Shown here: piece by piece, positions 1-64,000 of the stretch
How the letters are laid out: each line of letters opens with the position of its first letter
Position numbering within the stretch: position 1 is the first letter of the stretch
From: Oceanispirochaeta sp.
GTDB taxonomy: Bacteria > Spirochaetota > Spirochaetia > DSM-2461
DNA: 64,000 nt
Assembly: GCA_963663385.2 (NCBI GenBank)
Contig: CAXXXD010000001.1
Location: 448,001 to 512,000 of the forward strand
Direction: 5' to 3'
The notes under the pieces: model-generated
Databases searched by the model: none
What the model was told of the DNA's origin: nothing
What the model saw: the letters and a program-made list of their open reading frames with translations, nothing else
Translations under genes and position numbers: made by a program

Positions 1-162
1 AGAAACTACTCTAAAAGAGTATTAAGAGAGGTATTCCGGAATGAAAAAAATAATATCAAAGGATGTTTTGATATTGTAATTGTACTTTATCCGGGAGACT
101 ATTCGTTTCAAGAGAGATATGATCAGTTCAAAGTGCTGATTAAAAGAGCGAATCTTGTTTAA
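1..162 (+). CDS. rnpA: Ribonuclease P protein component, 3' part (truncated by window start)
   Basis: Frame 1 reads [16 protein letters not shown]...[10 protein letters not shown]...RANLV*, with an RNR-motif-like segment, directly upstream of yidD-yidC-jag. Confidence 0.85.
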
Positions 163-388
163 ATTCTTAAATTGGATTATAAATAATTTCTTAATAACAC
201 TTATTTTTTTTTATAAAAAGATTATATCGCCCTGGTTGCCCAGGTCTTGCAGGTTTTATCCAACCTGTTCGTCCTATACGTTGGAAGCATTAAAGAAATA
301 CGGCCCCTGGAAGGGTAGTTTTCTATCGCTTAAACGAATTTTGCGATGCCATCCTGGAAATCCTGGAGGATATGATCCTTTACCATGA
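155..388 (+). CDS. yidD: Membrane protein insertion efficiency factor YidD
   Basis: [10 protein letters not shown]...RILRCHP...GGYDP motifs; lies between rnpA and yidC. Confidence 0.95.
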
Positions 389-406
389 TATTTTTTGGGA
401 GTTGAA

Positions 407-2158
407 ATGGATAAAAATACATTTCTGGCTATTCTTTTATCAGTTGTAGTAATATCGGGCGGTTTTTTTATACAAACTAAATTTTTTATGCCTGAAGAAA
501 CTTTTGCTCCTTCTTCTGAAGAACAGAAGGTAGTAGTAGAAGAAAGTACTGAAACAACCGAACAAACTTTTGTCGAAACAAGTAAACCTTCACAAAAAAC
601 AGAGACCTTGCTGGAAGGGATTGATAATTCAAACTACATATCAGAAATTATTGAGGTTGAGACAGATAAATTTTTGATTGAATTCAATACTGATGGAGCT
701 GTCATCACTTCCATAAAGCTGAAAGAGCATATGGAAGGAGATCATGAAGTTGATATGATCCTTGCTAAGGATAGCGGATTGGGTTCTTTCGGATTATCAT
801 TCGGCGAAAATTATGATTCCTGTCTTAACGATACATATCAGTTTGTAGCTGATGAAAAAAAACAGACATATAGTTTTATCAGGGACTATCAGATTAAAGA
901 ATCGGATGGAAGTATCAGTAAACCTTTCAGGGTTGAAAAGAAGTTTGTCTTTTTTCCTGATGAGTATATGTTTGAAATTCGTGTAAACATAAGTAATTCA
1001 GTAAATGACTATATTCCCCTGGATATTGATAATCAGGCTTATACTCTCTCCATAGGTCCTCAAATTGGTCCGGATTTTTTAAAACTTGACGGTCGTAATG
1101 AGTACAGAAAATACTACTCCCTTTCAGGTGATAAACGTATAAACAATAAGCTTAAAAATAATTATGCCGAAACAGGTGATCAGATAAAATGGGGTGCTAT
1201 TGTTGGTAAATATTTTACAGTAATAGGAATCCCCGGTTCCGGCGTAGCTAAGACAGTCTGGTCAGATGCACCTGTGGATGGAGTTGATATTGCATCCAGA
1301 ATGTTCTTTGTGAGATCTGCTATCCGTAATTCCCGGAATGAAGATGTTTACCGCTTTTACATAGGACCTAAAAATAACAGAAATTTATCTTCCTATAATA
1401 TTTCAATGGATAATCCATTCGGATTTTCCGATATGTATATGGATAAAGCAATTGATTCCAGTTCCTGGTTGGGATGGTTGGAATTTATTCTGAAATTTTT
1501 TCTTGAAACATTCTACAAACTGATACCGAATTATGGTGTCGCTATTATCCTTTTGACCATTTTGATTAAAGTTGTATTTTTTCCTATTACTCATAAGAGT
1601 TATGAATCAACAGGCAAAATGCAGAGTATTCAGCCTAAAATCAAAGAACTTCAGGATAAATATAAAAATGATCCTAACAAGTTAAACAAGGAAATGGCAG
1701 ATCTTTATAAAAAAGAAGGGGTTAACCCCATGGGAGGTTGTCTTCCCATGCTGATTCAGATGCCTATTTTCTTTGCGTTGTACGGTTTGTTGAATAAGTA
1801 TTTTGATCTTAGAGGAGCTGTATTTATAGACGGATGGATTATGGATCTTTCAGCTCCTGAGTCTATATGGAATTTTGGGAATTTTACTCTGCCTATTCTG
1901 GGATGGAATGATCTTAGATTACTTCCCATCCTTTATCTGGGAACACAGCTTATAATGAGTAAATTTACCCAGGCACCTTCAGGTGGTGGGCAGAATGCCA
2001 TGCAGACAAAAATGCTTACTCTCGGTATGCCTATTATGTTCTTTTTTATTCTGTACGATATGCCCTCGGGATTGCTGTTATACTGGACGGTTACAAATAT
2101 TCTGACCGCAGCACAGCAAGCGTTTATCAGTAGCAGAAAGAAGAAAATGGCTGCATAA
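407..2158 (+). CDS. yidC: Membrane protein insertase YidC
   Basis: NYGVAIILLT, NPMGGCLPMLIQMPIFFALY, WIMDLSAPE and PSGLLLYW motifs. ATG at 407 follows GGGAG; the ORF track starts at TTG 395. Confidence 0.97.
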   Translation: MDKNTFLAILLSVVVISGGFFIQTKFFMPEETFAPSSEEQKVVVEESTETTEQTFVETSKPSQKTETLLEGIDNSNYISEIIEVETDKFLIEFNTDGAVITSIKLKEHMEGDHEVDMILAKDSGLGSFGLSFGENYDSCLNDTYQFVADEKKQTYSFIRDYQIKESDGSISKPFRVEKKFVFFPDEYMFEIRVNISNSVNDYIPLDIDNQAYTLSIGPQIGPDFLKLDGRNEYRKYYSLSGDKRINNKLKNNYAETGDQIKWGAIVGKYFTVIGIPGSGVAKTVWSDAPVDGVDIASRMFFVRSAIRNSRNEDVYRFYIGPKNNRNLSSYNISMDNPFGFSDMYMDKAIDSSSWLGWLEFILKFFLETFYKLIPNYGVAIILLTILIKVVFFPITHKSYESTGKMQSIQPKIKELQDKYKNDPNKLNKEMADLYKKEGVNPMGGCLPMLIQMPIFFALYGLLNKYFDLRGAVFIDGWIMDLSAPESIWNFGNFTLPILGWNDLRLLPILYLGTQLIMSKFTQAPSGGGQNAMQTKMLTLGMPIMFFFILYDMPSGLLLYWTVTNILTAAQQAFISSRKKKMAA

Positions 2159-2206
2159 ACCTGGAGTAAGCTCCTGAATTGTAATTTCGTTAACCAGGAG
2201 ATATAT

Positions 2207-2884
2207 ATGGTAAAAGAATATGAGGGAAAGACTGAAAGGGAGGCTATTGAAAAAGCAGCGGCTGATCTTGGATTGAAGCAGGATCAGTTTGATGTTGAAA
2301 TAGTTGAATCTGAACAGCATGGTTTCTTTTTTAAAAGAGGCTCAGTGAAAATTCGGGTTTACCTTGAGGATGGAAATGAACTAAAATCATCCATTAAAAA
2401 AGTCATTGAACCCGCTGGTGATATTGAAGGTAAATTAGTCAGTTTTCTTGAAAAATTGATTGAGTACATGGGATATCCCGGAGATGTTAGTATCAGTTTC
2501 AGAGAGGGTGAAAAACTGGGTTTGGATATCAAATCTTCCCATTCAGCCATTCTGATTGGAAAGAAAGGAAAAAACCTTGATGCCCTTCAGATGTTAGTGA
2601 ATGTTTACGCCAGTAAAATTGGAGGTAACGATTATAACGGAAAAATTATTATCGATACTGAGAATTACAGGCAGCGTAGAGAGGAAAATCTGATTCGGCT
2701 GGCTAATAAAACAGCTGAACAGGTATGTAAAACCAAATCTTCAAAACTTCTTGAACCAATGAATCCCTTCGAAAGGAGGCTTATTCATATGGCATTAAAT
2801 GATATGGATGAAGTTATCACAAAAAGTGAAGGTGACGGACTGTATAAGCAGGTACGAATCATCTATAAGGGAAGTAATTCCTGA
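2207..2884 (+). CDS. jag: Jag/KhpB (EloR) RNA-binding protein (Jag_N, KH, R3H)
   Basis: ILIGKKGKNLDALQ (KH) and LEPMNPFERRLIHMAL (R3H); AGGAG RBS. Confidence 0.95.
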   Translation: MVKEYEGKTEREAIEKAAADLGLKQDQFDVEIVESEQHGFFFKRGSVKIRVYLEDGNELKSSIKKVIEPAGDIEGKLVSFLEKLIEYMGYPGDVSISFREGEKLGLDIKSSHSAILIGKKGKNLDALQMLVNVYASKIGGNDYNGKIIIDTENYRQRREENLIRLANKTAEQVCKTKSSKLLEPMNPFERRLIHMALNDMDEVITKSEGDGLYKQVRIIYKGSNS

Positions 2885-2892
2885 TAGGGTAT

Positions 2893-2923
2893 AAAAAAGG
2901 CTGTCATTAGACAGCCTTTTTTT
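2893..2923. terminator. Bidirectional intrinsic terminator between jag and thrC
   Basis: AAAAAA-GGCTGTC-atta-GACAGCC-TTTTTTT between convergent genes. Confidence 0.9.
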
Positions 2924-4220
2924 AATACTTATTTATCAGTACACTTTTTAGATCCTCAAGTGTATTGCCAATCACCTCAGAAACTTTTTCCTTATCCTTA
3001 ACATCCAATAAAGACTGTGGAAGGACAGGTTCATGGCCTACAGCCTTATGAAAGACTTCCTTGAACTTACCTGGATGTGCCGTTGAAAGAACTGTTACAT
3101 GGTCATTTTTATGCGTTTCCGCATAGATTTCTGCTGCCTTGATACCTACAGCAGTATGAGGACAAATTTCATAATTATAGGAATTGTTTATACGGCGTAT
3201 TGTCTCAAGTGTAGCTTCATCATCGATGCACTGTCCTTCAATCTCTTTTCGGAGCTTATTAAAATCATTATTATAAAGATTCTGCATCCGTTCAAAATTA
3301 CTGGGAGCTCCCACATCCATTGCATTGGAGTAGGTATGAATGGAAGGACGGGGCGCATAATTTCCTGATTTTAAATACTCGGGAATAACATCATTTCTGT
3401 TGGTTGATGCGATAAACCTCTTAACTGGGAGACCCCAGTGTTTGGCATATAAACCGGCTGTCAGATTTCCGAAATTTCCACTGGGTACACAGAAAACATT
3501 ATTCTCTGCAGGAAAATCCATTCTACTGACCGCCCAGATATAATATAGTGACTGAGGTATCAGTCTGCCGAGATTAATGGAATTAGCCGAAGTAAGGTTT
3601 ATATACTTCATTTCTGAATCCCTGAATGCCTCTTTTACCATCTTCTGACAATCATCAAAGGATCCTTCAACTTCAAGGGCCTGTATATTTTTTCCCAGTG
3701 TAGTCATCTGCTTTTCCTGCAGGGGGCTTATACGCCCTTTAGGGTACAGGATTATCACATCAATATTCTTCTTATCATAGAATGCTTTAGCAACGGCACT
3801 GCCGGTATCGCCTGAAGTAGCGGTTAAAATAACAGCTTTTTTATCATTGCATTTTAGAAAAAACTCCATGGATGCGGCAAGAAAGGATGCTCCGAAATCT
3901 TTGAAGGCCGAACTGGGTCCATGAAAAAGTTCCAGTATCTGAATCTGATTATTCAGGATTTTTAGGGACGGCTCGAAGGAAAAGGCTCTACTGGCCAGTT
4001 GTATGGCATCGTCTTTTGATATTTCATCTTTTAAAAGATTATATAGTACAGAGGACGCAATATCATTAAAACTGTCGGAAGCTGTAAAACTACTAAATAA
4101 TTCCTTCATATCCGGCATTACGGTTGGATAGAAAAGACCCCCATCCGGAGATAAGCCCTGAAAGAGGGCATCCTTAAAGGTTAATTTAAATTTTGAATCT
4201 CTGGTACTGGCAAATAACAT
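2922..4220 (-). CDS. thrC: Threonine synthase
   Basis: LELFHGPSSAFKDFG (PLP lysine), ATSGDTGSA, SANSINLGRL, VPSGNFGN, STAHPGKF. Confidence 0.96.
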   Translation of the reverse strand: MLFASTRDSKFKLTFKDALFQGLSPDGGLFYPTVMPDMKELFSSFTASDSFNDIASSVLYNLLKDEISKDDAIQLASRAFSFEPSLKILNNQIQILELFHGPSSAFKDFGASFLAASMEFFLKCNDKKAVILTATSGDTGSAVAKAFYDKKNIDVIILYPKGRISPLQEKQMTTLGKNIQALEVEGSFDDCQKMVKEAFRDSEMKYINLTSANSINLGRLIPQSLYYIWAVSRMDFPAENNVFCVPSGNFGNLTAGLYAKHWGLPVKRFIASTNRNDVIPEYLKSGNYAPRPSIHTYSNAMDVGAPSNFERMQNLYNNDFNKLRKEIEGQCIDDEATLETIRRINNSYNYEICPHTAVGIKAAEIYAETHKNDHVTVLSTAHPGKFKEVFHKAVGHEPVLPQSLLDVKDKEKVSEVIGNTLEDLKSVLINKY

Positions 4221-4231
4221 GATACCTCCGC

Positions 4232-5608
4232 CTATCCTATAAATTTTTTATGAATTTCTTTAAGAGCTAAAGTTTTGTCTTTTTCATGAATTACAAAAGA
4301 AATATTCCTTTCAGAGGAACCCTGGGCAATTGCCAGAATATTAACTTCCGCTTTACCTACTGTGCTGAAAAGGTCTCCCGTCAAACCAATCTGACCAATC
4401 ATTTTTTCACCTATTACAGCAATAATAACCAGATTATCCACAATATCAATATTCTGTATCTTTCTTGATTGAATGGCAGAATCAAGATTCTTCTGAAGTT
4501 TTTCCCTGGCTGATAGGACTTCTTCTGTTCGGCAGAGAATAGAAATACTATGCTCTGATGAAGCTTGAGTTATCATTATTATGTTAACATCAGCTTCGGC
4601 CAGAGAATTGAATATCAAAGAGGCAATACCAGGCATCCCAACCATTCCGCCTCCTTCAATATTGATAAGAGAAACATTATCAATTGAAGCCAAACCGGTG
4701 ATAATTCTGTTTTTTTCACTGCTTTTATCTGTAATAAGAGTCCCTTTGGCGGTGGGATTCATGGTATTTTTTATATAAACAGGAATATTTTTATCAATTG
4801 TCGGTATGAGAGTATAAGGATGAATAACTTCTGCACCAAAATAGGATAGTTCCATGGCTTCCTGAATACTCAACTGGGGTATTACAAAAGCATTCTCAAC
4901 AATCCGGGGGTCAGCTGTGAGAACACCATCAACATCAGTCCATATTTCCACTACCTTTGCATCCAGTGCAGCACCCACAATACTTGCTGTATAATCGCTT
5001 CCGTTTCTTCCGAGTGTGGTAGTTCTGTTATTGGAATCGGAAGCTATAAAACCTGTAATAACGGAGATACTATTCTCATTTAATAGAATTTTTTCTTTTA
5101 TAAGTTTGTAACTGGCAAACAGATCCACGTTTCCCTTGCCAAAATTACTATCTGTTTTAATAACAGTCCGGGCATCAACAAATTGAGAATCCATATCTAT
5201 AAAATTCATATAGGAAGAGAACTGGAAACAGTTCATCCTTTCCCCGAAACTCATTATTATATCTTTTGTTTTAAGGGAACACTCTCTTACAAGTTCCACT
5301 CCGTGAAGGATATCTTTCAACTCACAGAGCATCTGATCCATACCGCTGCTTAAATGCTCCGGTATTTTGGCACCGAATAGCTCTTCAATACAGGTTAGAT
5401 GTGTATCTCTGATAGATATTATGTTATTTCTATAATCAGCATTGCCGGCTTCAGCTTTTTCTGCTGCATCAATCAGCTGATTAGTTATACCTTTCATGGC
5501 TGATAGTACAATACTGACTGGACCTTCTACAGCTGAAATAATTTTTATGGTTTGTTGTATTCTTTCGGAGTCTGCCAGGGAACTTCCGCCGAACTTCATT
5601 ACTATCAT
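4232..5608 (-). CDS. Aspartate kinase with two ACT domains (ThrA-like kinase module, no homoserine dehydrogenase domain)
   Basis: MKFGGSS, TTLGRNGSDYTA, WTDVDGVLTADPR, ELSYFGAEVIHP, QGSSERNIS; upstream of thrC. Confidence 0.93.
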   Translation of the reverse strand: MIVMKFGGSSLADSERIQQTIKIISAVEGPVSIVLSAMKGITNQLIDAAEKAEAGNADYRNNIISIRDTHLTCIEELFGAKIPEHLSSGMDQMLCELKDILHGVELVRECSLKTKDIIMSFGERMNCFQFSSYMNFIDMDSQFVDARTVIKTDSNFGKGNVDLFASYKLIKEKILLNENSISVITGFIASDSNNRTTTLGRNGSDYTASIVGAALDAKVVEIWTDVDGVLTADPRIVENAFVIPQLSIQEAMELSYFGAEVIHPYTLIPTIDKNIPVYIKNTMNPTAKGTLITDKSSEKNRIITGLASIDNVSLINIEGGGMVGMPGIASLIFNSLAEADVNIIMITQASSEHSISILCRTEEVLSAREKLQKNLDSAIQSRKIQNIDIVDNLVIIAVIGEKMIGQIGLTGDLFSTVGKAEVNILAIAQGSSERNISFVIHEKDKTLALKEIHKKFIG

Positions 5609-5725
5609 GAGAATAATTTCCTTAACTATTGATTCATAATGTATATCCTTTTTCTATAGAATTTTCCATACCTGAAAAACAGGAAGAAATGATTCTTCAT
5701 ATTTAAAAGGAGTCACATTGTTTTA

Positions 5726-5754
5726 TTGACAGAATAGTGTCCAAACGATAGATT
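5726..5754 (+). promoter_or_regulatory. sigma70 promoter of murA (probably leaderless)
   Basis: TTGACA-17 nt-TAGATT. The ATG at 5761 starts 6 nt after the -10 box and has no SD. Confidence 0.65.
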
Positions 5755-5760
5755 TTGATC

Positions 5761-7038
5761 ATGCATAAATATGAAATTGAAGGTGGTTTTCCTGTAAAAG
5801 GTAAAATCCGTGCCAGCGGGAATAAAAATGCAGCGCTGCCCTGTATAGCTGCTGTACTGTTAACAGATGAAGTTGTTGAATTAGAAAATATTCCGGAAAT
5901 CGAAGATGTAGGGGTCATGATAGATATCCTTACTCATCTTGGGTGTAAAGTCGAAAAGGTTAAACCCAATCATTTTAAATTTAAAATGAATGATATAAAA
6001 AATGATGTTCCTGCATCAATGGCATCAGTTGTCAGAGCATCTATTCTATTTGCCGGACCCTTGTTAGCAAGAACAGGTAAGGTTATTCTTCCTCCTCCCG
6101 GTGGGGATGTTATAGGGCGAAGAAGACTGGACACTCATTTTCTGGCTTTGACATCACTTGGTGCAAGAGTGGAAATTGATGGTCAGTTTGTCATTACAGC
6201 CAACAAACTGGTTGGGGTTGATATGTTTCTGGATGAAGCTTCGGTAACTGCTACCGAAAATGCCGTAATGGCGGCAGTATTGGCAGAAGGAAAAACTGTA
6301 ATTCAGAATGCGGCTTCCGAACCACATATTCAGGATCTTTGTCATATGCTGAATAATATGGGTGCCAGGATAACAGGTATTGGTTCCAATATTCTCTATA
6401 TAGAGGGAGTGAAAAAACTTAAAGGAACCAGTTTTTCCATAGGAGCTGATTTTATGGAAGTTGGCTCCTATATAGGATTGGCAGCTGTAACAAGAGGTGA
6501 GCTTGAAATAGTAAATGCCAACCCGGAAAACATGAGAATGTGTAAGATTGCTTTCGGGAAGCTTGGAATTCACTGGCAGTCGGAGGGCAACTCCATATAT
6601 GTCCCGCCCAGTCAGAATCTGAAAGTTCAAAGTGATATGGGAGGTATGATCCCTCAAATTGATGATGCTCCCTGGCCCGGGTTTCCACCGGATCTGACAA
6701 GTATTATCACTGTTGTGGCGACACAGGTCGAAGGAACTATCCTTATACATGAAAAAATGTTTGAGTCAAGGATGTTCTTTGTGGATAAACTGATATCCAT
6801 GGGAGCCGGAATAATTCTCTGTGATCCTCATAGAGCGGTTGTGAGTGGTCCTCGTATACTTACGGGGTCAGATTTAGTTTCACCTGATGTTCGTGCCGGT
6901 ATGGCAATGGTGATAGCAGCTCTTTGTGCAAGAGGAAAAAGTACGATTCATAATGTTTATCAGATAGAAAGGGGTTATGAATCGCTCTCTGATAAATTAT
7001 CCAGTCTTGGTGCTCACATTAAAAGAATTAAAGAATAA
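5761..7038 (+). CDS. murA: UDP-N-acetylglucosamine 1-carboxyvinyltransferase (Asp-type active site)
   Basis: GNKNAALP, RASIL, PGGDVIGRR, SVTATEN, PWPGFPPD, DVRAG, IERGYE. Confidence 0.96.
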   Translation: MHKYEIEGGFPVKGKIRASGNKNAALPCIAAVLLTDEVVELENIPEIEDVGVMIDILTHLGCKVEKVKPNHFKFKMNDIKNDVPASMASVVRASILFAGPLLARTGKVILPPPGGDVIGRRRLDTHFLALTSLGARVEIDGQFVITANKLVGVDMFLDEASVTATENAVMAAVLAEGKTVIQNAASEPHIQDLCHMLNNMGARITGIGSNILYIEGVKKLKGTSFSIGADFMEVGSYIGLAAVTRGELEIVNANPENMRMCKIAFGKLGIHWQSEGNSIYVPPSQNLKVQSDMGGMIPQIDDAPWPGFPPDLTSIITVVATQVEGTILIHEKMFESRMFFVDKLISMGAGIILCDPHRAVVSGPRILTGSDLVSPDVRAGMAMVIAALCARGKSTIHNVYQIERGYESLSDKLSSLGAHIKRIKE

Positions 7039-7039
7039 C

Positions 7040-7085
7040 TTATACAGGGAGTATATCTATTTAATAGGATTAACTCCCTGTATAA
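7040..7085. terminator. 13-bp perfect inverted repeat after murA; probable terminator or structural hairpin
   Basis: TTATACAGGGAGT (7040-7052) and ACTCCCTGTATAA (7073-7085), between convergent genes. Confidence 0.6.
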
Positions 7086-7090
7086 TATAG

Positions 7091-7314
7091 TTATTCACAA
7101 GTTATCCACATAGCATTTCTTTTTTTCTTAATTCTAAAAAAACTATATAGATTGTATTTAAATATTCAACTGTAATAATAATTTCTTTTGTATTATAAAA
7201 TTATTTTATATAAATATAAAATTTGAATAAGAAAATCATTAACTGCAAATATGTAAAAAATAAAAAAACAATGTTATCCGCAACTTATTCACAATTTTAC
7301 ACAAGTTATTCACA
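7091..7314 (+). promoter_or_regulatory. DnaA-box cluster with AT-rich spacer; candidate oriC or DnaA-regulatory locus
   Basis: TTATTCACA 7091, TTATCCACA 7102, TTATCCGCA 7274, TTATTCACA 7285, TTTTACACA 7295, TTATTCACA 7306, all on the same strand; very AT-rich 7111-7273. Confidence 0.75.
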
Positions 7315-7929
7315 AGCAGTTACTAGGATATATCCTGAACCGTTTGTATTTTGTATCTTTAGCAGTTCAGGGAATATGTCCGGTGCAAATTCATATAACT
7401 TTTTTTTCAATTTAGAAATACTGACGTAGAGGCTGTTTTCATGATTTTCAGACTGAATATTTATAAATTGAGAGATGGCTTGATATGTAACAACCTGATT
7501 TATATTCTTAAAAAGAATTGATAGAATTTTTGTTTCCCGTTTTGATAACTTTTTTAATTTTTCATTAATACGTATTCCTGAATTCAGTAGCTCTATAGAA
7601 TTCTGTCCAATATTGATTTTTTCAAGATTTAGAATTTTATCAACTCTCAGAATCAATTCTAAGATATCCCATGGATTCTTCAGATAATCCAAAGCTCCCA
7701 GGCAGTAAGCTTCCTCCAGGTAGAAAGCTTCCCCGTAGGCAATAATCTGTTGTCCTTTCATTTTTCTATTTAAGAAAATAAACTGTTCTACCGGAAGTAT
7801 CACAAGATTATAAGAATTAAAATCAGAAAATTTCTCCTCAAAAACACATTTTCTATAAAAATCAGGGTATTTATATCTCAGAGTTGAAATTATATCAGGG
7901 TGAAATGCAACACACAGAATGAAATTCAT
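7306..7929 (-). CDS. OmpR-type winged-helix protein with a degenerate receiver-like N-terminus
   Basis: GALDYLKNPWDILELILRV, LSKRETKILSIL, SLYVSISKLKKKL, IQNTNGSGYIL; no recognisable acidic phospho-pocket. Confidence 0.75.
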   Translation of the reverse strand: MNFILCVAFHPDIISTLRYKYPDFYRKCVFEEKFSDFNSYNLVILPVEQFIFLNRKMKGQQIIAYGEAFYLEEAYCLGALDYLKNPWDILELILRVDKILNLEKINIGQNSIELLNSGIRINEKLKKLSKRETKILSILFKNINQVVTYQAISQFINIQSENHENSLYVSISKLKKKLYEFAPDIFPELLKIQNTNGSGYILVTACE

Positions 7930-7956
7930 AAAAAAAACCGGGCAATGAAGCCCGGT
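7930..7956 (-). terminator. Intrinsic terminator after the STAS gene
   Basis: Minus strand ACCGGGC-ttcatt-GCCCGGT followed by a T-run. Confidence 0.75.
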
Positions 7957-7961
7957 ATCAA

Positions 7962-8516
7962 TTACCCAAGAAAAACCTGACCGGTATTATCTATAGCCAG
8001 AATAGTTTTACACTCGCTACAGCGGAATCTTCCAGGTTTTGTTGCTTTCAGCTTTTTCGAACAGATAGGACATCTGAATATTTTTGGAAAAATATCGCTT
8101 GATTTCGTTTCACCTTCACTTTCAAAAAATGCAACAGCTTCATCAAGGTTATCTTTGATATTAAAAAATTGAGAAAACCCCAGTAACTGAAATACTTCAT
8201 ATACCTTGGGTTGTATTTCCAGTAGTACTAGATTTCCTCCTCGTGGCTTTACTGTTTTAAGAAAAGCAGTAAATGAACCAATTCCTGTACTGGATACATA
8301 ATTTAAGCTTCCGCAGTGGAAAATTAATCTTGTATACCCAGACTCTATGGCTTTATTAACTCTTTTCTGAAAAAGATTGGAGTTATATGTATCGATATAA
8401 CCAGTAAGATATAAAACCATACATCCTTTAACAGAGTCAATTTTCTGTAATCTGATTTTAAGGCTGTCGTCTTTTTCTATATCAAATCCAGGTACTATCT
8501 CATTGTTCCCACTCAT
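7962..8516 (-). CDS. Anti-sigma-factor antagonist (STAS) with C-terminal zinc ribbon
   Basis: GYIDTYNS, LNYVSSTGIG (phospho-Ser site), VYEVFQLLGF; C-terminal CPIC...CSEC. Confidence 0.9.
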   Translation of the reverse strand: MSGNNEIVPGFDIEKDDSLKIRLQKIDSVKGCMVLYLTGYIDTYNSNLFQKRVNKAIESGYTRLIFHCGSLNYVSSTGIGSFTAFLKTVKPRGGNLVLLEIQPKVYEVFQLLGFSQFFNIKDNLDEAVAFFESEGETKSSDIFPKIFRCPICSKKLKATKPGRFRCSECKTILAIDNTGQVFLG

Positions 8517-8569
8517 ATACTAATCACCTTTAAAATTATGTAACTTGCTTATTAGAATATACAACCTCT

Positions 8570-8598
8570 ATTCTATTAATCTGACATTGATTTGTCAA
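8570..8598 (-). promoter_or_regulatory. sigma70 promoter of the STAS gene with an overlapping TGACA-N6-TGTCA palindrome
   Basis: Minus strand TTGACA-17-TAGAAT; inverted repeat at 8582-8597. Confidence 0.65.
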
Positions 8599-8704
8599 AT
8601 AAATAAAAAGAGTTATTTTTTATTATATTAAAAATAGCAGGCCTTCTTGATATATGCTAAATCCGGGTATAACATTAAGTAATCCCTGTTTTCTGGAGAG
8701 TTTA

Positions 8705-9181
8705 ATGAAAAATAAATTAGTTTATATCATTCTTTTTGTTTGTTTCTCTCTCTTTGCACAGGAAGCAACATTGAATGGCCCTGAAAATTTTTCATTTACC
8801 ACTACAATAAAATATCTAAATTTCTGTACTGTTAGCGAATTAAACTCATTAATGGAAAATGAAACTTGGCTTTTATTGGACGGCTCCCTCTCTTCACTTA
8901 CTCTTCTTTCCGCAAAAGGTGAAGAATATCTGCTGGAAGCTCTTCTTGTACAGGGGGAGTGGAAAGAAATGGATGAAGTTCTTAAATATGAGTGTAAACT
9001 AATATTTAAAGGTGATTACTGGGAAAATATTGTTCCGGAAAGAACTCCAAGAAAAGTAAGTGAAGATATGATTTTACTGAATTCTCATGTTCTTGTTTTA
9101 GGCAAAGTAATAGGGCATGAAAGTGTTGAAAATACGAATATACCTTATATTAAGGTTAATCAGATAAGGATTATTCCCTGA
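8705..9181 (+). CDS. Exported hypothetical protein
   Basis: ATG 8705 after GGAGAG; signal-peptide-like MKNKLVYIILFVCFSLFA. Confidence 0.7.
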   Translation: MKNKLVYIILFVCFSLFAQEATLNGPENFSFTTTIKYLNFCTVSELNSLMENETWLLLDGSLSSLTLLSAKGEEYLLEALLVQGEWKEMDEVLKYECKLIFKGDYWENIVPERTPRKVSEDMILLNSHVLVLGKVIGHESVENTNIPYIKVNQIRIIP

Positions 9182-9186
9182 TGGCG

Positions 9187-10272
9187 TTAATTAAATGATA
9201 TATGAGTATCTTTAATAACTATTTCATAGGCTGAGTGAATTTCTGCCCTTCTTATTGTGGACAGCAACTCCCTCACATTACCAGGCCAGTCATAATCCAT
9301 TAACTTATTTAAAGCGCTGGTGCTGAATCTTTTTTCTATTTTCCTTTTATCAAGAAAAAAATTACATAAATAGGGGATATCCTCTTTATGGTCCCTTAAT
9401 GGAGGGATTGTAATAATCAAAGTGTTGATTCTATAGTACAAATCTTCTCTGAAAGAGCCTGATTTTACCATTTCTTTTAAGTTTTTTGATGTTGCTGTAA
9501 TGATGCGAGTATGAATTTTCTTTTGTTCCGTACTGCCGATAGGGTTGATGGTTTTGGTTTCTATTGCTCTTAACAGTTTAGATTGCATAGGAAGAGAAAT
9601 ATCGCCGATTTCATCGAGAAAGAGTGTTCCGTTTTGAGCTCTTTCAAAAAAGCCAATTCTGTTGACTGAACCGGTAAAAGCTCCTTTTACTGATCCGAAA
9701 AGTTCTGATTCGATGAGGGAATCCGGTATAGCGCTGCAATTAAGTGTAATGAATTCGCCATCCATTTTACTGGTTCTATGCAGTGATTTGGCTATAACTT
9801 CCTTACCTGAACCGGTTTCTCCCAATAGAGTAACAGTCTCGCTGTAGGGAGCAAATTTTCTTATACTATTTTTGATTTCCCTGATACAGTTTGATTCTCC
9901 GATTATATCCATATCTTCACTAATTTGATGGATATATCTGGATTTATAATAGTGGTAATACTGTATAATATATCTGCGTACTTCATCCACATCATATTTG
10001 AAGGGAAAATATCTGGCTGAATTCTGAATATGGGATGCTATAGAGTGTAAGTCATCATCATGATTTCCCAGTAGAATAAGTTTTTCATAGTAGGATAATA
10101 AAACAGTCTTAGAAAAACCTTCCAATTGAGATATCTCTGTGATTATCAGATCTGAAGTAATGAGAGACTCTTTAGACAACGCCTCTTCTTTGTAAAGTAT
10201 GTTTACTGTTGCTGGTAATAGGGGTTTGAGTTGCTGGTAGAACTCTTTCTTTGCAGATACAAGTAATGTCAT
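9187..10272 (-). CDS. sigma54-interacting AAA+ activator (bEBP) lacking the C-terminal HTH
   Basis: GETGSGKE (Walker A), ESELFG, GAFTGS, LFLDEIG, FREDLYYRI, WPGNVREL; the protein ends about 25 aa after WPGNVREL. Confidence 0.9.
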   Translation of the reverse strand: MTLLVSAKKEFYQQLKPLLPATVNILYKEEALSKESLITSDLIITEISQLEGFSKTVLLSYYEKLILLGNHDDDLHSIASHIQNSARYFPFKYDVDEVRRYIIQYYHYYKSRYIHQISEDMDIIGESNCIREIKNSIRKFAPYSETVTLLGETGSGKEVIAKSLHRTSKMDGEFITLNCSAIPDSLIESELFGSVKGAFTGSVNRIGFFERAQNGTLFLDEIGDISLPMQSKLLRAIETKTINPIGSTEQKKIHTRIITATSKNLKEMVKSGSFREDLYYRINTLIITIPPLRDHKEDIPYLCNFFLDKRKIEKRFSTSALNKLMDYDWPGNVRELLSTIRRAEIHSAYEIVIKDTHISFN

Positions 10273-10328
10273 TGCGTTTTCCTTTAGTTAACAGCTATGA
10301 CATTATTATATCCATAAAAGCATTTTTA

Positions 10329-10775
10329 TCAATCAATAATATTCAGATATTCATGTATCTCTTTCCAGTCAATTCGTAAACAGTTAGATACTCTTCGTCC
10401 AATTATTGTTCTGAAATAGGAAAAAGAGAAGAAACACCCTATCAGGGTACTCACAAGACCAGGTATTATTAGTAAGAAAGAAATAACTAATGTACCCGGA
10501 AGTTTTTGGTAATTTTTGACTGAAAGAATATTACTCTTCAGGTTTTCATCTATTTGTTTCAGTGTTTTATTAATCATAATTCCGGAAAAGAAGAATCCTG
10601 ACAAACTAATTGCCATCAGAATAGCAAGAAAAAGATACACTCCCAGTATCTGAGCCATCCTGATAATAAGGAAGCAGTCTAAAAGGGGAATTAATGCCAG
10701 AATAAGTAGAATGTGAAGAATCTTTCTTGTGAATTCCGGCTGAAGTATACGAATTAATATTTTAAGATTCAGCAT
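10329..10775 (-). CDS. FxsA-family membrane protein
   Basis: Small hydrophobic protein with an LLIIPGLVSTLIG motif. Confidence 0.6.
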   Translation of the reverse strand: MLNLKILIRILQPEFTRKILHILLILALIPLLDCFLIIRMAQILGVYLFLAILMAISLSGFFFSGIMINKTLKQIDENLKSNILSVKNYQKLPGTLVISFLLIIPGLVSTLIGCFFSFSYFRTIIGRRVSNCLRIDWKEIHEYLNIID

Positions 10776-10781
10776 GGGGCG

Positions 10782-10810
10782 ATCATATCATTATTCATTT
10801 GGAACAGCAA
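10782..10810 (-). promoter_or_regulatory. sigma70 promoter of the FxsA-like gene (probably leaderless)
   Basis: TTGCTG-17-TATGAT, then 6 nt, then ATG. Confidence 0.6.
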
Positions 10811-10812
10811 TA

Positions 10813-11541
10813 TTAGCGGAATTTGATTTTATCGATTGTTATCAGTATCAGAAACAGGAGAATTCTAAATAAACGCCAGGGAAGAATAATTGATAAAACA
10901 GATTCTCTGATAAACTTAAAACCTCTCATATCAGATGGTTTACCTTTTTTTCCCGAAAATACTTCAAAACAACCTTTTCCCCACATTGATAAACCATTTG
11001 CAAATGATTTACGGTTTCTATACAACCACAGATTGTTCCCCTTAAGGCCTTTTCCAGTTAATAAGAGGGTTGGAGAAGATTTTTTTATGGCTGTAAGTAC
11101 ATTCTCCTCCTCCATATTGGAAAAAGAACCGGCATAACGTCCTACAATCTGCAGATCTGGGAAAGACGCACGCAGATTTTTCTCTGATAAAAGGATATTC
11201 TGTTTTCTGGAACCCAGAATATAGATTGATTTATTGTATTTCTCGAGTATCCCTAATAACCTGATCATAAATGTAAAAGGATTATGAACAGTGGGTTTAT
11301 CAAGCTTTAGCCAGGAAGCTGCAAATCTGGCGGATATTGTTATTGGGATATTTAGAGACGATTCTTTGAAACAACTCATTATCTCTTTATTAAACTGAGC
11401 TTTCATAATATCCCTGAATGTAATAAAACATATTTGATTGATTTTCCCGTTATCAATCAAGTTTTTAATGGTGTCTTCCATTTTATTACCATCAATATTA
11501 TCTATGGGAACTCTCAATACAGATAATTTATTTGAACTCAC
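10813..11541 (-). CDS. WecB/TagA/CpsF-family glycosyltransferase-like protein (divergent)
   Basis: VLRVPIDN, SIYILGS, LRASFPDLQIVGRYAG, AIKKSSPTLLL; GTG start. Confidence 0.75.
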   Translation of the reverse strand: MSSNKLSVLRVPIDNIDGNKMEDTIKNLIDNGKINQICFITFRDIMKAQFNKEIMSCFKESSLNIPITISARFAASWLKLDKPTVHNPFTFMIRLLGILEKYNKSIYILGSRKQNILLSEKNLRASFPDLQIVGRYAGSFSNMEEENVLTAIKKSSPTLLLTGKGLKGNNLWLYRNRKSFANGLSMWGKGCFEVFSGKKGKPSDMRGFKFIRESVLSIILPWRLFRILLFLILITIDKIKFR

Positions 11542-12270
11542 TTATATTAACTCCATAACAGTTATAACCGCTGAAACTGCAAAAAGCGCAGCTGTTTCAG
11601 TTCGCAGCACATTGCTGCCCAGATAGAAAGGAGTATAGCCTTTCTTATCTAATTCATTTAATTCATTTGCGGACAGGCCACCTTCCGGACCAATTACTAT
11701 ATTAATAGAATCCTTATTATTTTGAAATAATGGTGAGAGAGAATTTTCTTTTATATAATTCTGATGACAGTAATACCCCATCTCTCTTTCAGACAGAGAG
11801 GGCAAGTCTGGTATTTTTAACGGATTCGAAAGCGTAGTCCGGACAGGAGAACCGCTCTGTTGAAGAGCTTCCTTGATAATTTTATCCCAACGGACTCTCT
11901 TTTTTTCAAAATCATAACTTTTAATATGAACAAGAGAGTGATCACTATATAAAGGGATTATCTCCTGTACCCCCGCTTCGGTGGCCTGACGTATAATGGA
12001 ATCCATTTTTTTTCCTTTAGGAAGGCAGCATAGTAATCGGAGAGAGTATTCTTTCCCGTCTATTTCTCCCTCTTCTCCTATAAGGATGGTGCAGTCTGCT
12101 TCTCTGACATCAGATAAAAGGGCGTGGAATAATTTTCCTTCCATATCCCGGAGAACAAGAGACTGACCCTTTCTACAACGTCTTACATGACAGAGATAGT
12201 GGAATTCCTCTCCTTCCAGAGTAATGGAAAGCCCTTGCCGGCAGAGTTGGCGAACAAGATACTGTTTCAA
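11542..12270 (-). CDS. rsmE: 16S rRNA m3U1498 methyltransferase
   Basis: HYLCHVRR, IRQATEAGV, EALQQSG, IGPEGGL, LGSNVLRTETAA. Confidence 0.93.
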   Translation of the reverse strand: MKQYLVRQLCRQGLSITLEGEEFHYLCHVRRCRKGQSLVLRDMEGKLFHALLSDVREADCTILIGEEGEIDGKEYSLRLLCCLPKGKKMDSIIRQATEAGVQEIIPLYSDHSLVHIKSYDFEKKRVRWDKIIKEALQQSGSPVRTTLSNPLKIPDLPSLSEREMGYYCHQNYIKENSLSPLFQNNKDSINIVIGPEGGLSANELNELDKKGYTPFYLGSNVLRTETAALFAVSAVITVMELI

Positions 12271-12674
12271 TTTCTGTCCTCAATTATTCTGATTTGAACA
12301 TTTCTGTTTCTGGGGCCGTCATATTCGCAGAAATATATACCCTGCCAGGTACCAAGTGTCAATTGACCTTTATGAATAGGGATCATCAGATGGAATCCTG
12401 TAAATGTTGCCTTTATATGAGCAGCTGAATTCCCTTCAAAATGCAGGTAGCTATCATTAAAAGGAACGATTTTATTGATTTCCTTAATCATATCCTTTTT
12501 AACATCCGGATCAGCATTTTCATTTATTGTTAATCCTGCTGTTGTGTGAGGACAATAAACCAGACACATCCCTTCCAAAGCATTCTCTTCTGAGAGAATA
12601 GATTGAATCGAATCACTGATATTTATCATTTCCGTTGCAGTTGATGATTTTACAGAAATAGTATGAAATCCCAT
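12267..12674 (-). CDS. yjbQ: YjbQ/UPF0047 family protein
   Basis: PHTTAGLTINENADPDV, HFEGNSAAHIK, LGTWQGIYFCEYDGPR. Confidence 0.92.
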   Translation of the reverse strand: MGFHTISVKSSTATEMINISDSIQSILSEENALEGMCLVYCPHTTAGLTINENADPDVKKDMIKEINKIVPFNDSYLHFEGNSAAHIKATFTGFHLMIPIHKGQLTLGTWQGIYFCEYDGPRNRNVQIRIIEDRN

Positions 12675-14074
12675 TATTTCTCCCCGTTAATCAGTTCCAT
12701 GACTTTCTGAAGAGCCAGATCAAATTCAAGATCAAAAACAGGAGGGTCATCCATTCTCCTGTTAACTTCATTTCTAATCATTATTTTCAGAAACTGTTCA
12801 TCCAGTTCTATTCCTTCCTCACGGAGGGAACTGATGAGTTTTTCAATATCTCTGTTGCTGGGAGTATTGTTATCATTTACAAAATTCCCTATCTTATTTT
12901 CTTCTATAAGAATTTTATAATCTTCAATATCAGATTCAGACAGCTCTTCTTCCTTGACAGAGATATCCGGATCAATTCCTGTTTTATCAATATTTACGCC
13001 ACTAGGTGTATAATACCGGGCCATAGTCAGTTTTATGGCGCTATTACCCAGCATCAGCATCTGTTGAACAGAACCTTTACCATAGGTTGTATCACCAACA
13101 ATAACAGCTCGGCCTCTATCTTTCATAACTCCTGTCAGGATTTCTGAAGCAGAAGCTGATCCATTATCAATAAGCATATAGATATCTGTTGAATCAGGGA
13201 TGATTTTTCCGGCTTCTGCCTTATATATCTCATTCTCTCCGGGAATCCGAGACCTTGTACTGACAATGGTTCCATTTTCAAAAAAGAAATCACTGATTTC
13301 AACAACGGAATTCAACAACCCGCCGGGATTGTTCCTGACATCTATAACTATGGAATCCACCTGTTTTTTACGGAAGCTGTCTAACGCCTCTTCAACTCTC
13401 AGTGCGGTATAGGGAGTAAACTGGATAATTCTGAGATATCCTGTAGTTTTATTTATATAGTCCCATTTAACAGTAGGGATCTCAATATTATCCCTTGTTA
13501 ACTGTACATTGAATGTAATATCATTGCCTCTGAGAAAGGTTACCTCCACGTTTGTACCGGCTACGCCTCTCAACAAATTGGATACTTCATCGGTAGAGAG
13601 GTCTTTGGCAGATTCATTATTGATTTTATAGATATAATCTCCTGCATGTATTCCCGCTCTATAGGCTGGAGTTCCTTCTATAGGGGCCACAACTTTTACA
13701 TAGGGGCGACGACCGTTAGGATTATCCTCATCAAAGAAATCCTTGGATATATAGAGACCGACACCGCCGAAACGACCGCTGGTTGTATCAGTCAGAGACT
13801 GTAATTCGTCTTCATGAAGATAAAGTGAATAGGGATCATCCAGGCTTTCAAAAAGCCCTTTCATGGCACCCTGAAATAAGGTTTCCGGAGGAATTTCGTC
13901 AACATAATTTCTTAAAATAAGATAGTAAGCTGTTTCGAACATTCTCAGATAATTTTCTGTTGAGGTGCCGGAAGACTGGGCTGCTACTGTGGGAGCCAGA
14001 AGAATCACGGAAAGTCCCAACAGAAGAGAAAATGTCAGAGATATCCATAAAACCCGTTCAGTTTTTCTTTTCAT
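12674..14074 (-). CDS. ctpA: S41 carboxyl-terminal processing protease (PDZ plus S41 domain)
   Basis: LDDPYS, FGGVGL, DVRNNPGGLL, SASASEI, TYGKGSVQ, ARYYTPSG; likely start ATG 14074. Confidence 0.92.
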   Translation of the reverse strand: MKRKTERVLWISLTFSLLLGLSVILLAPTVAAQSSGTSTENYLRMFETAYYLILRNYVDEIPPETLFQGAMKGLFESLDDPYSLYLHEDELQSLTDTTSGRFGGVGLYISKDFFDEDNPNGRRPYVKVVAPIEGTPAYRAGIHAGDYIYKINNESAKDLSTDEVSNLLRGVAGTNVEVTFLRGNDITFNVQLTRDNIEIPTVKWDYINKTTGYLRIIQFTPYTALRVEEALDSFRKKQVDSIVIDVRNNPGGLLNSVVEISDFFFENGTIVSTRSRIPGENEIYKAEAGKIIPDSTDIYMLIDNGSASASEILTGVMKDRGRAVIVGDTTYGKGSVQQMLMLGNSAIKLTMARYYTPSGVNIDKTGIDPDISVKEEELSESDIEDYKILIEENKIGNFVNDNNTPSNRDIEKLISSLREEGIELDEQFLKIMIRNEVNRRMDDPPVFDLEFDLALQKVMELINGEK

Positions 14075-14097
14075 TATAAATGTATCCTTTGAGAGGT

Positions 14098-14165
14098 ATT
14101 GTATGATCTGGCAGTTCTTTGTCAACACCTTTACTTGACCTGTAATTCAATCAGTTTTAAACTGA
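14098..14165. promoter_or_regulatory. Back-to-back divergent sigma70 promoters (ctpA and the MinD-like operon) with a palindrome
   Basis: Minus: TTGACA(14125-14120)-16-TACAAT. Plus: TTGACC(14135)-17-TAAACT. TCAGTTT-T-AAACTGA at 14151-14165 overlaps the plus-strand -10. Confidence 0.55.
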
Positions 14166-14268
14166 AGATCATATAGTATATAGTAATAGAATGCTTCATT
14201 TTTCACAAACAATCTGTTTCTGTACGGATTGAAACTTGAAATAGTAGTTAAATATTTATGCAGGAGAG

Positions 14269-15417
14269 ATGTTCATGCAAATAATTGCTGTAGCCAGTGG
14301 TAAAGGAGGAGTGGGTAAATCCCTTCTTGCTGCCAATATGGCGATAGGTCTTGCCAAGAGTGATAAAAAAGTAATCCTGGCGGACCTTGATTTAGGTGGA
14401 TCAAACCTGCATCTGATTATTGGTCAGAAACCGACGAACGAGGGATTGGGTTCTTTTATAAATAACCCGAAACAGAAAATTGAAAATATTATCCATCCTA
14501 CGGATTATAAAAACCTCAGCTTTATATCCGGTGAGGGAGAAGTTCCCGGTGCCGCAAATATTACGACTCCCCAGAAGAATAAGTTGATTAACAGGTTGCT
14601 GAAGCTGGATACGGACTATCTGATTCTGGATCTTGGTGCCGGATCCAGTAATATTATTCTTGATCTGTTTCTTATAGCCGGCTGCGGAGTAATTGTTACA
14701 ACTCCAACTCTTACAGCAACACTGAATGCCTATCTTTTTATAAAAAGTGTGCTTTTCAGAATGCTCTATTCATCCTTTGATAGGAAATCTCCGGCTTTGG
14801 AGTATCTGGAACAGCTTAGAAAAGATGGAATAACATTACAGAAAGTCTATCTTTCCAGTCTGGAAGAAAAGTTAATGAAGCTTGATCCCGAAGGAACGGA
14901 GTTCTTTCGGGAAAAGAAGAAACACTTTCAGCCCCGTCTGGTTATGAATATGCTGGAAAATCCTGAGGATATACAGAAATCAGATCGCCTTATCCTCTCA
15001 GTTAAGGATTATCTTGGTATCAATATGGAGTTTCTTGGTGTTATGTATCGTGATGAATTTCAGAAAAATGCCCTGAATTCCAGATTACCTGTTATTGTTT
15101 ATAAACCTCAATCTGTTTTATCTCAGGGAGTTTTCAGAATTTGTGATAGAATACTGGAAATGCACCTGGAAGAGAATTTCAATATCAGTTCTCTTGAGGC
15201 CGAGTATTCCTACCAGGCGGCGGGAATGGAAGCAGAATCGGATTTTAACGATAAGGTTCAGTCTCTGGAAGAACTGCTGCATAGCGGTGTTCTGACACAG
15301 GGAGATTTAATCGAAACAATTAAAATGCAGCAATATGAGATAAAAAAGTTAAAAAGGGAAAACCGCTTTATTAAATCCAAATTGGTAAAGGCTTCAGAAG
15401 CAGGTTTTCAAGTATAG
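14269..15417 (+). CDS. MinD/FlhG(YlxH)-family P-loop ATPase with a C-terminal coiled-coil extension
   Basis: SGKGGVGKS deviant Walker A, DLDLGGSNLH, LILDLGAG. Confidence 0.88.
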   Translation: MFMQIIAVASGKGGVGKSLLAANMAIGLAKSDKKVILADLDLGGSNLHLIIGQKPTNEGLGSFINNPKQKIENIIHPTDYKNLSFISGEGEVPGAANITTPQKNKLINRLLKLDTDYLILDLGAGSSNIILDLFLIAGCGVIVTTPTLTATLNAYLFIKSVLFRMLYSSFDRKSPALEYLEQLRKDGITLQKVYLSSLEEKLMKLDPEGTEFFREKKKHFQPRLVMNMLENPEDIQKSDRLILSVKDYLGINMEFLGVMYRDEFQKNALNSRLPVIVYKPQSVLSQGVFRICDRILEMHLEENFNISSLEAEYSYQAAGMEAESDFNDKVQSLEELLHSGVLTQGDLIETIKMQQYEIKKLKRENRFIKSKLVKASEAGFQV

Positions 15418-15422
15418 AATTT

Positions 15423-18287
15423 ATGGGTCAGGAATTTAACGGTCATATTAAAGTAGAAATAGATGAAAAAGCTTTATCGGCAATATTGCATTATACTCCG
15501 GATGATAAAGGAGAAAAGCACAATATTGATACTCTCCGTCAAATTCTTCAGAAACAAAATATAGTATATGGGATTAATGAAGTAGCTCTCAAGGATGCTG
15601 TTGAAGATTTCTCGGAAGCACTGGACGTAACGGTTTCTGATCCTGTCGCGGAAGGAGAAGCACCGTCTTCCGGAGAAGGAGAGGTTTATGAGTTTTCTTC
15701 AATGGATTATCCACCGGAACTGGAGGCTGTTGCAGAGAAAATACGTTCTTTGAATAAAGCTCCGCAAATTTTCAATACCATTACAGTAACGGTTAAAAAG
15801 GATAGAAGGGTAAAAGATAAAGGTCTTTTCAAGGGCGGTAAAGAAAAAATCATTACCGTAGAAGAGGAAGTTACTAGAAAAGTTAGAGTAGATGTTTCGG
15901 GGGTAATCCGGGGAATCGGTTTTATTCAGCAGGGTAATTCAATTTGTACAATAAACAAATCGACCGGATCGGAAGCGTCTGGAAAAGATATTCATGGAAA
16001 TGAACTTAAACCTCTACCTGTATCGAAAGGCAAGTATTATTCCGGAAGATTTATTCGCAAGGAAAAAAATGAATTTATAGCTGAAGAGTGCGGTTTTGTC
16101 AGAATAGGTGAAAACTGGATGGATCTGATCCCTTTTGCCACTCATGTCTGGTCTGTAGAAGTAAGTGAAAATAGTGCGGATTGTTTTCTGAGTATTACTG
16201 CTGGTCATAAGGCTGCCCCGCTGCCCACTGTTAATGCTGTAAAAAATAAAATCATTCAACTCGGGTATCCCGTAGAAAATCTCCAGAGTGATGAAAAAAT
16301 CTCCCGTTTGATAAGACAGGGCTGTCAATCAGAGGGGGGGCAGACTTTCTGTCTGACCAGAGACCGGGACAGCGAATCGGATATTGAAATAAATTCATTG
16401 GCGACAGAAGCAAATCTCCATCTGAAAAAAGGGTCCGGAAGAGGGAATAAACTGGATCTGAAAAAAATCTGGATGAAAGTGCTGGCTCTTAAAATCAAGG
16501 ATTTCGAATCAGAACGGGTAAAAAAAGAAATATTGGATTTTAATTCTTCTAAAGAACTGGAAATCAGTATTCTCTTAGGGAAAGGAGAGGATCCTGAGCG
16601 GGGAAAAGAACGGGACCTTATAGTCGATACAGATTATATTGAGCAAGGGCAGATGGAATTTATTCTGGAGAGGATGGAGCATCTGAAAAAAAAGCCGGAT
16701 TCTTTTCAGGAATTTCCAATGGCTGCCATAGAAAAAATGGCGCTGGTAAAGAAAGGTACGGCCATATTTCATTTGGGAAAACAGAGTGAAGGAAGAAACG
16801 GACGGGATATTTTCGGTAATACTATAAAGGGAATAGAGGGGAATGATCCGGTTGTTCGCCTATATGAAAATATTGTTATTCAGGAAGGGAGAGCCATTTC
16901 CACTATTGATGGAATTCTGGACTATTCCAGTAAAGCTGGTGTGTTCTCCCTGAGAATCAGGAAGCATTCGGATGCCAGGATAATAGTTTCTGTAGCAGAA
17001 AACAGGATGTCCGCTTCACTGTCCATTATCCCTCCTGATGGAAGCGGTTGCCTTCCAACAAAGGAATCTTTAATTCAGGCATTGGAGGAGAAAGGCGTTG
17101 TTAAAGGTATTTCTGATGATATCTTAAACGCTGTTCTGGAGAAAACCGGAAAAGAAGAGCTTGTAACAGATCAGGTTGTAGCCGAAGGATTGATTCCTTT
17201 TGAGGAAAAGGCTGCTCTCAGATTTCTGGTTAATATTAAAATAGGATCCAGTAACTCAATCCCTGTAGAGGCAGGAGATCCAATTGCTTTTATAATTTCT
17301 GGAGAGGGAGATGAGTTAATCGGTTTTGATGTATTTGGTGAAAAACTGATTGAGGAAGATAAAAGCCTGACAATTGATGACCATATTAAAAAGGAAGAAA
17401 ACGAAGAAGGTATAAAGCTTGTAGCCGCCGAAAAGGGTCTGCTCGTTCTGGAAGATAACAAACTGTATATCCGTAATAAGTATACTATACAGGGAGATGT
17501 CTCCCGCACAGACGGGAATATTAAATTTCCGGGAACCATTGAGATTATAGGGTCAGTTCTTTCGGGAATCTTTATCAATGCCGGCGGGGACTTGAAGGTT
17601 CGAGATATAGTTGAAGCATCACTTCTTAGTTCCGGAGGATCAATCCTAATTGGAAAAGGGGTCAAGGGAGACAGGAAAGCCGTTCTCAGAGCAAACAATA
17701 CAATAAACCTTGGATTTGCAGAAAATACCAACCTTATGTCCAATGGGAATATTATATATAAAAAAGCATTAATGAACTGCCAGGTAAAATGTAATAGTAA
17801 AATTGTTTCCCAGGGAGAAAATGCCCGTATTATCGGAGGGAAAATTAAAGCTAAAAATGGTCTGACCGCAGACTCCATTGGCTCGGAAAGGGGCGCTCCA
17901 ACATCAATCTCATTTGGTCAGGATTATCTGGTTGAAGATCAGATTAATGTTATGACAAAGGAGATTGAGCAGATAAATGAGCAACTGGAATCCCTGGAAA
18001 GTATGATGAAGACGGCAGAACATAAGGGTCAGCAGAAGAAACTCATTGCTTTACGAAAAAAGAAATTCCATCTTTTAAAGGTTCAGGAAAAAAAAGTTGT
18101 TAAAAACTTCCTTATGAAAGATAAATTTGAATTACATTTTGATTCTGAGATTCGGGTTAATGGAACTATATACCAGGGCACCGAATTTGAGAGTCATGGA
18201 AGAAAACTGAAAATTAATGAAAGTATGACATCGGTTATAGTATTTTTTGACAGTAAAACCGGTAAAATAACCACTAAACAGATCTAA
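15423..18287 (+). CDS. FapA/DUF342-family protein (long, with repeated N-terminal modules)
   Basis: Repeated 'L..KGVVKGI...L' and 'GRDIFG..I' modules; C-terminal GDVSRTDGNIKFPGTIEIIGSV beta-helix and coiled coil. Confidence 0.8.
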   Translation: MGQEFNGHIKVEIDEKALSAILHYTPDDKGEKHNIDTLRQILQKQNIVYGINEVALKDAVEDFSEALDVTVSDPVAEGEAPSSGEGEVYEFSSMDYPPELEAVAEKIRSLNKAPQIFNTITVTVKKDRRVKDKGLFKGGKEKIITVEEEVTRKVRVDVSGVIRGIGFIQQGNSICTINKSTGSEASGKDIHGNELKPLPVSKGKYYSGRFIRKEKNEFIAEECGFVRIGENWMDLIPFATHVWSVEVSENSADCFLSITAGHKAAPLPTVNAVKNKIIQLGYPVENLQSDEKISRLIRQGCQSEGGQTFCLTRDRDSESDIEINSLATEANLHLKKGSGRGNKLDLKKIWMKVLALKIKDFESERVKKEILDFNSSKELEISILLGKGEDPERGKERDLIVDTDYIEQGQMEFILERMEHLKKKPDSFQEFPMAAIEKMALVKKGTAIFHLGKQSEGRNGRDIFGNTIKGIEGNDPVVRLYENIVIQEGRAISTIDGILDYSSKAGVFSLRIRKHSDARIIVSVAENRMSASLSIIPPDGSGCLPTKESLIQALEEKGVVKGISDDILNAVLEKTGKEELVTDQVVAEGLIPFEEKAALRFLVNIKIGSSNSIPVEAGDPIAFIISGEGDELIGFDVFGEKLIEEDKSLTIDDHIKKEENEEGIKLVAAEKGLLVLEDNKLYIRNKYTIQGDVSRTDGNIKFPGTIEIIGSVLSGIFINAGGDLKVRDIVEASLLSSGGSILIGKGVKGDRKAVLRANNTINLGFAENTNLMSNGNIIYKKALMNCQVKCNSKIVSQGENARIIGGKIKAKNGLTADSIGSERGAPTSISFGQDYLVEDQINVMTKEIEQINEQLESLESMMKTAEHKGQQKKLIALRKKKFHLLKVQEKKVVKNFLMKDKFELHFDSEIRVNGTIYQGTEFESHGRKLKINESMTSVIVFFDSKTGKITTKQI

Positions 18288-18299
18288 TGAGAGGCATTT

Positions 18300-19244
18300 A
18301 TGCTCTATATTCACTTTCCTGAATGGCTATCTCCGGAAATAATACCGGGATTTCCTGTCCGTTGGTACGGACTGATGTATCTATTTGCTTTTGCAACAGC
18401 CTATTTTATTTTTCGAATACAGGTAAAACAGGATGAACTGGATTATACAGATGATGATATCTCCAATCTTTTTTTCTGGCTGATCCTCGGGTTAATACTG
18501 GGTGCCAGAATTTTCTCAACATTGGTTTACGATACAAGCGGGATATACTGGAAAAAACCCTGGCTTATTTTCTGGCCGTTTTCCGGGGGGCGGTTTGTCG
18601 GATTACAGGGAATGTCCTATCATGGAGGGCTGATCGGGGCCGTTCTGGCAGGCATTCTCTATTGTCGGAAGTATAAGAAAAGTTTTCTCCAGATGTCCGA
18701 CAGGATCATGACGGCTGTCCCCCTGGGGTATACCTTCGGGAGACTGGGGAATTTTATTAATGGTGAGTTGTATGGCCGTGTAACTTCTTCATCAATCGGG
18801 ATTGTATTCCCCTATGCCGAACGGTTTTCAATAAAAGAGGAATGGGTCGTTGAAATTGCCAATAAAATAAATATGGATATCAGTGGAATCAGCAGGGTGA
18901 ATCTTCCGCGTCATCCTTCTCAACTCTACGAAGCATTTTCTGAGGGAATACTACTGTGGCTGATTCTCTGGTTTATTATCCGGAGGATCAGAAAATTTGA
19001 CGGGATACTCAGTGGAGCCTATCTTATCGGTTATGGTAGTTTCCGGTTTCTTATTGAGTATTTCAGAGAGCCTGATAAAGGGCTGGATTTTCCACTGCAG
19101 TGGGGAAAGGAGTCTCCCAATTATCTTATGAATTCTCTTATTAACTTTACAACCGGACAAATCCTCTGTTTTTTTATGATATTCTCGGGGTTTCTGATTA
19201 TTGTATTCTCCTATTTCCGGAATAAAAGGGCGGGACATGCCTAA
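18300..19244 (+). CDS. lgt: Prolipoprotein diacylglyceryl transferase
   Basis: VRWYGLMY, GMSYHGG, GRLGNFINGELYGR, RHPSQLYEA, RFLIEYFREPD. Confidence 0.97.
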   Translation: MLYIHFPEWLSPEIIPGFPVRWYGLMYLFAFATAYFIFRIQVKQDELDYTDDDISNLFFWLILGLILGARIFSTLVYDTSGIYWKKPWLIFWPFSGGRFVGLQGMSYHGGLIGAVLAGILYCRKYKKSFLQMSDRIMTAVPLGYTFGRLGNFINGELYGRVTSSSIGIVFPYAERFSIKEEWVVEIANKINMDISGISRVNLPRHPSQLYEAFSEGILLWLILWFIIRRIRKFDGILSGAYLIGYGSFRFLIEYFREPDKGLDFPLQWGKESPNYLMNSLINFTTGQILCFFMIFSGFLIIVFSYFRNKRAGHA

Positions 19245-20400
19245 AAATGGGATTATCCTTCACACCCTGTTATTCTGTTTGTCACTTCCCCTGTTTTCAG
19301 TAGAGTGGAGGTTTGAGCCGACAGACAGTTCCATACATCTACCGGAAGGCTGGGAACTTTTTGACAACAGCGAATCAGGAAGAACATCCTTTATCAATCC
19401 TGAAGGAACCATCATTTTTCAGGTTTCCCTCTATCCCGGCAGTACTTATACAAGTGATGAGGAGATGATGGACAGTCATCTTCAGGAACTGGATATACTG
19501 GAGTCGGACAGTTCCCGATTTCCCTTTCAGGGAGGAATGGTTTCTCTTGCAGACTGTATATTCCTTTCATCCGGTTCTAATATCAGGGGGTGGTTCCTTT
19601 TTATAGATGGTACCGATTATGATTACTATTTGACAGGAATAACGGAGGAGAGCCTGTATGCCGATTCACTTCCCTGGATTCTTTCCTGCCTGGACAGTTT
19701 TTCAATTAATGAAGAAGGACGGGCAAAACCGGGGGCTGTAAGCTCTTTTTTAACTTCTGATGAGGGAACCCTTTATAAGACCAGTCTGGAGTTTTGCGGA
19801 AGACAGATACCTTTTGAATACCTTTCCGGGAGAGAGGACGCGTCTCAGCTTCTGATAGAAAGGGAAGCCACTATCCTGAACAGTTATAAAGATCCGGACA
19901 ATTTTGCAGCTGCATGGAAGAGATACTATCAGATTATCTCAAGGGATACAGCCTGGGAACTCAGGGAGATATCCGACTTTCTTGAGGAGATGCTAGCCGG
20001 AAAAAGTAACAGGGAGAAAGCTGAAATGGTCCTTTCCTGGCTTCAGGAATTTGAATACGGCAGCAGTGACAGCTTTTCTGATCTGCTGGCTCCTGTAAAA
20101 GTGCTTCTGAACAGAACCGGTGATTGCGATGCTTTGGGGCTGGTATACTGCAGCATCATGAATTCCATGGGTATTCCGTCATTATTGATGGTTTCCTATA
20201 TATACAGCCACTCCATGTCGGCCGTTCTGGTTGACGATGGAGGCGCAGGTTTTCTCTATAATGAGGACAGGTATGTTGTGGCCGAGCTGACAAAAAAAGT
20301 TAAACTGGGCATGATCAGCCAGGATATGGCAGATATGAAAAACTGGATAGTCATTTCTCTGATTCCCCAGCAATACCGTAGTATTTCAATAATAGAATAG
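19237..20400 (+). CDS. Exported protein with a C-terminal transglutaminase-like domain
   Basis: Signal peptide; GDCD...HSMSAV...AELT pattern (Cys-His-Glu). Confidence 0.6.
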   Translation: MPKNGIILHTLLFCLSLPLFSVEWRFEPTDSSIHLPEGWELFDNSESGRTSFINPEGTIIFQVSLYPGSTYTSDEEMMDSHLQELDILESDSSRFPFQGGMVSLADCIFLSSGSNIRGWFLFIDGTDYDYYLTGITEESLYADSLPWILSCLDSFSINEEGRAKPGAVSSFLTSDEGTLYKTSLEFCGRQIPFEYLSGREDASQLLIEREATILNSYKDPDNFAAAWKRYYQIISRDTAWELREISDFLEEMLAGKSNREKAEMVLSWLQEFEYGSSDSFSDLLAPVKVLLNRTGDCDALGLVYCSIMNSMGIPSLLMVSYIYSHSMSAVLVDDGGAGFLYNEDRYVVAELTKKVKLGMISQDMADMKNWIVISLIPQQYRSISIIE

Positions 20401-20529
20401 TCATTTATGAATATCTTTTGTATGAAAAAGTATACAGGAAGGGAAATGGGGATAGTGTTTCTGGAATTGTATTTATATAATTTGTTTATATAAAAAGAAA
20501 TAATTGGTTAGTGAATTTTCTGGTTTAAT

Positions 20530-20545
20530 TGGTACAGAACTTGCA
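20530..20545 (+). promoter_or_regulatory. sigma54 (-24/-12) promoter
   Basis: TGGTAC-AGAAC-TTGCA, with GG-N10-GC spacing, about 30 nt upstream of the start codon in an AT-rich intergenic region. Confidence 0.65.
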
Positions 20546-20572
20546 TGATTAGTAATTAAATATCTTTATCAG

Positions 20573-21193
20573 GTGAACAATATGGTTTATACCAATAATT
20601 ATGCAAAATCAAAAAGTTTTGTATTTCATAATATACAGAAGGAACTTGTAAGAAAAGCAATACATTTAATGATTGCCTTTGTTCCCACCCTGGCAACCTG
20701 GAATTTTACCTTTACTGTTTCAGTATTAATGGCAGGTATCCTGACATACACCTATTCTGAATATCTTAGAAGCCTGGGAAAATACGTTTTCCTGATCTCT
20801 GATATAACGGCTATTGCATCAAGAGACCGGGATAAGGGGCATTTTGTATTGGGACCGGTTACTCTGGGAATGGGAGCTTTATTAGCCCTTCTTCTCTATC
20901 CGCATCCTTCTGCTTCTATAGCAATCTATGCGCTGGCTTTCGGAGATGGACTCTCCAGTCTGGCAGGCAAGTTATTCGGATTGAAGAAGATTCCTTTTAC
21001 AGGAGGTAAAACAATTGCCGGTTCCTTTACCTGTTTTGCTGCTGTGTTTTTTATCGCTTTTAATATGTTTGACAACCTGGGATCAGCTATTCTTCTGGCT
21101 TTTGTAGCAACTTTACTTGAAGCCCTTCCTTCTCGGGATCTGGATAATATAATCATTCCTATCGGAACCGGGTTTATTGCCGGACTTCTTTGA
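20573..21193 (+). CDS. Dolichol/phytol kinase-like (CTP_transf_1 superfamily) membrane protein
   Basis: ELVRKAIH, LAFGDGLSSLAGK, GKTIAGS, DLDNIIIP. Confidence 0.85.
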   Translation: MNNMVYTNNYAKSKSFVFHNIQKELVRKAIHLMIAFVPTLATWNFTFTVSVLMAGILTYTYSEYLRSLGKYVFLISDITAIASRDRDKGHFVLGPVTLGMGALLALLLYPHPSASIAIYALAFGDGLSSLAGKLFGLKKIPFTGGKTIAGSFTCFAAVFFIAFNMFDNLGSAILLAFVATLLEALPSRDLDNIIIPIGTGFIAGLL

Positions 21194-21201
21194 TTAACTT
21201 A

Positions 21202-22020
21202 TCAAGACAATAAAAACAGTTTCTGATTGGTTCTTATATACAGGATTGTCCCTGTAAAAAGAAGCATTAACCCCGGAATCATAAAGGGCGGGTTCAGAAA
21301 AAACAGCAGCTCATACCCGCATAATACCATAATACAAAAGAGAATCAGTCTGTATAGCTCTCCTCTGGACTGTTTAATAGCAGCAGAGAGGTAATTCATT
21401 ACTGTGAGAACTTCCAGGACCAGGCAGAAAAGCGCAATGCTTTTCTCTTCTGCTATCCTGTAGAATAAAGCTGTTGTAACTTCAGTTGTATTGAATGGAA
21501 TTATTATGGAAAGGGTAAAAGAGGCTAAAACTGTAATGAGAAGAATATACCCGAACTTTTGAATCTGGAGACCGGCACAGAACAGGGATGCAGCAAAGAA
21601 AGCTGTAAGTCCTAAAAAACGCCCAAAATAAAGAACCCGGGAGATTGTTTCATCATCTATATGGAGCCAGTTTATCTGTGGAACGATATAATACAATCTA
21701 AATATATAAAGAGAAAAAGAGAAAATAAAAAGGTAGAGAAAAGCCAATTGGGGAGAGGGGTTCTTTTTTATCTGTCTGGCTACAATAAAGCCAACCGCAA
21801 GGGAGTAGAGGGTACAGGCTGTTACTATTAACCATATATGAAAGCTGTTAATTTTACTGTTCCGGTTGTAATTTAGCCACCAGATTTGACCCGTTGAAGA
21901 GGAAAAGTCTGTCAAATTGAAGCGGATATTCAATATATAGGCAGCAATAGCCAAAAAAAGCGTTATCAATGAGAAAAATAACATAATTCTAACAAGGTAT
22001 TTTCTGAATAAAAGTATCAT
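21202..22020 (-). CDS. Multi-pass membrane hypothetical protein
   Basis: Long ORF with multiple hydrophobic segments; TTGACG-17-TTTAAT lies 7 nt before the ATG. Confidence 0.75.
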   Translation of the reverse strand: MILLFRKYLVRIMLFFSLITLFLAIAAYILNIRFNLTDFSSSTGQIWWLNYNRNSKINSFHIWLIVTACTLYSLAVGFIVARQIKKNPSPQLAFLYLFIFSFSLYIFRLYYIVPQINWLHIDDETISRVLYFGRFLGLTAFFAASLFCAGLQIQKFGYILLITVLASFTLSIIIPFNTTEVTTALFYRIAEEKSIALFCLVLEVLTVMNYLSAAIKQSRGELYRLILFCIMVLCGYELLFFLNPPFMIPGLMLLFTGTILYIRTNQKLFLLS

Positions 22021-22118
22021 AGGTTTTATTAAAGACTATATTTATGAAAACGTCAAAATATGAAAAAAAAATTTACAGTATATTTCCAGTTGTTCGATAA
22101 TATAGGTGAGGTATAACA

Positions 22119-22811
22119 ATGAAAAATAGACTCATACTTTTGATAGTCCTCTCATTTATATTTGTAGCAGGTCTTTTTGCAGGTGATAAAGCAGAGTTGG
22201 TAAATCTGGGATTTTCTCCAGATGGACGGTTCTTTCTATTTGGGCAATATGGATATGATGGAGAGAATTCCAAGAGTTATGCAGATATTTATCTGGTGGA
22301 TGTAGAAAAGAATCTTTTCGTACCCGGAGGAGTTTTCAAAGGCGAATATATCAGTTCTCTTGAACCTGGACAATCGGCAGACGGAGGCCTTTTTACTCTG
22401 CTTGAATCAGTCGGTTCGCTGAGAGATAAATACAATATAGACTATCTGAAAAAAGGACGTCCCCTCTATATCCGTATTGAGGAATCAGAAGAATCCATGG
22501 AAACACTGGATTTCAGAGACTTTGAAACAGGAACACATTATAAAATGAATTTATCTCAGGATATAAAATCCAACGAAGAAGGAATACCCCTGGATTCTTC
22601 ATTTTATATTGATCTGAGTTTTACTTCCTCAGCCGGCAGGGAAGTCCCCTTTACCATCGGACATCCTGACTATAGAAGAAAAGGAATCGGGGAATACAGG
22701 ATTGAACGGGTTATTACAGATCCAAAAGGTCATTCGATAGTCGTAATTATTGCGAAAATTGATACGGATCTGAATGTCCGCTATATGGTGGAAACCCTGA
22801 AAATACAATGA
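22119..22811 (+). CDS. DUF2259-like secreted protein
   Basis: Signal peptide followed by AGDKAELVNLGFSPDGRFFLFGQYG...YADIYLVDVEKN. Confidence 0.75.
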   Translation: MKNRLILLIVLSFIFVAGLFAGDKAELVNLGFSPDGRFFLFGQYGYDGENSKSYADIYLVDVEKNLFVPGGVFKGEYISSLEPGQSADGGLFTLLESVGSLRDKYNIDYLKKGRPLYIRIEESEESMETLDFRDFETGTHYKMNLSQDIKSNEEGIPLDSSFYIDLSFTSSAGREVPFTIGHPDYRRKGIGEYRIERVITDPKGHSIVVIIAKIDTDLNVRYMVETLKIQ

Positions 22812-22829
22812 TTTTCACAATGAGAAATC

Positions 22830-22878
22830 TACCGCCCCCCCCCCGGCTTCGCTGGGAATCTTTGGGGCGGTATTTTTT
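22830..22878 (+). terminator. Intrinsic terminator containing a C10 tract
   Basis: TACCGCCCC...GGGGCGGTA followed by TTTTTT. Confidence 0.75.
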
Positions 22879-22931
22879 ATTAATCCTATTTCATTTAATG
22901 CCTTAAATCCAATTATTTCCTCTTCCATCCC

Positions 22932-22959
22932 TTGTGAATTTAACCGGATTGGATATAAT
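22932..22959 (+). promoter_or_regulatory. Putative sigma70 promoter of proS
   Basis: TTGTGA-16-TATAAT upstream of the AGGAG RBS. Confidence 0.5.
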
Positions 22960-22997
22960 TATTCACCACTACCACTTAATAAAAATCAGGAGAGCTT

Positions 22998-24719
22998 ATG
23001 CGAGTTAGTCAGCTGTTTTATCAGACTTTGAAAGAAGTGCCAAGGGAAGCTCAGATACCGAGCCATCAGCTGATGTTCCGTGCAGGAATGATTCAACAAT
23101 TGGCTGCGGGTATCTATAATTACCTTCCACTAGCCCATAGAAGTATAAGAAAACTGGAAACTATAATTCGGGAGGAATTGGAAAAGAAGGGTTGTCAGGA
23201 AGTTCTGCTCCCTTATGTACAGCCATCCGAGTTGTGGGAAGAGAGCGGTCGCTGGGGGTACTATGGACCGGAACTCCTCCGTTTCAAGGATAGGAAAGGT
23301 GGCGATTTCTGTCTGGGACCGACCCATGAGGAAGTCATTACAGATATGGTCCGGAGGAATTTAAAATCCTACAGGCAGCTTCCCTGGAATATTTTCCAGA
23401 TTCAGACGAAATTCCGTGATGAAGTGCGTCCTCGTTTCGGTTTGATGCGCGGGCGGGAATTCATCATGAAGGATGGTTACAGTTTTGATATAGACGAACA
23501 GGCGTCTAAAGTAACCTATAAAAAGATGTATGATGCCTATACAGCCATTTTCAATCGCTGCGGTTTGAAATTCCGGGCTGTGGATGCCGCAACCGGAAAT
23601 ATCGGCGGGGACATGAGTCACGAATTTCAGGTGCTGGCTCAATCCGGTGAGGATCTGATTCTCAGTTGTAATAAATGCGATTATGCAGCCAATGTTGAAA
23701 AGGCCGTAACGATTCGAAAAGAAGGAACTCCGGATTCTACCCTGTTTAAGGATATGGAGAAGGTTCATACTCCCGCCAGCAGAACCATTGAGGAAATAAC
23801 CGAATTTTTGAAACGGCCCATGGAGGATTTTATCAAGAGTATCCTCTATGTTGTGGATGAGGAACCGGTACTGGCTCTTATCAGGGGTGATCTGGATATT
23901 AATGAAGCAAAACTGCAGACACTTCTGTCTGCCAATAGTGTCGAGCTGGCGGATGATAAAACCGTTCTGGATATAACAGGGGCAACTACCGGATTTGCCG
24001 GTCCTGCGGGATTGAAGAAAAAGGTAAAAATCCTGGCTGATTACTCTGTAACTGGACGGGAGAATATGGTTGCAGGCGCCAATGAGGACGACTACCATGT
24101 AATCAATGTGAACTATGGTAAAGATTATGAAGCAGACCAGATCTGTGATATCGCCTTTGCCGCAGCAGGAAATATCTGCCCCCATTGTGACGGCGTGCTG
24201 GAAGAGCATCGCGGAATTGAAGTTGGTCAGGTTTTCTACCTGGGAACAAAATACAGCAGTGCCATGAAATGCACCTACCTTGATAAGGATGGTAAGGATC
24301 AGCTCGCTGTGATGGGTTGTTACGGGATAGGTGTAGGACGAACCGTTGCCGCAGCCATTGAGCAACATCATGATGAGGATGGCATTATCTGGCCGGCTGC
24401 ATTGGCTCCCTATGAATCCATCGTACTCCCTCTTCAGATGAACAAGGAAGAGGTTATTAAAACAGGTGAAGAGCTTTATGAACAGTTGAAGATTGCCGGT
24501 ATTGACGCTGTTCTGGATGATCGTGATGAAAGGGCCGGTTTTAAATTTAAGGATGCCGATCTGATAGGGTATCCGGTACAGATTATCATCGGGGCCCGTT
24601 CTCTGGAAAACGGAGAAGTAGAAGTTAAGATCCGCAAGACCGGAGAGAAAAAGAATATGCCCGTTAGGGATGTTGTTTCCTTCGTGAATGACTACATACA
24701 GAAGGAAAAAGGCATATAA
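22998..24719 (+). CDS. proS: Proline--tRNA ligase, bacterial type with INS editing domain
   Basis: LGPTHEEVIT, QTKFRDEVRPRFGLMRGREF, RGIEVGQVF, MGCYGIGVGR. Confidence 0.98.
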   Translation: MRVSQLFYQTLKEVPREAQIPSHQLMFRAGMIQQLAAGIYNYLPLAHRSIRKLETIIREELEKKGCQEVLLPYVQPSELWEESGRWGYYGPELLRFKDRKGGDFCLGPTHEEVITDMVRRNLKSYRQLPWNIFQIQTKFRDEVRPRFGLMRGREFIMKDGYSFDIDEQASKVTYKKMYDAYTAIFNRCGLKFRAVDAATGNIGGDMSHEFQVLAQSGEDLILSCNKCDYAANVEKAVTIRKEGTPDSTLFKDMEKVHTPASRTIEEITEFLKRPMEDFIKSILYVVDEEPVLALIRGDLDINEAKLQTLLSANSVELADDKTVLDITGATTGFAGPAGLKKKVKILADYSVTGRENMVAGANEDDYHVINVNYGKDYEADQICDIAFAAAGNICPHCDGVLEEHRGIEVGQVFYLGTKYSSAMKCTYLDKDGKDQLAVMGCYGIGVGRTVAAAIEQHHDEDGIIWPAALAPYESIVLPLQMNKEEVIKTGEELYEQLKIAGIDAVLDDRDERAGFKFKDADLIGYPVQIIIGARSLENGEVEVKIRKTGEKKNMPVRDVVSFVNDYIQKEKGI

Positions 24720-24734
24720 ACGGTAATAAAGATG

Positions 24735-24772
24735 AAAAAAAGCGGGGAGTCTGAATCCCTGCTTTTTTTTTT
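24735..24772 (+). terminator. Intrinsic terminator after proS
   Basis: A7-GCGGGGA-gtctgaa-TCCCTGC-T10. Confidence 0.8.
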
Positions 24773-24797
24773 ACTTCAGTGGTTATATATTGTAAAC

Positions 24798-25454
24798 ATG
24801 AAGGGTTTCCGTTTTATTATTCTGGTCTTACTTCTCTTTACGGTTTTTTCGCTGTCACAGGCCATGGCTTTCGAATATCAGGGGCTGGATGGTGAAGTCG
24901 GGTTCCTCTGGAAGCATAATGAAGGTTATGACAAGGAAAAAGGGGATAGCGGACCGGATTTATTGACTTTTTTTCCGGGGGTGTCTGCTTTTTTCACATT
25001 TAATGAAAGATTCTTTTTTAAACCCAGTCTTTTTCTCTATTCGGAAACTCTGCAGTATCTGCCGGAAAGAGAGTATTCCATCCCTGTGGATCAGGCGAAC
25101 ATCGACTCAATGTCTGTACTGGGAATTATGCTGGAACCAGCTGTCGGCTATAGCTGGACAATTGGATCCAGGCATACATTCGGTATTCAAACCGGTTTGG
25201 GATTCAATTTCCAGATCCCCCTGTGGGGACCGGGGGAGGATGACAGATCAGATATGCAGGATGTATTAATGGAGGAATGGTTCTTTATTAATCCCGGTAT
25301 CTGGTACTACAACCCTTTGACAGAGCGTTTTGGTTTTACTTTCCGGGCAGAAACCTGTCTTCCTGTTTATAATATTTTTGTTGACCGGGATCTCCCCTTC
25401 TCCGATAGTTTATCAGTTGTTGTAATGTTCGGAGTCAGGGTTATTGTCCAGTAG
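24798..25454 (+). CDS. Exported hypothetical protein, possibly an outer-membrane beta-barrel
   Basis: Signal peptide from ATG 24798 (the track start at 24732 runs through the terminator); alternating aromatic/Gly beta-strand pattern. Confidence 0.65.
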   Translation: MKGFRFIILVLLLFTVFSLSQAMAFEYQGLDGEVGFLWKHNEGYDKEKGDSGPDLLTFFPGVSAFFTFNERFFFKPSLFLYSETLQYLPEREYSIPVDQANIDSMSVLGIMLEPAVGYSWTIGSRHTFGIQTGLGFNFQIPLWGPGEDDRSDMQDVLMEEWFFINPGIWYYNPLTERFGFTFRAETCLPVYNIFVDRDLPFSDSLSVVVMFGVRVIVQ

Positions 25455-25456
25455 TC

Positions 25457-26710
25457 TTATATATAATCCTGAGGATCTTCCGGAAAACGATAGTTTTCCT
25501 CATTTCCCAAAGCCATTGTAATAAACGCGGCATTGGCATTATCCAGAACTCCCGCAAATACGATCAATACAGGAAGAATAGGCAAAATCAGAGCATATCC
25601 TTCAAGGAGTCCCCTTCCATAGAGGGTGCAGCTGATGATCAACGCTGTATACACACCCATATAGGATTGTGCAAAAAGCACTGCTGATATCAGAATGGAT
25701 GTTCCTATTACCCAGAAAATCTGAAAGGCAGTTAGCTCAAGGCTTGAGTAGGATTTTAGAATCGTTAACAGGGAAACACTGGTTACCATGGCTGTTCCGG
25801 CCCGGGAAAACATTGTAAGCAGAGGAATGGAGTAACCGGTTATTTTCCGCTTGATTCCGCCATTTTCCTTCAGAGTCCTGAGCAGTATCTGAGAATTTAT
25901 AAAGTTGTCTCCTGTAAAAACTGAGGCGATAATGGTAGACAGGAATATCCGCATATCTGAGTAGGGTCGTTTCCGGCTGATTAAAAAATAAACAAGCGGA
26001 TAAAAACCGAACAGGATCACTGCTGTTGCGATGGCTATTATCCTGATCAAACCATAGTATGTGGCAAAATCATTAATACCTCTGATATGAATTACCATTA
26101 CGGTGGTAACAGGAACCAGAAAGACTGTGAATGCTTCAGAAAACAGTGAATTCATTTTATAGAGCATTCGGCTGAAAGAGTCGAACAGGTTAAAAACCGG
26201 TTCGGCTTCTTCCTTGTCATAAACCAGCTGTGTTCCCAGAAAGATAGAAAACAGAAGTGCTGGAAGAATGAAGTCTCCCGTATAGTTGAATATGGCAAAG
26301 CTGTTGATGGGAATAATGCTCCGAAGTACTTCCTGAACAGAATCTATGGCAGTTACATTTCTGAAGGGATAGGGCGATTGCCAGCCGGAGGTTTCTGTAA
26401 TAATAGGTATCCTGTCTATGGGGAGTATAAACGTGAGTCCTGTACTGAGCAATATCTGGATAATAACGGCACCCAGAGAAAAAACAATAAGTTTTCCGCT
26501 TGTTTTTAACAGGATCCGGTCTCTGCGTAACTGGCATACAGAGACCGCCATTGTAAAAAAGAACAGGGGGAAAAGTATAAACCGGCCCAGTCTGAGAGCG
26601 AATTCAGCTACACCGAGGATAAGGGTGTAGAGCAAGGTATCAGCCTGTAAGACCAGACCCAGGAGAATACCGATTAAACCGGCAATTGTATACTTCAACC
26701 AAAGTTTCAT
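25457..26710 (-). CDS. Dicarboxylate/amino acid:cation symporter (DAACS) family, divergent
   Basis: Multi-pass membrane protein; IIPINSF, SIPLLTMFSRAGTAM. Confidence 0.75.
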   Translation of the reverse strand: MKLWLKYTIAGLIGILLGLVLQADTLLYTLILGVAEFALRLGRFILFPLFFFTMAVSVCQLRRDRILLKTSGKLIVFSLGAVIIQILLSTGLTFILPIDRIPIITETSGWQSPYPFRNVTAIDSVQEVLRSIIPINSFAIFNYTGDFILPALLFSIFLGTQLVYDKEEAEPVFNLFDSFSRMLYKMNSLFSEAFTVFLVPVTTVMVIHIRGINDFATYYGLIRIIAIATAVILFGFYPLVYFLISRKRPYSDMRIFLSTIIASVFTGDNFINSQILLRTLKENGGIKRKITGYSIPLLTMFSRAGTAMVTSVSLLTILKSYSSLELTAFQIFWVIGTSILISAVLFAQSYMGVYTALIISCTLYGRGLLEGYALILPILPVLIVFAGVLDNANAAFITMALGNEENYRFPEDPQDYI

Positions 26711-26738
26711 GAGAGCCTCCGCATATTAGTGGTAACAA

Positions 26739-27401
26739 TTATTTTCTTTTTACTATTGGTAAGGTTTGGAAAATACCCTTCTTTTCTGTGAATTTCAACC
26801 ACTCCCCATTAGCTTTAGGATCGGAAGCTGCTGAAATATTTAAAATAAAATCAGCATATTCTTCCATTTCTGTAACGCGGGTTGTAAAGCCGCACTTGAA
26901 TATCCCGGGAAGATTTGATTGAAGAATACTGTCCGAGAATGAATGAAATGCCCCGCAGATCAAATCATTCACGGGAGAGCTGGATTGATAGGATTTTTCA
27001 GATTCTGCAAAAATAAGAGAACCCTTTTCCTCCTGTATAAGGTAATCCATCAGTTCCTTAAGAAGATAAAGGGACCCGTGCAGAAGGGAATTCATAGTTT
27101 CTTCCATAACTTCAACGGACGTATCCTGAAAATTATCATTTAATTTGGTCTCCGGATGGACAAACAGAACCGTATCTATCTTCTGAAAAGTCCGGAGAGA
27201 CTCCCTCAGTATTGTTTTTGCCGATATCAGGGAGTTCCTGTTCCAGGGAATAATATGTAATTTTTTATTACTTGATTCCTTCAGTTTCTCCTGTGAGGTC
27301 ATAACTGGAGCAATAACCCGATATCCCTTATTCAGGCTTATTTCTATTAGTTTTCTGCCCAGCAGTGTCTCACTGCCGATGATTATTATAATCTTATCCA
27401 T
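26739..27401 (-). CDS. Short-chain dehydrogenase-like Rossmann-fold protein (degenerate)
   Basis: IIIIIGSETLLGRKL...GYRVIA, KIDTVLF; no YxxxK. Promoter TTGACC-17-TACTAT lies 8 nt before the ATG. Confidence 0.6.
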   Translation of the reverse strand: MDKIIIIIGSETLLGRKLIEISLNKGYRVIAPVMTSQEKLKESSNKKLHIIPWNRNSLISAKTILRESLRTFQKIDTVLFVHPETKLNDNFQDTSVEVMEETMNSLLHGSLYLLKELMDYLIQEEKGSLIFAESEKSYQSSSPVNDLICGAFHSFSDSILQSNLPGIFKCGFTTRVTEMEEYADFILNISAASDPKANGEWLKFTEKKGIFQTLPIVKRK

Positions 27402-27444
27402 ATGCTGATATAGTAGCTTCTTAGGCTTGCGGGGTCAACAATAC

Positions 27445-30400
27445 TCAGGATTCATCCAGTTCTTCTATAACCCGGGAAATCCTGTATTCTGATTTACCCA
27501 GGGCATTTTGGAGGTCAATCAGGAATTCTTCAAACAGTTCCTTTTTTACTGACAGGCCCTGGTTGGCAGAAGATCTGAATTGTGCGGCTCCAATAATAGA
27601 AAACCACCAGACAGCCTCTTCCATCCTTTCTTTATTGTACCAGAGGATCCCTTCGTGTTCATTGATTCCAAACCAGTCATAAAAAGATCTATCCTTCAGA
27701 AGAGAAAGGTAAATCTCTCTGAACTGAACAGAAGGTTTTTCCTTTTGATAATTATTAAATGTTTCATAAAAACGGGCCATACGGAAAAGCTGAGAATCAT
27801 CAAGCTTCATTAGCTGAAATGCCTGAACTGCCGGAACAATCAGGGATTCCATAGATGTGAATACAGGTTTTTTCTGTTTTCTGTACTTGTTCAATACTTT
27901 TCGTACAGAGTTAAGATCTTTTGAAAGAGAGGTTATCATGTCCGACATTTCGGGCGACTCTATTATTCCCGAATTAAAAAATTCTCCAATCATAAATATA
28001 GCCGGTTCCAATTCGGCATATTTCAAGGCCTTGTCCAGATTCGGTACACCCTGTTTTCCGATTCTTCTAAGAAGCTTTTCATAAGAGCGCTTTTCATCGT
28101 CCTGTCTCTGTATCACCGGATGAAATACACGGGACTCATATCCGTTTAAATGGATAGGAAAGCCTTCACGAATTAAATCGGAATTTCTATGGATATACCA
28201 GAGACCTTCTTTGCTGTCGAACAGTATTGTATAGTTTGCTTCATTCAGGCCGAGAATCGCTTGAAGGTCCTGAGTCTGTGTGCCGATTCTTTCTCCTGAT
28301 TCATTATTTATAGCCTTGGGAACTTCTTTCTGAATGACACCTTCTGCGGGTTCATAGGAATTATTATAGAATACGATTGTCTGATGTTCATTTTTTGAGT
28401 TTGTAAAGGCATAGACATTTTCGTTTACATTCCAGTCTCCGGATATAAAATCAAAGAGGTGGAATCCTTTTGCACCTGCAAATAGGCTTCTCTTTTTCAT
28501 AATAGGGATTATTTCCCGTCTATGGCGATCCAACAGACTGCTATCGGGGGTTTCATCCCAATAGGCTTTCTTATATTCCATTCCATATTTCTCTTCAAAA
28601 CCTTCAAACTGTCCATGACCAATCATTGGCAGGCCGGGAAGGGTCATCATCAAGGTGCAAACACCAAAATACTTATCCCCTTTTCCAAATTGGGCGACAG
28701 CTGTATCTTCATCCGGATTATTCATGAAATTGACATATCTCTTCATAATCTTCGAATCATAGTCCATCGTCTCTTTCAGCAGCTTCCTGAACTCTTTGTT
28801 GTTTTCCGTTTTCAGTAAATTCATAAAGGCGGAATTGTAAACACGATGCATTCCGAGGTTTCGTACAAAATATCCTTCCATCATCCAGAAAGCTTCCGCC
28901 AGAAGGAGAGTGTCCGGTAGCTCATCAGCAATTCGGTCTACAACTTCCCGCCAGAATTCAATAGGAATTTTCTTTTTAAGCTCATTACTGCTCATGGCAT
29001 ATTCGCTGCGGGACGGGATGGCACCCCCCTTGCCGGGCTCCGGATACCAGAGCCTTTGAATATGCTTACTTGCCAGTGTCATAGCAGCATCAAACCGGAT
29101 AATCGGGAAGTGACGGGCAACATGTAGGATCTGTTGAATTACTGCTTCCCTGATGTGGGGTTCCAGAAAATTTATCTGAGCCGTATCGTTCCAGGGCATC
29201 GTTGTTCCATCGTTGCCGTGGTACATATAAAGGGTATCTCCCGTCATATTGTCTACCCGCTTGAACACAACTGCAGCATCACTTTTCGAATAATATCCGT
29301 CCTCCAGAAAAAGGCTGATCCTGTTATCCTGGGAGAGATTTGGTCCGTTAAAGGTGTAATCCGGAAAGGGGATATCCCGTCGGCTCAGGAAATATTCCGG
29401 GTGGTTGAAAACCCAATCCGAATCCAGTCCGGTATGATTGGGAACCATATCGCTTGCCAGCCGGATACCTCTGTAAAGGGCTCTGTTTTTCAGATCTTCC
29501 AGTGCGCTCCAGCCCCCCAGCACATGAGCAATATCATAGCGGTTTAAGGAGTAGGCTGATGCTTCCGCTTCGGGATTTCCACAGATCCTTTTAATGTTCT
29601 TTGAAGCTATGCTTCTCTCCCATAATCCAATAAGCCATAGTCCGGTTATTCCTTTTTCCGCAAGGTCATCCAGTTCCTCGTCGGGAATTTCATTTAGGGT
29701 AGAGATTGTTCTTTTATACTTGCCAGAAAGCTGATCCAGCCATACATAGGCATTCTTGGCAATTAGAATGATATTTGGCATCCAGTCAGAATCCTGGCTG
29801 AAATTGGCAAAGTCTTTCTCTTGACAGCAGGTAAAATCGATACCTTCAACAGGTCCCGGCCCGCCGCCGCGAAAGTTATGCTCTTCTTTGTGAAAGTCCA
29901 GGGCTGTGAGTATTTCATCAGGGTTGAAAGATATTAAATTTTTCCACTCTTTCATAATAAAAAGAATCTGATTTTCCAGAGAGTCCGGATACCTTTTCAT
30001 CGGTTCCAGCAGCATTTTTACCAGATCAAATCTCTGTGTTATTCCACAGCCGGAAGCATTCATATATCCTCTTAGCTCTTCCAGAATCGTATCCCTGATA
30101 GGACGGGATAGTCTTTGATCGGTAAAAAGGAAACTCATCCCTGAGCAGGCCGGATTTCTGTTATTGAGGTGTACAAGGATACCGTCAGTTAACTTTATAT
30201 TTAATACTAGCTCTGTTTTCAATAATGTCAGAATATCCTGATCTTTCCGGATTAGTCGGGAATCCGGGAAATTCTCAATCAGAGAATTCAGGTAGTCAAT
30301 CCAGTTTTCCGGGGTTTTAAACTCAGGAATTTCCGACAGATCCATCGGCTGACCATCGGACTTTGTGGTCTTGCTGAAGTACTGATCAATCAGTTTTCGG

Positions 30401-30609
30401 GATAGTCTGTTCAACAGGGACAGGAGGTAAAGATCACTGCCGCTGACAGGTTTCCCGGGGGCAATCTGACTATTAATTTTTGCTGCTAAAATACGGGATG
30501 CCTTAAAGTCTGGCAGATTGATCATTCCATCGGGGGGCAGATCCCTTTCTGTATAGGACAACTTCTGCCGGATGGATTTTTCCAAGTAGAATGAATTGCT
30601 TAGTTTCAT
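27445..30609 (-). CDS. Large GH13 alpha-amylase-family protein
   Basis: DMVPNH, IIRFDAAM (nucleophile), LLAEAFW (acid/base), FMNNPDE, TLPGLPMIGHGQ. Confidence 0.88.
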   Translation of the reverse strand: MKLSNSFYLEKSIRQKLSYTERDLPPDGMINLPDFKASRILAAKINSQIAPGKPVSGSDLYLLSLLNRLSRKLIDQYFSKTTKSDGQPMDLSEIPEFKTPENWIDYLNSLIENFPDSRLIRKDQDILTLLKTELVLNIKLTDGILVHLNNRNPACSGMSFLFTDQRLSRPIRDTILEELRGYMNASGCGITQRFDLVKMLLEPMKRYPDSLENQILFIMKEWKNLISFNPDEILTALDFHKEEHNFRGGGPGPVEGIDFTCCQEKDFANFSQDSDWMPNIILIAKNAYVWLDQLSGKYKRTISTLNEIPDEELDDLAEKGITGLWLIGLWERSIASKNIKRICGNPEAEASAYSLNRYDIAHVLGGWSALEDLKNRALYRGIRLASDMVPNHTGLDSDWVFNHPEYFLSRRDIPFPDYTFNGPNLSQDNRISLFLEDGYYSKSDAAVVFKRVDNMTGDTLYMYHGNDGTTMPWNDTAQINFLEPHIREAVIQQILHVARHFPIIRFDAAMTLASKHIQRLWYPEPGKGGAIPSRSEYAMSSNELKKKIPIEFWREVVDRIADELPDTLLLAEAFWMMEGYFVRNLGMHRVYNSAFMNLLKTENNKEFRKLLKETMDYDSKIMKRYVNFMNNPDEDTAVAQFGKGDKYFGVCTLMMTLPGLPMIGHGQFEGFEEKYGMEYKKAYWDETPDSSLLDRHRREIIPIMKKRSLFAGAKGFHLFDFISGDWNVNENVYAFTNSKNEHQTIVFYNNSYEPAEGVIQKEVPKAINNESGERIGTQTQDLQAILGLNEANYTILFDSKEGLWYIHRNSDLIREGFPIHLNGYESRVFHPVIQRQDDEKRSYEKLLRRIGKQGVPNLDKALKYAELEPAIFMIGEFFNSGIIESPEMSDMITSLSKDLNSVRKVLNKYRKQKKPVFTSMESLIVPAVQAFQLMKLDDSQLFRMARFYETFNNYQKEKPSVQFREIYLSLLKDRSFYDWFGINEHEGILWYNKERMEEAVWWFSIIGAAQFRSSANQGLSVKKELFEEFLIDLQNALGKSEYRISRVIEELDES

Positions 30610-30647
30610 AGTCCCTCCGGCATTATCTGTTTTGACGTGTTAGATTA

Positions 30648-31898
30648 TTATAGCTTACTAAAATCTAATGTTGCAAAATAATCTTCAATTGTTTCGGCAC
30701 GTCTGATCTCCCTAAGGGTCCCGTCTTCCTGCAGAAGGAGTTCCGCATGGCGTAATTTCCCGTTATAGTTGAACCCCATGGCATAGCCGTGAGCTCCAGT
30801 GTCATGGATAACGATATAGTCATCCTTTTCTATCAGGGGAAGGCTGCGGTTTATGGCAAATTTATCATTATTTTCACAGAGAGAACCAACCACATCGTAA
30901 ATATGATCGACAGGCATGCCCTCCTTTCCGGGAATTGTAATATGGTGATAGGCTCCGTATATGCCCGGTCGCATCAGGTCGGCCATGCAGGCATCAACTC
31001 CGATATAGTGTTTATAGGTATCTTTTTTATGAATGGCTTTCGTTACCAGATATCCATAAGGACCTGTTATCATTCGGCCGCATTCCATAAAAATTCTGAG
31101 AGACTCTTGACCTGTGCCGGTCAGGGTTTTTTGATAGTACTCCTCAATTCCCTTAGAGACATATTCCAGATCAACCGCTTTATCTTCCGGTTTATAGGGT
31201 ATACCTATTCCTCCTCCCAGATTGATAAACTCGAAACTTATTCCCAGTTCCTCGGATATTTCCCTGACCAGATCAATCAGAAGAACGCCGGTTTCAATAA
31301 AATAGTCAGGATTCAGTTCGTTGGATGCAACCATGGTATGGAGACCGAATCTTTTTACACCCCATTCTGCGGCTTTCCGGTAACCCTCTTTCAACTGTTC
31401 TTTTGTAAAACCGTATTTCGCTTCTTCAGGTGAGCCGATTATGGTATTTCCTTCTTTCAGGGGTCCGGGGTTGTAACGGAAACAGAGGAGTTCCGGCAGT
31501 CCGGGACCATTATGAAGAATTTCGAGATGGCTGATATCATCAAGGTTGATTACGGCTCCCAGTTCCAGAGCTTTTTCATACTCTTCCATGGGTGTTTCGT
31601 TGGAGGTGAACATAATCTCCTCGCCTTTCATTCCGGCCTTTTCGGCCAGAATCAGTTCCGGCAGGGAGGAGCAGTCTGCACCCATTCCAACAGAGTGGAG
31701 CATTTTTAATATATAGGGGTTGGGTAGAGCTTTTACGGCAAAATAATTACGGAAACCGCCGGGTACCCAGTTAAATGCCTTCAGAAAGTAGTCAGCATTG
31801 TTTAAGATGGCTTTTCCGTCATACAGATGAAAAGGGGTCGGGTGACTCCCGTTGATAGATGCTATTTGTTCCTTACTGAAAGGCAGTGTTTTATTCAT
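30648..31898 (-). CDS. lysA: Diaminopimelate decarboxylase
   Basis: TPFHLYD, FAVKALPN, INLGGGIG, ECGRMITGP, RPGIYGAYH, GSLCENND, GAHGYAMGFNYN. Confidence 0.95.
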   Translation of the reverse strand: MNKTLPFSKEQIASINGSHPTPFHLYDGKAILNNADYFLKAFNWVPGGFRNYFAVKALPNPYILKMLHSVGMGADCSSLPELILAEKAGMKGEEIMFTSNETPMEEYEKALELGAVINLDDISHLEILHNGPGLPELLCFRYNPGPLKEGNTIIGSPEEAKYGFTKEQLKEGYRKAAEWGVKRFGLHTMVASNELNPDYFIETGVLLIDLVREISEELGISFEFINLGGGIGIPYKPEDKAVDLEYVSKGIEEYYQKTLTGTGQESLRIFMECGRMITGPYGYLVTKAIHKKDTYKHYIGVDACMADLMRPGIYGAYHHITIPGKEGMPVDHIYDVVGSLCENNDKFAINRSLPLIEKDDYIVIHDTGAHGYAMGFNYNGKLRHAELLLQEDGTLREIRRAETIEDYFATLDFSKL

Positions 31899-32085
31899 GA
31901 GTATCCTCGTCCTTTAAATTTATACACCAGCTGCGGAAAACCGGTTCTGAAATTTTTTTAAGATGATCGTAATCTCTCTCTTCCATCTTCTCCAGAGCAG
32001 CTTTTACCATTTGTAATATTTCGTCAGAGTAACCGCATTCCTGTGCTCTCAAGTGTATATAATCAATACTTTCCTGTTTTGTCAT
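31891..32085 (-). CDS. Small hypothetical protein overlapping the lysA start
   Basis: 64-aa ORF with an 8-nt overlap with lysA, suggesting translational coupling. Confidence 0.55.
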   Translation of the reverse strand: MTKQESIDYIHLRAQECGYSDEILQMVKAALEKMEERDYDHLKKISEPVFRSWCINLKDEDTHE

Positions 32086-32241
32086 TTTCGGCTCTTAGTG
32101 AATTGATTTTAAATATTGTAAGATAAAACAGAACATATGGGAATACTCGGAAATCCTTCTGGAGCTACTGTTTTCTATTTCATTTCAGGACAGCTTTCAG
32201 TACAATAAACTGACAAAACATGCACTTAAAAGGAATATGAT

Positions 32242-33225
32242 ATGAAATATATGATGAAGGCTGTCGTTTGCAGTGCCGTCCTCCTGTTCCTGACAGGGTG
32301 TTCCGGCTCTCTTTATCCTGTCTTTATTGATGAAAAAGTCGGGTACATCAATAAAAAGGGTGAAGAAGTTGTTTCTCCTCTTTTTGATAAGGGGGACCAT
32401 TTTTCCGAAGGTCTTGCCATCGTATCCCTCAATGAGAAGCTGGGCTACATTAATTCCCGCGGTGAACTGGCTATCGACCATCAGTTTGATCAGGCGTCTC
32501 CCTTTCATGAAGGACTGGCACTGGTTGTAGTGGATGAAAAGGTGGGTTATATCAATACCAGGGGAGAATATATTGTGGAACCGGTCTATATCAGGGGCGG
32601 GAATTTCTCCGAAGGCCGGGCTTCTGTCCGGACGGAGGATGAAAAAACCTACCTGATTGATAAAAAAGGCAGACAGATTAAAGAGATCTCCTTTGAGTAT
32701 CTTGGAGAATTCCATGATGGTCTGGCTTTAATAATCCGAAATGGTTTATGCGGATTTATAGATAAGAACGGTGAGGTTGCTATAGAGCCTCAATTTGAAT
32801 ATGCAGGCAGTTTTTCCAATGGTCTGGCCCTGATAGTTCAGGATGGGAAGGGTGGTTATCTGGACAGGAAGGGGACAGTTCGAATTGAACCCCGATTCTT
32901 CTATTCTGGAGACTTTTCAGATGACCGGGCTCTCTTCGTCGATGAGGAGAAAGCGGGTTTCATTGATTTGAAGGGGAATGTGGCTATTCCGGCACAGTAC
33001 GCTTTTGCCGGTAGCTTTTCAGAGGGGCTGGCCAAAGTTCAGGTCGGTGAGAAAATGGGCTTTATCGATAATAAAGGAGAAATGGTGATTCCGGCAGATT
33101 TCGAATACGGAGAAGATTTTCATGAGGGTCTGGCCATGATGGTTCGGGACGGCGCGATAGTTTATATCGATAGAAAAGGAAGAATTGTCTGGTCCGGCGG
33201 AACAGAGGATAAAGAGGGGGAGTGA
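32242..33225 (+). CDS. WG-repeat (WG_beta_rep) lipoprotein
   Basis: Lipobox FLTGC; repeated F(S/H)EGLA.V....K.G(Y/F)I(N/D)..G...I units. Confidence 0.88.
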   Translation: MKYMMKAVVCSAVLLFLTGCSGSLYPVFIDEKVGYINKKGEEVVSPLFDKGDHFSEGLAIVSLNEKLGYINSRGELAIDHQFDQASPFHEGLALVVVDEKVGYINTRGEYIVEPVYIRGGNFSEGRASVRTEDEKTYLIDKKGRQIKEISFEYLGEFHDGLALIIRNGLCGFIDKNGEVAIEPQFEYAGSFSNGLALIVQDGKGGYLDRKGTVRIEPRFFYSGDFSDDRALFVDEEKAGFIDLKGNVAIPAQYAFAGSFSEGLAKVQVGEKMGFIDNKGEMVIPADFEYGEDFHEGLAMMVRDGAIVYIDRKGRIVWSGGTEDKEGE

Positions 33226-34226
33226 TGGACGAAATTACTATCCGTAAACCCGATGACTTTCACCTGCACCTGAGGCAGGGGGAAAATATGGGAGAATATG
33301 TCAGGCAGAGCAGCCGCTGTTTTGAAAGAGCTCTTATTATGCCTAACATCATCCCACCTGTTTGTGATTCAGTTTCCCTTCTCCGCTATAAAAAGAGTAT
33401 TCTCACAGAGGCTGAAAATTTCAAACCCCTTATGACTTTTAAAATCCTTCCTGATATGAAGGCTGAAAATATAAAACCCCTGAAAGAAGCCGGTGCTGTT
33501 GCGGGAAAACTGTACCCGGCGGGAGCAACCACAAATGCTGAGGATGGTGTGACGTCTCTGGACCAGATAAAGGATGTTCTTTCTGCCATGGAAGAGGAGG
33601 GACTTATCCTCAGTATCCATGGAGAGGATCCGGAAGCGTCCATCCTTGAAAGGGAACAGGCGTACCTCCCGGAGCTGTCTAAGATTGCATCATCCTTCGG
33701 GTCTCTCAAAGTAGTTCTGGAACACCTCTCAAATAGGGAAAGCCTGGATTTTCTTAATGATCTGCCCGAAACCTTTGCAGGAACCATAACAGTACACCAC
33801 CTGCTATTTACACTGGACGATCTGATGGGAGGAGCCCTTAAGACTCATCTGTTCTGTAAGCCGGTCGTTAAGTCGGAGAAGGACCGGAAGGCTCTGGCTG
33901 ATGCTGTCCTGAGTGAAAACCCGCGGCTGTTCTTCGGTTCAGACAGTGCGCCTCACAGGAAGTGTGATAAAGAGAACGGAACGGCCAGCGCCGGTGTTTT
34001 TACTTCACCTGTCGCTTTGCCCCTGCTGGCGGATTTCTTTGCTAGAGAAGGCTGTCTGGATCGCCTGGAGGGATTTGTCAGTATTCGTGGAGCAGAATTC
34101 TATGATCTGCCTCTTAACAGGGATAATATAACCCTGTTAAGGGCCTCCTGGATTGTCCCGGAGCTGATAGGAGGCGCTGTACCTCTGATGGCCGGACAGG
34201 AGCTGGCCTGGAGGGTTCTCTCATAA
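33225..34226 (+). CDS. pyrC: Dihydroorotase (homodimeric, E. coli type)
   Basis: DDFHLHLR, MPN, KLYPAGATTN, IHGE, LEHLS, CKPVVK, GSDSAPH. Confidence 0.93.
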   Translation: MDEITIRKPDDFHLHLRQGENMGEYVRQSSRCFERALIMPNIIPPVCDSVSLLRYKKSILTEAENFKPLMTFKILPDMKAENIKPLKEAGAVAGKLYPAGATTNAEDGVTSLDQIKDVLSAMEEEGLILSIHGEDPEASILEREQAYLPELSKIASSFGSLKVVLEHLSNRESLDFLNDLPETFAGTITVHHLLFTLDDLMGGALKTHLFCKPVVKSEKDRKALADAVLSENPRLFFGSDSAPHRKCDKENGTASAGVFTSPVALPLLADFFAREGCLDRLEGFVSIRGAEFYDLPLNRDNITLLRASWIVPELIGGAVPLMAGQELAWRVLS

Positions 34227-34253
34227 CAGGGAATTCTATAAAATGAGGATATT

Positions 34254-35000
34254 ATGATAATTATACCAGCAATAGATCTACTGGACGGCCAATGCGTCCG
34301 CCTGCTTAAAGGTGATTACAACAAGGTCAGTTCTTACGAAAAGAACCCCACGGTTATAGCTTCCCGGTTTCAGGAAATGGGCGTTCGCCGTCTGCACCTG
34401 GTAGACCTGGATGCGGCCAGGGGACAGGGGAAAAACAATAGAGAGAATATCCGGGCTATTCGCAAAGTGTTTACCGGTTTGATTGAAGTGGGCGGCGGCG
34501 TCCGGACAGAGGATGATATCAGAGAGCTTCTTGATGCCGGTGTTGATCGGCTTATTGTCGGTACCGTTCTGGCGAAAGATCCGGATCTTGTGGCATTTTG
34601 GATAAAAAAATATGGCCCCGTATTTATTGCCGGAATTGATGCGCTCAATGGAAAGGTTAAGGTTTCCGGTTGGGAAGAGGGTTCCACTCTGGGAGACGAA
34701 GTCCTTTCTGTAAAATGTGCAGAGATGGGTATCGGGAATATTATTTATACAAATATCGCCAAGGACGGGACCCTGGACGGGCCGGACCTGGAACGAACCA
34801 GCCGGATAGCCGAAGTTTCGGGGCTGGCCGTAACCCTTTCCGGAGGGATCAGTTCGGATGAAGATCTGGATTTTGTCTGCCGGGAAGGTCATGCCGGAAT
34901 CCGCGGGATTATAACAGGAAAGGCCTATTATGAAGGCCGGATAGATATAGAGGCGGTTATCGAGAAATATCAGAGTAAAGATGAGGAGATAGACTGGTGA
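34254..35000 (+). CDS. hisA: ProFAR isomerase
   Basis: IIPAIDLLDGQCVRL, LHLVDLDAA, EVGGGVR, YTNIAKDGTLDGPD, SGGIS. Confidence 0.95.
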   Translation: MIIIPAIDLLDGQCVRLLKGDYNKVSSYEKNPTVIASRFQEMGVRRLHLVDLDAARGQGKNNRENIRAIRKVFTGLIEVGGGVRTEDDIRELLDAGVDRLIVGTVLAKDPDLVAFWIKKYGPVFIAGIDALNGKVKVSGWEEGSTLGDEVLSVKCAEMGIGNIIYTNIAKDGTLDGPDLERTSRIAEVSGLAVTLSGGISSDEDLDFVCREGHAGIRGIITGKAYYEGRIDIEAVIEKYQSKDEEIDW

Positions 35001-35575
35001 GTCAGGGAATCGTACTGCCTCTGGTAGTAAACATTCAGGGTGGGAAAACAGGCGGTGCCCTGATGAATGACAAGAGCTATTCCAAGAGCAGAGAGAATGG
35101 AGTTCTATGGGTTTGTCACCCTGAAACAGGTCGTATCCTACCCTATAAAAAGGATCCTCATTTTATTATCCTTGAAAAAAGGACAAACTACTACTATGCA
35201 GAACTGGAAGAAGGGGCTTCGGAGGATGCCTATGATTTTGTTCTGGAATCGGTAGATGTGGAAAATCATGCTTCCGTTTCTCTCAGTACGGCAGATGATG
35301 AACATAGCGATATCCTGTCTCATTTAACAGATACGATTGCCAAACGCCACAGGGAGATGCCGGAGGGATCCTATACAACCCATCTTTTTCAGAAAGGTTC
35401 GGAAAAAATCCGGAAAAAAGCCGGAGAAGAAGCGATTGAACTGGTATTGGCTAAAACAAAGGAAGATCTTATCTATGAATCAGCCGATCTGATCTATCAT
35501 CTGATGGTTCTGCTGGAAGAGGAAGGGCTGTCTATTCAGGATGTTCTGCTGGAACTGAAAAAGCGGGACAGCTGA
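34997..35575 (+). CDS. hisE: Phosphoribosyl-ATP diphosphatase with a degenerate HisI-like N-terminus
   Basis: C-terminal GSYTTHLF, KKAGEEAIE, ESADLIYHLMVLL. Confidence 0.9.
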   Translation: MSQGIVLPLVVNIQGGKTGGALMNDKSYSKSRENGVLWVCHPETGRILPYKKDPHFIILEKRTNYYYAELEEGASEDAYDFVLESVDVENHASVSLSTADDEHSDILSHLTDTIAKRHREMPEGSYTTHLFQKGSEKIRKKAGEEAIELVLAKTKEDLIYESADLIYHLMVLLEEEGLSIQDVLLELKKRDS

Positions 35576-35592
35576 GGAAACCTTCATTCCCG

Positions 35593-35618
35593 CCCTTTTT
35601 CTCCCAAAGGGAGAAGGG
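35593..35618. repeat. CCC..TCTCCC/GGGAGA..GGG palindromic REP-like element
   Basis: CCCTTTTTCTCCC-aaa-GGGAGAAGGG; a related hairpin lies at 54482-54522. Confidence 0.4.
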
Positions 35619-35639
35619 TTAAATTTTTTCTGAAAATGC

Positions 35640-35672
35640 AAAAGCCGGGTCCCCAGGGATTCCGGCTTTTTT
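35640..35672. terminator. Bidirectional terminator between hisE and nfnB
   Basis: AAAAGCCGG...CCGGCTTTTTT. Confidence 0.8.
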
Positions 35673-35743
35673 ATAGTTAAATTTATCTTGATGAATAACT
35701 CCCAAACCTGATTCAAGGTCTCACTCGACGCCTACGAAGGAGA

Positions 35744-35765
35744 GGTTCCTGAGCGAAGTCGAAGG
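35744..35765. repeat. Single arm of a REP-like repeat (CTGAGCGAAGTCGAAG type)
   Basis: GGTTCCTGAGCGAAGTCGAAGG next to the nfnB stop; the motif type is recognised from memory. Confidence 0.45.
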
Positions 35766-35766
35766 A

Positions 35767-37257
35767 TTATTTTTCCGACAATACTTTATTCATGGCGGCG
35801 GCGGCTCTCCGGCCGTCACCCATTGCCAGGATTACTGTAGCAGCACCCTGAGAGATGTCTCCTCCGGCATAAACCATATCAAGAGATGTCTTCTGGTTCT
35901 CATCCACCACAACTGTTCCCCAATCTGTAAACTCCAGGCCGGGAGTTGTCTGCTGGATTAAAGGGTTGGAGGCGTTGCCGATGGCAGGGATACAGGTTTC
36001 AACCTCAATTTCAAATTCGCTCCCTTTGATGGGGACTGGCCGTCTTCTGCCGGAATCATCCGGTTCTCCCAGTTCAAATCTCTGACACTCAATGGCTCTG
36101 ACTCTGCCGGTTTCATCACCCAGAATCCTGACAGGGCTGGTAAGCATGTCAAAAATAACGCCCTCCTCCCTGGCGTGGTGAACTTCTTCCACACGGGCGG
36201 GCATCTCTTTTTCTGTCCGGCGGTAGATAATATGAACCTCTTCCGCTCCAAGACGTACTGCCGTACGGGCCGCATCCATAGCTACGTTGCCTCCGCCGAA
36301 AACCGCCACTTTTTTAGTCCTGTAGATGGGGGTTTCAGAGTTTTTTTCATCATAGGCTTTCATCAGGTTGGAACGGGTAAGGTATTCATTCGCCGAGAAT
36401 ACACCAACAAGGTTTTCTCCCTCTATGTGCATGAACTTGGGAAGACCGGCTCCTGTTGATATATATACGGCATCAAAACCGTCTTTTTCCATCAGATCTT
36501 TCAGTTTTCGGGTCCGTCCGACAAGGAAGCTGGTTTTTACCTCCACTCCCATTTCAATAAGTCCCTGAACTTCCAGTTCTACAATGCTTTTGGGCAGACG
36601 GAATTCCGGTATCCCATAGACCGTTACTCCGCCGGGTTTATGAAATGCTTCAAAAATGGTTACGCCATGTCCGGCTTTTCTGAGATCCGCTGCTGCGGTT
36701 AATCCGGAGGGGCCGCTGCCGATGATGGCAACCCTTTTACCTGTATCCGGTGCGCATTCCGGAGGCGTTACAGCATTATTCTCCCTTTCCCAGTCTGCCA
36801 GGTAGCGTTCAATACGGCCTATGGCAACGGACTGTTCCGGGTCTTTCAGGATTTTTCCCAGAGTACACTGCTCCATACACTGTTTTTCCTGAGGACAGAC
36901 ACGGCCGCAGATAGCGGGAAGCATACTGCTCTCTTTTATGACTCCGATCGCTTCTGAAAATTCACCTTTTCCCGAATGCCTGATAAAACGGGGTATATCA
37001 ATGCTGACAGGGCATCCTTTGATACAGGGGGCATTTTTGCACTGCAGACAGCGCTGGGATTCAACAATAACCTGCTCTTCCCAGTATCCCAGAGCTACCT
37101 CTTCCATATTATTCCTTCTGATGGAAGGATCCTGAGACGGCATGTCCTGCTGGGGGATCTCTCTTCTCTCTTTGGCAGTCAGGTCTTTTCCCTTCAGTCG
37201 TTCTGCAAGGACCGATGCTTCTTTATGTAATTCATCAGGTGTTTTGAATTCGCTCAT
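35767..37257 (-). CDS. nfnB: NfnB/SudA (GltD-like) large subunit of the NADH-dependent reduced ferredoxin:NADP+ oxidoreductase
   Basis: RCLQCKNAPCIKGCPV, CGRVCPQEKQC, GSGPSGL, YGIPEFRLP, GGGNVAMD, AGGD...GAATVILAMGDG. Confidence 0.88.
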   Translation of the reverse strand: MSEFKTPDELHKEASVLAERLKGKDLTAKERREIPQQDMPSQDPSIRRNNMEEVALGYWEEQVIVESQRCLQCKNAPCIKGCPVSIDIPRFIRHSGKGEFSEAIGVIKESSMLPAICGRVCPQEKQCMEQCTLGKILKDPEQSVAIGRIERYLADWERENNAVTPPECAPDTGKRVAIIGSGPSGLTAAADLRKAGHGVTIFEAFHKPGGVTVYGIPEFRLPKSIVELEVQGLIEMGVEVKTSFLVGRTRKLKDLMEKDGFDAVYISTGAGLPKFMHIEGENLVGVFSANEYLTRSNLMKAYDEKNSETPIYRTKKVAVFGGGNVAMDAARTAVRLGAEEVHIIYRRTEKEMPARVEEVHHAREEGVIFDMLTSPVRILGDETGRVRAIECQRFELGEPDDSGRRRPVPIKGSEFEIEVETCIPAIGNASNPLIQQTTPGLEFTDWGTVVVDENQKTSLDMVYAGGDISQGAATVILAMGDGRRAAAAMNKVLSEK

Positions 37258-38111
37258 TACTTTTGTTTCTCCATCAGTTTATCAGCCTGGGCATCAAGCC
37301 GGCAGCGGTGTTCCTCATGGGTGGTGTATGATTTCTGACGCAGCATCATGTTGTCAAAATCCACCAGATGACCATCAAATTCGGGACCGTCAACACAGAC
37401 AAATTTGGTTTTTCCTCCAACAGTTACCCGGCATCCCCCACACATGCCCGTTCCGTCTACCATAATTGTATTTAATGAAACCATGGTGGGGACCTTAAAG
37501 GGACGTGTTGTTTCTGCGCAGAATTTCATCATAATGGGAGGGCCTATGGAAAATACTTCAGCCGGAGGTGTATCGCTTTCACAGAGCTCCTTGAGGGGAA
37601 CTGTTACCAGATCTTTTCTACCGTAGGAGCCGTCGTCTGTACAGACTATCAGCCGATCAGCCTGGGCTTTCATTTCATCTTCCATAATAAGAAGATCCTT
37701 GTTACGGGCTCCCATAATAACAATTACTTCATTTCCCGCTTTTTTAAGGGCCTGTACTATCGGGTACATGGGAGCAACTCCGATTCCGCCTCCTACACAG
37801 ACAACAGGTCCTTCCCTTTTTTCAATATGTGTGGGCTGACCCAGGGGGCCCAGAACAGTTTCGACTTTTTCGCCAGCTTCCAGCCGGCTCAATTTTTTTG
37901 TTGTTGCTCCGACTGCCTGAAATATTATTTCGATAAACCCTTCCTGCGCATCCGCATTGGCGATTGTGAGGGGGATCCGTTCTCCATACTCCTTATCCAC
38001 CTGCAGAATAAGGAACTGTCCGGCCTTTCTTTCTTCTGCAATTAAAGGCGCATTGATTTTCATTCGGAAAACATCTGCTGAGAGTTGTTTCTTTTCTAGA
38101 ATAGTGTTCAT
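37257..38111 (-). CDS. nfnA: NfnA/SudB small subunit (FAD/NAD-binding, 2Fe-2S)
   Basis: GERIPLTI, GPLG, VGGGIG, DDGSYG, MVDGTGMCGGCRV, CVDGPEFD; its stop overlaps the nfnB start. Confidence 0.9.
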   Translation of the reverse strand: MNTILEKKQLSADVFRMKINAPLIAEERKAGQFLILQVDKEYGERIPLTIANADAQEGFIEIIFQAVGATTKKLSRLEAGEKVETVLGPLGQPTHIEKREGPVVCVGGGIGVAPMYPIVQALKKAGNEVIVIMGARNKDLLIMEDEMKAQADRLIVCTDDGSYGRKDLVTVPLKELCESDTPPAEVFSIGPPIMMKFCAETTRPFKVPTMVSLNTIMVDGTGMCGGCRVTVGGKTKFVCVDGPEFDGHLVDFDNMMLRQKSYTTHEEHRCRLDAQADKLMEKQK

Positions 38112-38323
38112 TTGGATCTCCAATATTTATAATAACTGAGATGCCTTTACAGGACAATTCTCTATAAAACAATCAATTTCTGAGATAGGTTCTGGATATT
38201 CTAATACTTTGAGCATGACTAATTTACCTTTTTTTAGGTAGAAAAGCAAATTTTTTAAAATCATCAGTTTATATAATGTGAATTATATTTCAATAAACCT
38301 GATTATGCGGCAGAAACGAGCTG

Positions 38324-38758
38324 TTAAACGTATTTGTTAAAGCTTTTAAGCATCAGAAAGCTTTCAGTTGATGTGACATTCTCAACGGCTGGAAGCTCTT
38401 CTGTCAGGAATCGGACCAGCCCATGGTTTGAGTCGATCAGAACCTGTATAAAGAGATCATAACGGCCCGTGGTAATGGATACATCCAGAACGTTGGGCAG
38501 GTCAGCTATCTCCTTTGCTTTGGACTCCAGGAGAGATGATTCCGATACGTTTACAGCAACTGTGGCTAACTGTTGATTTTCCAGGACTTCAGGGTTTATC
38601 AGAGCTCTGATCTTGACGATCCCGGCATCTTTCAAGCGTTTTAATCTTTGCCGGACTGTCCCCTCGGAAATGCCCAGAAGCCTTGCTATGGCATTGTTGT
38701 TCTGATGAGATTCCCTCAGGGTATTGATTATTTTCCAGTCTATTTCATCGGGTTGCAC
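38324..38758 (-). CDS. Lrp/AsnC-family transcriptional regulator (AldR-like)
   Basis: DEIDWKII...IARLLGISEGTVRQRLKRL..GIV, TTGRYDL; overlaps the 3' end of ald. Confidence 0.9.
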   Translation of the reverse strand: MQPDEIDWKIINTLRESHQNNNAIARLLGISEGTVRQRLKRLKDAGIVKIRALINPEVLENQQLATVAVNVSESSLLESKAKEIADLPNVLDVSITTGRYDLFIQVLIDSNHGLVRFLTEELPAVENVTSTESFLMLKSFNKYV

Positions 38759-39867
38759 GGTATACTTTCCTCAATTGGAGTATACGGAAAATCCCATGCT
38801 TGGGCAACTCTCTCGCATGTCAGATGGCCGTTGTATGTATTAACTCCTTTCATTAGGGCAGAACTGCGGCAGACAGCTTCTTCTACACCAAGGTCCGCCA
38901 GCATCAGTCCATATTTCAATGTGGCTCCTGTGAGGGCCTGGGTGGATGTCAGGGCAACGGCTCCCGGCATATTGGCAACACAGTAGTGAACGATCCCATC
39001 TATGATGAAGACGGGATTATCGTGGGTTGTTGCTCTGGTTGTTTCAAAGCATCCCCCCTGATCAACCGCAACATCAACAATGACAGCTCCGGATTTCATC
39101 TCTTTCAGGTCCGTTTTGCTTATAAGATGGGGCGCTTTTGCGCCGGGTATCAGTACCGCACCGATTACAAGGTCGCTCTCTCTGATTACTTTGTGGATAT
39201 TCTCTTCCGTACTATACAGAGTCGTTACCTGGCCATGGAAAATATCATCCAGGTAAGCTAGGCGTTCAGCATTTATGTCAAGAATCGTTACTTCGGCTCC
39301 AAGGCCGACAGCCATCTTTGCAGCATTTGTGCCTACCACACCTCCCCCGAGAACGGCAACCCTGCCGCGATGGACACCGGGAACTCCGCCCAGAAGAACT
39401 CCTCTGCCTCCCTGAGGCCTTTCCAGAAACCGTGCTCCCTCCTGAACGGAAAGGCGGCCGGCAATTTCACTCATGGGGTTGAGACAGGGAAGTTTTCCAT
39501 GTTCTTCAATGGTTTCATAAGCGACGGCTTTTACTTTTTTCCTCATAAGAGCTTCGGTTTGAGCCTTGTCCGCGGCCAGATGCAGATAGGTAAAGAGGAT
39601 CTGCCCTTCATGAAAAAGATCATATTCGGAAGGTTGAGGCTCTTTTACCTTTATAACCATTTCCGCTCTGTCAAAGAGCTCTTTCTTATTGTCTACAATC
39701 TCTCCTCCGGCTTTTCTGTACTCCTCATCAGGGTATCCGGAAGAGGCTCCGGCATTTTTTTCAACCAGAACGGTGTGACCTCTTTTTGAATAGGCTTTGA
39801 CATTATCCGGAGTCAAACCTACACGGTACTCATGAGTTTTAATTTCTTTTGCTACTGCAATAATCAT
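38740..39867 (-). CDS. ald: Alanine dehydrogenase
   Basis: [65 protein letters not shown] 39867 after AAGGAG. Confidence 0.97.
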
Positions 39868-40009
39868 ACGAATCTCCTTTCGGGGACAATTTCTGGTTAG
39901 TGTTATCATGCTGGTATAATAAATCATAAAACGAAAATCGTAATATAACAAATAAAAAAGACGTAAAACGAATTCGGGAAGGGTTTAAAGGATTTTGTAC
40001 TTTAATAAG

Positions 40010-40044
40010 AAAAAGCCCCTGCGATTAGTATAAATGCAGGGGCT
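40010..40044 (-). terminator. Intrinsic terminator after the activase gene
   Basis: Minus strand AGCCCCTGC...GCAGGGGCT-TTTT. Confidence 0.8.
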
Positions 40045-40080
40045 GTAAATTGTTTCTATCAGGAAAACTCCGGAAGGCTG

Positions 40081-43000
40081 TCAGTCTCCGGCAACCATAA
40101 CCTCTTCTTCTTCAACTGGAGTGCTATGGTCGGATTCAATCAGATCCATGGAATCGGGATCGGATTTGAAGCGGAGTACATTCATCATAAAAATATTTAA
40201 TTTATTGATTATATTGGGAGGCAGCTGGTTGCCGTCTACCTCAATGGACATGGCTGGGTACTTCCTCTCTCTTGCCCAGGGTGTATACAGACCTTCGATT
40301 ACCCGGCCGATCAAACAGGCAAAGGGGGAAATGTTAATGACTCCCGAGTAACCCTCCTCCATGGCAGTAGCGGCCACACCGCTTGAAATGGCAATTTCAG
40401 AATTCAATTCCAGATTCAGAAAATTATCTGTTGTATTCTTCATTATCCTGTTCATATCATGGGGAGTATGGGGAATCAGGTCCGCATGACGGAGGCATTT
40501 TTTCACCTTACGTTCAATAGCATGCTTCCAGGCTTTTTCTATAGAGAGTTTTAAAAGGTCCCGCCTTTCTCTGCAGGTTGCCCGTTTATGCCAGGGCTGG
40601 AGTTTCAGTCTCTTGTTCAGATCGTAGTCCCTGACAAAATCCAGATAGTGTATCCACTCGGAAATTCCGGAAACTTTGGCAATGATGTTTTTACGGCTCA
40701 TCAGTTCCACCAGTTCATCAACCGCAAAATCATCCCGTCTCACATAGATCTCTCCCACGATCAGAACCCGTGGCACTTCGTGAATTGTCTTCTTCAGAGG
40801 GATTTTCGCAATTTCTTTAGCCACCTTTTCCAGAGCCGGATAGACGGTTTTAAAGTCCTTCTCTGCTGCGCTTGTCATTTCATGCCACAGTTCATTATAT
40901 TTCGCAATCGCCTCAGCCGGTTTCTCTGCACAGGCTCGCAGGGAGGTTTGTATATCCTTCATATAATCGGAAATAACAAGTCCCTGCCACATGTATTTAC
41001 TGAAGTTGGGACCCAGTTCCGTATAGGAGTTGTCGGCGCTCATGGTAATAACAACCACATTTTCCAGCCGCATATCCTTGAATAAGTTCTCGTAAAAGAC
41101 AAAGTACTGCCCCGTCCGGCAGGGGCCGGTTGTTATGGGTACGAAAAGAAGGTAGATCTCATCTTTTCTGTAATCCGGTGAATTGATGAATTTCAAAGCG
41201 CTTCCCAGTACCAGGTGGCTGGGAACACACTCCTTGCCGGAAGCGTGGCTTCTGGCAAGCTGCAGGGTTTTGGAATCGGCTTCCGGCATGGCTTCCGCAT
41301 TGTATCCGGAGGAACGGACGATGGACGCCATCATTTCTGTGGCCAGGTTACCCATATTGGAGAGCAGCATTTTTACACGGGGATTATTCCTGAACGGTAT
41401 TTTTTCTCCGGTGCTGGTATTCAATATATGAAGGTCTTCTTCTCCGTTATTAATAAACCGGAGGCCGTTGTCATAACGTTCCTCCTTTCCCCTGTCTTTT
41501 CGGGATCTGTACCCGTCAATAATATCGAGGAAGGCCTCGATCCGGGTATCCACTCCCGCGTCAGCTGAGTGAGAATCCAGCTCCAGAATCAGGAACGGTT
41601 TGGTTTCCATCATCCATTTCAGGTAATGGAGGATAAAAGAGTCCGGGGCACAGGAGAAGTTCGTTATATAGGTTACATAGATATTCGGCTCATCCTTCAG
41701 CATGGCTGCGGCTTTCATATCCAGCTGACCGTAATACCAGTACATATTGGAGAAAATCTTCTCCTCTCCAACAGGCAGTATATCGAAGGGGATAATGGAG
41801 TATCCCCGGCTGCTGAATTTCCGGGGAATACCCATATTGGCTTCCGGAGTAAACGCATTATAGGGTCTTCCAAGCAGAGCGATTACGGGATGATTAACCT
41901 CTCTGGCCTTGGCCAGGGCCTCTTTTCCAAGGTTTCTGGCTGCTTTCTGATAGGATTCCTGTTTGGAGAGTGCTTTTCTGAATGCCTTTTTGACATCGTC
42001 TTCAGACAGAGAAAGCTGTTCTCCCAGTTTAAGAAAGTATTCAAGGGCTTTTCCTTCTCCGAATTTAAAAGTAACGATCAGGGGCAGGAGTTTTTCTTCG
42101 GGGACATCGGGGAAGGCCTTCTGTATGTAGTAGGGCAGGCTCTGTGTAATGGGGCAGAAGTTGGCATGAACATCCTTTTCCATACTGGGCATGTCTCTGA
42201 AGTGCGGAACAAAGATATAGTCGGTTTTTTTATTGATTATGTCCTGTACCGCACCATGGGCAATTTCCGCCGGGAAACAGTAGGCACTCTCTACACGGGC
42301 TACTCCGTTGTGATCAATTTCATCGGAAAGAACGGTTTTTATACCCAATTCATGAAAGAACCAGGAGTAGAGGGGGTAGAGAGTGTGTACGGAGAAACAC
42401 TTGGGGATTCCAACAGAAAAGGGATGTTTCTGGGAGAAATCCTCGGCTTTCGGGGCATGGGTTTCAAACATCAGCTTATTCCGTTCGTCAATGTAATTAA
42501 CGACTTCCCCTTCGGGTTTAGTCTTATTGCTTGAGTTTGTATATTTGCTGCATCGTCCTCCGAACATATATCTATGTTCATTTACATTCAGTACCTGAAT
42601 GGGACAGTAGTTATCACAGCTCTTGCAGGTAAATACCTTGCCGTACTCAATCTGAGTATCCAGAACAGCTTCCAGATCAAAATTCCCCCGGTCCAGGAGT
42701 TCTTCCCGGTACTTCTGTCTGGCAAGAATACCAACTCCGAAACAGCCCATCAGTTCCGGTGCAGGGGGGACGAGAATTTCCTTATCCAGAAGCATGGCAA
42801 AAGCGAGGGGGACAGCCTTGTTTTTTGCCACACCACCCTGCAGGAAGATTTTCTTTCCGATTGTTCTGTTTCCAACAACGCGGTTCAGATAATTTGAAAC
42901 GATGGATGTTACGATTCCGGCAGTTATATCCTCCCTTCTGGCTCCCTGCTGAATGGCTTTACGGATATCGGAATTGATGAAGGCAGAACAGTGCTCGCCG

Positions 43001-44397
43001 AATTTCAGGGGATTATCTGCCTTCAGGGCAATCTCTCCGATCTCCCAGGCATGGGCAATATTTAAATCACCAGCTGCCGATTCTTCCAGAAAGGACCCTG
43101 TTCCGGCAGAGCAGGCTTCATTCATGGCGTAATCTATGGGAACTCTGTTTTCCAGGAGAACATACTTGGCATCCTGTCCGCCTATTTCGAAGATAGTGTC
43201 TACATCCTGGCTGAAAAAAGTTGTTCCGTGGGAGTGGGCGATGATTTCGTTGTATACCCCTGCGGTTTCCATGAATACACCAAGGATCTCACGGGAAGAT
43301 CCCGTTGTTGCACAGAGGGGAATCTTGATGGATGATTCGCTTCCGATATCCTTATGAATTTTTTTCCGCAGCTCAATTATACAGTTCTTAAGGGCTCTTA
43401 CAGGGTCTCCGTGTGTCCGACCGTAGTGCGCGGCTACAATTTCACTGTTCTCCATGTCGATGAGACAGGCTTTTGTTGTAGTGGAACCGCCGTCGATACC
43501 CAGGATATACTCGTGACCTTCTTTGACGGAGGCGAATTCCGTTTCCAGATAACGGACTTTTTCAGCTGCTGTTTTAAGATCTGTATAACGGTCAAAGCGT
43601 ATCCGGCTTTCTTTCAGGATGTTCTCTGTTTTCGGCAGGGGTGAACCTGCCTCTTCGGCCAGGTGAGCGGCTCCGAACGCTTCGAAGTAAGCTGCTTCTT
43701 CGGGAATAATATACTCGATATGGGGTGTCTTCTCTTTCATAAAACGGAGGATATGCTTATTCCTTGTAATCCCGCCGGTGAGCAATACAGATCCTTTCTT
43801 GATCCTTGCCCTGCTGAGAAAGTCGGCTACCTTGGTAGCCATAACATCGCTGAGGGAAAGAACAATATCGTCCTTTGTCGCCTGTTTTTTATTGAGCCTG
43901 TGGGTACAGTCGCTCTTCATAAATACGGAACAGCGGGAGGAAAGAGAGATAACCTGACTCTCTTCGGAAACGGTATTGACATTGTCCAGGGTCATATCCA
44001 TTCGGGCCAGCTGCTGTTTGAAGAACTCTCCTGTACCGGAAGCACATTTACTGCCGGAAAAGTTGTTGATGATCTTGCTGTCTTTATCAATCGTGTAAAC
44101 AACCAGATCCTCTCCGCCCATACTTACAACGGCATCCACTTTATGGCCTGTTACTTCCAGGGCTTTTTCGATACAGACTGGTTCTATAACAGAATTGGTG
44201 GCCAGAAGATAACGACCGTCAGTTCCTGTTGTCAGAGCTGAAATACCCTCTTCCGGGTTCTTCTCGTCCAATACATTTATAATGGCATTCTGAAAATCTC
44301 CCTCATGGGGGACTACCTTGTTCCAGACCTCTTTGCCATTCTCGATCAGAACAGTTTTCAGACTGGAGCTGCCTATGTTTATACCGATACATTTCAT
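40081..44397 (-). CDS. Acyl-CoA dehydratase activase-related fusion protein (two ASKHA/BcrAD-BadFG domains plus a DUF2229-like region)
   Basis: GINIGSSSLK..KCASGTG..RCSVF; GIDGGSTTTK..EIGGQDAK..CSAGTGSFLEE; C-terminal CFPAEIAHG, NFSCAPDSF, GPCRTGQY, SPFACL. Confidence 0.88.
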   Translation of the reverse strand: MKCIGINIGSSSLKTVLIENGKEVWNKVVPHEGDFQNAIINVLDEKNPEEGISALTTGTDGRYLLATNSVIEPVCIEKALEVTGHKVDAVVSMGGEDLVVYTIDKDSKIINNFSGSKCASGTGEFFKQQLARMDMTLDNVNTVSEESQVISLSSRCSVFMKSDCTHRLNKKQATKDDIVLSLSDVMATKVADFLSRARIKKGSVLLTGGITRNKHILRFMKEKTPHIEYIIPEEAAYFEAFGAAHLAEEAGSPLPKTENILKESRIRFDRYTDLKTAAEKVRYLETEFASVKEGHEYILGIDGGSTTTKACLIDMENSEIVAAHYGRTHGDPVRALKNCIIELRKKIHKDIGSESSIKIPLCATTGSSREILGVFMETAGVYNEIIAHSHGTTFFSQDVDTIFEIGGQDAKYVLLENRVPIDYAMNEACSAGTGSFLEESAAGDLNIAHAWEIGEIALKADNPLKFGEHCSAFINSDIRKAIQQGARREDITAGIVTSIVSNYLNRVVGNRTIGKKIFLQGGVAKNKAVPLAFAMLLDKEILVPPAPELMGCFGVGILARQKYREELLDRGNFDLEAVLDTQIEYGKVFTCKSCDNYCPIQVLNVNEHRYMFGGRCSKYTNSSNKTKPEGEVVNYIDERNKLMFETHAPKAEDFSQKHPFSVGIPKCFSVHTLYPLYSWFFHELGIKTVLSDEIDHNGVARVESAYCFPAEIAHGAVQDIINKKTDYIFVPHFRDMPSMEKDVHANFCPITQSLPYYIQKAFPDVPEEKLLPLIVTFKFGEGKALEYFLKLGEQLSLSEDDVKKAFRKALSKQESYQKAARNLGKEALAKAREVNHPVIALLGRPYNAFTPEANMGIPRKFSSRGYSIIPFDILPVGEEKIFSNMYWYYGQLDMKAAAMLKDEPNIYVTYITNFSCAPDSFILHYLKWMMETKPFLILELDSHSADAGVDTRIEAFLDIIDGYRSRKDRGKEERYDNGLRFINNGEEDLHILNTSTGEKIPFRNNPRVKMLLSNMGNLATEMMASIVRSSGYNAEAMPEADSKTLQLARSHASGKECVPSHLVLGSALKFINSPDYRKDEIYLLFVPITTGPCRTGQYFVFYENLFKDMRLENVVVITMSADNSYTELGPNFSKYMWQGLVISDYMKDIQTSLRACAEKPAEAIAKYNELWHEMTSAAEKDFKTVYPALEKVAKEIAKIPLKKTIHEVPRVLIVGEIYVRRDDFAVDELVELMSRKNIIAKVSGISEWIHYLDFVRDYDLNKRLKLQPWHKRATCRERRDLLKLSIEKAWKHAIERKVKKCLRHADLIPHTPHDMNRIMKNTTDNFLNLELNSEIAISSGVAATAMEEGYSGVINISPFACLIGRVIEGLYTPWARERKYPAMSIEVDGNQLPPNIINKLNIFMMNVLRFKSDPDSMDLIESDHSTPVEEEEVMVAGD

Positions 44398-44633
44398 ATT
44401 ACGACCCTCGTTCTCGATGAAAGATTCTTCCCGGAAAGAGATCTCCGGTAATGATGACAAAATTGATATGTTTGTCTTTTTCCTTTTGAATCAATGTTAT
44501 TATTGTGAAACTTTCCTGTTTTGTCTATGTTCTGAACCGGTGTTTTCTCTGTTATTCGATCCCTTTTTTTTTTTCGTTTTCCTGAACTCTCCAGCCTTGC
44601 TTTTCCCGGCATTCTCTGAAAAAATCCTTAGCC

Positions 44634-45686
44634 ATGAAGATTGCCTTACTATTATCAGGAGGAGTGGACAGTTCTGTTGCTCTCCGTCTCCTGCAGGAAC
44701 AGGGATATTCCGATATAACAGCCTATTATCTTAAAATATGGCTGGAAGATGAATTGAGTTTTCTGGGGGATTGCCCCTGGGAGGAGGATCTGGCCTATGC
44801 AAGGGCTGTCTGCGAGCAGGCGGAGGTTCCTCTCAAGGTTCTCTCTCTGCAGCAGGACTATTATGAACGGGTTGTTTCCTACACGGTTGATGAGCTGAAA
44901 AAAGGCCGGACACCCAGTCCCGACATCTTCTGCAACCAGAGAATTAAATTCGGAGCTTTTTACGACAAAGTGAATGAACAGTACGATAAGGTCGCTACCG
45001 GCCATTACGGTCTGGTAGAGGAGATTGACGGTTTATACTATCTTAGACGATCCCCCGATCCGGTAAAGGATCAGTCCTACTTTCTTTCTCACCTCTCCCA
45101 GAAACAGATTTCAAAGATTCTCTTTCCCATCGGAGGAATGATGAAGGAAGAGGTCCGGGCTCTGGCAGAGAAGTATGATCTGCCCAATAAAGACAGAAAG
45201 GACAGTCAGGGGATCTGCTTCCTCGGGAAAATTAAATACACGGATTTCATCAAACACTATCTGGGTGAAAAAGAGGGCGAAATACGGGAGAAAGAGACGG
45301 AGACTGTACTTGGAACTCATAAGGGATTCTGGTTTTATACAATAGGCCAGAGGCAGGGGCTCGGGTTGAGTAACGGCCCCTGGTATGTTACCGGGAAAGA
45401 TCTTGAAAAAAATATCATCTATGTTTCTTCCAGTATGAATGTGCTGGATCAGAAAAGGGATAAATTTACAGTTTGTGAACCTAACTGGATCTCCAGGAAA
45501 CCTTCCGTAACAGAATTGACTCTAAAACTGAGGCATGGTCCCAGACTCAATAACTGCACTATTAAGTGGCTGAGTCCCGACCGTCTGGAAGTTATTATGG
45601 ACGAAGGTGACAAAGGCGTCGCGCCGGGTCAGTTTGCCGTTTTTTATGAGGGTGATATATGCCTCGGCGGCGCTCGAATTGAATAG
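44634..45686 (+). CDS. mnmA: tRNA-specific 2-thiouridylase
   Basis: SGGVDSSV, TPSPDIFCN, ATGHY, KDQSYFL, DSQGICF, TIGQRQGLG, APGQFAVFY. Confidence 0.97.
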   Translation: MKIALLLSGGVDSSVALRLLQEQGYSDITAYYLKIWLEDELSFLGDCPWEEDLAYARAVCEQAEVPLKVLSLQQDYYERVVSYTVDELKKGRTPSPDIFCNQRIKFGAFYDKVNEQYDKVATGHYGLVEEIDGLYYLRRSPDPVKDQSYFLSHLSQKQISKILFPIGGMMKEEVRALAEKYDLPNKDRKDSQGICFLGKIKYTDFIKHYLGEKEGEIREKETETVLGTHKGFWFYTIGQRQGLGLSNGPWYVTGKDLEKNIIYVSSSMNVLDQKRDKFTVCEPNWISRKPSVTELTLKLRHGPRLNNCTIKWLSPDRLEVIMDEGDKGVAPGQFAVFYEGDICLGGARIE

Positions 45687-45691
45687 TTCTT

Positions 45692-46492
45692 TTAATTAAA
45701 ATCGGTTTGGCGGGCTATATCCCGAACAAGCTCTGCATTATCCGAGAAGATTCCGTCTATACCGGCTTTAAAGAGCCGTTTCATTTCGTCAGCCTCGTTT
45801 ACAGTCCAGATCTGGAGTATGAGGTTTCTCTTTTTGCACCAGCGTATAAAAGCGGGAGTGAGGATCTTCATGCCGTTATGGTATTCGGGTATTTGAATGG
45901 CCCGAACCTTTCCTTTTCTAATCACATCGAGATTCCCTCCTATCCGGTAATAGACCATGAGTTTTCTCAGTTCCAGTTTTGAAAGGGACGTTTCCGTTTC
46001 AGGAAGGATCCCTCTGAAAACCTTAAGAACATTGTGATGGAAAGATCCGATGCAGACCCGATGTTCCGCCTTTTCTGTTTCCAGAATTTTTTTCATCATA
46101 TAGGCCAGTTCGGGGATGTCCTCTTTGAGATCTACATTGAAGCGTGTCTCGGGGAATTTTCTTAGGGCATCCTGAAACAGAAAGGGGTGTATTCCTTTTC
46201 CCCTGAAGGGAAATGTTTTTCCGTCATCCCGTGTAAATCGGGCTCCCGCATCGACAGCCATCAGTTCGTCAGCTGTCAAATTGCGAATCTTCCGGGGATC
46301 TCCGGATACCCTTTCAAGGCTGTCATCGTGCCAGATGATGACCTTTTTATCGGCTGTGAGATGGACGTCCGTTTCAACCACATCCACTCCCAGTTTGACA
46401 GCTGCCTGAAAAGCCGGTTCAGTATTTTCGGGGTAGTTCCGACTGTCTCCCCTGTGAGCCAGGGAACGGGGTATGGGATCAAAGAAACTCAT
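45692..46492 (-). CDS. Glycerophosphodiester phosphodiesterase
   Basis: AHRG, PENT, ETDVHLTAD, HDDSLER, WTVN, GIDGIFSD. Confidence 0.92.
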   Translation of the reverse strand: MSFFDPIPRSLAHRGDSRNYPENTEPAFQAAVKLGVDVVETDVHLTADKKVIIWHDDSLERVSGDPRKIRNLTADELMAVDAGARFTRDDGKTFPFRGKGIHPFLFQDALRKFPETRFNVDLKEDIPELAYMMKKILETEKAEHRVCIGSFHHNVLKVFRGILPETETSLSKLELRKLMVYYRIGGNLDVIRKGKVRAIQIPEYHNGMKILTPAFIRWCKKRNLILQIWTVNEADEMKRLFKAGIDGIFSDNAELVRDIARQTDFN

Positions 46493-47655
46493 CAGTAACA
46501 GTTTTCCAGAATCTCAAGAATTTCAGCATCGGAAAACGTATAGGGATTGTTCTTGTTTCCCGACAGTACAGCCGCCTTCTTTAAATCAGTCTTCTTGATG
46601 CCATACTCTTTTAAGGGAGGAAGTTTGGCCTGATCTGCCCAGATATCCAGTTGACTGATCAGGGCCAGAATGCTTTCCTCCAGAGATAGATCTGTGTTTC
46701 TTTTCAGATAGCGTCCCAAATCTGCAGCTTTCATCAGGGAAGGATGGGACGGGTTACGGTCCAGTAGGACACTCAGGGTCTGACGCATAACAGGAGGCAT
46801 CAGGAGACCGCAGGCCGATCCATGAGGGATGGGGAACAGCCCTCCCAGTACACCGGCGATTCCATGAACCGTTCCAAGTCCGGCATTGGCCAGGGTTAAT
46901 CCGGAAAGCGCTGCTCCCAGAGCAATATCGGCCCGTTCTGTTTTTGCTGCCTGTCCATCAAGGATCGCTGAGAAAGAGCGTAAGAAGGATTCCAGTCCGC
47001 TGCGGGCCAGGCAGTCCGTCAGGGGAGATGCCTGGGTTGACAGGTAGGATTCAAGGAGTTGGCTGAATGCATCCATCCCGCAGGATGCTCCGATTTGAGC
47101 CGGCAGTGACTCTGTCCAGTCCGGATCGATAATTGCCACATCGGGAATGTAGTTATCATGACGCAGGGATTTTTTAAACCCCTCAGGTCCGGGACTGCTT
47201 ATAACGGCGTTTTTTGTGCATTCGCTTCCCGTTCCGGAAGTGGTAGGCAGGGCATAGAAGGGGATCTTTTCTCCGGATGGATCCTTTGTTCCGATACCTT
47301 CCAGGTAATCAATAACGGAACCTTCTTCGCACAGCATGGCAGATACGGCTTTTCCCGCATCCAGAACACTCCCGCCGCCCAGAGCAAGAACTGTAGATAT
47401 GGTACAATTCCGGTAGGTATCCGTTATTCTGTCAATGATTTCAGGAGAAGGTTCTCCTTTCACAGTTTCAAAGCTTACTTGAATATCCGCATCTTTTAAT
47501 GCTTTACACAGGGATTCAAATAGGGGTGTTTCCTTTACAGAGTGACCTGTTAGAAATAGGACATTTTCTCCGGAGGTGAGCAGTGTTGTCAAAACAGATG
47601 ATTTGCCGCTTCCGAAGAGTATTTTTTTATTGGCGGCAAAGGTAAAATCTACCAT
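46492..47655 (-). CDS. Iron-containing alcohol dehydrogenase
   Basis: GGGSVLDAGKA, PTTSGTGSE, DAFSQLLES, GTVHG, PHG; likely start ATG 47655. Confidence 0.92.
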   Translation of the reverse strand: MVDFTFAANKKILFGSGKSSVLTTLLTSGENVLFLTGHSVKETPLFESLCKALKDADIQVSFETVKGEPSPEIIDRITDTYRNCTISTVLALGGGSVLDAGKAVSAMLCEEGSVIDYLEGIGTKDPSGEKIPFYALPTTSGTGSECTKNAVISSPGPEGFKKSLRHDNYIPDVAIIDPDWTESLPAQIGASCGMDAFSQLLESYLSTQASPLTDCLARSGLESFLRSFSAILDGQAAKTERADIALGAALSGLTLANAGLGTVHGIAGVLGGLFPIPHGSACGLLMPPVMRQTLSVLLDRNPSHPSLMKAADLGRYLKRNTDLSLEESILALISQLDIWADQAKLPPLKEYGIKKTDLKKAAVLSGNKNNPYTFSDAEILEILENCY

Positions 47656-47957
47656 TCTGAAGGGTCCTCCGGAAAATGGGGGGTATGACATGTTCCCTTT
47701 CGGGGAACCGCCATCCAGGGGGCTACTGTATCCCGCCATTTTAAGTAATGAGCCGTTTGTTTATGGGTTTTTACCGCGTCTTCGGATGAATAGACTTCGT
47801 ATAGAAAAAACCGGGAAGGATCGTCCTGCTGCTGCAGCACATCAAAGCGCAGGTTTCCTTCTTCCTTTCGTGTATTCCTGTGATTCTCTTCGGTTGCATT
47901 AAGAAAATCATTTTCATGACCTTTTACAACGCTTACTTCAACACAATATACCAGCAT
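47649..47957 (-). CDS. LsrG-like antibiotic-biosynthesis-monooxygenase (ABM) family protein
   Basis: EEGNLRFDVLQ, FFLYEVY, HKQTAHYLKWRDTVAPWM. Confidence 0.88.
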   Translation of the reverse strand: MLVYCVEVSVVKGHENDFLNATEENHRNTRKEEGNLRFDVLQQQDDPSRFFLYEVYSSEDAVKTHKQTAHYLKWRDTVAPWMAVPRKGTCHTPHFPEDPSEW

Positions 47958-47980
47958 GCTATTTCTCCTTTGAATGTGTT

Positions 47981-49534
47981 TCAGGGAATTGTCTGTATTG
48001 TATTATAACAACTTTCTGTCAGCTGCTCATGGTTTTTCCGGTAGAATTTTATGGCATCCGGAAGAAACCGGATTAGATCCGAGGCTACAAGGCTTTCCGC
48101 CCCCAGCTCCTCGGCGGCCAGATCCCCTGCCAGTCCGTGGAGGAGCACCCCTGTTCGTACCGCATTACCCGTACCGAGCTGTTTTATCAGTCCCATGATA
48201 ATACCGGTTAGAACATCGCCGCTCCCGGCCGTTCCCATTCCGGAATTCCCCGTCATATTAATATATTCCTCTCCTCCGTGAAAGCAGATACGGCTATGGG
48301 GGCCCTTATAAACAGTAATGGCATTATAACTGTTTTCAATTGTACTATTATCGGACAGTTTTGCCAGAAGGGCTCTCTGCTCCCCCTTATGAGGGGTCAG
48401 AATTGTAGCTTCCCTGCGCTTTGAAGCCAGTGCCGGGTCTTCTGCCAGAACTGACAGGGCATCCGCATCAATCAGAAGAGGAGCCGGAATCCGGGGAATC
48501 AGTTCCTTTATAAGCTCCCGGGTTTGAGGGTTTCTCGTTATTCCCGGTCCGAGAATAACCGCATCATGACTTTTAGCCAACTCCAGAATCTTCTGAAGGT
48601 TGGAGGGATGGATGCTTCCGGCGCCGGTTGATTCAAGGGGTTCCAGAACTGCCTCGGTACAGAGCGAGGAAAAGGGAACCGCCATATAATCCGGAATGGC
48701 TGCCGTGACAAAACCGGCTCCGCTTCGAAAGATGGCATTGGCAGCCAAAGCCGGTGCTCCGAAGTAGTTAGATCCGCCCCCGATAAGCAGTATTTTACCA
48801 AACGAGTGTTTATATCCTTCGGGATCCCGTTCGGGAAGGGGAGGGGGCAGATTTATCTCTTTAGTATAGGTTTTACAGTTGTAATACTCGGGAGGAAAGG
48901 ATATATGAGAGCAGTAGAGTTTTCCCTGACGGGCAAATCCCGGATAGAGTACATTTCCCCATTTGGGATTTCCGAAAGTAATGCAGGCTTTTGCCGTAAC
49001 CGCTTCTCCGGAGATTTCACCGTTTCCTCCCTGTACACCGGAGGGTATATCTACTGACAGGACCGGTTTTCCGGATTTGTTGATAAAACGGATGATATTC
49101 CGACTGATACCTTCGACAGGCCGGTTCAGGCCGGTGCCGAATAAAGCATCTATCAGATACCCGGCCTGTCCTATCAGCTTTTCTGCCTGATCCATATCCG
49201 GGTTGACCAGCAGAGGAAGGGGTAGATTCTTCAAAATCTTCAAATTCTGTTCTGATACCGTGGAAAATCTTTCCAGGGAACCGAAGATCAGTACAGAAAG
49301 GGGTAAATTCAAAGAATGGATCTTTCTCGCCAGAGCCAGACCATCTCCGCCATTGTTCCCGGTACCGCATATAACTACGCCGCCCTGTTTCTGTAGAAAT
49401 GGATCTATTTCCTTTAACAGTACATTTAAAACGGCTGAAGCCGCATTCTCCATCAGCACCGCATCTGGAATTCCCAGTTCTTCAATGGCTGCTTGATCAA
49501 GATCCCGCATTTCTGCAGGAGACAGAATTTTCAT
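47981..49534 (-). CDS. nnr: Bifunctional NAD(P)H-hydrate epimerase/dehydratase
   Basis: LMENAA, GTGNNGGDG, DALFGTG, VDIPSG; GPGI, DADAL, TPHKGE, GTAGSGDVLTG, HGLAGD. Confidence 0.94.
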   Translation of the reverse strand: MKILSPAEMRDLDQAAIEELGIPDAVLMENAASAVLNVLLKEIDPFLQKQGGVVICGTGNNGGDGLALARKIHSLNLPLSVLIFGSLERFSTVSEQNLKILKNLPLPLLVNPDMDQAEKLIGQAGYLIDALFGTGLNRPVEGISRNIIRFINKSGKPVLSVDIPSGVQGGNGEISGEAVTAKACITFGNPKWGNVLYPGFARQGKLYCSHISFPPEYYNCKTYTKEINLPPPLPERDPEGYKHSFGKILLIGGGSNYFGAPALAANAIFRSGAGFVTAAIPDYMAVPFSSLCTEAVLEPLESTGAGSIHPSNLQKILELAKSHDAVILGPGITRNPQTRELIKELIPRIPAPLLIDADALSVLAEDPALASKRREATILTPHKGEQRALLAKLSDNSTIENSYNAITVYKGPHSRICFHGGEEYINMTGNSGMGTAGSGDVLTGIIMGLIKQLGTGNAVRTGVLLHGLAGDLAAEELGAESLVASDLIRFLPDAIKFYRKNHEQLTESCYNTIQTIP

Positions 49535-49812
49535 TTTATCAATTTTGGCTCAGTTCCCGAATACTGGAAAATTTCAGATTGTACCCACATGAAGTTTTTA
49601 TTTTCCGTAGGAACAAGAAACTGGGATGTTTCAACATTTGACTCATCTTCTGCAATAATGGTTACATCCTTAACAGCAAGAACAGGATAATCCTTGTCTG
49701 AGTGAAAATTCTTGGCAATTTTCATATACTCGGAAGATATATAGGGAAAGAAGTCTTTTCTTTGTTTTGTATAGTCTTCTCGTATTCTTACATAGAACAA
49801 ACCGGTTCTCAT
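49531..49812 (-). CDS. Small hypothetical protein coupled to nnr
   Basis: ATG 49812 after GGGAG; ATGA overlap with the nnr start. Confidence 0.65.
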   Translation of the reverse strand: MRTGLFYVRIREDYTKQRKDFFPYISSEYMKIAKNFHSDKDYPVLAVKDVTIIAEDESNVETSQFLVPTENKNFMWVQSEIFQYSGTEPKLIK

Positions 49813-49889
49813 TTTATTGCTCCCAAAATTCTCTAATTTGCCATTATTATACAAGAAGTCTAAAGTTTTAGCTTGTTTTTTTTTAAATA

Positions 49890-51689
49890 TTAACTGCTAA
49901 TTTCGGGTTTAGGTTCCGTATTTGAAGTTTCTGCCGGATTCTCCGGAGTTTCCTGACTATCTTGAACCGGTTCCGGATCGGCGGAAGCTTTCATGATCTG
50001 AATAATCTCCCTACCTGCTCTCTGCCGCAGCTTGACATAGAGAGTTTTATTAACAGAATCATAGACCCAGCCGTCAGAATACCGTTGAAAACGGGGATCG
50101 CTCTTCCAGCGGATCCCGTGCAGCAGGATACGGTCAAAGGGGTCGATACCGCTGATAATTATATGATGAATCTGCCCTTTGGGATATACGAGATCTATAC
50201 TGACAGATTCGTTATCAGAATTAATCCGGGTATCTTCCGCTGCAGTAAAAAGCCAGCTGCCGGCTCCCTCCTGATTTGAGAGATCAATTATCCGGGGATT
50301 GAAATCTCTGTTGAAAAAGCTGCTGTAAATATCTTCCGGTCTCAGGAAACCTTCTCCCTGAGATGCCCTTTCTCTTGAAAAAGTAATACGGGCAGGCAGA
50401 AATCCGTTCTCATCCGCTTTGGCCAGAACGCTTATCAGGATTTTCTGTCCAATCCGGATAAGTTGGTTACTACCGGTGATCTCCCCCGCTTTAATCAGCA
50501 TATCAGCGGCCTGGATATTCTGGGTCGAGTAGCATACGGGATTTTCCGGATGGAAGAGAAAAAGTCCCTCTTCAAGCCATACAATCAGGGGGTAGAGGTT
50601 CTCTTCAACCCAGGCTTCAATATCCAGCTCTTCTCCATTGTTTAATAAGGCGGCGAGCTCAAGAATCTCCCTATATGGGGGGGCTTCCGGATTTCCTTCC
50701 AACTGGAAGGTGTTTAACTGTCTTAGAAGCTGGATCGGGTTACCCCGCAGCAGAGGAGCTCCCCTGTTAACGATGTCCCCAGTAAAAGGAGCCGAATACC
50801 AACTGAGTCTGGAACTGTTTTTTTCTGCCGCTTTTAAGAGATCCGGCAGGAGAAGGGAGTACTCGCCCTGTTTTAAGGCTTCGCTGATTTCGCAGACAAG
50901 GATTTTTTCGTCAAAACTGGAGTTCCCGTCCGGTAGAGCCCATGTTCCCAGGTTTTTGTCAAAACGGGATTTCCATCCGTTATAAGAAGCCGCTATAAAC
51001 CGGGCAAGGAGCTCTTCGTACTCCTTCTCTGTTGATTCTTCTTTTGTGAGCCATTCCCGGACTGTTCTTCCCAGGCCGGGGGCTTCATCTTCCAGGGCCA
51101 GAGTTGCCGTTGTCCTGTCTACCATGGATATGGTAAGTATTTTACTCTTTGGATTGAATGAAAAATCCTGATTCATATTCAGAAAAAAAGAGCTGGTTCC
51201 ATCCGTCAGCATATACCGGTTTTCTTCATCTGCGGTTAATTGAAAAGGCTGCAATGTGTCTGTTTGAATTTGAAGTTCTTTAATGGGGGGGCGCGTCTTG
51301 GGAATTGTGAATTCCAGGGAGCTGTCATTGCTGACCGGATCGCTGGATATTCTGATGGATGTATCGTACTTGAAGGAGAGGAGAAGAGTGTTCTCATCCC
51401 GACTGATGTCCTGAATTTGTAGATTCCTCCTTATTCCATCTTCACTTATCATTGTGAGAGGGGCAGAGGCAGAAAAATTGACAGCCAGTCCATTGCTCAT
51501 TACGGTGAGTTTGGAAATCTGCTGCGGTTTAATACCACGGCCCTTTGTCATTGTTCCGTAGTATGAGACATTCTTCATTTGTCTGGAAAATTCTTCAAAT
51601 TGAGAAAAATGCAGAAATAAAAATACTAATATCAATAGGGCATATAGAACAGGGATGAATAATAATCCCGAACCTGTTTTTCTTTCCAT
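49890..51689 (-). CDS. Membrane-anchored periplasmic hypothetical protein
   Basis: N-terminal TM helix; 599-aa ORF; promoter TTGCTT-17-TACTAT lies 9 nt before the ATG. Confidence 0.75.
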   Translation of the reverse strand: MERKTGSGLLFIPVLYALLILVFLFLHFSQFEEFSRQMKNVSYYGTMTKGRGIKPQQISKLTVMSNGLAVNFSASAPLTMISEDGIRRNLQIQDISRDENTLLLSFKYDTSIRISSDPVSNDSSLEFTIPKTRPPIKELQIQTDTLQPFQLTADEENRYMLTDGTSSFFLNMNQDFSFNPKSKILTISMVDRTTATLALEDEAPGLGRTVREWLTKEESTEKEYEELLARFIAASYNGWKSRFDKNLGTWALPDGNSSFDEKILVCEISEALKQGEYSLLLPDLLKAAEKNSSRLSWYSAPFTGDIVNRGAPLLRGNPIQLLRQLNTFQLEGNPEAPPYREILELAALLNNGEELDIEAWVEENLYPLIVWLEEGLFLFHPENPVCYSTQNIQAADMLIKAGEITGSNQLIRIGQKILISVLAKADENGFLPARITFSRERASQGEGFLRPEDIYSSFFNRDFNPRIIDLSNQEGAGSWLFTAAEDTRINSDNESVSIDLVYPKGQIHHIIISGIDPFDRILLHGIRWKSDPRFQRYSDGWVYDSVNKTLYVKLRQRAGREIIQIMKASADPEPVQDSQETPENPAETSNTEPKPEISS

Positions 51690-51807
51690 AACGCCCGAAT
51701 AGTATCAGCAGGAATCTAAAAAAGCAACCTTGTCCAAACGGAGCTCCATGGGTATATTTAACACACCGTATATTCAGTTAAGAAAGCAATCTCTTTAAGG
51801 AGACAAT

Positions 51808-53235
51808 ATGTTCGATAGTTTTTTCCGCTTCAGAAGCCTTTTGGTTTCTGCAGTCTTAATAACAATTCTGTTCGGAGGATGTTCTACGGTTTCCGAAAAA
51901 CCCGAGGGAGAGGGCATAACTCCAGAAACAGCAGGGAATCAGGTCGTGGAACAGCCGGAGGAGCAGGTTCCGGAGGAGACGATTACCCTGGCGGAAAAAC
52001 TGTCTACCGTGCAATCCGTTGATGATATTGATCAGGCGCTGGCTGTTCTTGAGGGAGCAGAGAGCCTGACAATAGAAGAGCAGATCCTCAAGGCTTCTCT
52101 GGAAATTGCAGAACAGAAACTGACGGAAGCCGGCCGGACTCTTGATTCTGTATTAAAGGAAGAGCCGGAAAATGCAGATGCCATTTATACTCTGGCCTTA
52201 CTGAGGGATGCGGAAGGTAATGGTGACGGCCGGGATCTTAATTTGAAAAAGGCCCTGTCTTTTGATCCTGCCCACAGTGATTCTCTTATTTTTCAGGGAA
52301 TGATTTTTCTTGGAAACAGGGATTATAGCCATGCTGATTCCAACTTTTCCAAAGTTCTGAAAACACAGCCGAATAATTTTCTGGCTCTTTCCGGGGCTGC
52401 CACGGTTCAGATGAACCTGGACAACCTGGATAAATCCATTGAACTGCTGGATCGGGCTATTGAGCTTGAGCCCGAATATGCCTACCTCTATGTAGACCGG
52501 GCCAGGGCATGGAAAGGATTGAAGAAGTACGGTAAAGCAGAAGATAATCTGACAGAGGCTATCAGGCTGGAGCCGGATATGGAGTGGCACTACCTTGATC
52601 GTGCCAGAATCAGAATCCAGTACTTTCATGATCTGGAGGGTGCCTGGGAGGATCTGACAGAACTGGACCGTCTGAACCCTGATAACTTTTTTGCCCATGT
52701 CTATATGGCCGGAATTCTGGATGACTGGGGCAGGTATGAGGACGCAGAGGAGTACTACCTTAAAATAATCGCTGCCCGTCCGAATTACGGATTTGCCCAT
52801 GAACCGCTGGCAAAAATAGCCTATATGGATGGCCGTTATGATGACGCCAAAAACCATTTCCTCCGGGCCTATGATTTTGAACAGAGAGACTTCTCTTACC
52901 TGCTGGCTGCTGCTATCTGTATGGAAAAGATGAATGACAGGCGGTCTGCGGAAAAAATGCTGAAAGAACTGGCCCCAAGGGTTCCCCGGGGAACTCTGGA
53001 ATATGAAATGTTCCGATACTACCTGTCTCCCGGTTCGGACTTCTTCATCATGGATAAGATCAAGAAGGAAGAGAATGAGGATCTTCAGAGCAGGATGTAT
53101 TTTTACCTGGGAGCCCGTTATGATCTGAACGGGTTGAGGCAGAGCGCTTTGGCTGCCTACGGAAATGTTATGGAAAAGAGTGATTTTTTTGAATCGGATC
53201 TGGCCGGATGGGAATTGAACCGGCCCGCTCAATAG
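51808..53235 (+). CDS. Tetratricopeptide-repeat lipoprotein
   Basis: Lipobox LFGGC; multiple TPR-like units (A...L..AI.L.P); AAGGAG RBS. Confidence 0.85.
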   Translation: MFDSFFRFRSLLVSAVLITILFGGCSTVSEKPEGEGITPETAGNQVVEQPEEQVPEETITLAEKLSTVQSVDDIDQALAVLEGAESLTIEEQILKASLEIAEQKLTEAGRTLDSVLKEEPENADAIYTLALLRDAEGNGDGRDLNLKKALSFDPAHSDSLIFQGMIFLGNRDYSHADSNFSKVLKTQPNNFLALSGAATVQMNLDNLDKSIELLDRAIELEPEYAYLYVDRARAWKGLKKYGKAEDNLTEAIRLEPDMEWHYLDRARIRIQYFHDLEGAWEDLTELDRLNPDNFFAHVYMAGILDDWGRYEDAEEYYLKIIAARPNYGFAHEPLAKIAYMDGRYDDAKNHFLRAYDFEQRDFSYLLAAAICMEKMNDRRSAEKMLKELAPRVPRGTLEYEMFRYYLSPGSDFFIMDKIKKEENEDLQSRMYFYLGARYDLNGLRQSALAAYGNVMEKSDFFESDLAGWELNRPAQ

Positions 53236-53243
53236 GGATCTCC

Positions 53244-54467
53244 ATGAGCAATACTTCAACACAGGATGTTATAATGACAGTTAGCAATGAGAGCGATACG
53301 GTTACCCGGATTCAGCTGGGTGAACGGGAAATTATATTGATGGGCACCGCCCATGTCTCCAGTGAGAGTGTGGAACAGGTTGCCGAAGCAATCCGTCAGG
53401 AAAGCCCTGATCGGGTATGCGTCGAAATCGACTCGGGACGCTATCAGTCCCTTACACAGAAAGACAACTGGCAGCAGATGAATCTGAACAAGGTTTTCAG
53501 GGAGAAAAAGGGATTTCTTCTCCTTGCAAACCTGGTTCTGTCCTCTTTTCAGAGAAAGGTCGGTATGAACTCGGGTGTGAAACCCGGGGAAGAGATGAAA
53601 AAGGCTGTAGAAGTTGCGACAGAACTGAATATCCCTTTTTCTTTCAGCGACCGGCCGGTACAGATAACCCTTCAGAGAGCCTGGGCCAGGAGCAATTTCT
53701 GGAATAAAATGAAACTGCTGGCTTCACTGATCAGTTCCGTTTTTTCAAAAGAGGAAGTGGATGCGGAAGAAGTGGAAGCGTTGAAACAGAAAGGCGCTCT
53801 GGAAGATATGATGGGAGAGTTGGCTGACTATCTGCCCACTGTTAAATCCGTTCTGATCGATGAAAGGGATCAGTTTCTGGCAACGAATATCTATAAGGCC
53901 AGGGGAAACAAGGTCCTGGCTGTAGTCGGGGCCGGTCATATGGCAGGTATGGTGGAATGGATCCGGAATCTTTCGGAAAACAGGGTCAGCGACGATCTGA
54001 GTGAGATTTCCAAACTTCCTCCAAAAAAGTTTGGCAGTAAAATTCTGCCCTGGGTTATACCAGTATTTATTCTCTGTATTATCACAGCCGGTTTTATTAC
54101 TTCAGGTGTGGATCTGGGTGTGCGGATGCTGGTTATCTGGATTCTCTCCAACGGTACCCTGGCTGCACTGGGAACTCTTCTGGCTCTTGGCCATCCTCTG
54201 ACTATACTGGGCTCTTTCCTGGCGGCGCCTATTACCAGTATGAATCCGACAATCGGTGTGGGAATGGTTTCGGGCATTATGGAGTACTTTTTCCGGAAAC
54301 CCCGGGTGGAAGATATGGAAAAACTGCAGGATGACGCTACAACATTGAAGGGCTGGTACAGAAACCGGATTTCAAGGGTTCTGCTTGTTTTCTTTTTCTC
54401 ATCCCTGGGCAGTTCCATCGGAACGTTTTACGCCCTTCCCCGGATTTCCCTGCTGCTCGGGGGCTGA
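53244..54467 (+). CDS. TraB/PrgY (GumN-related) family protein
   Basis: GTAHVS, PDRVCVEID, KPGEEM, DRPVQITLQRAW, LIDERD, AVVGAGH; C-terminal TM helices. Confidence 0.9.
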   Translation: MSNTSTQDVIMTVSNESDTVTRIQLGEREIILMGTAHVSSESVEQVAEAIRQESPDRVCVEIDSGRYQSLTQKDNWQQMNLNKVFREKKGFLLLANLVLSSFQRKVGMNSGVKPGEEMKKAVEVATELNIPFSFSDRPVQITLQRAWARSNFWNKMKLLASLISSVFSKEEVDAEEVEALKQKGALEDMMGELADYLPTVKSVLIDERDQFLATNIYKARGNKVLAVVGAGHMAGMVEWIRNLSENRVSDDLSEISKLPPKKFGSKILPWVIPVFILCIITAGFITSGVDLGVRMLVIWILSNGTLAALGTLLALGHPLTILGSFLAAPITSMNPTIGVGMVSGIMEYFFRKPRVEDMEKLQDDATTLKGWYRNRISRVLLVFFFSSLGSSIGTFYALPRISLLLGG

Positions 54468-54481
54468 AGCCAGTCCCTTGA

Positions 54482-54522
54482 CCTCCCTCTAACCCTCTCC
54501 AGAAGAGGGGGCCACGGGGAGG
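54482..54522. repeat. Nested hairpin between convergent traB and radA
   Basis: CCTCCC..CCCTCT-ccaga-AGAGGG..GGGAGG. Confidence 0.45.
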
Positions 54523-54532
54523 CCCTGAATCT

Positions 54533-55906
54533 TTATCCTTTGGAGGGAGTAAACACCTTCCGGATACTCTCTTTAATATCTGTTGCGATAATGGGGGCTT
54601 GACCTTTCCATTCCTCACCTTCGGGGGGGAGTTTGGGAAGGAGTATTCTTTTGAAGCCCATCTCTCCTGCTGCGTTCATCCGTTTTTTCAGGTGGGATAC
54701 CGGACGAATTTCACCGGTCAGGCTCATCTCCCCCAGGGCTATCAGATCGGCGGGCAGGGAAATCCCTGTACGGGCGGAGTAAATTGCCAGAGCTAAAGGA
54801 AGTTCCATCCCTATTTCGGCAATCTTCATGCCTCCGGCCACATTAATATAGATATCCTGATCGGAAAAGCGGATCCCGGCGTGTTTTTCCATAATGGCAG
54901 CCAGACGGGAGATCCTTCCCGATTCAATTCTGTCTGAAAAAATCCGTGATACAGCGCCCTTGGCCGGAACTGTTAGAGCCTGAATTTCTACAAGAAGAAC
55001 ACGGGATCCTTCAAAAACCGGAGCTACAGCTATACCGGGAGGAAAAATACCGTCCCGGTCTTCCAGGAACAGTCCTTCCGGGTTCCCCACCTGTTTCAAC
55101 CCGTCCGATTCCATTCGGAAGAGGCCTATCTCATCAACCGAACCAAAACGGTTTTTAGTGGACCTCAGTACCCGCAGGTCATTTCCTGTATGATCGAAAT
55201 AGAGAACAGTGTCCACCATATGCTCAATGACTTTTGGACCGGCTATGGAGCCTTCCTTGGTGACATGAGCTACCAGGAAAAGCACGGACCCGCTCTCCCG
55301 GGCCCAGTTGATCAGTTCAAAGCAGCCGTACTTCAATTGATTCACCGTACCGGGGACCAGTCCCTGAGTGGGAGAGTGAAGGGTTTGAATGGAATCAATT
55401 ATAACCATAGCCGGTTTTCGGTCTTTCAGAACATTCAGTATCTCCTCAATGCCTGATTCGCAGAATACGGTCAGATTTTCATCATTAACATTCAGCCTGT
55501 CTGCCCGGATTTTGATCTGCCCGGGGGACTCCTCTCCTGATATATAGAGAACTTCTCCGTTACGGCAGGACTCCCGGGCAATCTGAAGCATCATGGTGGA
55601 TTTTCCGATTCCCGGTTCCCCTCCAAGGAGAATCGAGGATCCGGACACGAGACCGCCTCCCAGCACCTGATCGGCCTCCTGTATTCCGCAGGTGACCCGG
55701 GCAGCCGAGTCAGCTTCAATTTTCTGTATGGATTGAGGTTCTGTCGTCTTTCTGACCTGTCCGGCAGGGGAGACAGAAGGAGCGTGAATGGTCTGTTCCC
55801 GGAAGGTATTCCACTCTCCGCAACCGGGACAGTGCCCCAGCCACTTTGGTTCCTCATGGCCGCATCCGGTGCAGAAAAATACGGTTTTACTCTTTGATTT
55901 GGCCAT
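54533..55906 (-). CDS. radA: DNA repair protein RadA/Sms
   Basis: CTGCG..W.G.CPGC zinc finger, GEPGIGKST, IDSIQT, KNRFG. Confidence 0.97.
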   Translation of the reverse strand: MAKSKSKTVFFCTGCGHEEPKWLGHCPGCGEWNTFREQTIHAPSVSPAGQVRKTTEPQSIQKIEADSAARVTCGIQEADQVLGGGLVSGSSILLGGEPGIGKSTMMLQIARESCRNGEVLYISGEESPGQIKIRADRLNVNDENLTVFCESGIEEILNVLKDRKPAMVIIDSIQTLHSPTQGLVPGTVNQLKYGCFELINWARESGSVLFLVAHVTKEGSIAGPKVIEHMVDTVLYFDHTGNDLRVLRSTKNRFGSVDEIGLFRMESDGLKQVGNPEGLFLEDRDGIFPPGIAVAPVFEGSRVLLVEIQALTVPAKGAVSRIFSDRIESGRISRLAAIMEKHAGIRFSDQDIYINVAGGMKIAEIGMELPLALAIYSARTGISLPADLIALGEMSLTGEIRPVSHLKKRMNAAGEMGFKRILLPKLPPEGEEWKGQAPIIATDIKESIRKVFTPSKG

Positions 55907-55914
55907 GAATCAGT

Positions 55915-56904
55915 TTATTGAAAGTCGATCAGTTCGATATCGAATATCAGCCAGGCATCGGGAGGGATGGGGCCGTAACCTTTGGATCCGTAGGCCAGCT
56001 CAGGGGGAAGCAGGATGGTTCTCTGTTCACCCGGCTGCATGCTGAGGGCCGTTTCCACCCAGCCCGGAATCACTCCGTCCTCTCCCAGAGTAAAAGAGAA
56101 GGGTTCGCCTCTCAGGTAGGAATTATCAAACTCCTGTCCGGAAAGAAGGCGCCCTGAGTAGTGCATCTGAACGGTATTTCCGGGGCGGGGATTTCCGCCC
56201 TTTCCTTCCTTGTGCACCTTGTAATAGATTCCGGTTTCACTCTTTTGTACCCCTTCGCCGAGAGAGACCAGTATTTCGGCGACAACCGGGTATTTGCGGG
56301 CGAACTCCTCCCGGCTTTTTTCTCTGGCATCTTCTATCAGGGCTGCTACGCTGTTTCTGTCGGGCTGAAAAGCCTCCGCTTCTGCTCCGATTCTGAGAAT
56401 TTCAATTTTTGCTTTACTATTTTCCCTGATTTTACCCAGGACTTCCTGACCCTGGATAATTTTGGCAAAAGCAGTATATTTACTGTCCAGAAAAGCATCC
56501 CCCCCAATGAGAATCATAAACCGGCTGCCATGGTCTTCTCCCTGGCGGGAGGCCATGGTAATCGCACCCGGAGTCCCATTGGAATACTGTCCCCCGTTTT
56601 CCCGGGGAAAGGTATAATCTCCTTTTCCGTTGTCTTCCGCTTCTCCGGAGAAGAGAGCGTAACCGGGTATGACTTTATAGAATGAGAGATCCTCATAGGA
56701 GGACGTTTCCGTTTTATCTTCCGCATTGGCTACGAAGTTTGAAACGGTTAAAGGCAGATTTTCATAATCCAGCTGGAAAAGCAGATCGCCCTTGGCAGTG
56801 GATATTTTTGCATAAACCCCGTCGCTTAAAGCAGCCGTTTCTTCAGATGCCAGCATAAACATACCGGCAGTCAGAGTGATGAGGGTTAAAAGGATTCGTT
56901 TCAT
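55915..56904 (-). CDS. Cyclophilin-FKBP fusion PPIase, paralog with a degenerate cyclophilin domain
   Basis: Signal peptide; PLTVSNFV, FYKVIPGY; C-terminal HYSGRL..FDNS, VIPGW, PPELAYG, LIFDIEL. Confidence 0.88.
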   Translation of the reverse strand: MKRILLTLITLTAGMFMLASEETAALSDGVYAKISTAKGDLLFQLDYENLPLTVSNFVANAEDKTETSSYEDLSFYKVIPGYALFSGEAEDNGKGDYTFPRENGGQYSNGTPGAITMASRQGEDHGSRFMILIGGDAFLDSKYTAFAKIIQGQEVLGKIRENSKAKIEILRIGAEAEAFQPDRNSVAALIEDAREKSREEFARKYPVVAEILVSLGEGVQKSETGIYYKVHKEGKGGNPRPGNTVQMHYSGRLLSGQEFDNSYLRGEPFSFTLGEDGVIPGWVETALSMQPGEQRTILLPPELAYGSKGYGPIPPDAWLIFDIELIDFQ

Positions 56905-56927
56905 ATAGGGTCTCTCCATATCTCGTA

Positions 56928-57959
56928 TTAGAAATCCAGCAGTTCTATCTCAAAAACCAGCCAGGCATTGGGAGGAATCACGCCGCCGGCTCCGCGGCTG
57001 CCGTATGCCAGCTCGGGAGGAAGGATGATCGTTCTCTTTTCGCCTTTTTTCATATCCAGGAGGGTTTCGTCCCAACCGGAAATAACCTGTCCGACACCAA
57101 CCTGCACATCAAAGGGCTGCCCTCTCTGAACGGAGCTGTCAAAAACCTTTCCGTCCATAAACATACCAGTGTAGTGGGCTGTTACCTTTGTTCCGACAGA
57201 GGGTTTGTTTCCGGAGCCTTCCTTCTCGATTATATAGCGGATTCCGGAATCACTTACCTGAGCATCGGGCCATTTAACTTTGATCTCATCCAGAACGGTT
57301 TTCTGAGCCTCTTCCATAGCTGTTCTCGCTGCGGCTGCCTGTTCGGCCTGAAAGGTGTCAAAAGCATCCTGATCATTCCGGAAGGCTTCCGCCCTGGCGC
57401 CGACACGGATAATTTCTACGGTCTTTATGGTATCGTTCTGTTTGATCTTGTCTACCACATCCTGACCTTCCACAACCGTGCCGAAGATGGTGTGTTTTCC
57501 CTGCAGCCAGGGAGTTTCCACATGGGTGATAAAAAACTGACTGCCGTTGGTACCGGGTCCGGCATTGGCCATGGCCAGCTTGCCGGGACCGTCGAACACG
57601 AGGGAATCGGCGATTTCATCACCGAATTTGTACCCGGGACCGCCTGTTCCGTTCCCCTGGGGATCTCCGCCCTGGATCATGAAATTGTCGATAACACGGT
57701 GAAATTTCAGACCATCGTAGAAGGGACCCTCTTTTACGGGGGTGTCCATTTTCCCTTCGGCCAGCCCGGTAAAGTTAATTACTGTCATGGGGGTTTTTTC
57801 ATATTCCAGAGAGATCAGAATCTCACCCCTGTTTGTATCGATCAGAGCGTATAGGCCATCGCTCAAGTTGCTTCTGTCTGCTGCGCAAGCACTCATAATA
57901 GTTGATATGAGCAGCATTCCTGATATGAGATTTTTTTTCCCGAATAAGGGCTTACTCAT
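56928..57959 (-). CDS. Cyclophilin-FKBP fusion PPIase (lipoprotein)
   Basis: Lipobox-like [67 protein letters not shown]. Confidence 0.93.
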
Positions 57960-58114
57960 ACTTCCTCCTGTGTTTGGTATTCTGTTAAGGTAAACACCCC
58001 GGCAGGTAAAATGTTACATGTACCGGACTGTCTATCAGAGCATAACACTAATAGAAGGTTGAATCAATTCTGAAGATTCAGACAGATATGTATAGAAAAC
58101 AGAGGGAGCTAATA

Positions 58115-59080
58115 ATGAAAACACAGCAGATAAAACAAAATCCCGGTTATCTAATTGCCATGCTCAGTGCACTGATTCTGTCAACAACAGGAATCTTTAT
58201 CGCATATCTGTCAAATGAGTTCTCCCTGCCTCCCATTGTTCTCTCTTTCTGGCGGGAGCTCCTGGTTTTCCTGGTTCTGCTGATTTATCTGCTGATCAGA
58301 AATCCCCGTGCTGTTGATCCTAAAGGAAAAAACTTTTCCCTGCTTATCCCTTATGGTGTGATTCTGGCGGTTTTCAATGCTTTATGGACCTTCTCGGTTG
58401 TTCTGAACGGAGCCGCTCTTGGAACATTCCTTGTTTATACCAGTCCGATTTTCACAGCGCTTCTCAGCCGCCTGCTGTTCAGGGATAAAATGAGTGCTCT
58501 CCATCTGATCTGCATTCTCCTGAGCCTTACGGGCTGTCTGTTTATTTCCGGGATTCTATCCGAATCGGGCGGGTCTGTTTCTCTATTGGGTCTGGTTATC
58601 GGCCTACTGGCAGGATTGGCCTATAGCGGGTATACCATTATGGGGAAACAGGCAGGTAACGGGGCCGCGGCGGACGATATCTGGGGAACCCTGTGCTGGA
58701 TCTTCGGGATTGCGGCGGTGTGCATGTTTTTTATGAACCGGCTGACTGCTTTTCTACCGTCCTCGGCCTACCCGCTGGGAGGAAGACTTCTGTATCTGGG
58801 CTCCTCTTACAAGGGGTGGCTTATTCTGTTTCTTCTGGCAGCCGTTCCGACTCTTACAGGATTCGGCTTCTATAACTTAAGCCTTAAGTACCTGCCGCCG
58901 CTAACTGTCAGCCTGATTGCTTCTTCAGAGCCGGCTTTCACAGCAGTTCTGGCCTATTTCCTCCTTAAGGAGAGGATGGATTCGTTTTCAGCACTCGGAT
59001 GCTGTTTGATCCTTCTATCGGTTATTCTGATTCAAACCGGGATTCCCGTATTCCGCCGGGCCGATTCCTTGACAGGATAA
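58115..59080 (+). CDS. DMT/EamA-family transporter
   Basis: About 10 TM helices; YTSPIFTALLS, SEPAFTAVLAYFLLKE. Confidence 0.9.
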   Translation: MKTQQIKQNPGYLIAMLSALILSTTGIFIAYLSNEFSLPPIVLSFWRELLVFLVLLIYLLIRNPRAVDPKGKNFSLLIPYGVILAVFNALWTFSVVLNGAALGTFLVYTSPIFTALLSRLLFRDKMSALHLICILLSLTGCLFISGILSESGGSVSLLGLVIGLLAGLAYSGYTIMGKQAGNGAAADDIWGTLCWIFGIAAVCMFFMNRLTAFLPSSAYPLGGRLLYLGSSYKGWLILFLLAAVPTLTGFGFYNLSLKYLPPLTVSLIASSEPAFTAVLAYFLLKERMDSFSALGCCLILLSVILIQTGIPVFRRADSLTG

Positions 59081-59097
59081 TTGGCTGACGATACAAT
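59069..59097 (+). promoter_or_regulatory. sigma70 promoter of the pheST leader
   Basis: TTGACA (59069-59074)-17 nt-TACAAT (59092-59097). Confidence 0.8.
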
Positions 59098-59107
59098 ATC
59101 TCCCAAT

Positions 59108-59194
59108 ATGACAAAGCCCTTTTTCTTTTTTAATTTTTTTACTCACTTTTTCTTTTTCAGCTTTATAAGCGGGAAGAGGCCGGGGCTTTCATAA
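59108..59194 (+). CDS. Phe-rich leader peptide (PheM-like) MTKPFFFFNFFTHFFFFSFISGKRPGLS
   Basis: 28 codons, 11 of them Phe, between the promoter and the terminator directly upstream of pheS; too short for the ORF track. Confidence 0.8.
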   Translation: MTKPFFFFNFFTHFFFFSFISGKRPGLS

Positions 59195-59211
59195 AGAACG
59201 TTTGTTCAAAT

Positions 59212-59269
59212 GAGCCGCAGAGGGTTTCTTCCCATAATGAGGATGGAAACCTGCTGCGGCTCTTTTTTT
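59212..59269 (+). terminator. Attenuator terminator upstream of pheS
   Basis: GAGCCGCAG..GGTTTC..GAAACC..CTGCGGCTC-TTTTTTT. Confidence 0.85.
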
Positions 59270-59320
59270 GTCTGGTGTATTAAATGGAATCTAATATAAA
59301 TAAGGAATGAGAGGTCCAGG

Positions 59321-60364
59321 ATGGAACAGAATCTGGAAAATCTGAAAAATGAATTTGCCGAAGCCCTTGAAGCGGTGCAAGACCGTCCGGCGCTGGTAAA
59401 CCTGAAGGCGGATTTCCTGGGAAAGAAGGGAAAGTTGAATTCAATCCTTAAATCCCTGAAAGACGCTTCCCCCGAAGTAAAAAAATCTTTGGGAATGAAA
59501 TCCAATCAGCTGAAAGAGACAATACTGGCGGGAGTCGAAAAAAAAATGACCCAGCTGGAATTGTCTGAGATTAATGAGCGCCTGATGAAGAACTGGCAGG
59601 ATGTAACCCTCCGCGGATCAATTCGAGATAATGGTTTGAATGCAGCCGGCTATCATCCGGTAAGCATCATTCAGAGAGAGATAGAGGATATTTTTCTGTC
59701 CATGGGGTTTGAGATTCTGGACGGTCCCCATATTGAGGATGATTACCATAATTTTGAAGCCTTGAATATCCCCGAAACCCATCCGGCCCGTGATATGCAG
59801 GATACTTTCTGGTTTGCGGATATGCAGCACCTGCTGAGAACCCACACATCCTGTATTCAGGCCAGGGGAATGGAAACCCGGCAGCCACCCTTTAAATTCA
59901 TCGGTCCCGGTAAGGTCTTTCGCTGCGAAGCAACCGATGCATCCCATGAGGCGGCCTTTCATCAGCTGGAAGGGATGATGGTCGGAAAAGACATTTCCGT
60001 TGCCAACCTGATCTACTTTATGAAAACACTGTTGAGCGAGATTTTTCAGAAGGATGTCAATGTACGCCTTCGTCCGGGATTCTTTCCCTTTGTGGAACCG
60101 GGATTCGAACTGGATATCGAGTGCCTGATCTGCGGCGGCAAAGGCTGCTCTGTCTGTAAGCAGTCCGGTTGGGTGGAACTGCTTCCCTGTGGAATGGTTC
60201 ACCCCAATGTTCTGAAAGCCGGCGGAGTAGATCCGGAGGAGTATAATGGTTTCGCCTTTGGCCTCGGACTGGACCGCCTTGTTATGATGCGATACGGGAT
60301 TGATGATATCCGCCATCTGCACAGCGGAAATCTCTCATTCGTCTCACAATTTAAAGCGTACTGA
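59321..60364 (+). CDS. pheS: Phenylalanine--tRNA ligase alpha subunit
   Basis: NFEALNIPETHPARDMQDTF, LRTHTS, FHQLEG, FPFVEPG, GFAFGLGLDRL. Confidence 0.98.
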   Translation: MEQNLENLKNEFAEALEAVQDRPALVNLKADFLGKKGKLNSILKSLKDASPEVKKSLGMKSNQLKETILAGVEKKMTQLELSEINERLMKNWQDVTLRGSIRDNGLNAAGYHPVSIIQREIEDIFLSMGFEILDGPHIEDDYHNFEALNIPETHPARDMQDTFWFADMQHLLRTHTSCIQARGMETRQPPFKFIGPGKVFRCEATDASHEAAFHQLEGMMVGKDISVANLIYFMKTLLSEIFQKDVNVRLRPGFFPFVEPGFELDIECLICGGKGCSVCKQSGWVELLPCGMVHPNVLKAGGVDPEEYNGFAFGLGLDRLVMMRYGIDDIRHLHSGNLSFVSQFKAY

Positions 60365-60379
60365 TCGGGGGAATAAACA

Positions 60380-62797
60380 ATGTATATATCAATAGACTGG
60401 ATTAAAGATTATGTGGAACTGCCGGATCTTTCTCCGGAAGAGCTGGCAGTCCGCTTTACCATGGCCACCTGCGAGGTGGAGGAAGTTAAAACCACTGGAG
60501 CGCTGCTGGAAAAGGTCAGGATCGTACAAATTACTGAAATACAGAATCATCCCGATTCCGATCACCTTCACCTGGTGAAGTTTACAGATGGGAAAGGCAG
60601 CTGGGAAGTTGTCTGCGGAGCTCCCAATGTGGCTGTGGGAAAGAAAGTTCCCTATGCCCCACTGGGAACGACCTTTGCCGGAGGGTTTACCCTGGTTCCG
60701 AAAAAGATCCGCGGAATCATGTCCGAGGGCATGCTCTGCAGTGAGACCGAACTGGAAATCGGTAACGATGATTCGGGTCTGAAGATCTTCCCGGATGATG
60801 CACCTCTTGGGATTTCCGTTGCAGAATACCTGGGTGTCAAGGGCGATATCCTCTTTGATATTGATAATAAATCCATTACTCATCGCCCCGATCTCTGGGG
60901 GCACTATGGAATGGCCAGAGAGTTCGCTGCGGTTTTCCGGAATGAGCTTAAAAATCCTTTTAGTTTGGAGTGGGAGAAGAAAATTCAGGGATGGTTCAGC
61001 AGCGATAAACCTCCCGTGACGATTGAAGTGGATAAAGACTCTGCCAACCTGGGATTCAAAGGGCTTTCCATGGACAATATCACCATCAAGGACAGCCCCC
61101 AATGGATGCAGGAAAGGCTGAATGCCTGTGGGATGCGGCCCATTAATAATATAGTTGATATCTCCAACTATGTTATGCTGGAGCTGGGTATGCCCAACCA
61201 TATTTTTGACCGGGATACAAACCGCGGCGGCAGGATCGTTGTAAGAAGAGCCGGTGAGAACATGAAATTCACCACTCTTGATGAGGTTGAGCGGGATATA
61301 GTGCCTACTGACACTATGGTCTGCGATGCGGAAGGACCTGCCAGCATAGCCGGGATCATGGGTGGTCTGGATAGCGGTATTGCTGATACAACAAGCCGGA
61401 TTTTTCTGGAAGCGGCCAACTGGGTGGATGCGGAAGTCCGCCGTACTTCAACTCGTCTGGGGCTGAGGACCGATGCCCTGCAGCGCTATGAAAAATCTCT
61501 GGACAGCCAGATGCTGGATAATACCATCTACCGTCTGGTTGAGCTGATTAAGGAAAGCTGCCCGGAGGCTACTGTAGTAGGCGGTATTGTAGAAGATAAT
61601 ATGCCTGAATATACTCCGTTGGTTATTAAAATTTCTGCCAGCCGGGTTTGTCAGGTACTGGGTAAGGAAATTCCGGCAGAAGAGATTATCCGCATTCTGG
61701 AATCCCTTGATTTTGGGATTGCCCGGGAGGGAGACTCTCTGACAGTTACTGTTCCTTCCTATCGTTCTACCAAAGACATTGAGTGTGAGGCAGATATTAT
61801 TGAGGAGATCGGGCGGGTTATCGGTTACGATAATATTACCCCGGCTTCTCCCATGAATGCCATTACATCGGTTCGCCTTTCAGAGGCTCTCCAGATGTCC
61901 AGGAAAATCAAGGACTACCTTGTCTTAAACGGGAAATCCCTGGAAATCATGACCTACCCCATGGTAGGAGAAAAGCTTCTGGATCAGGCTTTCTGGCCGG
62001 AAAAAAATGAGAATCTGGTTCTGGTCAATGCTATGAGTCCGGAACATGACCGGATGCGTCCATCCATGATCCCCAGTCTTTTGAATACGGCGTCTCTTAA
62101 CCAGAAAACATGGAGCTCCTTCCGTATGTTTGAGATGGGACGCTCCTATATTCAGGATGATAAGGAATTCTCTAAAGAGCGGTATCAGCTTGGCGTGGTT
62201 TTTTTTGATAGGAAAAGGTCTCCCTTTATTGAGGTTGCTGATACCATGGAAGGTCTGATGAACAGCCTGAATCTTCCTTTCCGGATAACCACCGGTTACA
62301 ATAAGCAGAACCCCCTTTTACCGGAAGAGTGGCCCGGACGCCATCCCTCAGATTACCTGGATATTCAGGTAATGGGCGGAAGCTGCGGATTCATTACATC
62401 TGTTCATCCTCTGGTTTGCCGAAACTTCAAGATTAAGGGGCAGCTGGTTATGGCTGTTCTGGATTTGACAGACTTTCAGGATAAAAAGATGAAGGATAAG
62501 ACAAAGTATAAACCTCTGGCTAAATTCCCCTCATCAACCTTTGACTGTACCGTTGTTACAGACTCCCGGACTCCCGCTGAGGATGTGGTTAAGGCCATGG
62601 GAAGGATGAAGATGAAAGAGCTGGACTGGGTTCGAATCGTGGATATATTCCAGCTATCTGAGGAACAGAAGACAATAACAGTCCGAACCTCATTCAGCGA
62701 TGCGGAAAAGACCCTTTCGGGTGACTTTATCCGGGAAGCTGAAGACAAGGTTGTGGAAACCCTGAAAAAAGCAGGATTCCCCCTGAAAATGGGCTGA
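60380..62797 (+). CDS. pheT: Phenylalanine--tRNA ligase beta subunit (bacterial architecture)
   Basis: VVCGAPNV and SEGMLCS (tRNA-binding OB fold), THRPDL, INNIVDISNYVMLELG, DIIEEIGR, C-terminal FDX-ACB-like domain. Confidence 0.97.
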   Translation: MYISIDWIKDYVELPDLSPEELAVRFTMATCEVEEVKTTGALLEKVRIVQITEIQNHPDSDHLHLVKFTDGKGSWEVVCGAPNVAVGKKVPYAPLGTTFAGGFTLVPKKIRGIMSEGMLCSETELEIGNDDSGLKIFPDDAPLGISVAEYLGVKGDILFDIDNKSITHRPDLWGHYGMAREFAAVFRNELKNPFSLEWEKKIQGWFSSDKPPVTIEVDKDSANLGFKGLSMDNITIKDSPQWMQERLNACGMRPINNIVDISNYVMLELGMPNHIFDRDTNRGGRIVVRRAGENMKFTTLDEVERDIVPTDTMVCDAEGPASIAGIMGGLDSGIADTTSRIFLEAANWVDAEVRRTSTRLGLRTDALQRYEKSLDSQMLDNTIYRLVELIKESCPEATVVGGIVEDNMPEYTPLVIKISASRVCQVLGKEIPAEEIIRILESLDFGIAREGDSLTVTVPSYRSTKDIECEADIIEEIGRVIGYDNITPASPMNAITSVRLSEALQMSRKIKDYLVLNGKSLEIMTYPMVGEKLLDQAFWPEKNENLVLVNAMSPEHDRMRPSMIPSLLNTASLNQKTWSSFRMFEMGRSYIQDDKEFSKERYQLGVVFFDRKRSPFIEVADTMEGLMNSLNLPFRITTGYNKQNPLLPEEWPGRHPSDYLDIQVMGGSCGFITSVHPLVCRNFKIKGQLVMAVLDLTDFQDKKMKDKTKYKPLAKFPSSTFDCTVVTDSRTPAEDVVKAMGRMKMKELDWVRIVDIFQLSEEQKTITVRTSFSDAEKTLSGDFIREAEDKVVETLKKAGFPLKMG

Positions 62798-62821
62798 TGA
62801 AAAAAGTTGAATAATTGATCG

Positions 62822-62850
62822 GGCCGGGAGAATATCCCGGCCTTATTTAT
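62822..62850 (+). terminator. Hairpin or terminator after pheT
   Basis: GGCCGGGA-gaata-TCCCGGCC-TTATTT. Confidence 0.65.
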
Positions 62851-62895
62851 TATAAAAAGCTGTTCCATTTGTTATGATTAAAAGATAACGAATTT

Positions 62896-63468
62896 TCAGC
62901 CTTTTTTTGTTTTGGCGTCTATACTCCCCATTATAACAAACCCATCGATGTGGATAAGGGGGCCGCTGCTTTCGGACTGTACTCTATTCTCAATAGATCC
63001 CAGGATGGGGACTCCCTTGGATGTTACCCGTACACCGGGAGGGAATTTCATCTCTATGCTGCCCATGAAGGCAAAGGCTTTTATGATGGTTGTTTCCGGG
63101 TAGAACCGGGCATCCCTGAAATCCAGGACCTGACTACCCAGTACGGCCGAGACATCCAGCTGTCTGGGTACATCCCACTGTCCTCGTCTGGTATTACTGC
63201 CCAGGAGTGTAAAAAAAGAGTCGCTCTCTATTTCACTCACCTGGAAATCTGCGGTTGTATGAGGCTGCTCATTCCCTTCAGGAAGAGGCAGGTCTTCCAT
63301 CAGAGAGAGGATTCCTGTTTTACCCTCTGTTCTGTTGAGAATATCCAGGCGCCTTTCCAGCTCTGTAATGGAAATATGGTTGTGCGCATAGGCCCACTGA
63401 AGCTGTTTCTCCGCCTCCTTCCGCAGTTCTTCAGTGCTGATATTCTGAAAATGGTGTAAAATGGGCAT
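62896..63468 (-). CDS. DUF1707 (SHOCT-like) plus LiaF/DUF2154-like C-terminal domain protein
   Basis: L..AYA..HI.ITELERRL; RRGQWDVP, VLGSQVLDFRDA, FMGSIEM. Confidence 0.75.
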   Translation of the reverse strand: MPILHHFQNISTEELRKEAEKQLQWAYAHNHISITELERRLDILNRTEGKTGILSLMEDLPLPEGNEQPHTTADFQVSEIESDSFFTLLGSNTRRGQWDVPRQLDVSAVLGSQVLDFRDARFYPETTIIKAFAFMGSIEMKFPPGVRVTSKGVPILGSIENRVQSESSGPLIHIDGFVIMGSIDAKTKKG

Positions 63469-63479
63469 TGTTAGCTCCT

Positions 63480-64000
63480 CTATTCGACGGGGAAATCAAT
63501 TAGAAATCCCAGGCCGCTTTCCATTTGCGTGTTTATCGTGATATTGCCTTTCAGTTTCTGATTAACAAGATTGTATACGATATGGAGTCCCAAACCGGTT
63601 CCTCCTTCTCCCCGGGCTGTGGTGTAGAAGGGTTCGAATAACTTGCCGGCCGATTCCTCATTAACGCCCTGTCCGTTATCGCTATAGTTCATAAGAATGT
63701 GATTTCCCTTCCGTTTACAATCGATACTGATAGTTCCCGAATCTCTGTTTTTAAATCCGTGTTTGATGGAATTCATAATCAGGTTGGATATTATCTGGGA
63801 AATGGTTCCCGGATAAGTTGTAATCTCAAGCTCTTCGGGACAGTTTACATTTATCAGACAGGGTTTCTTTTTCAGTTCCGGATGCAGGCTCTTTATCACT
63901 TCCTGAATATAACTCTTGAGGATAAAACGTCTGATCCCCTCATCCGATTGATCTACAGCAACCTGCTTAAAAACTTTGATCTGGCTGGCTGCTCTCTCCA
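63480..64000 (-). CDS. Sensor histidine kinase, C-terminal part (truncated by window end)
   Basis: Frame stays open to the window edge (ERAASQIKVFKQVAVDQ); N box NLIMNSIKHG, DNGQG, FEPFYTT, GGTGLGL. Confidence 0.92.
   Translation of the reverse strand, partial: ERAASQIKVFKQVAVDQSDEGIRRFILKSYIQEVIKSLHPELKKKPCLINVNCPEELEITTYPGTISQIISNLIMNSIKHGFKNRDSGTISIDCKRKGNHILMNYSDNGQGVNEESAGKLFEPFYTTARGEGGTGLGLHIVYNLVNQKLKGNITINTQMESGLGFLIDFPVE

Follow-up and report, generated by a model that had tools for sequence, protein, structure and literature searches.

Here, we describe a probable ribosome-mediated (leader-peptide) transcription attenuator upstream of the phenylalanine–tRNA ligase genes pheS and pheT of Oceanispirochaeta sp., found in a window of 64,000 nucleotides of its genome. 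From sequence and folding models, we put the probability that this element sets pheST expression by the supply of Phe-tRNA(Phe) at about 0.85. The DNA between the promoter and pheS–pheT contains parts that characterize such attenuators: a cluster of codons for one amino acid (11 Phe among 28 codons), an intrinsic terminator that separates the leader ORF from pheS, and, as computed, an alternative pairing that excludes the terminator and would be freed by a stalled ribosome. The original prediction had read the locus as a Phe-sensing attenuator, and the conserved Phe frame, the terminator, and the alternative pairing support this reading computationally. The elements of the attenuator, their conservation, the coding constraint on the leader, and the alternative pairings with their geometry are shown here by computation in the window and in related loci. 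The coordinates are listed in Table 1; the identities of pheS and pheT are based on scores above the NCBIfam cut-offs.

Table 1. Features of the pheST leader region and of the regulated genes (window coordinates).
Feature	Position	Strand	Basis
Sigma-70-type promoter TTGACA-17-TACAAT	59069..59097	+	11/12 match to consensus, read from the sequence
P1 5' strand (UAUGA and AAGCCCU, start codon included)	59107..59120	+	Folding; pairs with 59182-59193
Leader ORF, 28 codons + TAA, 11 Phe codons, without SD	59108..59194	+	Sequence, related loci, codon-position bias
P2 5' strand (UCUUUUUC, Phe codons 15-17)	59151..59158	+	Folding; pairs with GGAAGAGG at 59172-59179
Segment 2, antiterminator 5' strand (GGGAAGAGGCC, then GGC); alternatively 3' strand of P2 and P1	59171..59188	+	
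Small hairpin GAAC-N4-GUUC directly after the stop codon	59196..59207	+	Folding, alignment
Terminator hairpin	59212..59262	+	Folding; 5' arm 59212-59234, 3' arm 59238-59262
T7 tract of the intrinsic terminator	59263..59269	+	Sequence; T6-T10 in 24/24 loci
pheS Shine-Dalgarno GAGAGG	59309..59314	+	Read directly
pheS	59321..60364	+	TIGR00468, 299.9 bits, cut-off 237.45
pheT, phenylalanine-tRNA ligase beta subunit	60380..62797	+	TIGR00472, 625.3 bits, cut-off 402.65

The -35 element TTGACA (59069-59074) and the -10 element TACAAT (59092-59097) are separated by a 17-nt spacer, and they constitute the sole promoter-like site in positions 58000-60500 (mean of 3.5 in shuffled sequences). The last codons of an upstream transporter ORF (58088-59080) overlap this promoter. 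The leader ATG at 59108 is located 10 nt past the -10 element, and no purine-rich Shine–Dalgarno (SD) sequence precedes it; the promoter geometry suggests a 5' UTR of about 2-4 nt. For comparison, 24 loci of related Spirochaetia belonging to at least nine genus- or family-level groups were analysed; these loci are kin, and counts over them overstate their independence. A comparable promoter (TTGA..-16 to 18-TA...T) with corresponding spacing to the ATG was found in 24/24 loci, with the ATG 8-12 nt past a near-consensus -10 element in each. The consensus promoter and the SD-less ORF of 28 codons with 11 Phe, both predicted, were confirmed, and the spacing in the related loci fits the predicted near-leaderless geometry.

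The leader peptide is MTKPFFFFNFFTHFFFFSFISGKRPGLS, and its 11 Phe residues are encoded at 59120-59131, 59135-59140, 59147-59158, and 59162-59164. This Phe density exceeds chance expectation: 11 TTY codons per 20 stop-free codons are reached at only three places in the whole 5.3-Mb genome, the other two of which are repeats within long open frames and were rejected as leaders. Phe richness alone is weak evidence because poly-U encodes Phe in any frame, and the other two frames of the U-rich tract still encode 2-7 Phe. The distribution of C residues within the pyrimidine run is more informative: they occupy codon positions 1, 2, and 3 in 7, 19, and 100 cases, respectively (n = 126, 24 loci, every lineage), and this bias toward position 3 (100/126) indicates constraint on the leader frame to encode Phe. 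Of the three frames, that of the ATG encodes more Phe than the other two in 24/24 loci and is open for 20-29 codons in all of them; stops occur in the +1 frame in 23/24 loci and in the +2 frame in 19/24. Frame and Phe coding are thus kept in the relatives, which had been named as a check on the prediction. Outside the Phe residues, the peptide is not conserved between families, and the C-terminal codons that are conserved overlap the sequences that pair in P1 and the antiterminator. The leader peptides of one lineage (g1) have a common C-terminal PGL(S/T) motif.

Folding of the leader region gave a minimum free energy (MFE) of -55.7 with a z score of -4.6, and 0/200 shuffles were equally stable. 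The full-length MFE structure is the terminator state, and the hairpin at 59212-59262 amounts to -32.3 kcal/mol. A simple terminator scan missed this hairpin, the stem of which is long and bulged, but folding detected it. A terminator is present in 24/24 loci, and its pairing on A2, the MAFFT alignment of the loci, is realized in 74.5% of the cells with 25 double-change cells (0/500 shuffles as good). The strong terminator predicted at 59212-59269 before pheS is therefore present as a stable hairpin followed by T7. The MFE structure also contains the P1 pairings AAGCCCU/GGGGCUU and UAUGA/UCAUA, the former of which corresponds to the predicted pairing of AAAGCCC with GGGCTTT. When tested as a duplex locus by locus, P1 was matched by at most 9/300 shuffles in 16/24 loci and failed in 8/24, and P1 projected from the window onto A2 was no better than shuffles. 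In the nascent RNA, before segment 3 is synthesized, P1/P2 fold at -18 to -27.5 kcal/mol. The stem of the small GAAC-N4-GUUC hairpin is invariant and its loop variable among the 10 loci of the genus.

The predicted antiterminator is formed by 59171-59188 and 59212-59233, and the terminator 5' arm (59212-59234) is common to both structures. In RNA cut before the terminator 3' arm, the predicted pairing of GGGAAGA with UCUUCCC forms and extends to GGGAAGAGGCC (59171-59181) with GGUUUCUUCCC (59223-59233). The duplex between the post-Phe region and the terminator 5' arm was matched by at most 5/300 dinucleotide shuffles in 17/24 loci and was weak in the other seven (L002, L010, L012, L013, L024, L027, and L030). 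On A2, 68.6% of the cells pair, with 39 double-change cells in 10/15 pairs and 0/500 shuffles as good; shifting the partner by -1 column gave a nearly equal covariation score (0.288 versus 0.298). In a swap test, the segment 2 of a lineage was among the top three of 18 for the arm of the same lineage in 12/18 lineages, and the result was weak in lineages f2, g3, g6, and g1c. Stem covariation across relatives, another check attached to the prediction, is thus seen for the antiterminator. Its 5' strand begins 9-22 nt past the last codon of the Phe run in 20/24 loci and ends -16 to +9 nt from the stop codon in 22/24. As modeled, the strand would remain exposed when a ribosome stalls in the Phe run but be covered by one that completes the ORF. 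When RNA ending ahead of the 3' arm was folded at equilibrium, with no ribosome, the antiterminator had a value of 0.73 in the window and at least 0.70 in 19/24 loci (0.00-0.22 in L010, L012, L013, and L120). Since the antiterminator forms at equilibrium without a ribosome, the proposed default termination rests on a kinetic argument.

A search for sequencing runs listed six that keep the contig, from three studies, and no RNA run for the stretch. From the promoter geometry and the folding model, we infer the start of transcription, the translation of the leader, the stalling and its timing, and the response to Phe as follows. Transcription would start a few bases before the ATG at 59108, so that translation of the leader ORF would be leaderless or nearly so. 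With an ample supply of Phe-tRNA, the ribosome would pass the Phe codons and cover segment 2 during synthesis of the terminator; with segment 2 covered, the hairpin and the T7 tract would form and stop transcription before pheS. Under a shortage of Phe-tRNA, the ribosome would probably stall within the Phe run, with codons 14-17 as the most effective positions. Such a stall would melt P2, and segment 2, some 15 nt beyond the stalled ribosome, would be left unpaired. The free segment 2 would then pair with the emerging 5' arm of the terminator, so that no terminator forms and pheST is transcribed. If no ribosome has loaded or the ribosome has been released, segment 2 would be held by P1/P2, making termination the default. 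P1 may also sequester the start codon, so that no more than one ribosome would read each transcript.

The layout of promoter, ATG 8-12 nt past the -10 element, 20-29 codons with 5-11 Phe, and terminator is found upstream of pheS in all 24 analysed loci. Among relatives, the element is present at 19 of the 28 pheS loci with enough upstream DNA; the remaining nine have the same type of pheS without it. It was found at 2/40 loci in a phylum-wide sample. A covariance model of the element matched 23/151 genomes in a class-wide sample, once per genome, and had a single match in the genome of the window. All 23 matches are located directly upstream of pheS and contain a Phe-rich ORF; the model adds 11 loci to the 24 analysed, giving 35 natural variants altogether. 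The genes upstream vary among the relatives, but the unit of promoter, leader, and terminator remains linked to pheS. A search of 13 relatives' loci without the leader against Rfam returned 0 matches at E <= 0.01. The loci of Bacteriovoracaceae type (~60), whose PheS is the most similar (65-73% identical), have no Phe leader: their best 20-codon windows mostly contain at most 8 TTY codons (7 in L142), and L089 (8 TTY) and L121 (9 TTY) were rejected as Phe leaders on inspection.

Other explanations of the locus have to be weighed against these data. The U-rich tract could be a non-coding signal before a conditional terminator, such as a pyrBI-type pause or UTP-sensing site or a site bound by Hfq or another protein, with the ORF being incidental. 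The occurrence of Phe in all three frames and the missing SD agree with this explanation, but it accounts neither for the preference for C at position 3 of the ATG frame in every lineage nor for the openness of this frame in loci where the +1 frame is nearly always interrupted. The fixed distance between ATG and -10 element and the identity of the controlled genes, which are pheST and not pyrimidine genes, also stand against it, and we consider it very unlikely. Translation of the leader might, on the other hand, report general translation capacity or ribosome availability and not Phe-tRNA specifically. In the folding model, the antiterminator does gain from anything that slows the leader ribosome before it reaches segment 2, but this possibility has only a slim chance in view of the 5-11 Phe codons kept in 24/24 loci with selection for TTY. 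Moreover, the genome's other candidate leader, located upstream of an aminotransferase gene, is rich in Ala and not in Phe, which argues for amino-acid-specific sensors.

A similarly slim chance is given to the idea that the hairpin serves the upstream transporter gene as a constitutive terminator, that the pheST promoter is located further down, and that the hydrophobic peptide has its own function. Between the end of the transporter ORF at 59080 and position 59212 there is no other terminator, and the shared C terminus of the g1 peptides would fit a functional peptide. However, the only promoter-like site is upstream of the leader, the upstream genes differ in relatives while the model matches remain before pheS, and covariation links segment 2 to the 5' arm of the terminator. 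The peptide sequence apart from Phe is also not conserved between families, and the conserved C-terminal codons are those that also take part in P1 and antiterminator pairing. That the element is a T-box or riboswitch, binding tRNA or a ligand, and not a ribosome-read leader is hardly credible. Firmicutes control pheS with T-boxes, and this genome contains one, but its only match to the T-box family RF00230 (97.7 bits) is located upstream of a thrS-like gene and not at this locus. The Rfam search of 58600-59800 at E <= 10 returned chance-level matches only, such as mir-35 on the hairpin, and the stretch from promoter to terminator has no conserved structured domain beyond the alternative helices. 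T-box leaders resemble the element in that tRNA charging determines whether transcription passes a terminator before a synthetase gene, but they bind the tRNA themselves and lack a leader ORF.

The attenuator reading of the locus can be compared with pheM–pheST of E. coli, in which the same operon is preceded by a Phe-rich leader peptide and an intrinsic terminator, with an alternative pairing to the terminator described in the classical literature. E. coli pheM has 14 codons with 5 Phe (annotation and sequence), a longer 5' UTR, and an AAGG-type SD, whereas the leader in the window has no SD, starts 10 nt past the -10 element, and is twice as long with 11 Phe; in addition, a predicted helix closes its start codon onto the end of the ORF. 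The Rfam family Phe_leader (RF01859), with a membership threshold of 55 bits, has no match at the locus at E <= 10; its best score in the whole genome, 32.4 bits, belongs to a terminator that follows an unrelated gene at another place. As a positive control, pheM of E. coli with its surroundings scored 75 bits.

A pheST attenuator is cited in gamma-proteobacteria in a passage of PMC1262725. Text and table passages of a 2014 paper (PMC4007540) describe a leaderless putative "Phe-tRNA ligase operon leader peptide" in Deinococcus deserti, with the transcription start site at the A of the ATG; transcription attenuation was proposed for it, as one of 14 such leaders in that genome. As in the window, the short leader ORF is directly upstream of pheS, but it has 19 codons versus 28, belongs to another phylum, and is compared here by its description. 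In these passages, the D. deserti leader is a prediction with a mapped start, without comparative or structural analysis. The leaderless design is thus not unprecedented, since this leader was already listed (PMC4007540). The mycobacterial polycysteine sORFs are likewise leaderless leader-peptide attenuators, of Actinobacteria (bioRxiv 10.1101/834739). As described in the parts of that preprint considered here, they begin, as predicted for the leader in the window, with an AUG at the very 5' end; their short ORF likewise abounds in a single amino acid, the supply of which controls the downstream operon genes, as is also proposed for pheST. They differ in amino acid, operons, and phylum. Our literature search found no description of a Phe leader-peptide attenuator of pheST in spirochaetes, as the original prediction had stated.

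A candidate Ala leader, MKLREQLSINSHLNAAAAAAASYGGIAG, followed by a terminator, precedes the gene of a PLP-dependent aminotransferase and was found at 11/15 loci examined. To our knowledge, an alanine-sensing leader-peptide attenuator has not been described. Scans of the genome for further leaderless leaders yielded, beyond the Phe and Ala leaders, only chance-looking ORFs; one candidate, 'MSPVWWNW', was judged by eye to be a tRNA-like sequence and rejected. It is conceivable, though we hold it only tentatively and rather doubt it, that free-living Spirochaetia possess their own set of leaderless attenuators, for Phe (pheST) and Ala (aminotransferase), each read by a single pioneer 70S ribosome at a 5'-terminal AUG, and that the helix of the Phe leader blocks re-initiation to make a one-shot sensor.

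The pheST leader is an unannotated and well-supported regulatory element in a phylum for which no description of a leader-peptide attenuator was found, and since Rfam has no entry for it, it will be overlooked by annotation pipelines. A leaderless version of pheST control through a Phe-rich leader would have arisen, or been retained, beyond the gamma-proteobacteria; one such case had been predicted for Deinococcus. With its 35 natural variants, the element offers a test set for leaderless ribosome–polymerase coupling in attenuation. The patchy distribution of the element, which is absent from 9/28 close relatives and from the ~60 loci of Bacteriovoracaceae type, provides a small case study in the gain and loss of synthetase control.

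The elements at the pheST locus of the window are listed in the table. When the sequence is read directly, the TTGACA-17-TACAAT promoter, the ATG-initiated ORF at 59108 without an SD, the terminator, and pheS agree letter for letter with the original prediction. The promoter is the sole promoter-like site in 58000–60500, where shuffled sequences averaged 3.5, and no purine-rich SD was found in front of the ATG. The terminator hairpin is not listed by a simple terminator scan. The 172-nt leader RNA folds with −55.7 kcal/mol (z = −4.6), a stability that not one of 200 shuffles reached. Stretches with at least 11 TTY codons per 20 stop-free codons occur at just three sites in the 5.3-Mb genome, including the leader; the other two were rejected as leaders, being repeats within long open frames. 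Directly 3' of the leader stop codon, a GAAC-N4-GUUC hairpin (59196–59207) is placed within the loop that the antiterminator closes; all 10 genus loci share its stem without change and differ in its loop.

Elements at the pheST locus (window positions)
Feature	Position	Strand	Remarks
−35 TTGACA	59069–59074	+	direct reading of 58700–59600
−10 TACAAT	59092–59097	+	17-nt spacer after TTGACA; promoter match 11/12
Leader ORF MTKPFFFFNFFTHFFFFSFISGKRPGLS	59108 (ATG) to 59192–59194 (TAA)	+	ATG ten bases past −10
Terminator hairpin	59212–59262	+	long and bulged; −32.3 kcal/mol
T7 tract	59263–59269	+	directly after hairpin
GAGAGG	59309–59314	+	ahead of pheS
pheS	59321–60364	+	exceeds NCBIfam cut-off
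pheT	60380–62797	+	downstream of pheS; exceeds NCBIfam cut-off

The layout is fixed in all 24 loci analyzed: a TTGA..-16 to 18-TA...T promoter, an ATG 8–12 nt past the −10 element, an ORF of 20–29 codons with 5–11 Phe, and a T6–T10 run 43–68 nt beyond the stop codon, preceded by a hairpin whose energy ranges from −9.6 to −38.8 kcal/mol. Because the loci were selected for the presence of a Phe-rich ORF, the nontrivial results are the promoter distance and the terminator. A poly-U tract encodes Phe in every frame, and thus Phe richness by itself is weak proof of translation against a noncoding U-rich signal. The retention of Phe coding in relatives, on which the prediction depended, is borne out by the codon structure. 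Within the pyrimidine runs of the ORF, C falls at codon positions 1, 2, and 3 in 7, 19, and 100 cases, respectively, with the bias present in every lineage; the ATG frame is the richest in Phe in 24/24 loci, and stop codons interrupt the +1 frame in 23/24 and the +2 frame in 19/24. These features argue for coding constraint on the U-rich tract. The synonymy of TTT and TTC predicts the observed pattern, whereas a noncoding U-rich signal does not.

For most loci, folding RNA truncated before the 3' arm of the terminator, with a 28-nt ribosome mask over the Phe run, yields the antiterminator. That of the window pairs GGGAAGAGGCC (59171–59181) with GGUUUCUUCCC (59223–59233), plus GGC with GCC, and the GGGAAGA/TCTTCCC pairing proposed from the sequence lies within this duplex. 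When the post-Phe region is paired with the 5' arm of the terminator, no more than 5 of 300 dinucleotide shuffles form as good a duplex in 17/24 loci; the duplex is weak in L002, L010, L012, L013, L024, L027, and L030. Covariation was counted on A2, a MAFFT alignment of the related leader loci made from sequence only. For the terminator, 74.5% of cells pair with 25 double-change cells; for the antiterminator, 68.6% pair, and 10 of its 15 pairs contain 39 double-change cells; 0/500 shuffles were as good in either case. The antiterminator partner slid by −1 scores 0.288 versus 0.298 in register, a near tie that comes from the strands being runs of purines and pyrimidines. In a swap test with 18 lineage representatives, a lineage's own segment 2 (the antiterminator 5' strand, 59171–59188 in the window) is among the top three for the terminator arm of that lineage in 12 of them, with poor results for the f2, g3, g6, and g1c lineages. 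P1, which pairs the start-codon region (59107–59120) with the ORF end (59182–59193), is part of the window MFE and is better than shuffles in 16/24 loci tested singly, but its projection onto A2 from the window was no better than shuffles; its register varies among families. The expected stem covariation is seen for the terminator and antiterminator.

The antiterminator 5' strand begins 9–22 nt past the last Phe-run codon in 20/24 loci, which would be just downstream of a ribosome stalled on the Phe run, and ends −16 to +9 nt from the stop codon in 22/24, which would be beneath a ribosome completing the ORF. With the mask over the Phe codons, the mean antiterminator pair probability is at least 0.85 in 17/24 loci and lower in L010, L012, L013, L021, L086, L027, and L120; its drop to zero as the mask advances is a property of the mask, not evidence. 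Ribosome-free RNA prior to segment 3 takes the P1/P2 fold (P2, 59151–59158 with 59172–59179) at −17.8 to −27.5 kcal/mol. In full-length RNA, the MFE is the terminator state, and the antiterminator state is less stable by 0 to 24.6 kcal/mol; therefore, the choice between them would have to be kinetic. The choice is likewise kinetic in classical attenuators. Since the antiterminator forms in truncated RNA at equilibrium even without a ribosome, we infer default termination from the order of synthesis: it would follow from the order in which the RNA segments are made.

Using the window PheS as the query, bacterial-type pheS was found at 30 loci among 41 relatives; the remaining class genomes have only a distant, longer PheS (31–37% identity across part of the query). 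For 28 loci, the DNA upstream of pheS extended over 200 nt or more; 19 of these have a Phe-rich short ORF and a terminator there, comprising all 10 genus loci having upstream DNA and members of genera g3, g5, and g6 and families f2, f10, and f12; L009 was confirmed as a carrier. The leader is absent at nine (three g4, four g2, L018, and L022). A phylum-wide sample of 40 upstream regions contained it in only two loci, both f26, and in Leptospira-like loci the preceding gene immediately adjoins pheS. A further 80 pheS loci contributed three carriers (L075, L086, and L120), and some 60 loci with Bacteriovoracaceae and similar labels (PheS 65–73% identical) lacked such a leader. A covariance model made from A2 and run on an even class sample of 151 genomes matched 23, exactly once each, including the window's own genome; all matches lie directly upstream of pheS with a Phe-rich ORF, and 11 are new loci.

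Several other features were seen around pheS. Outside its own group, the window PheS is nearest to Bacteriovoracaceae/Bdellovibrionota-labelled records (65–73% identity; L076–L150), with 53–63% to other classes of its own phylum, a pattern that hints at horizontal transfer of pheS. L116 carries at 537–623 a variant leader with few Phe codons (MTFRSVYSLFTGFIFSG...), a terminator, and a 12-bp antiterminator read by eye. Two g2 genomes (L025 and L026) have an upstream ORF, MITRSVYSPFTFLPF, with few Phe codons and no obvious terminator. The three variants have an N-terminal motif in common and may represent a form that has decayed or works differently. In L028 and L029 (g2), a conserved block about 130 nt upstream of the TTG-start pheS lacks both a leader ORF and an Rfam match. 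Several other families of the phylum (f37, f48, f55, f66, f68, and f69) have, 60–250 nt upstream of pheS, a T-rich motif with strong conservation, TTTTCCTTGAC(T/A)TTT (L035–L047 and L063–L070; 18 of the 40 phylum-wide loci), where the Phe leader is absent; its role may be that of a promoter (extended −35 or UP-like) or of an operator.

The window element does not match Rfam Phe_leader; the E. coli pheM–pheST region, as positive control, scored 75 bits. A T-box was rejected, as the single T-box match of the genome precedes a thrS-like gene instead (L157:1501–1762, G000:C2:1264880–1265141; 97.7 bits, cut-off 93). The 584-aa ORF downstream of it is a putative threonyl-tRNA synthetase by its N-terminal sequence read by eye. 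The predicted mechanism, Phe-sensing leader-peptide attenuation of pheST, is the best-supported reading (probability about 0.85). The pheST attenuator of gamma-proteobacteria is named in PMC1262725. For Deinococcus deserti, PMC4007540 lists 14 leaderless putative leader peptides, among them a 19-codon one directly upstream of pheS whose TSS is the A of its start codon. It resembles the window element in design, being pheS-adjacent and, as predicted for the window, leaderless; the design is therefore already known outside spirochaetes. As presumed in the prediction, no pheST leader description in spirochaetes was found in the full-text literature searched, which takes in only a minority of subscription journals and so does not prove absence. 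The window element is a predicted leader-peptide attenuator, new and absent from Rfam, and the first found for spirochaetes in the literature searched.

With a T-box before the thrS-like ORF and a Phe leader before pheST, one genome would have two different putative tRNA-charge sensors for synthetase genes. A genome scan for short promoter-proximal ORFs followed by terminators gave one more good candidate, at G000:C3 ~674105–674290 (L159:105–290). TTGACC-17-TATCAT is followed 6 nt on by the ATG of MKLREQLSINSHLNAAAAAAASYGGIAG, with seven consecutive Ala codons, then by a GC-rich hairpin with T9 and a gene (L159:333–1622) whose product is a PLP-dependent aminotransferase (NF005334 at 631.7 bits, with alanine aminotransferase the family next in score). 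Of the 15 loci examined, 11 (9/10 within the genus, and also f10 and f2) have an Ala-run leader and a similar promoter ahead of the orthologue; L167 retains the Ala run with a different frame end, and the leader is absent in L170, L172, and L173. This candidate lends support to the idea that amino-acid-specific, putatively leaderless leaders are in use in the lineage.
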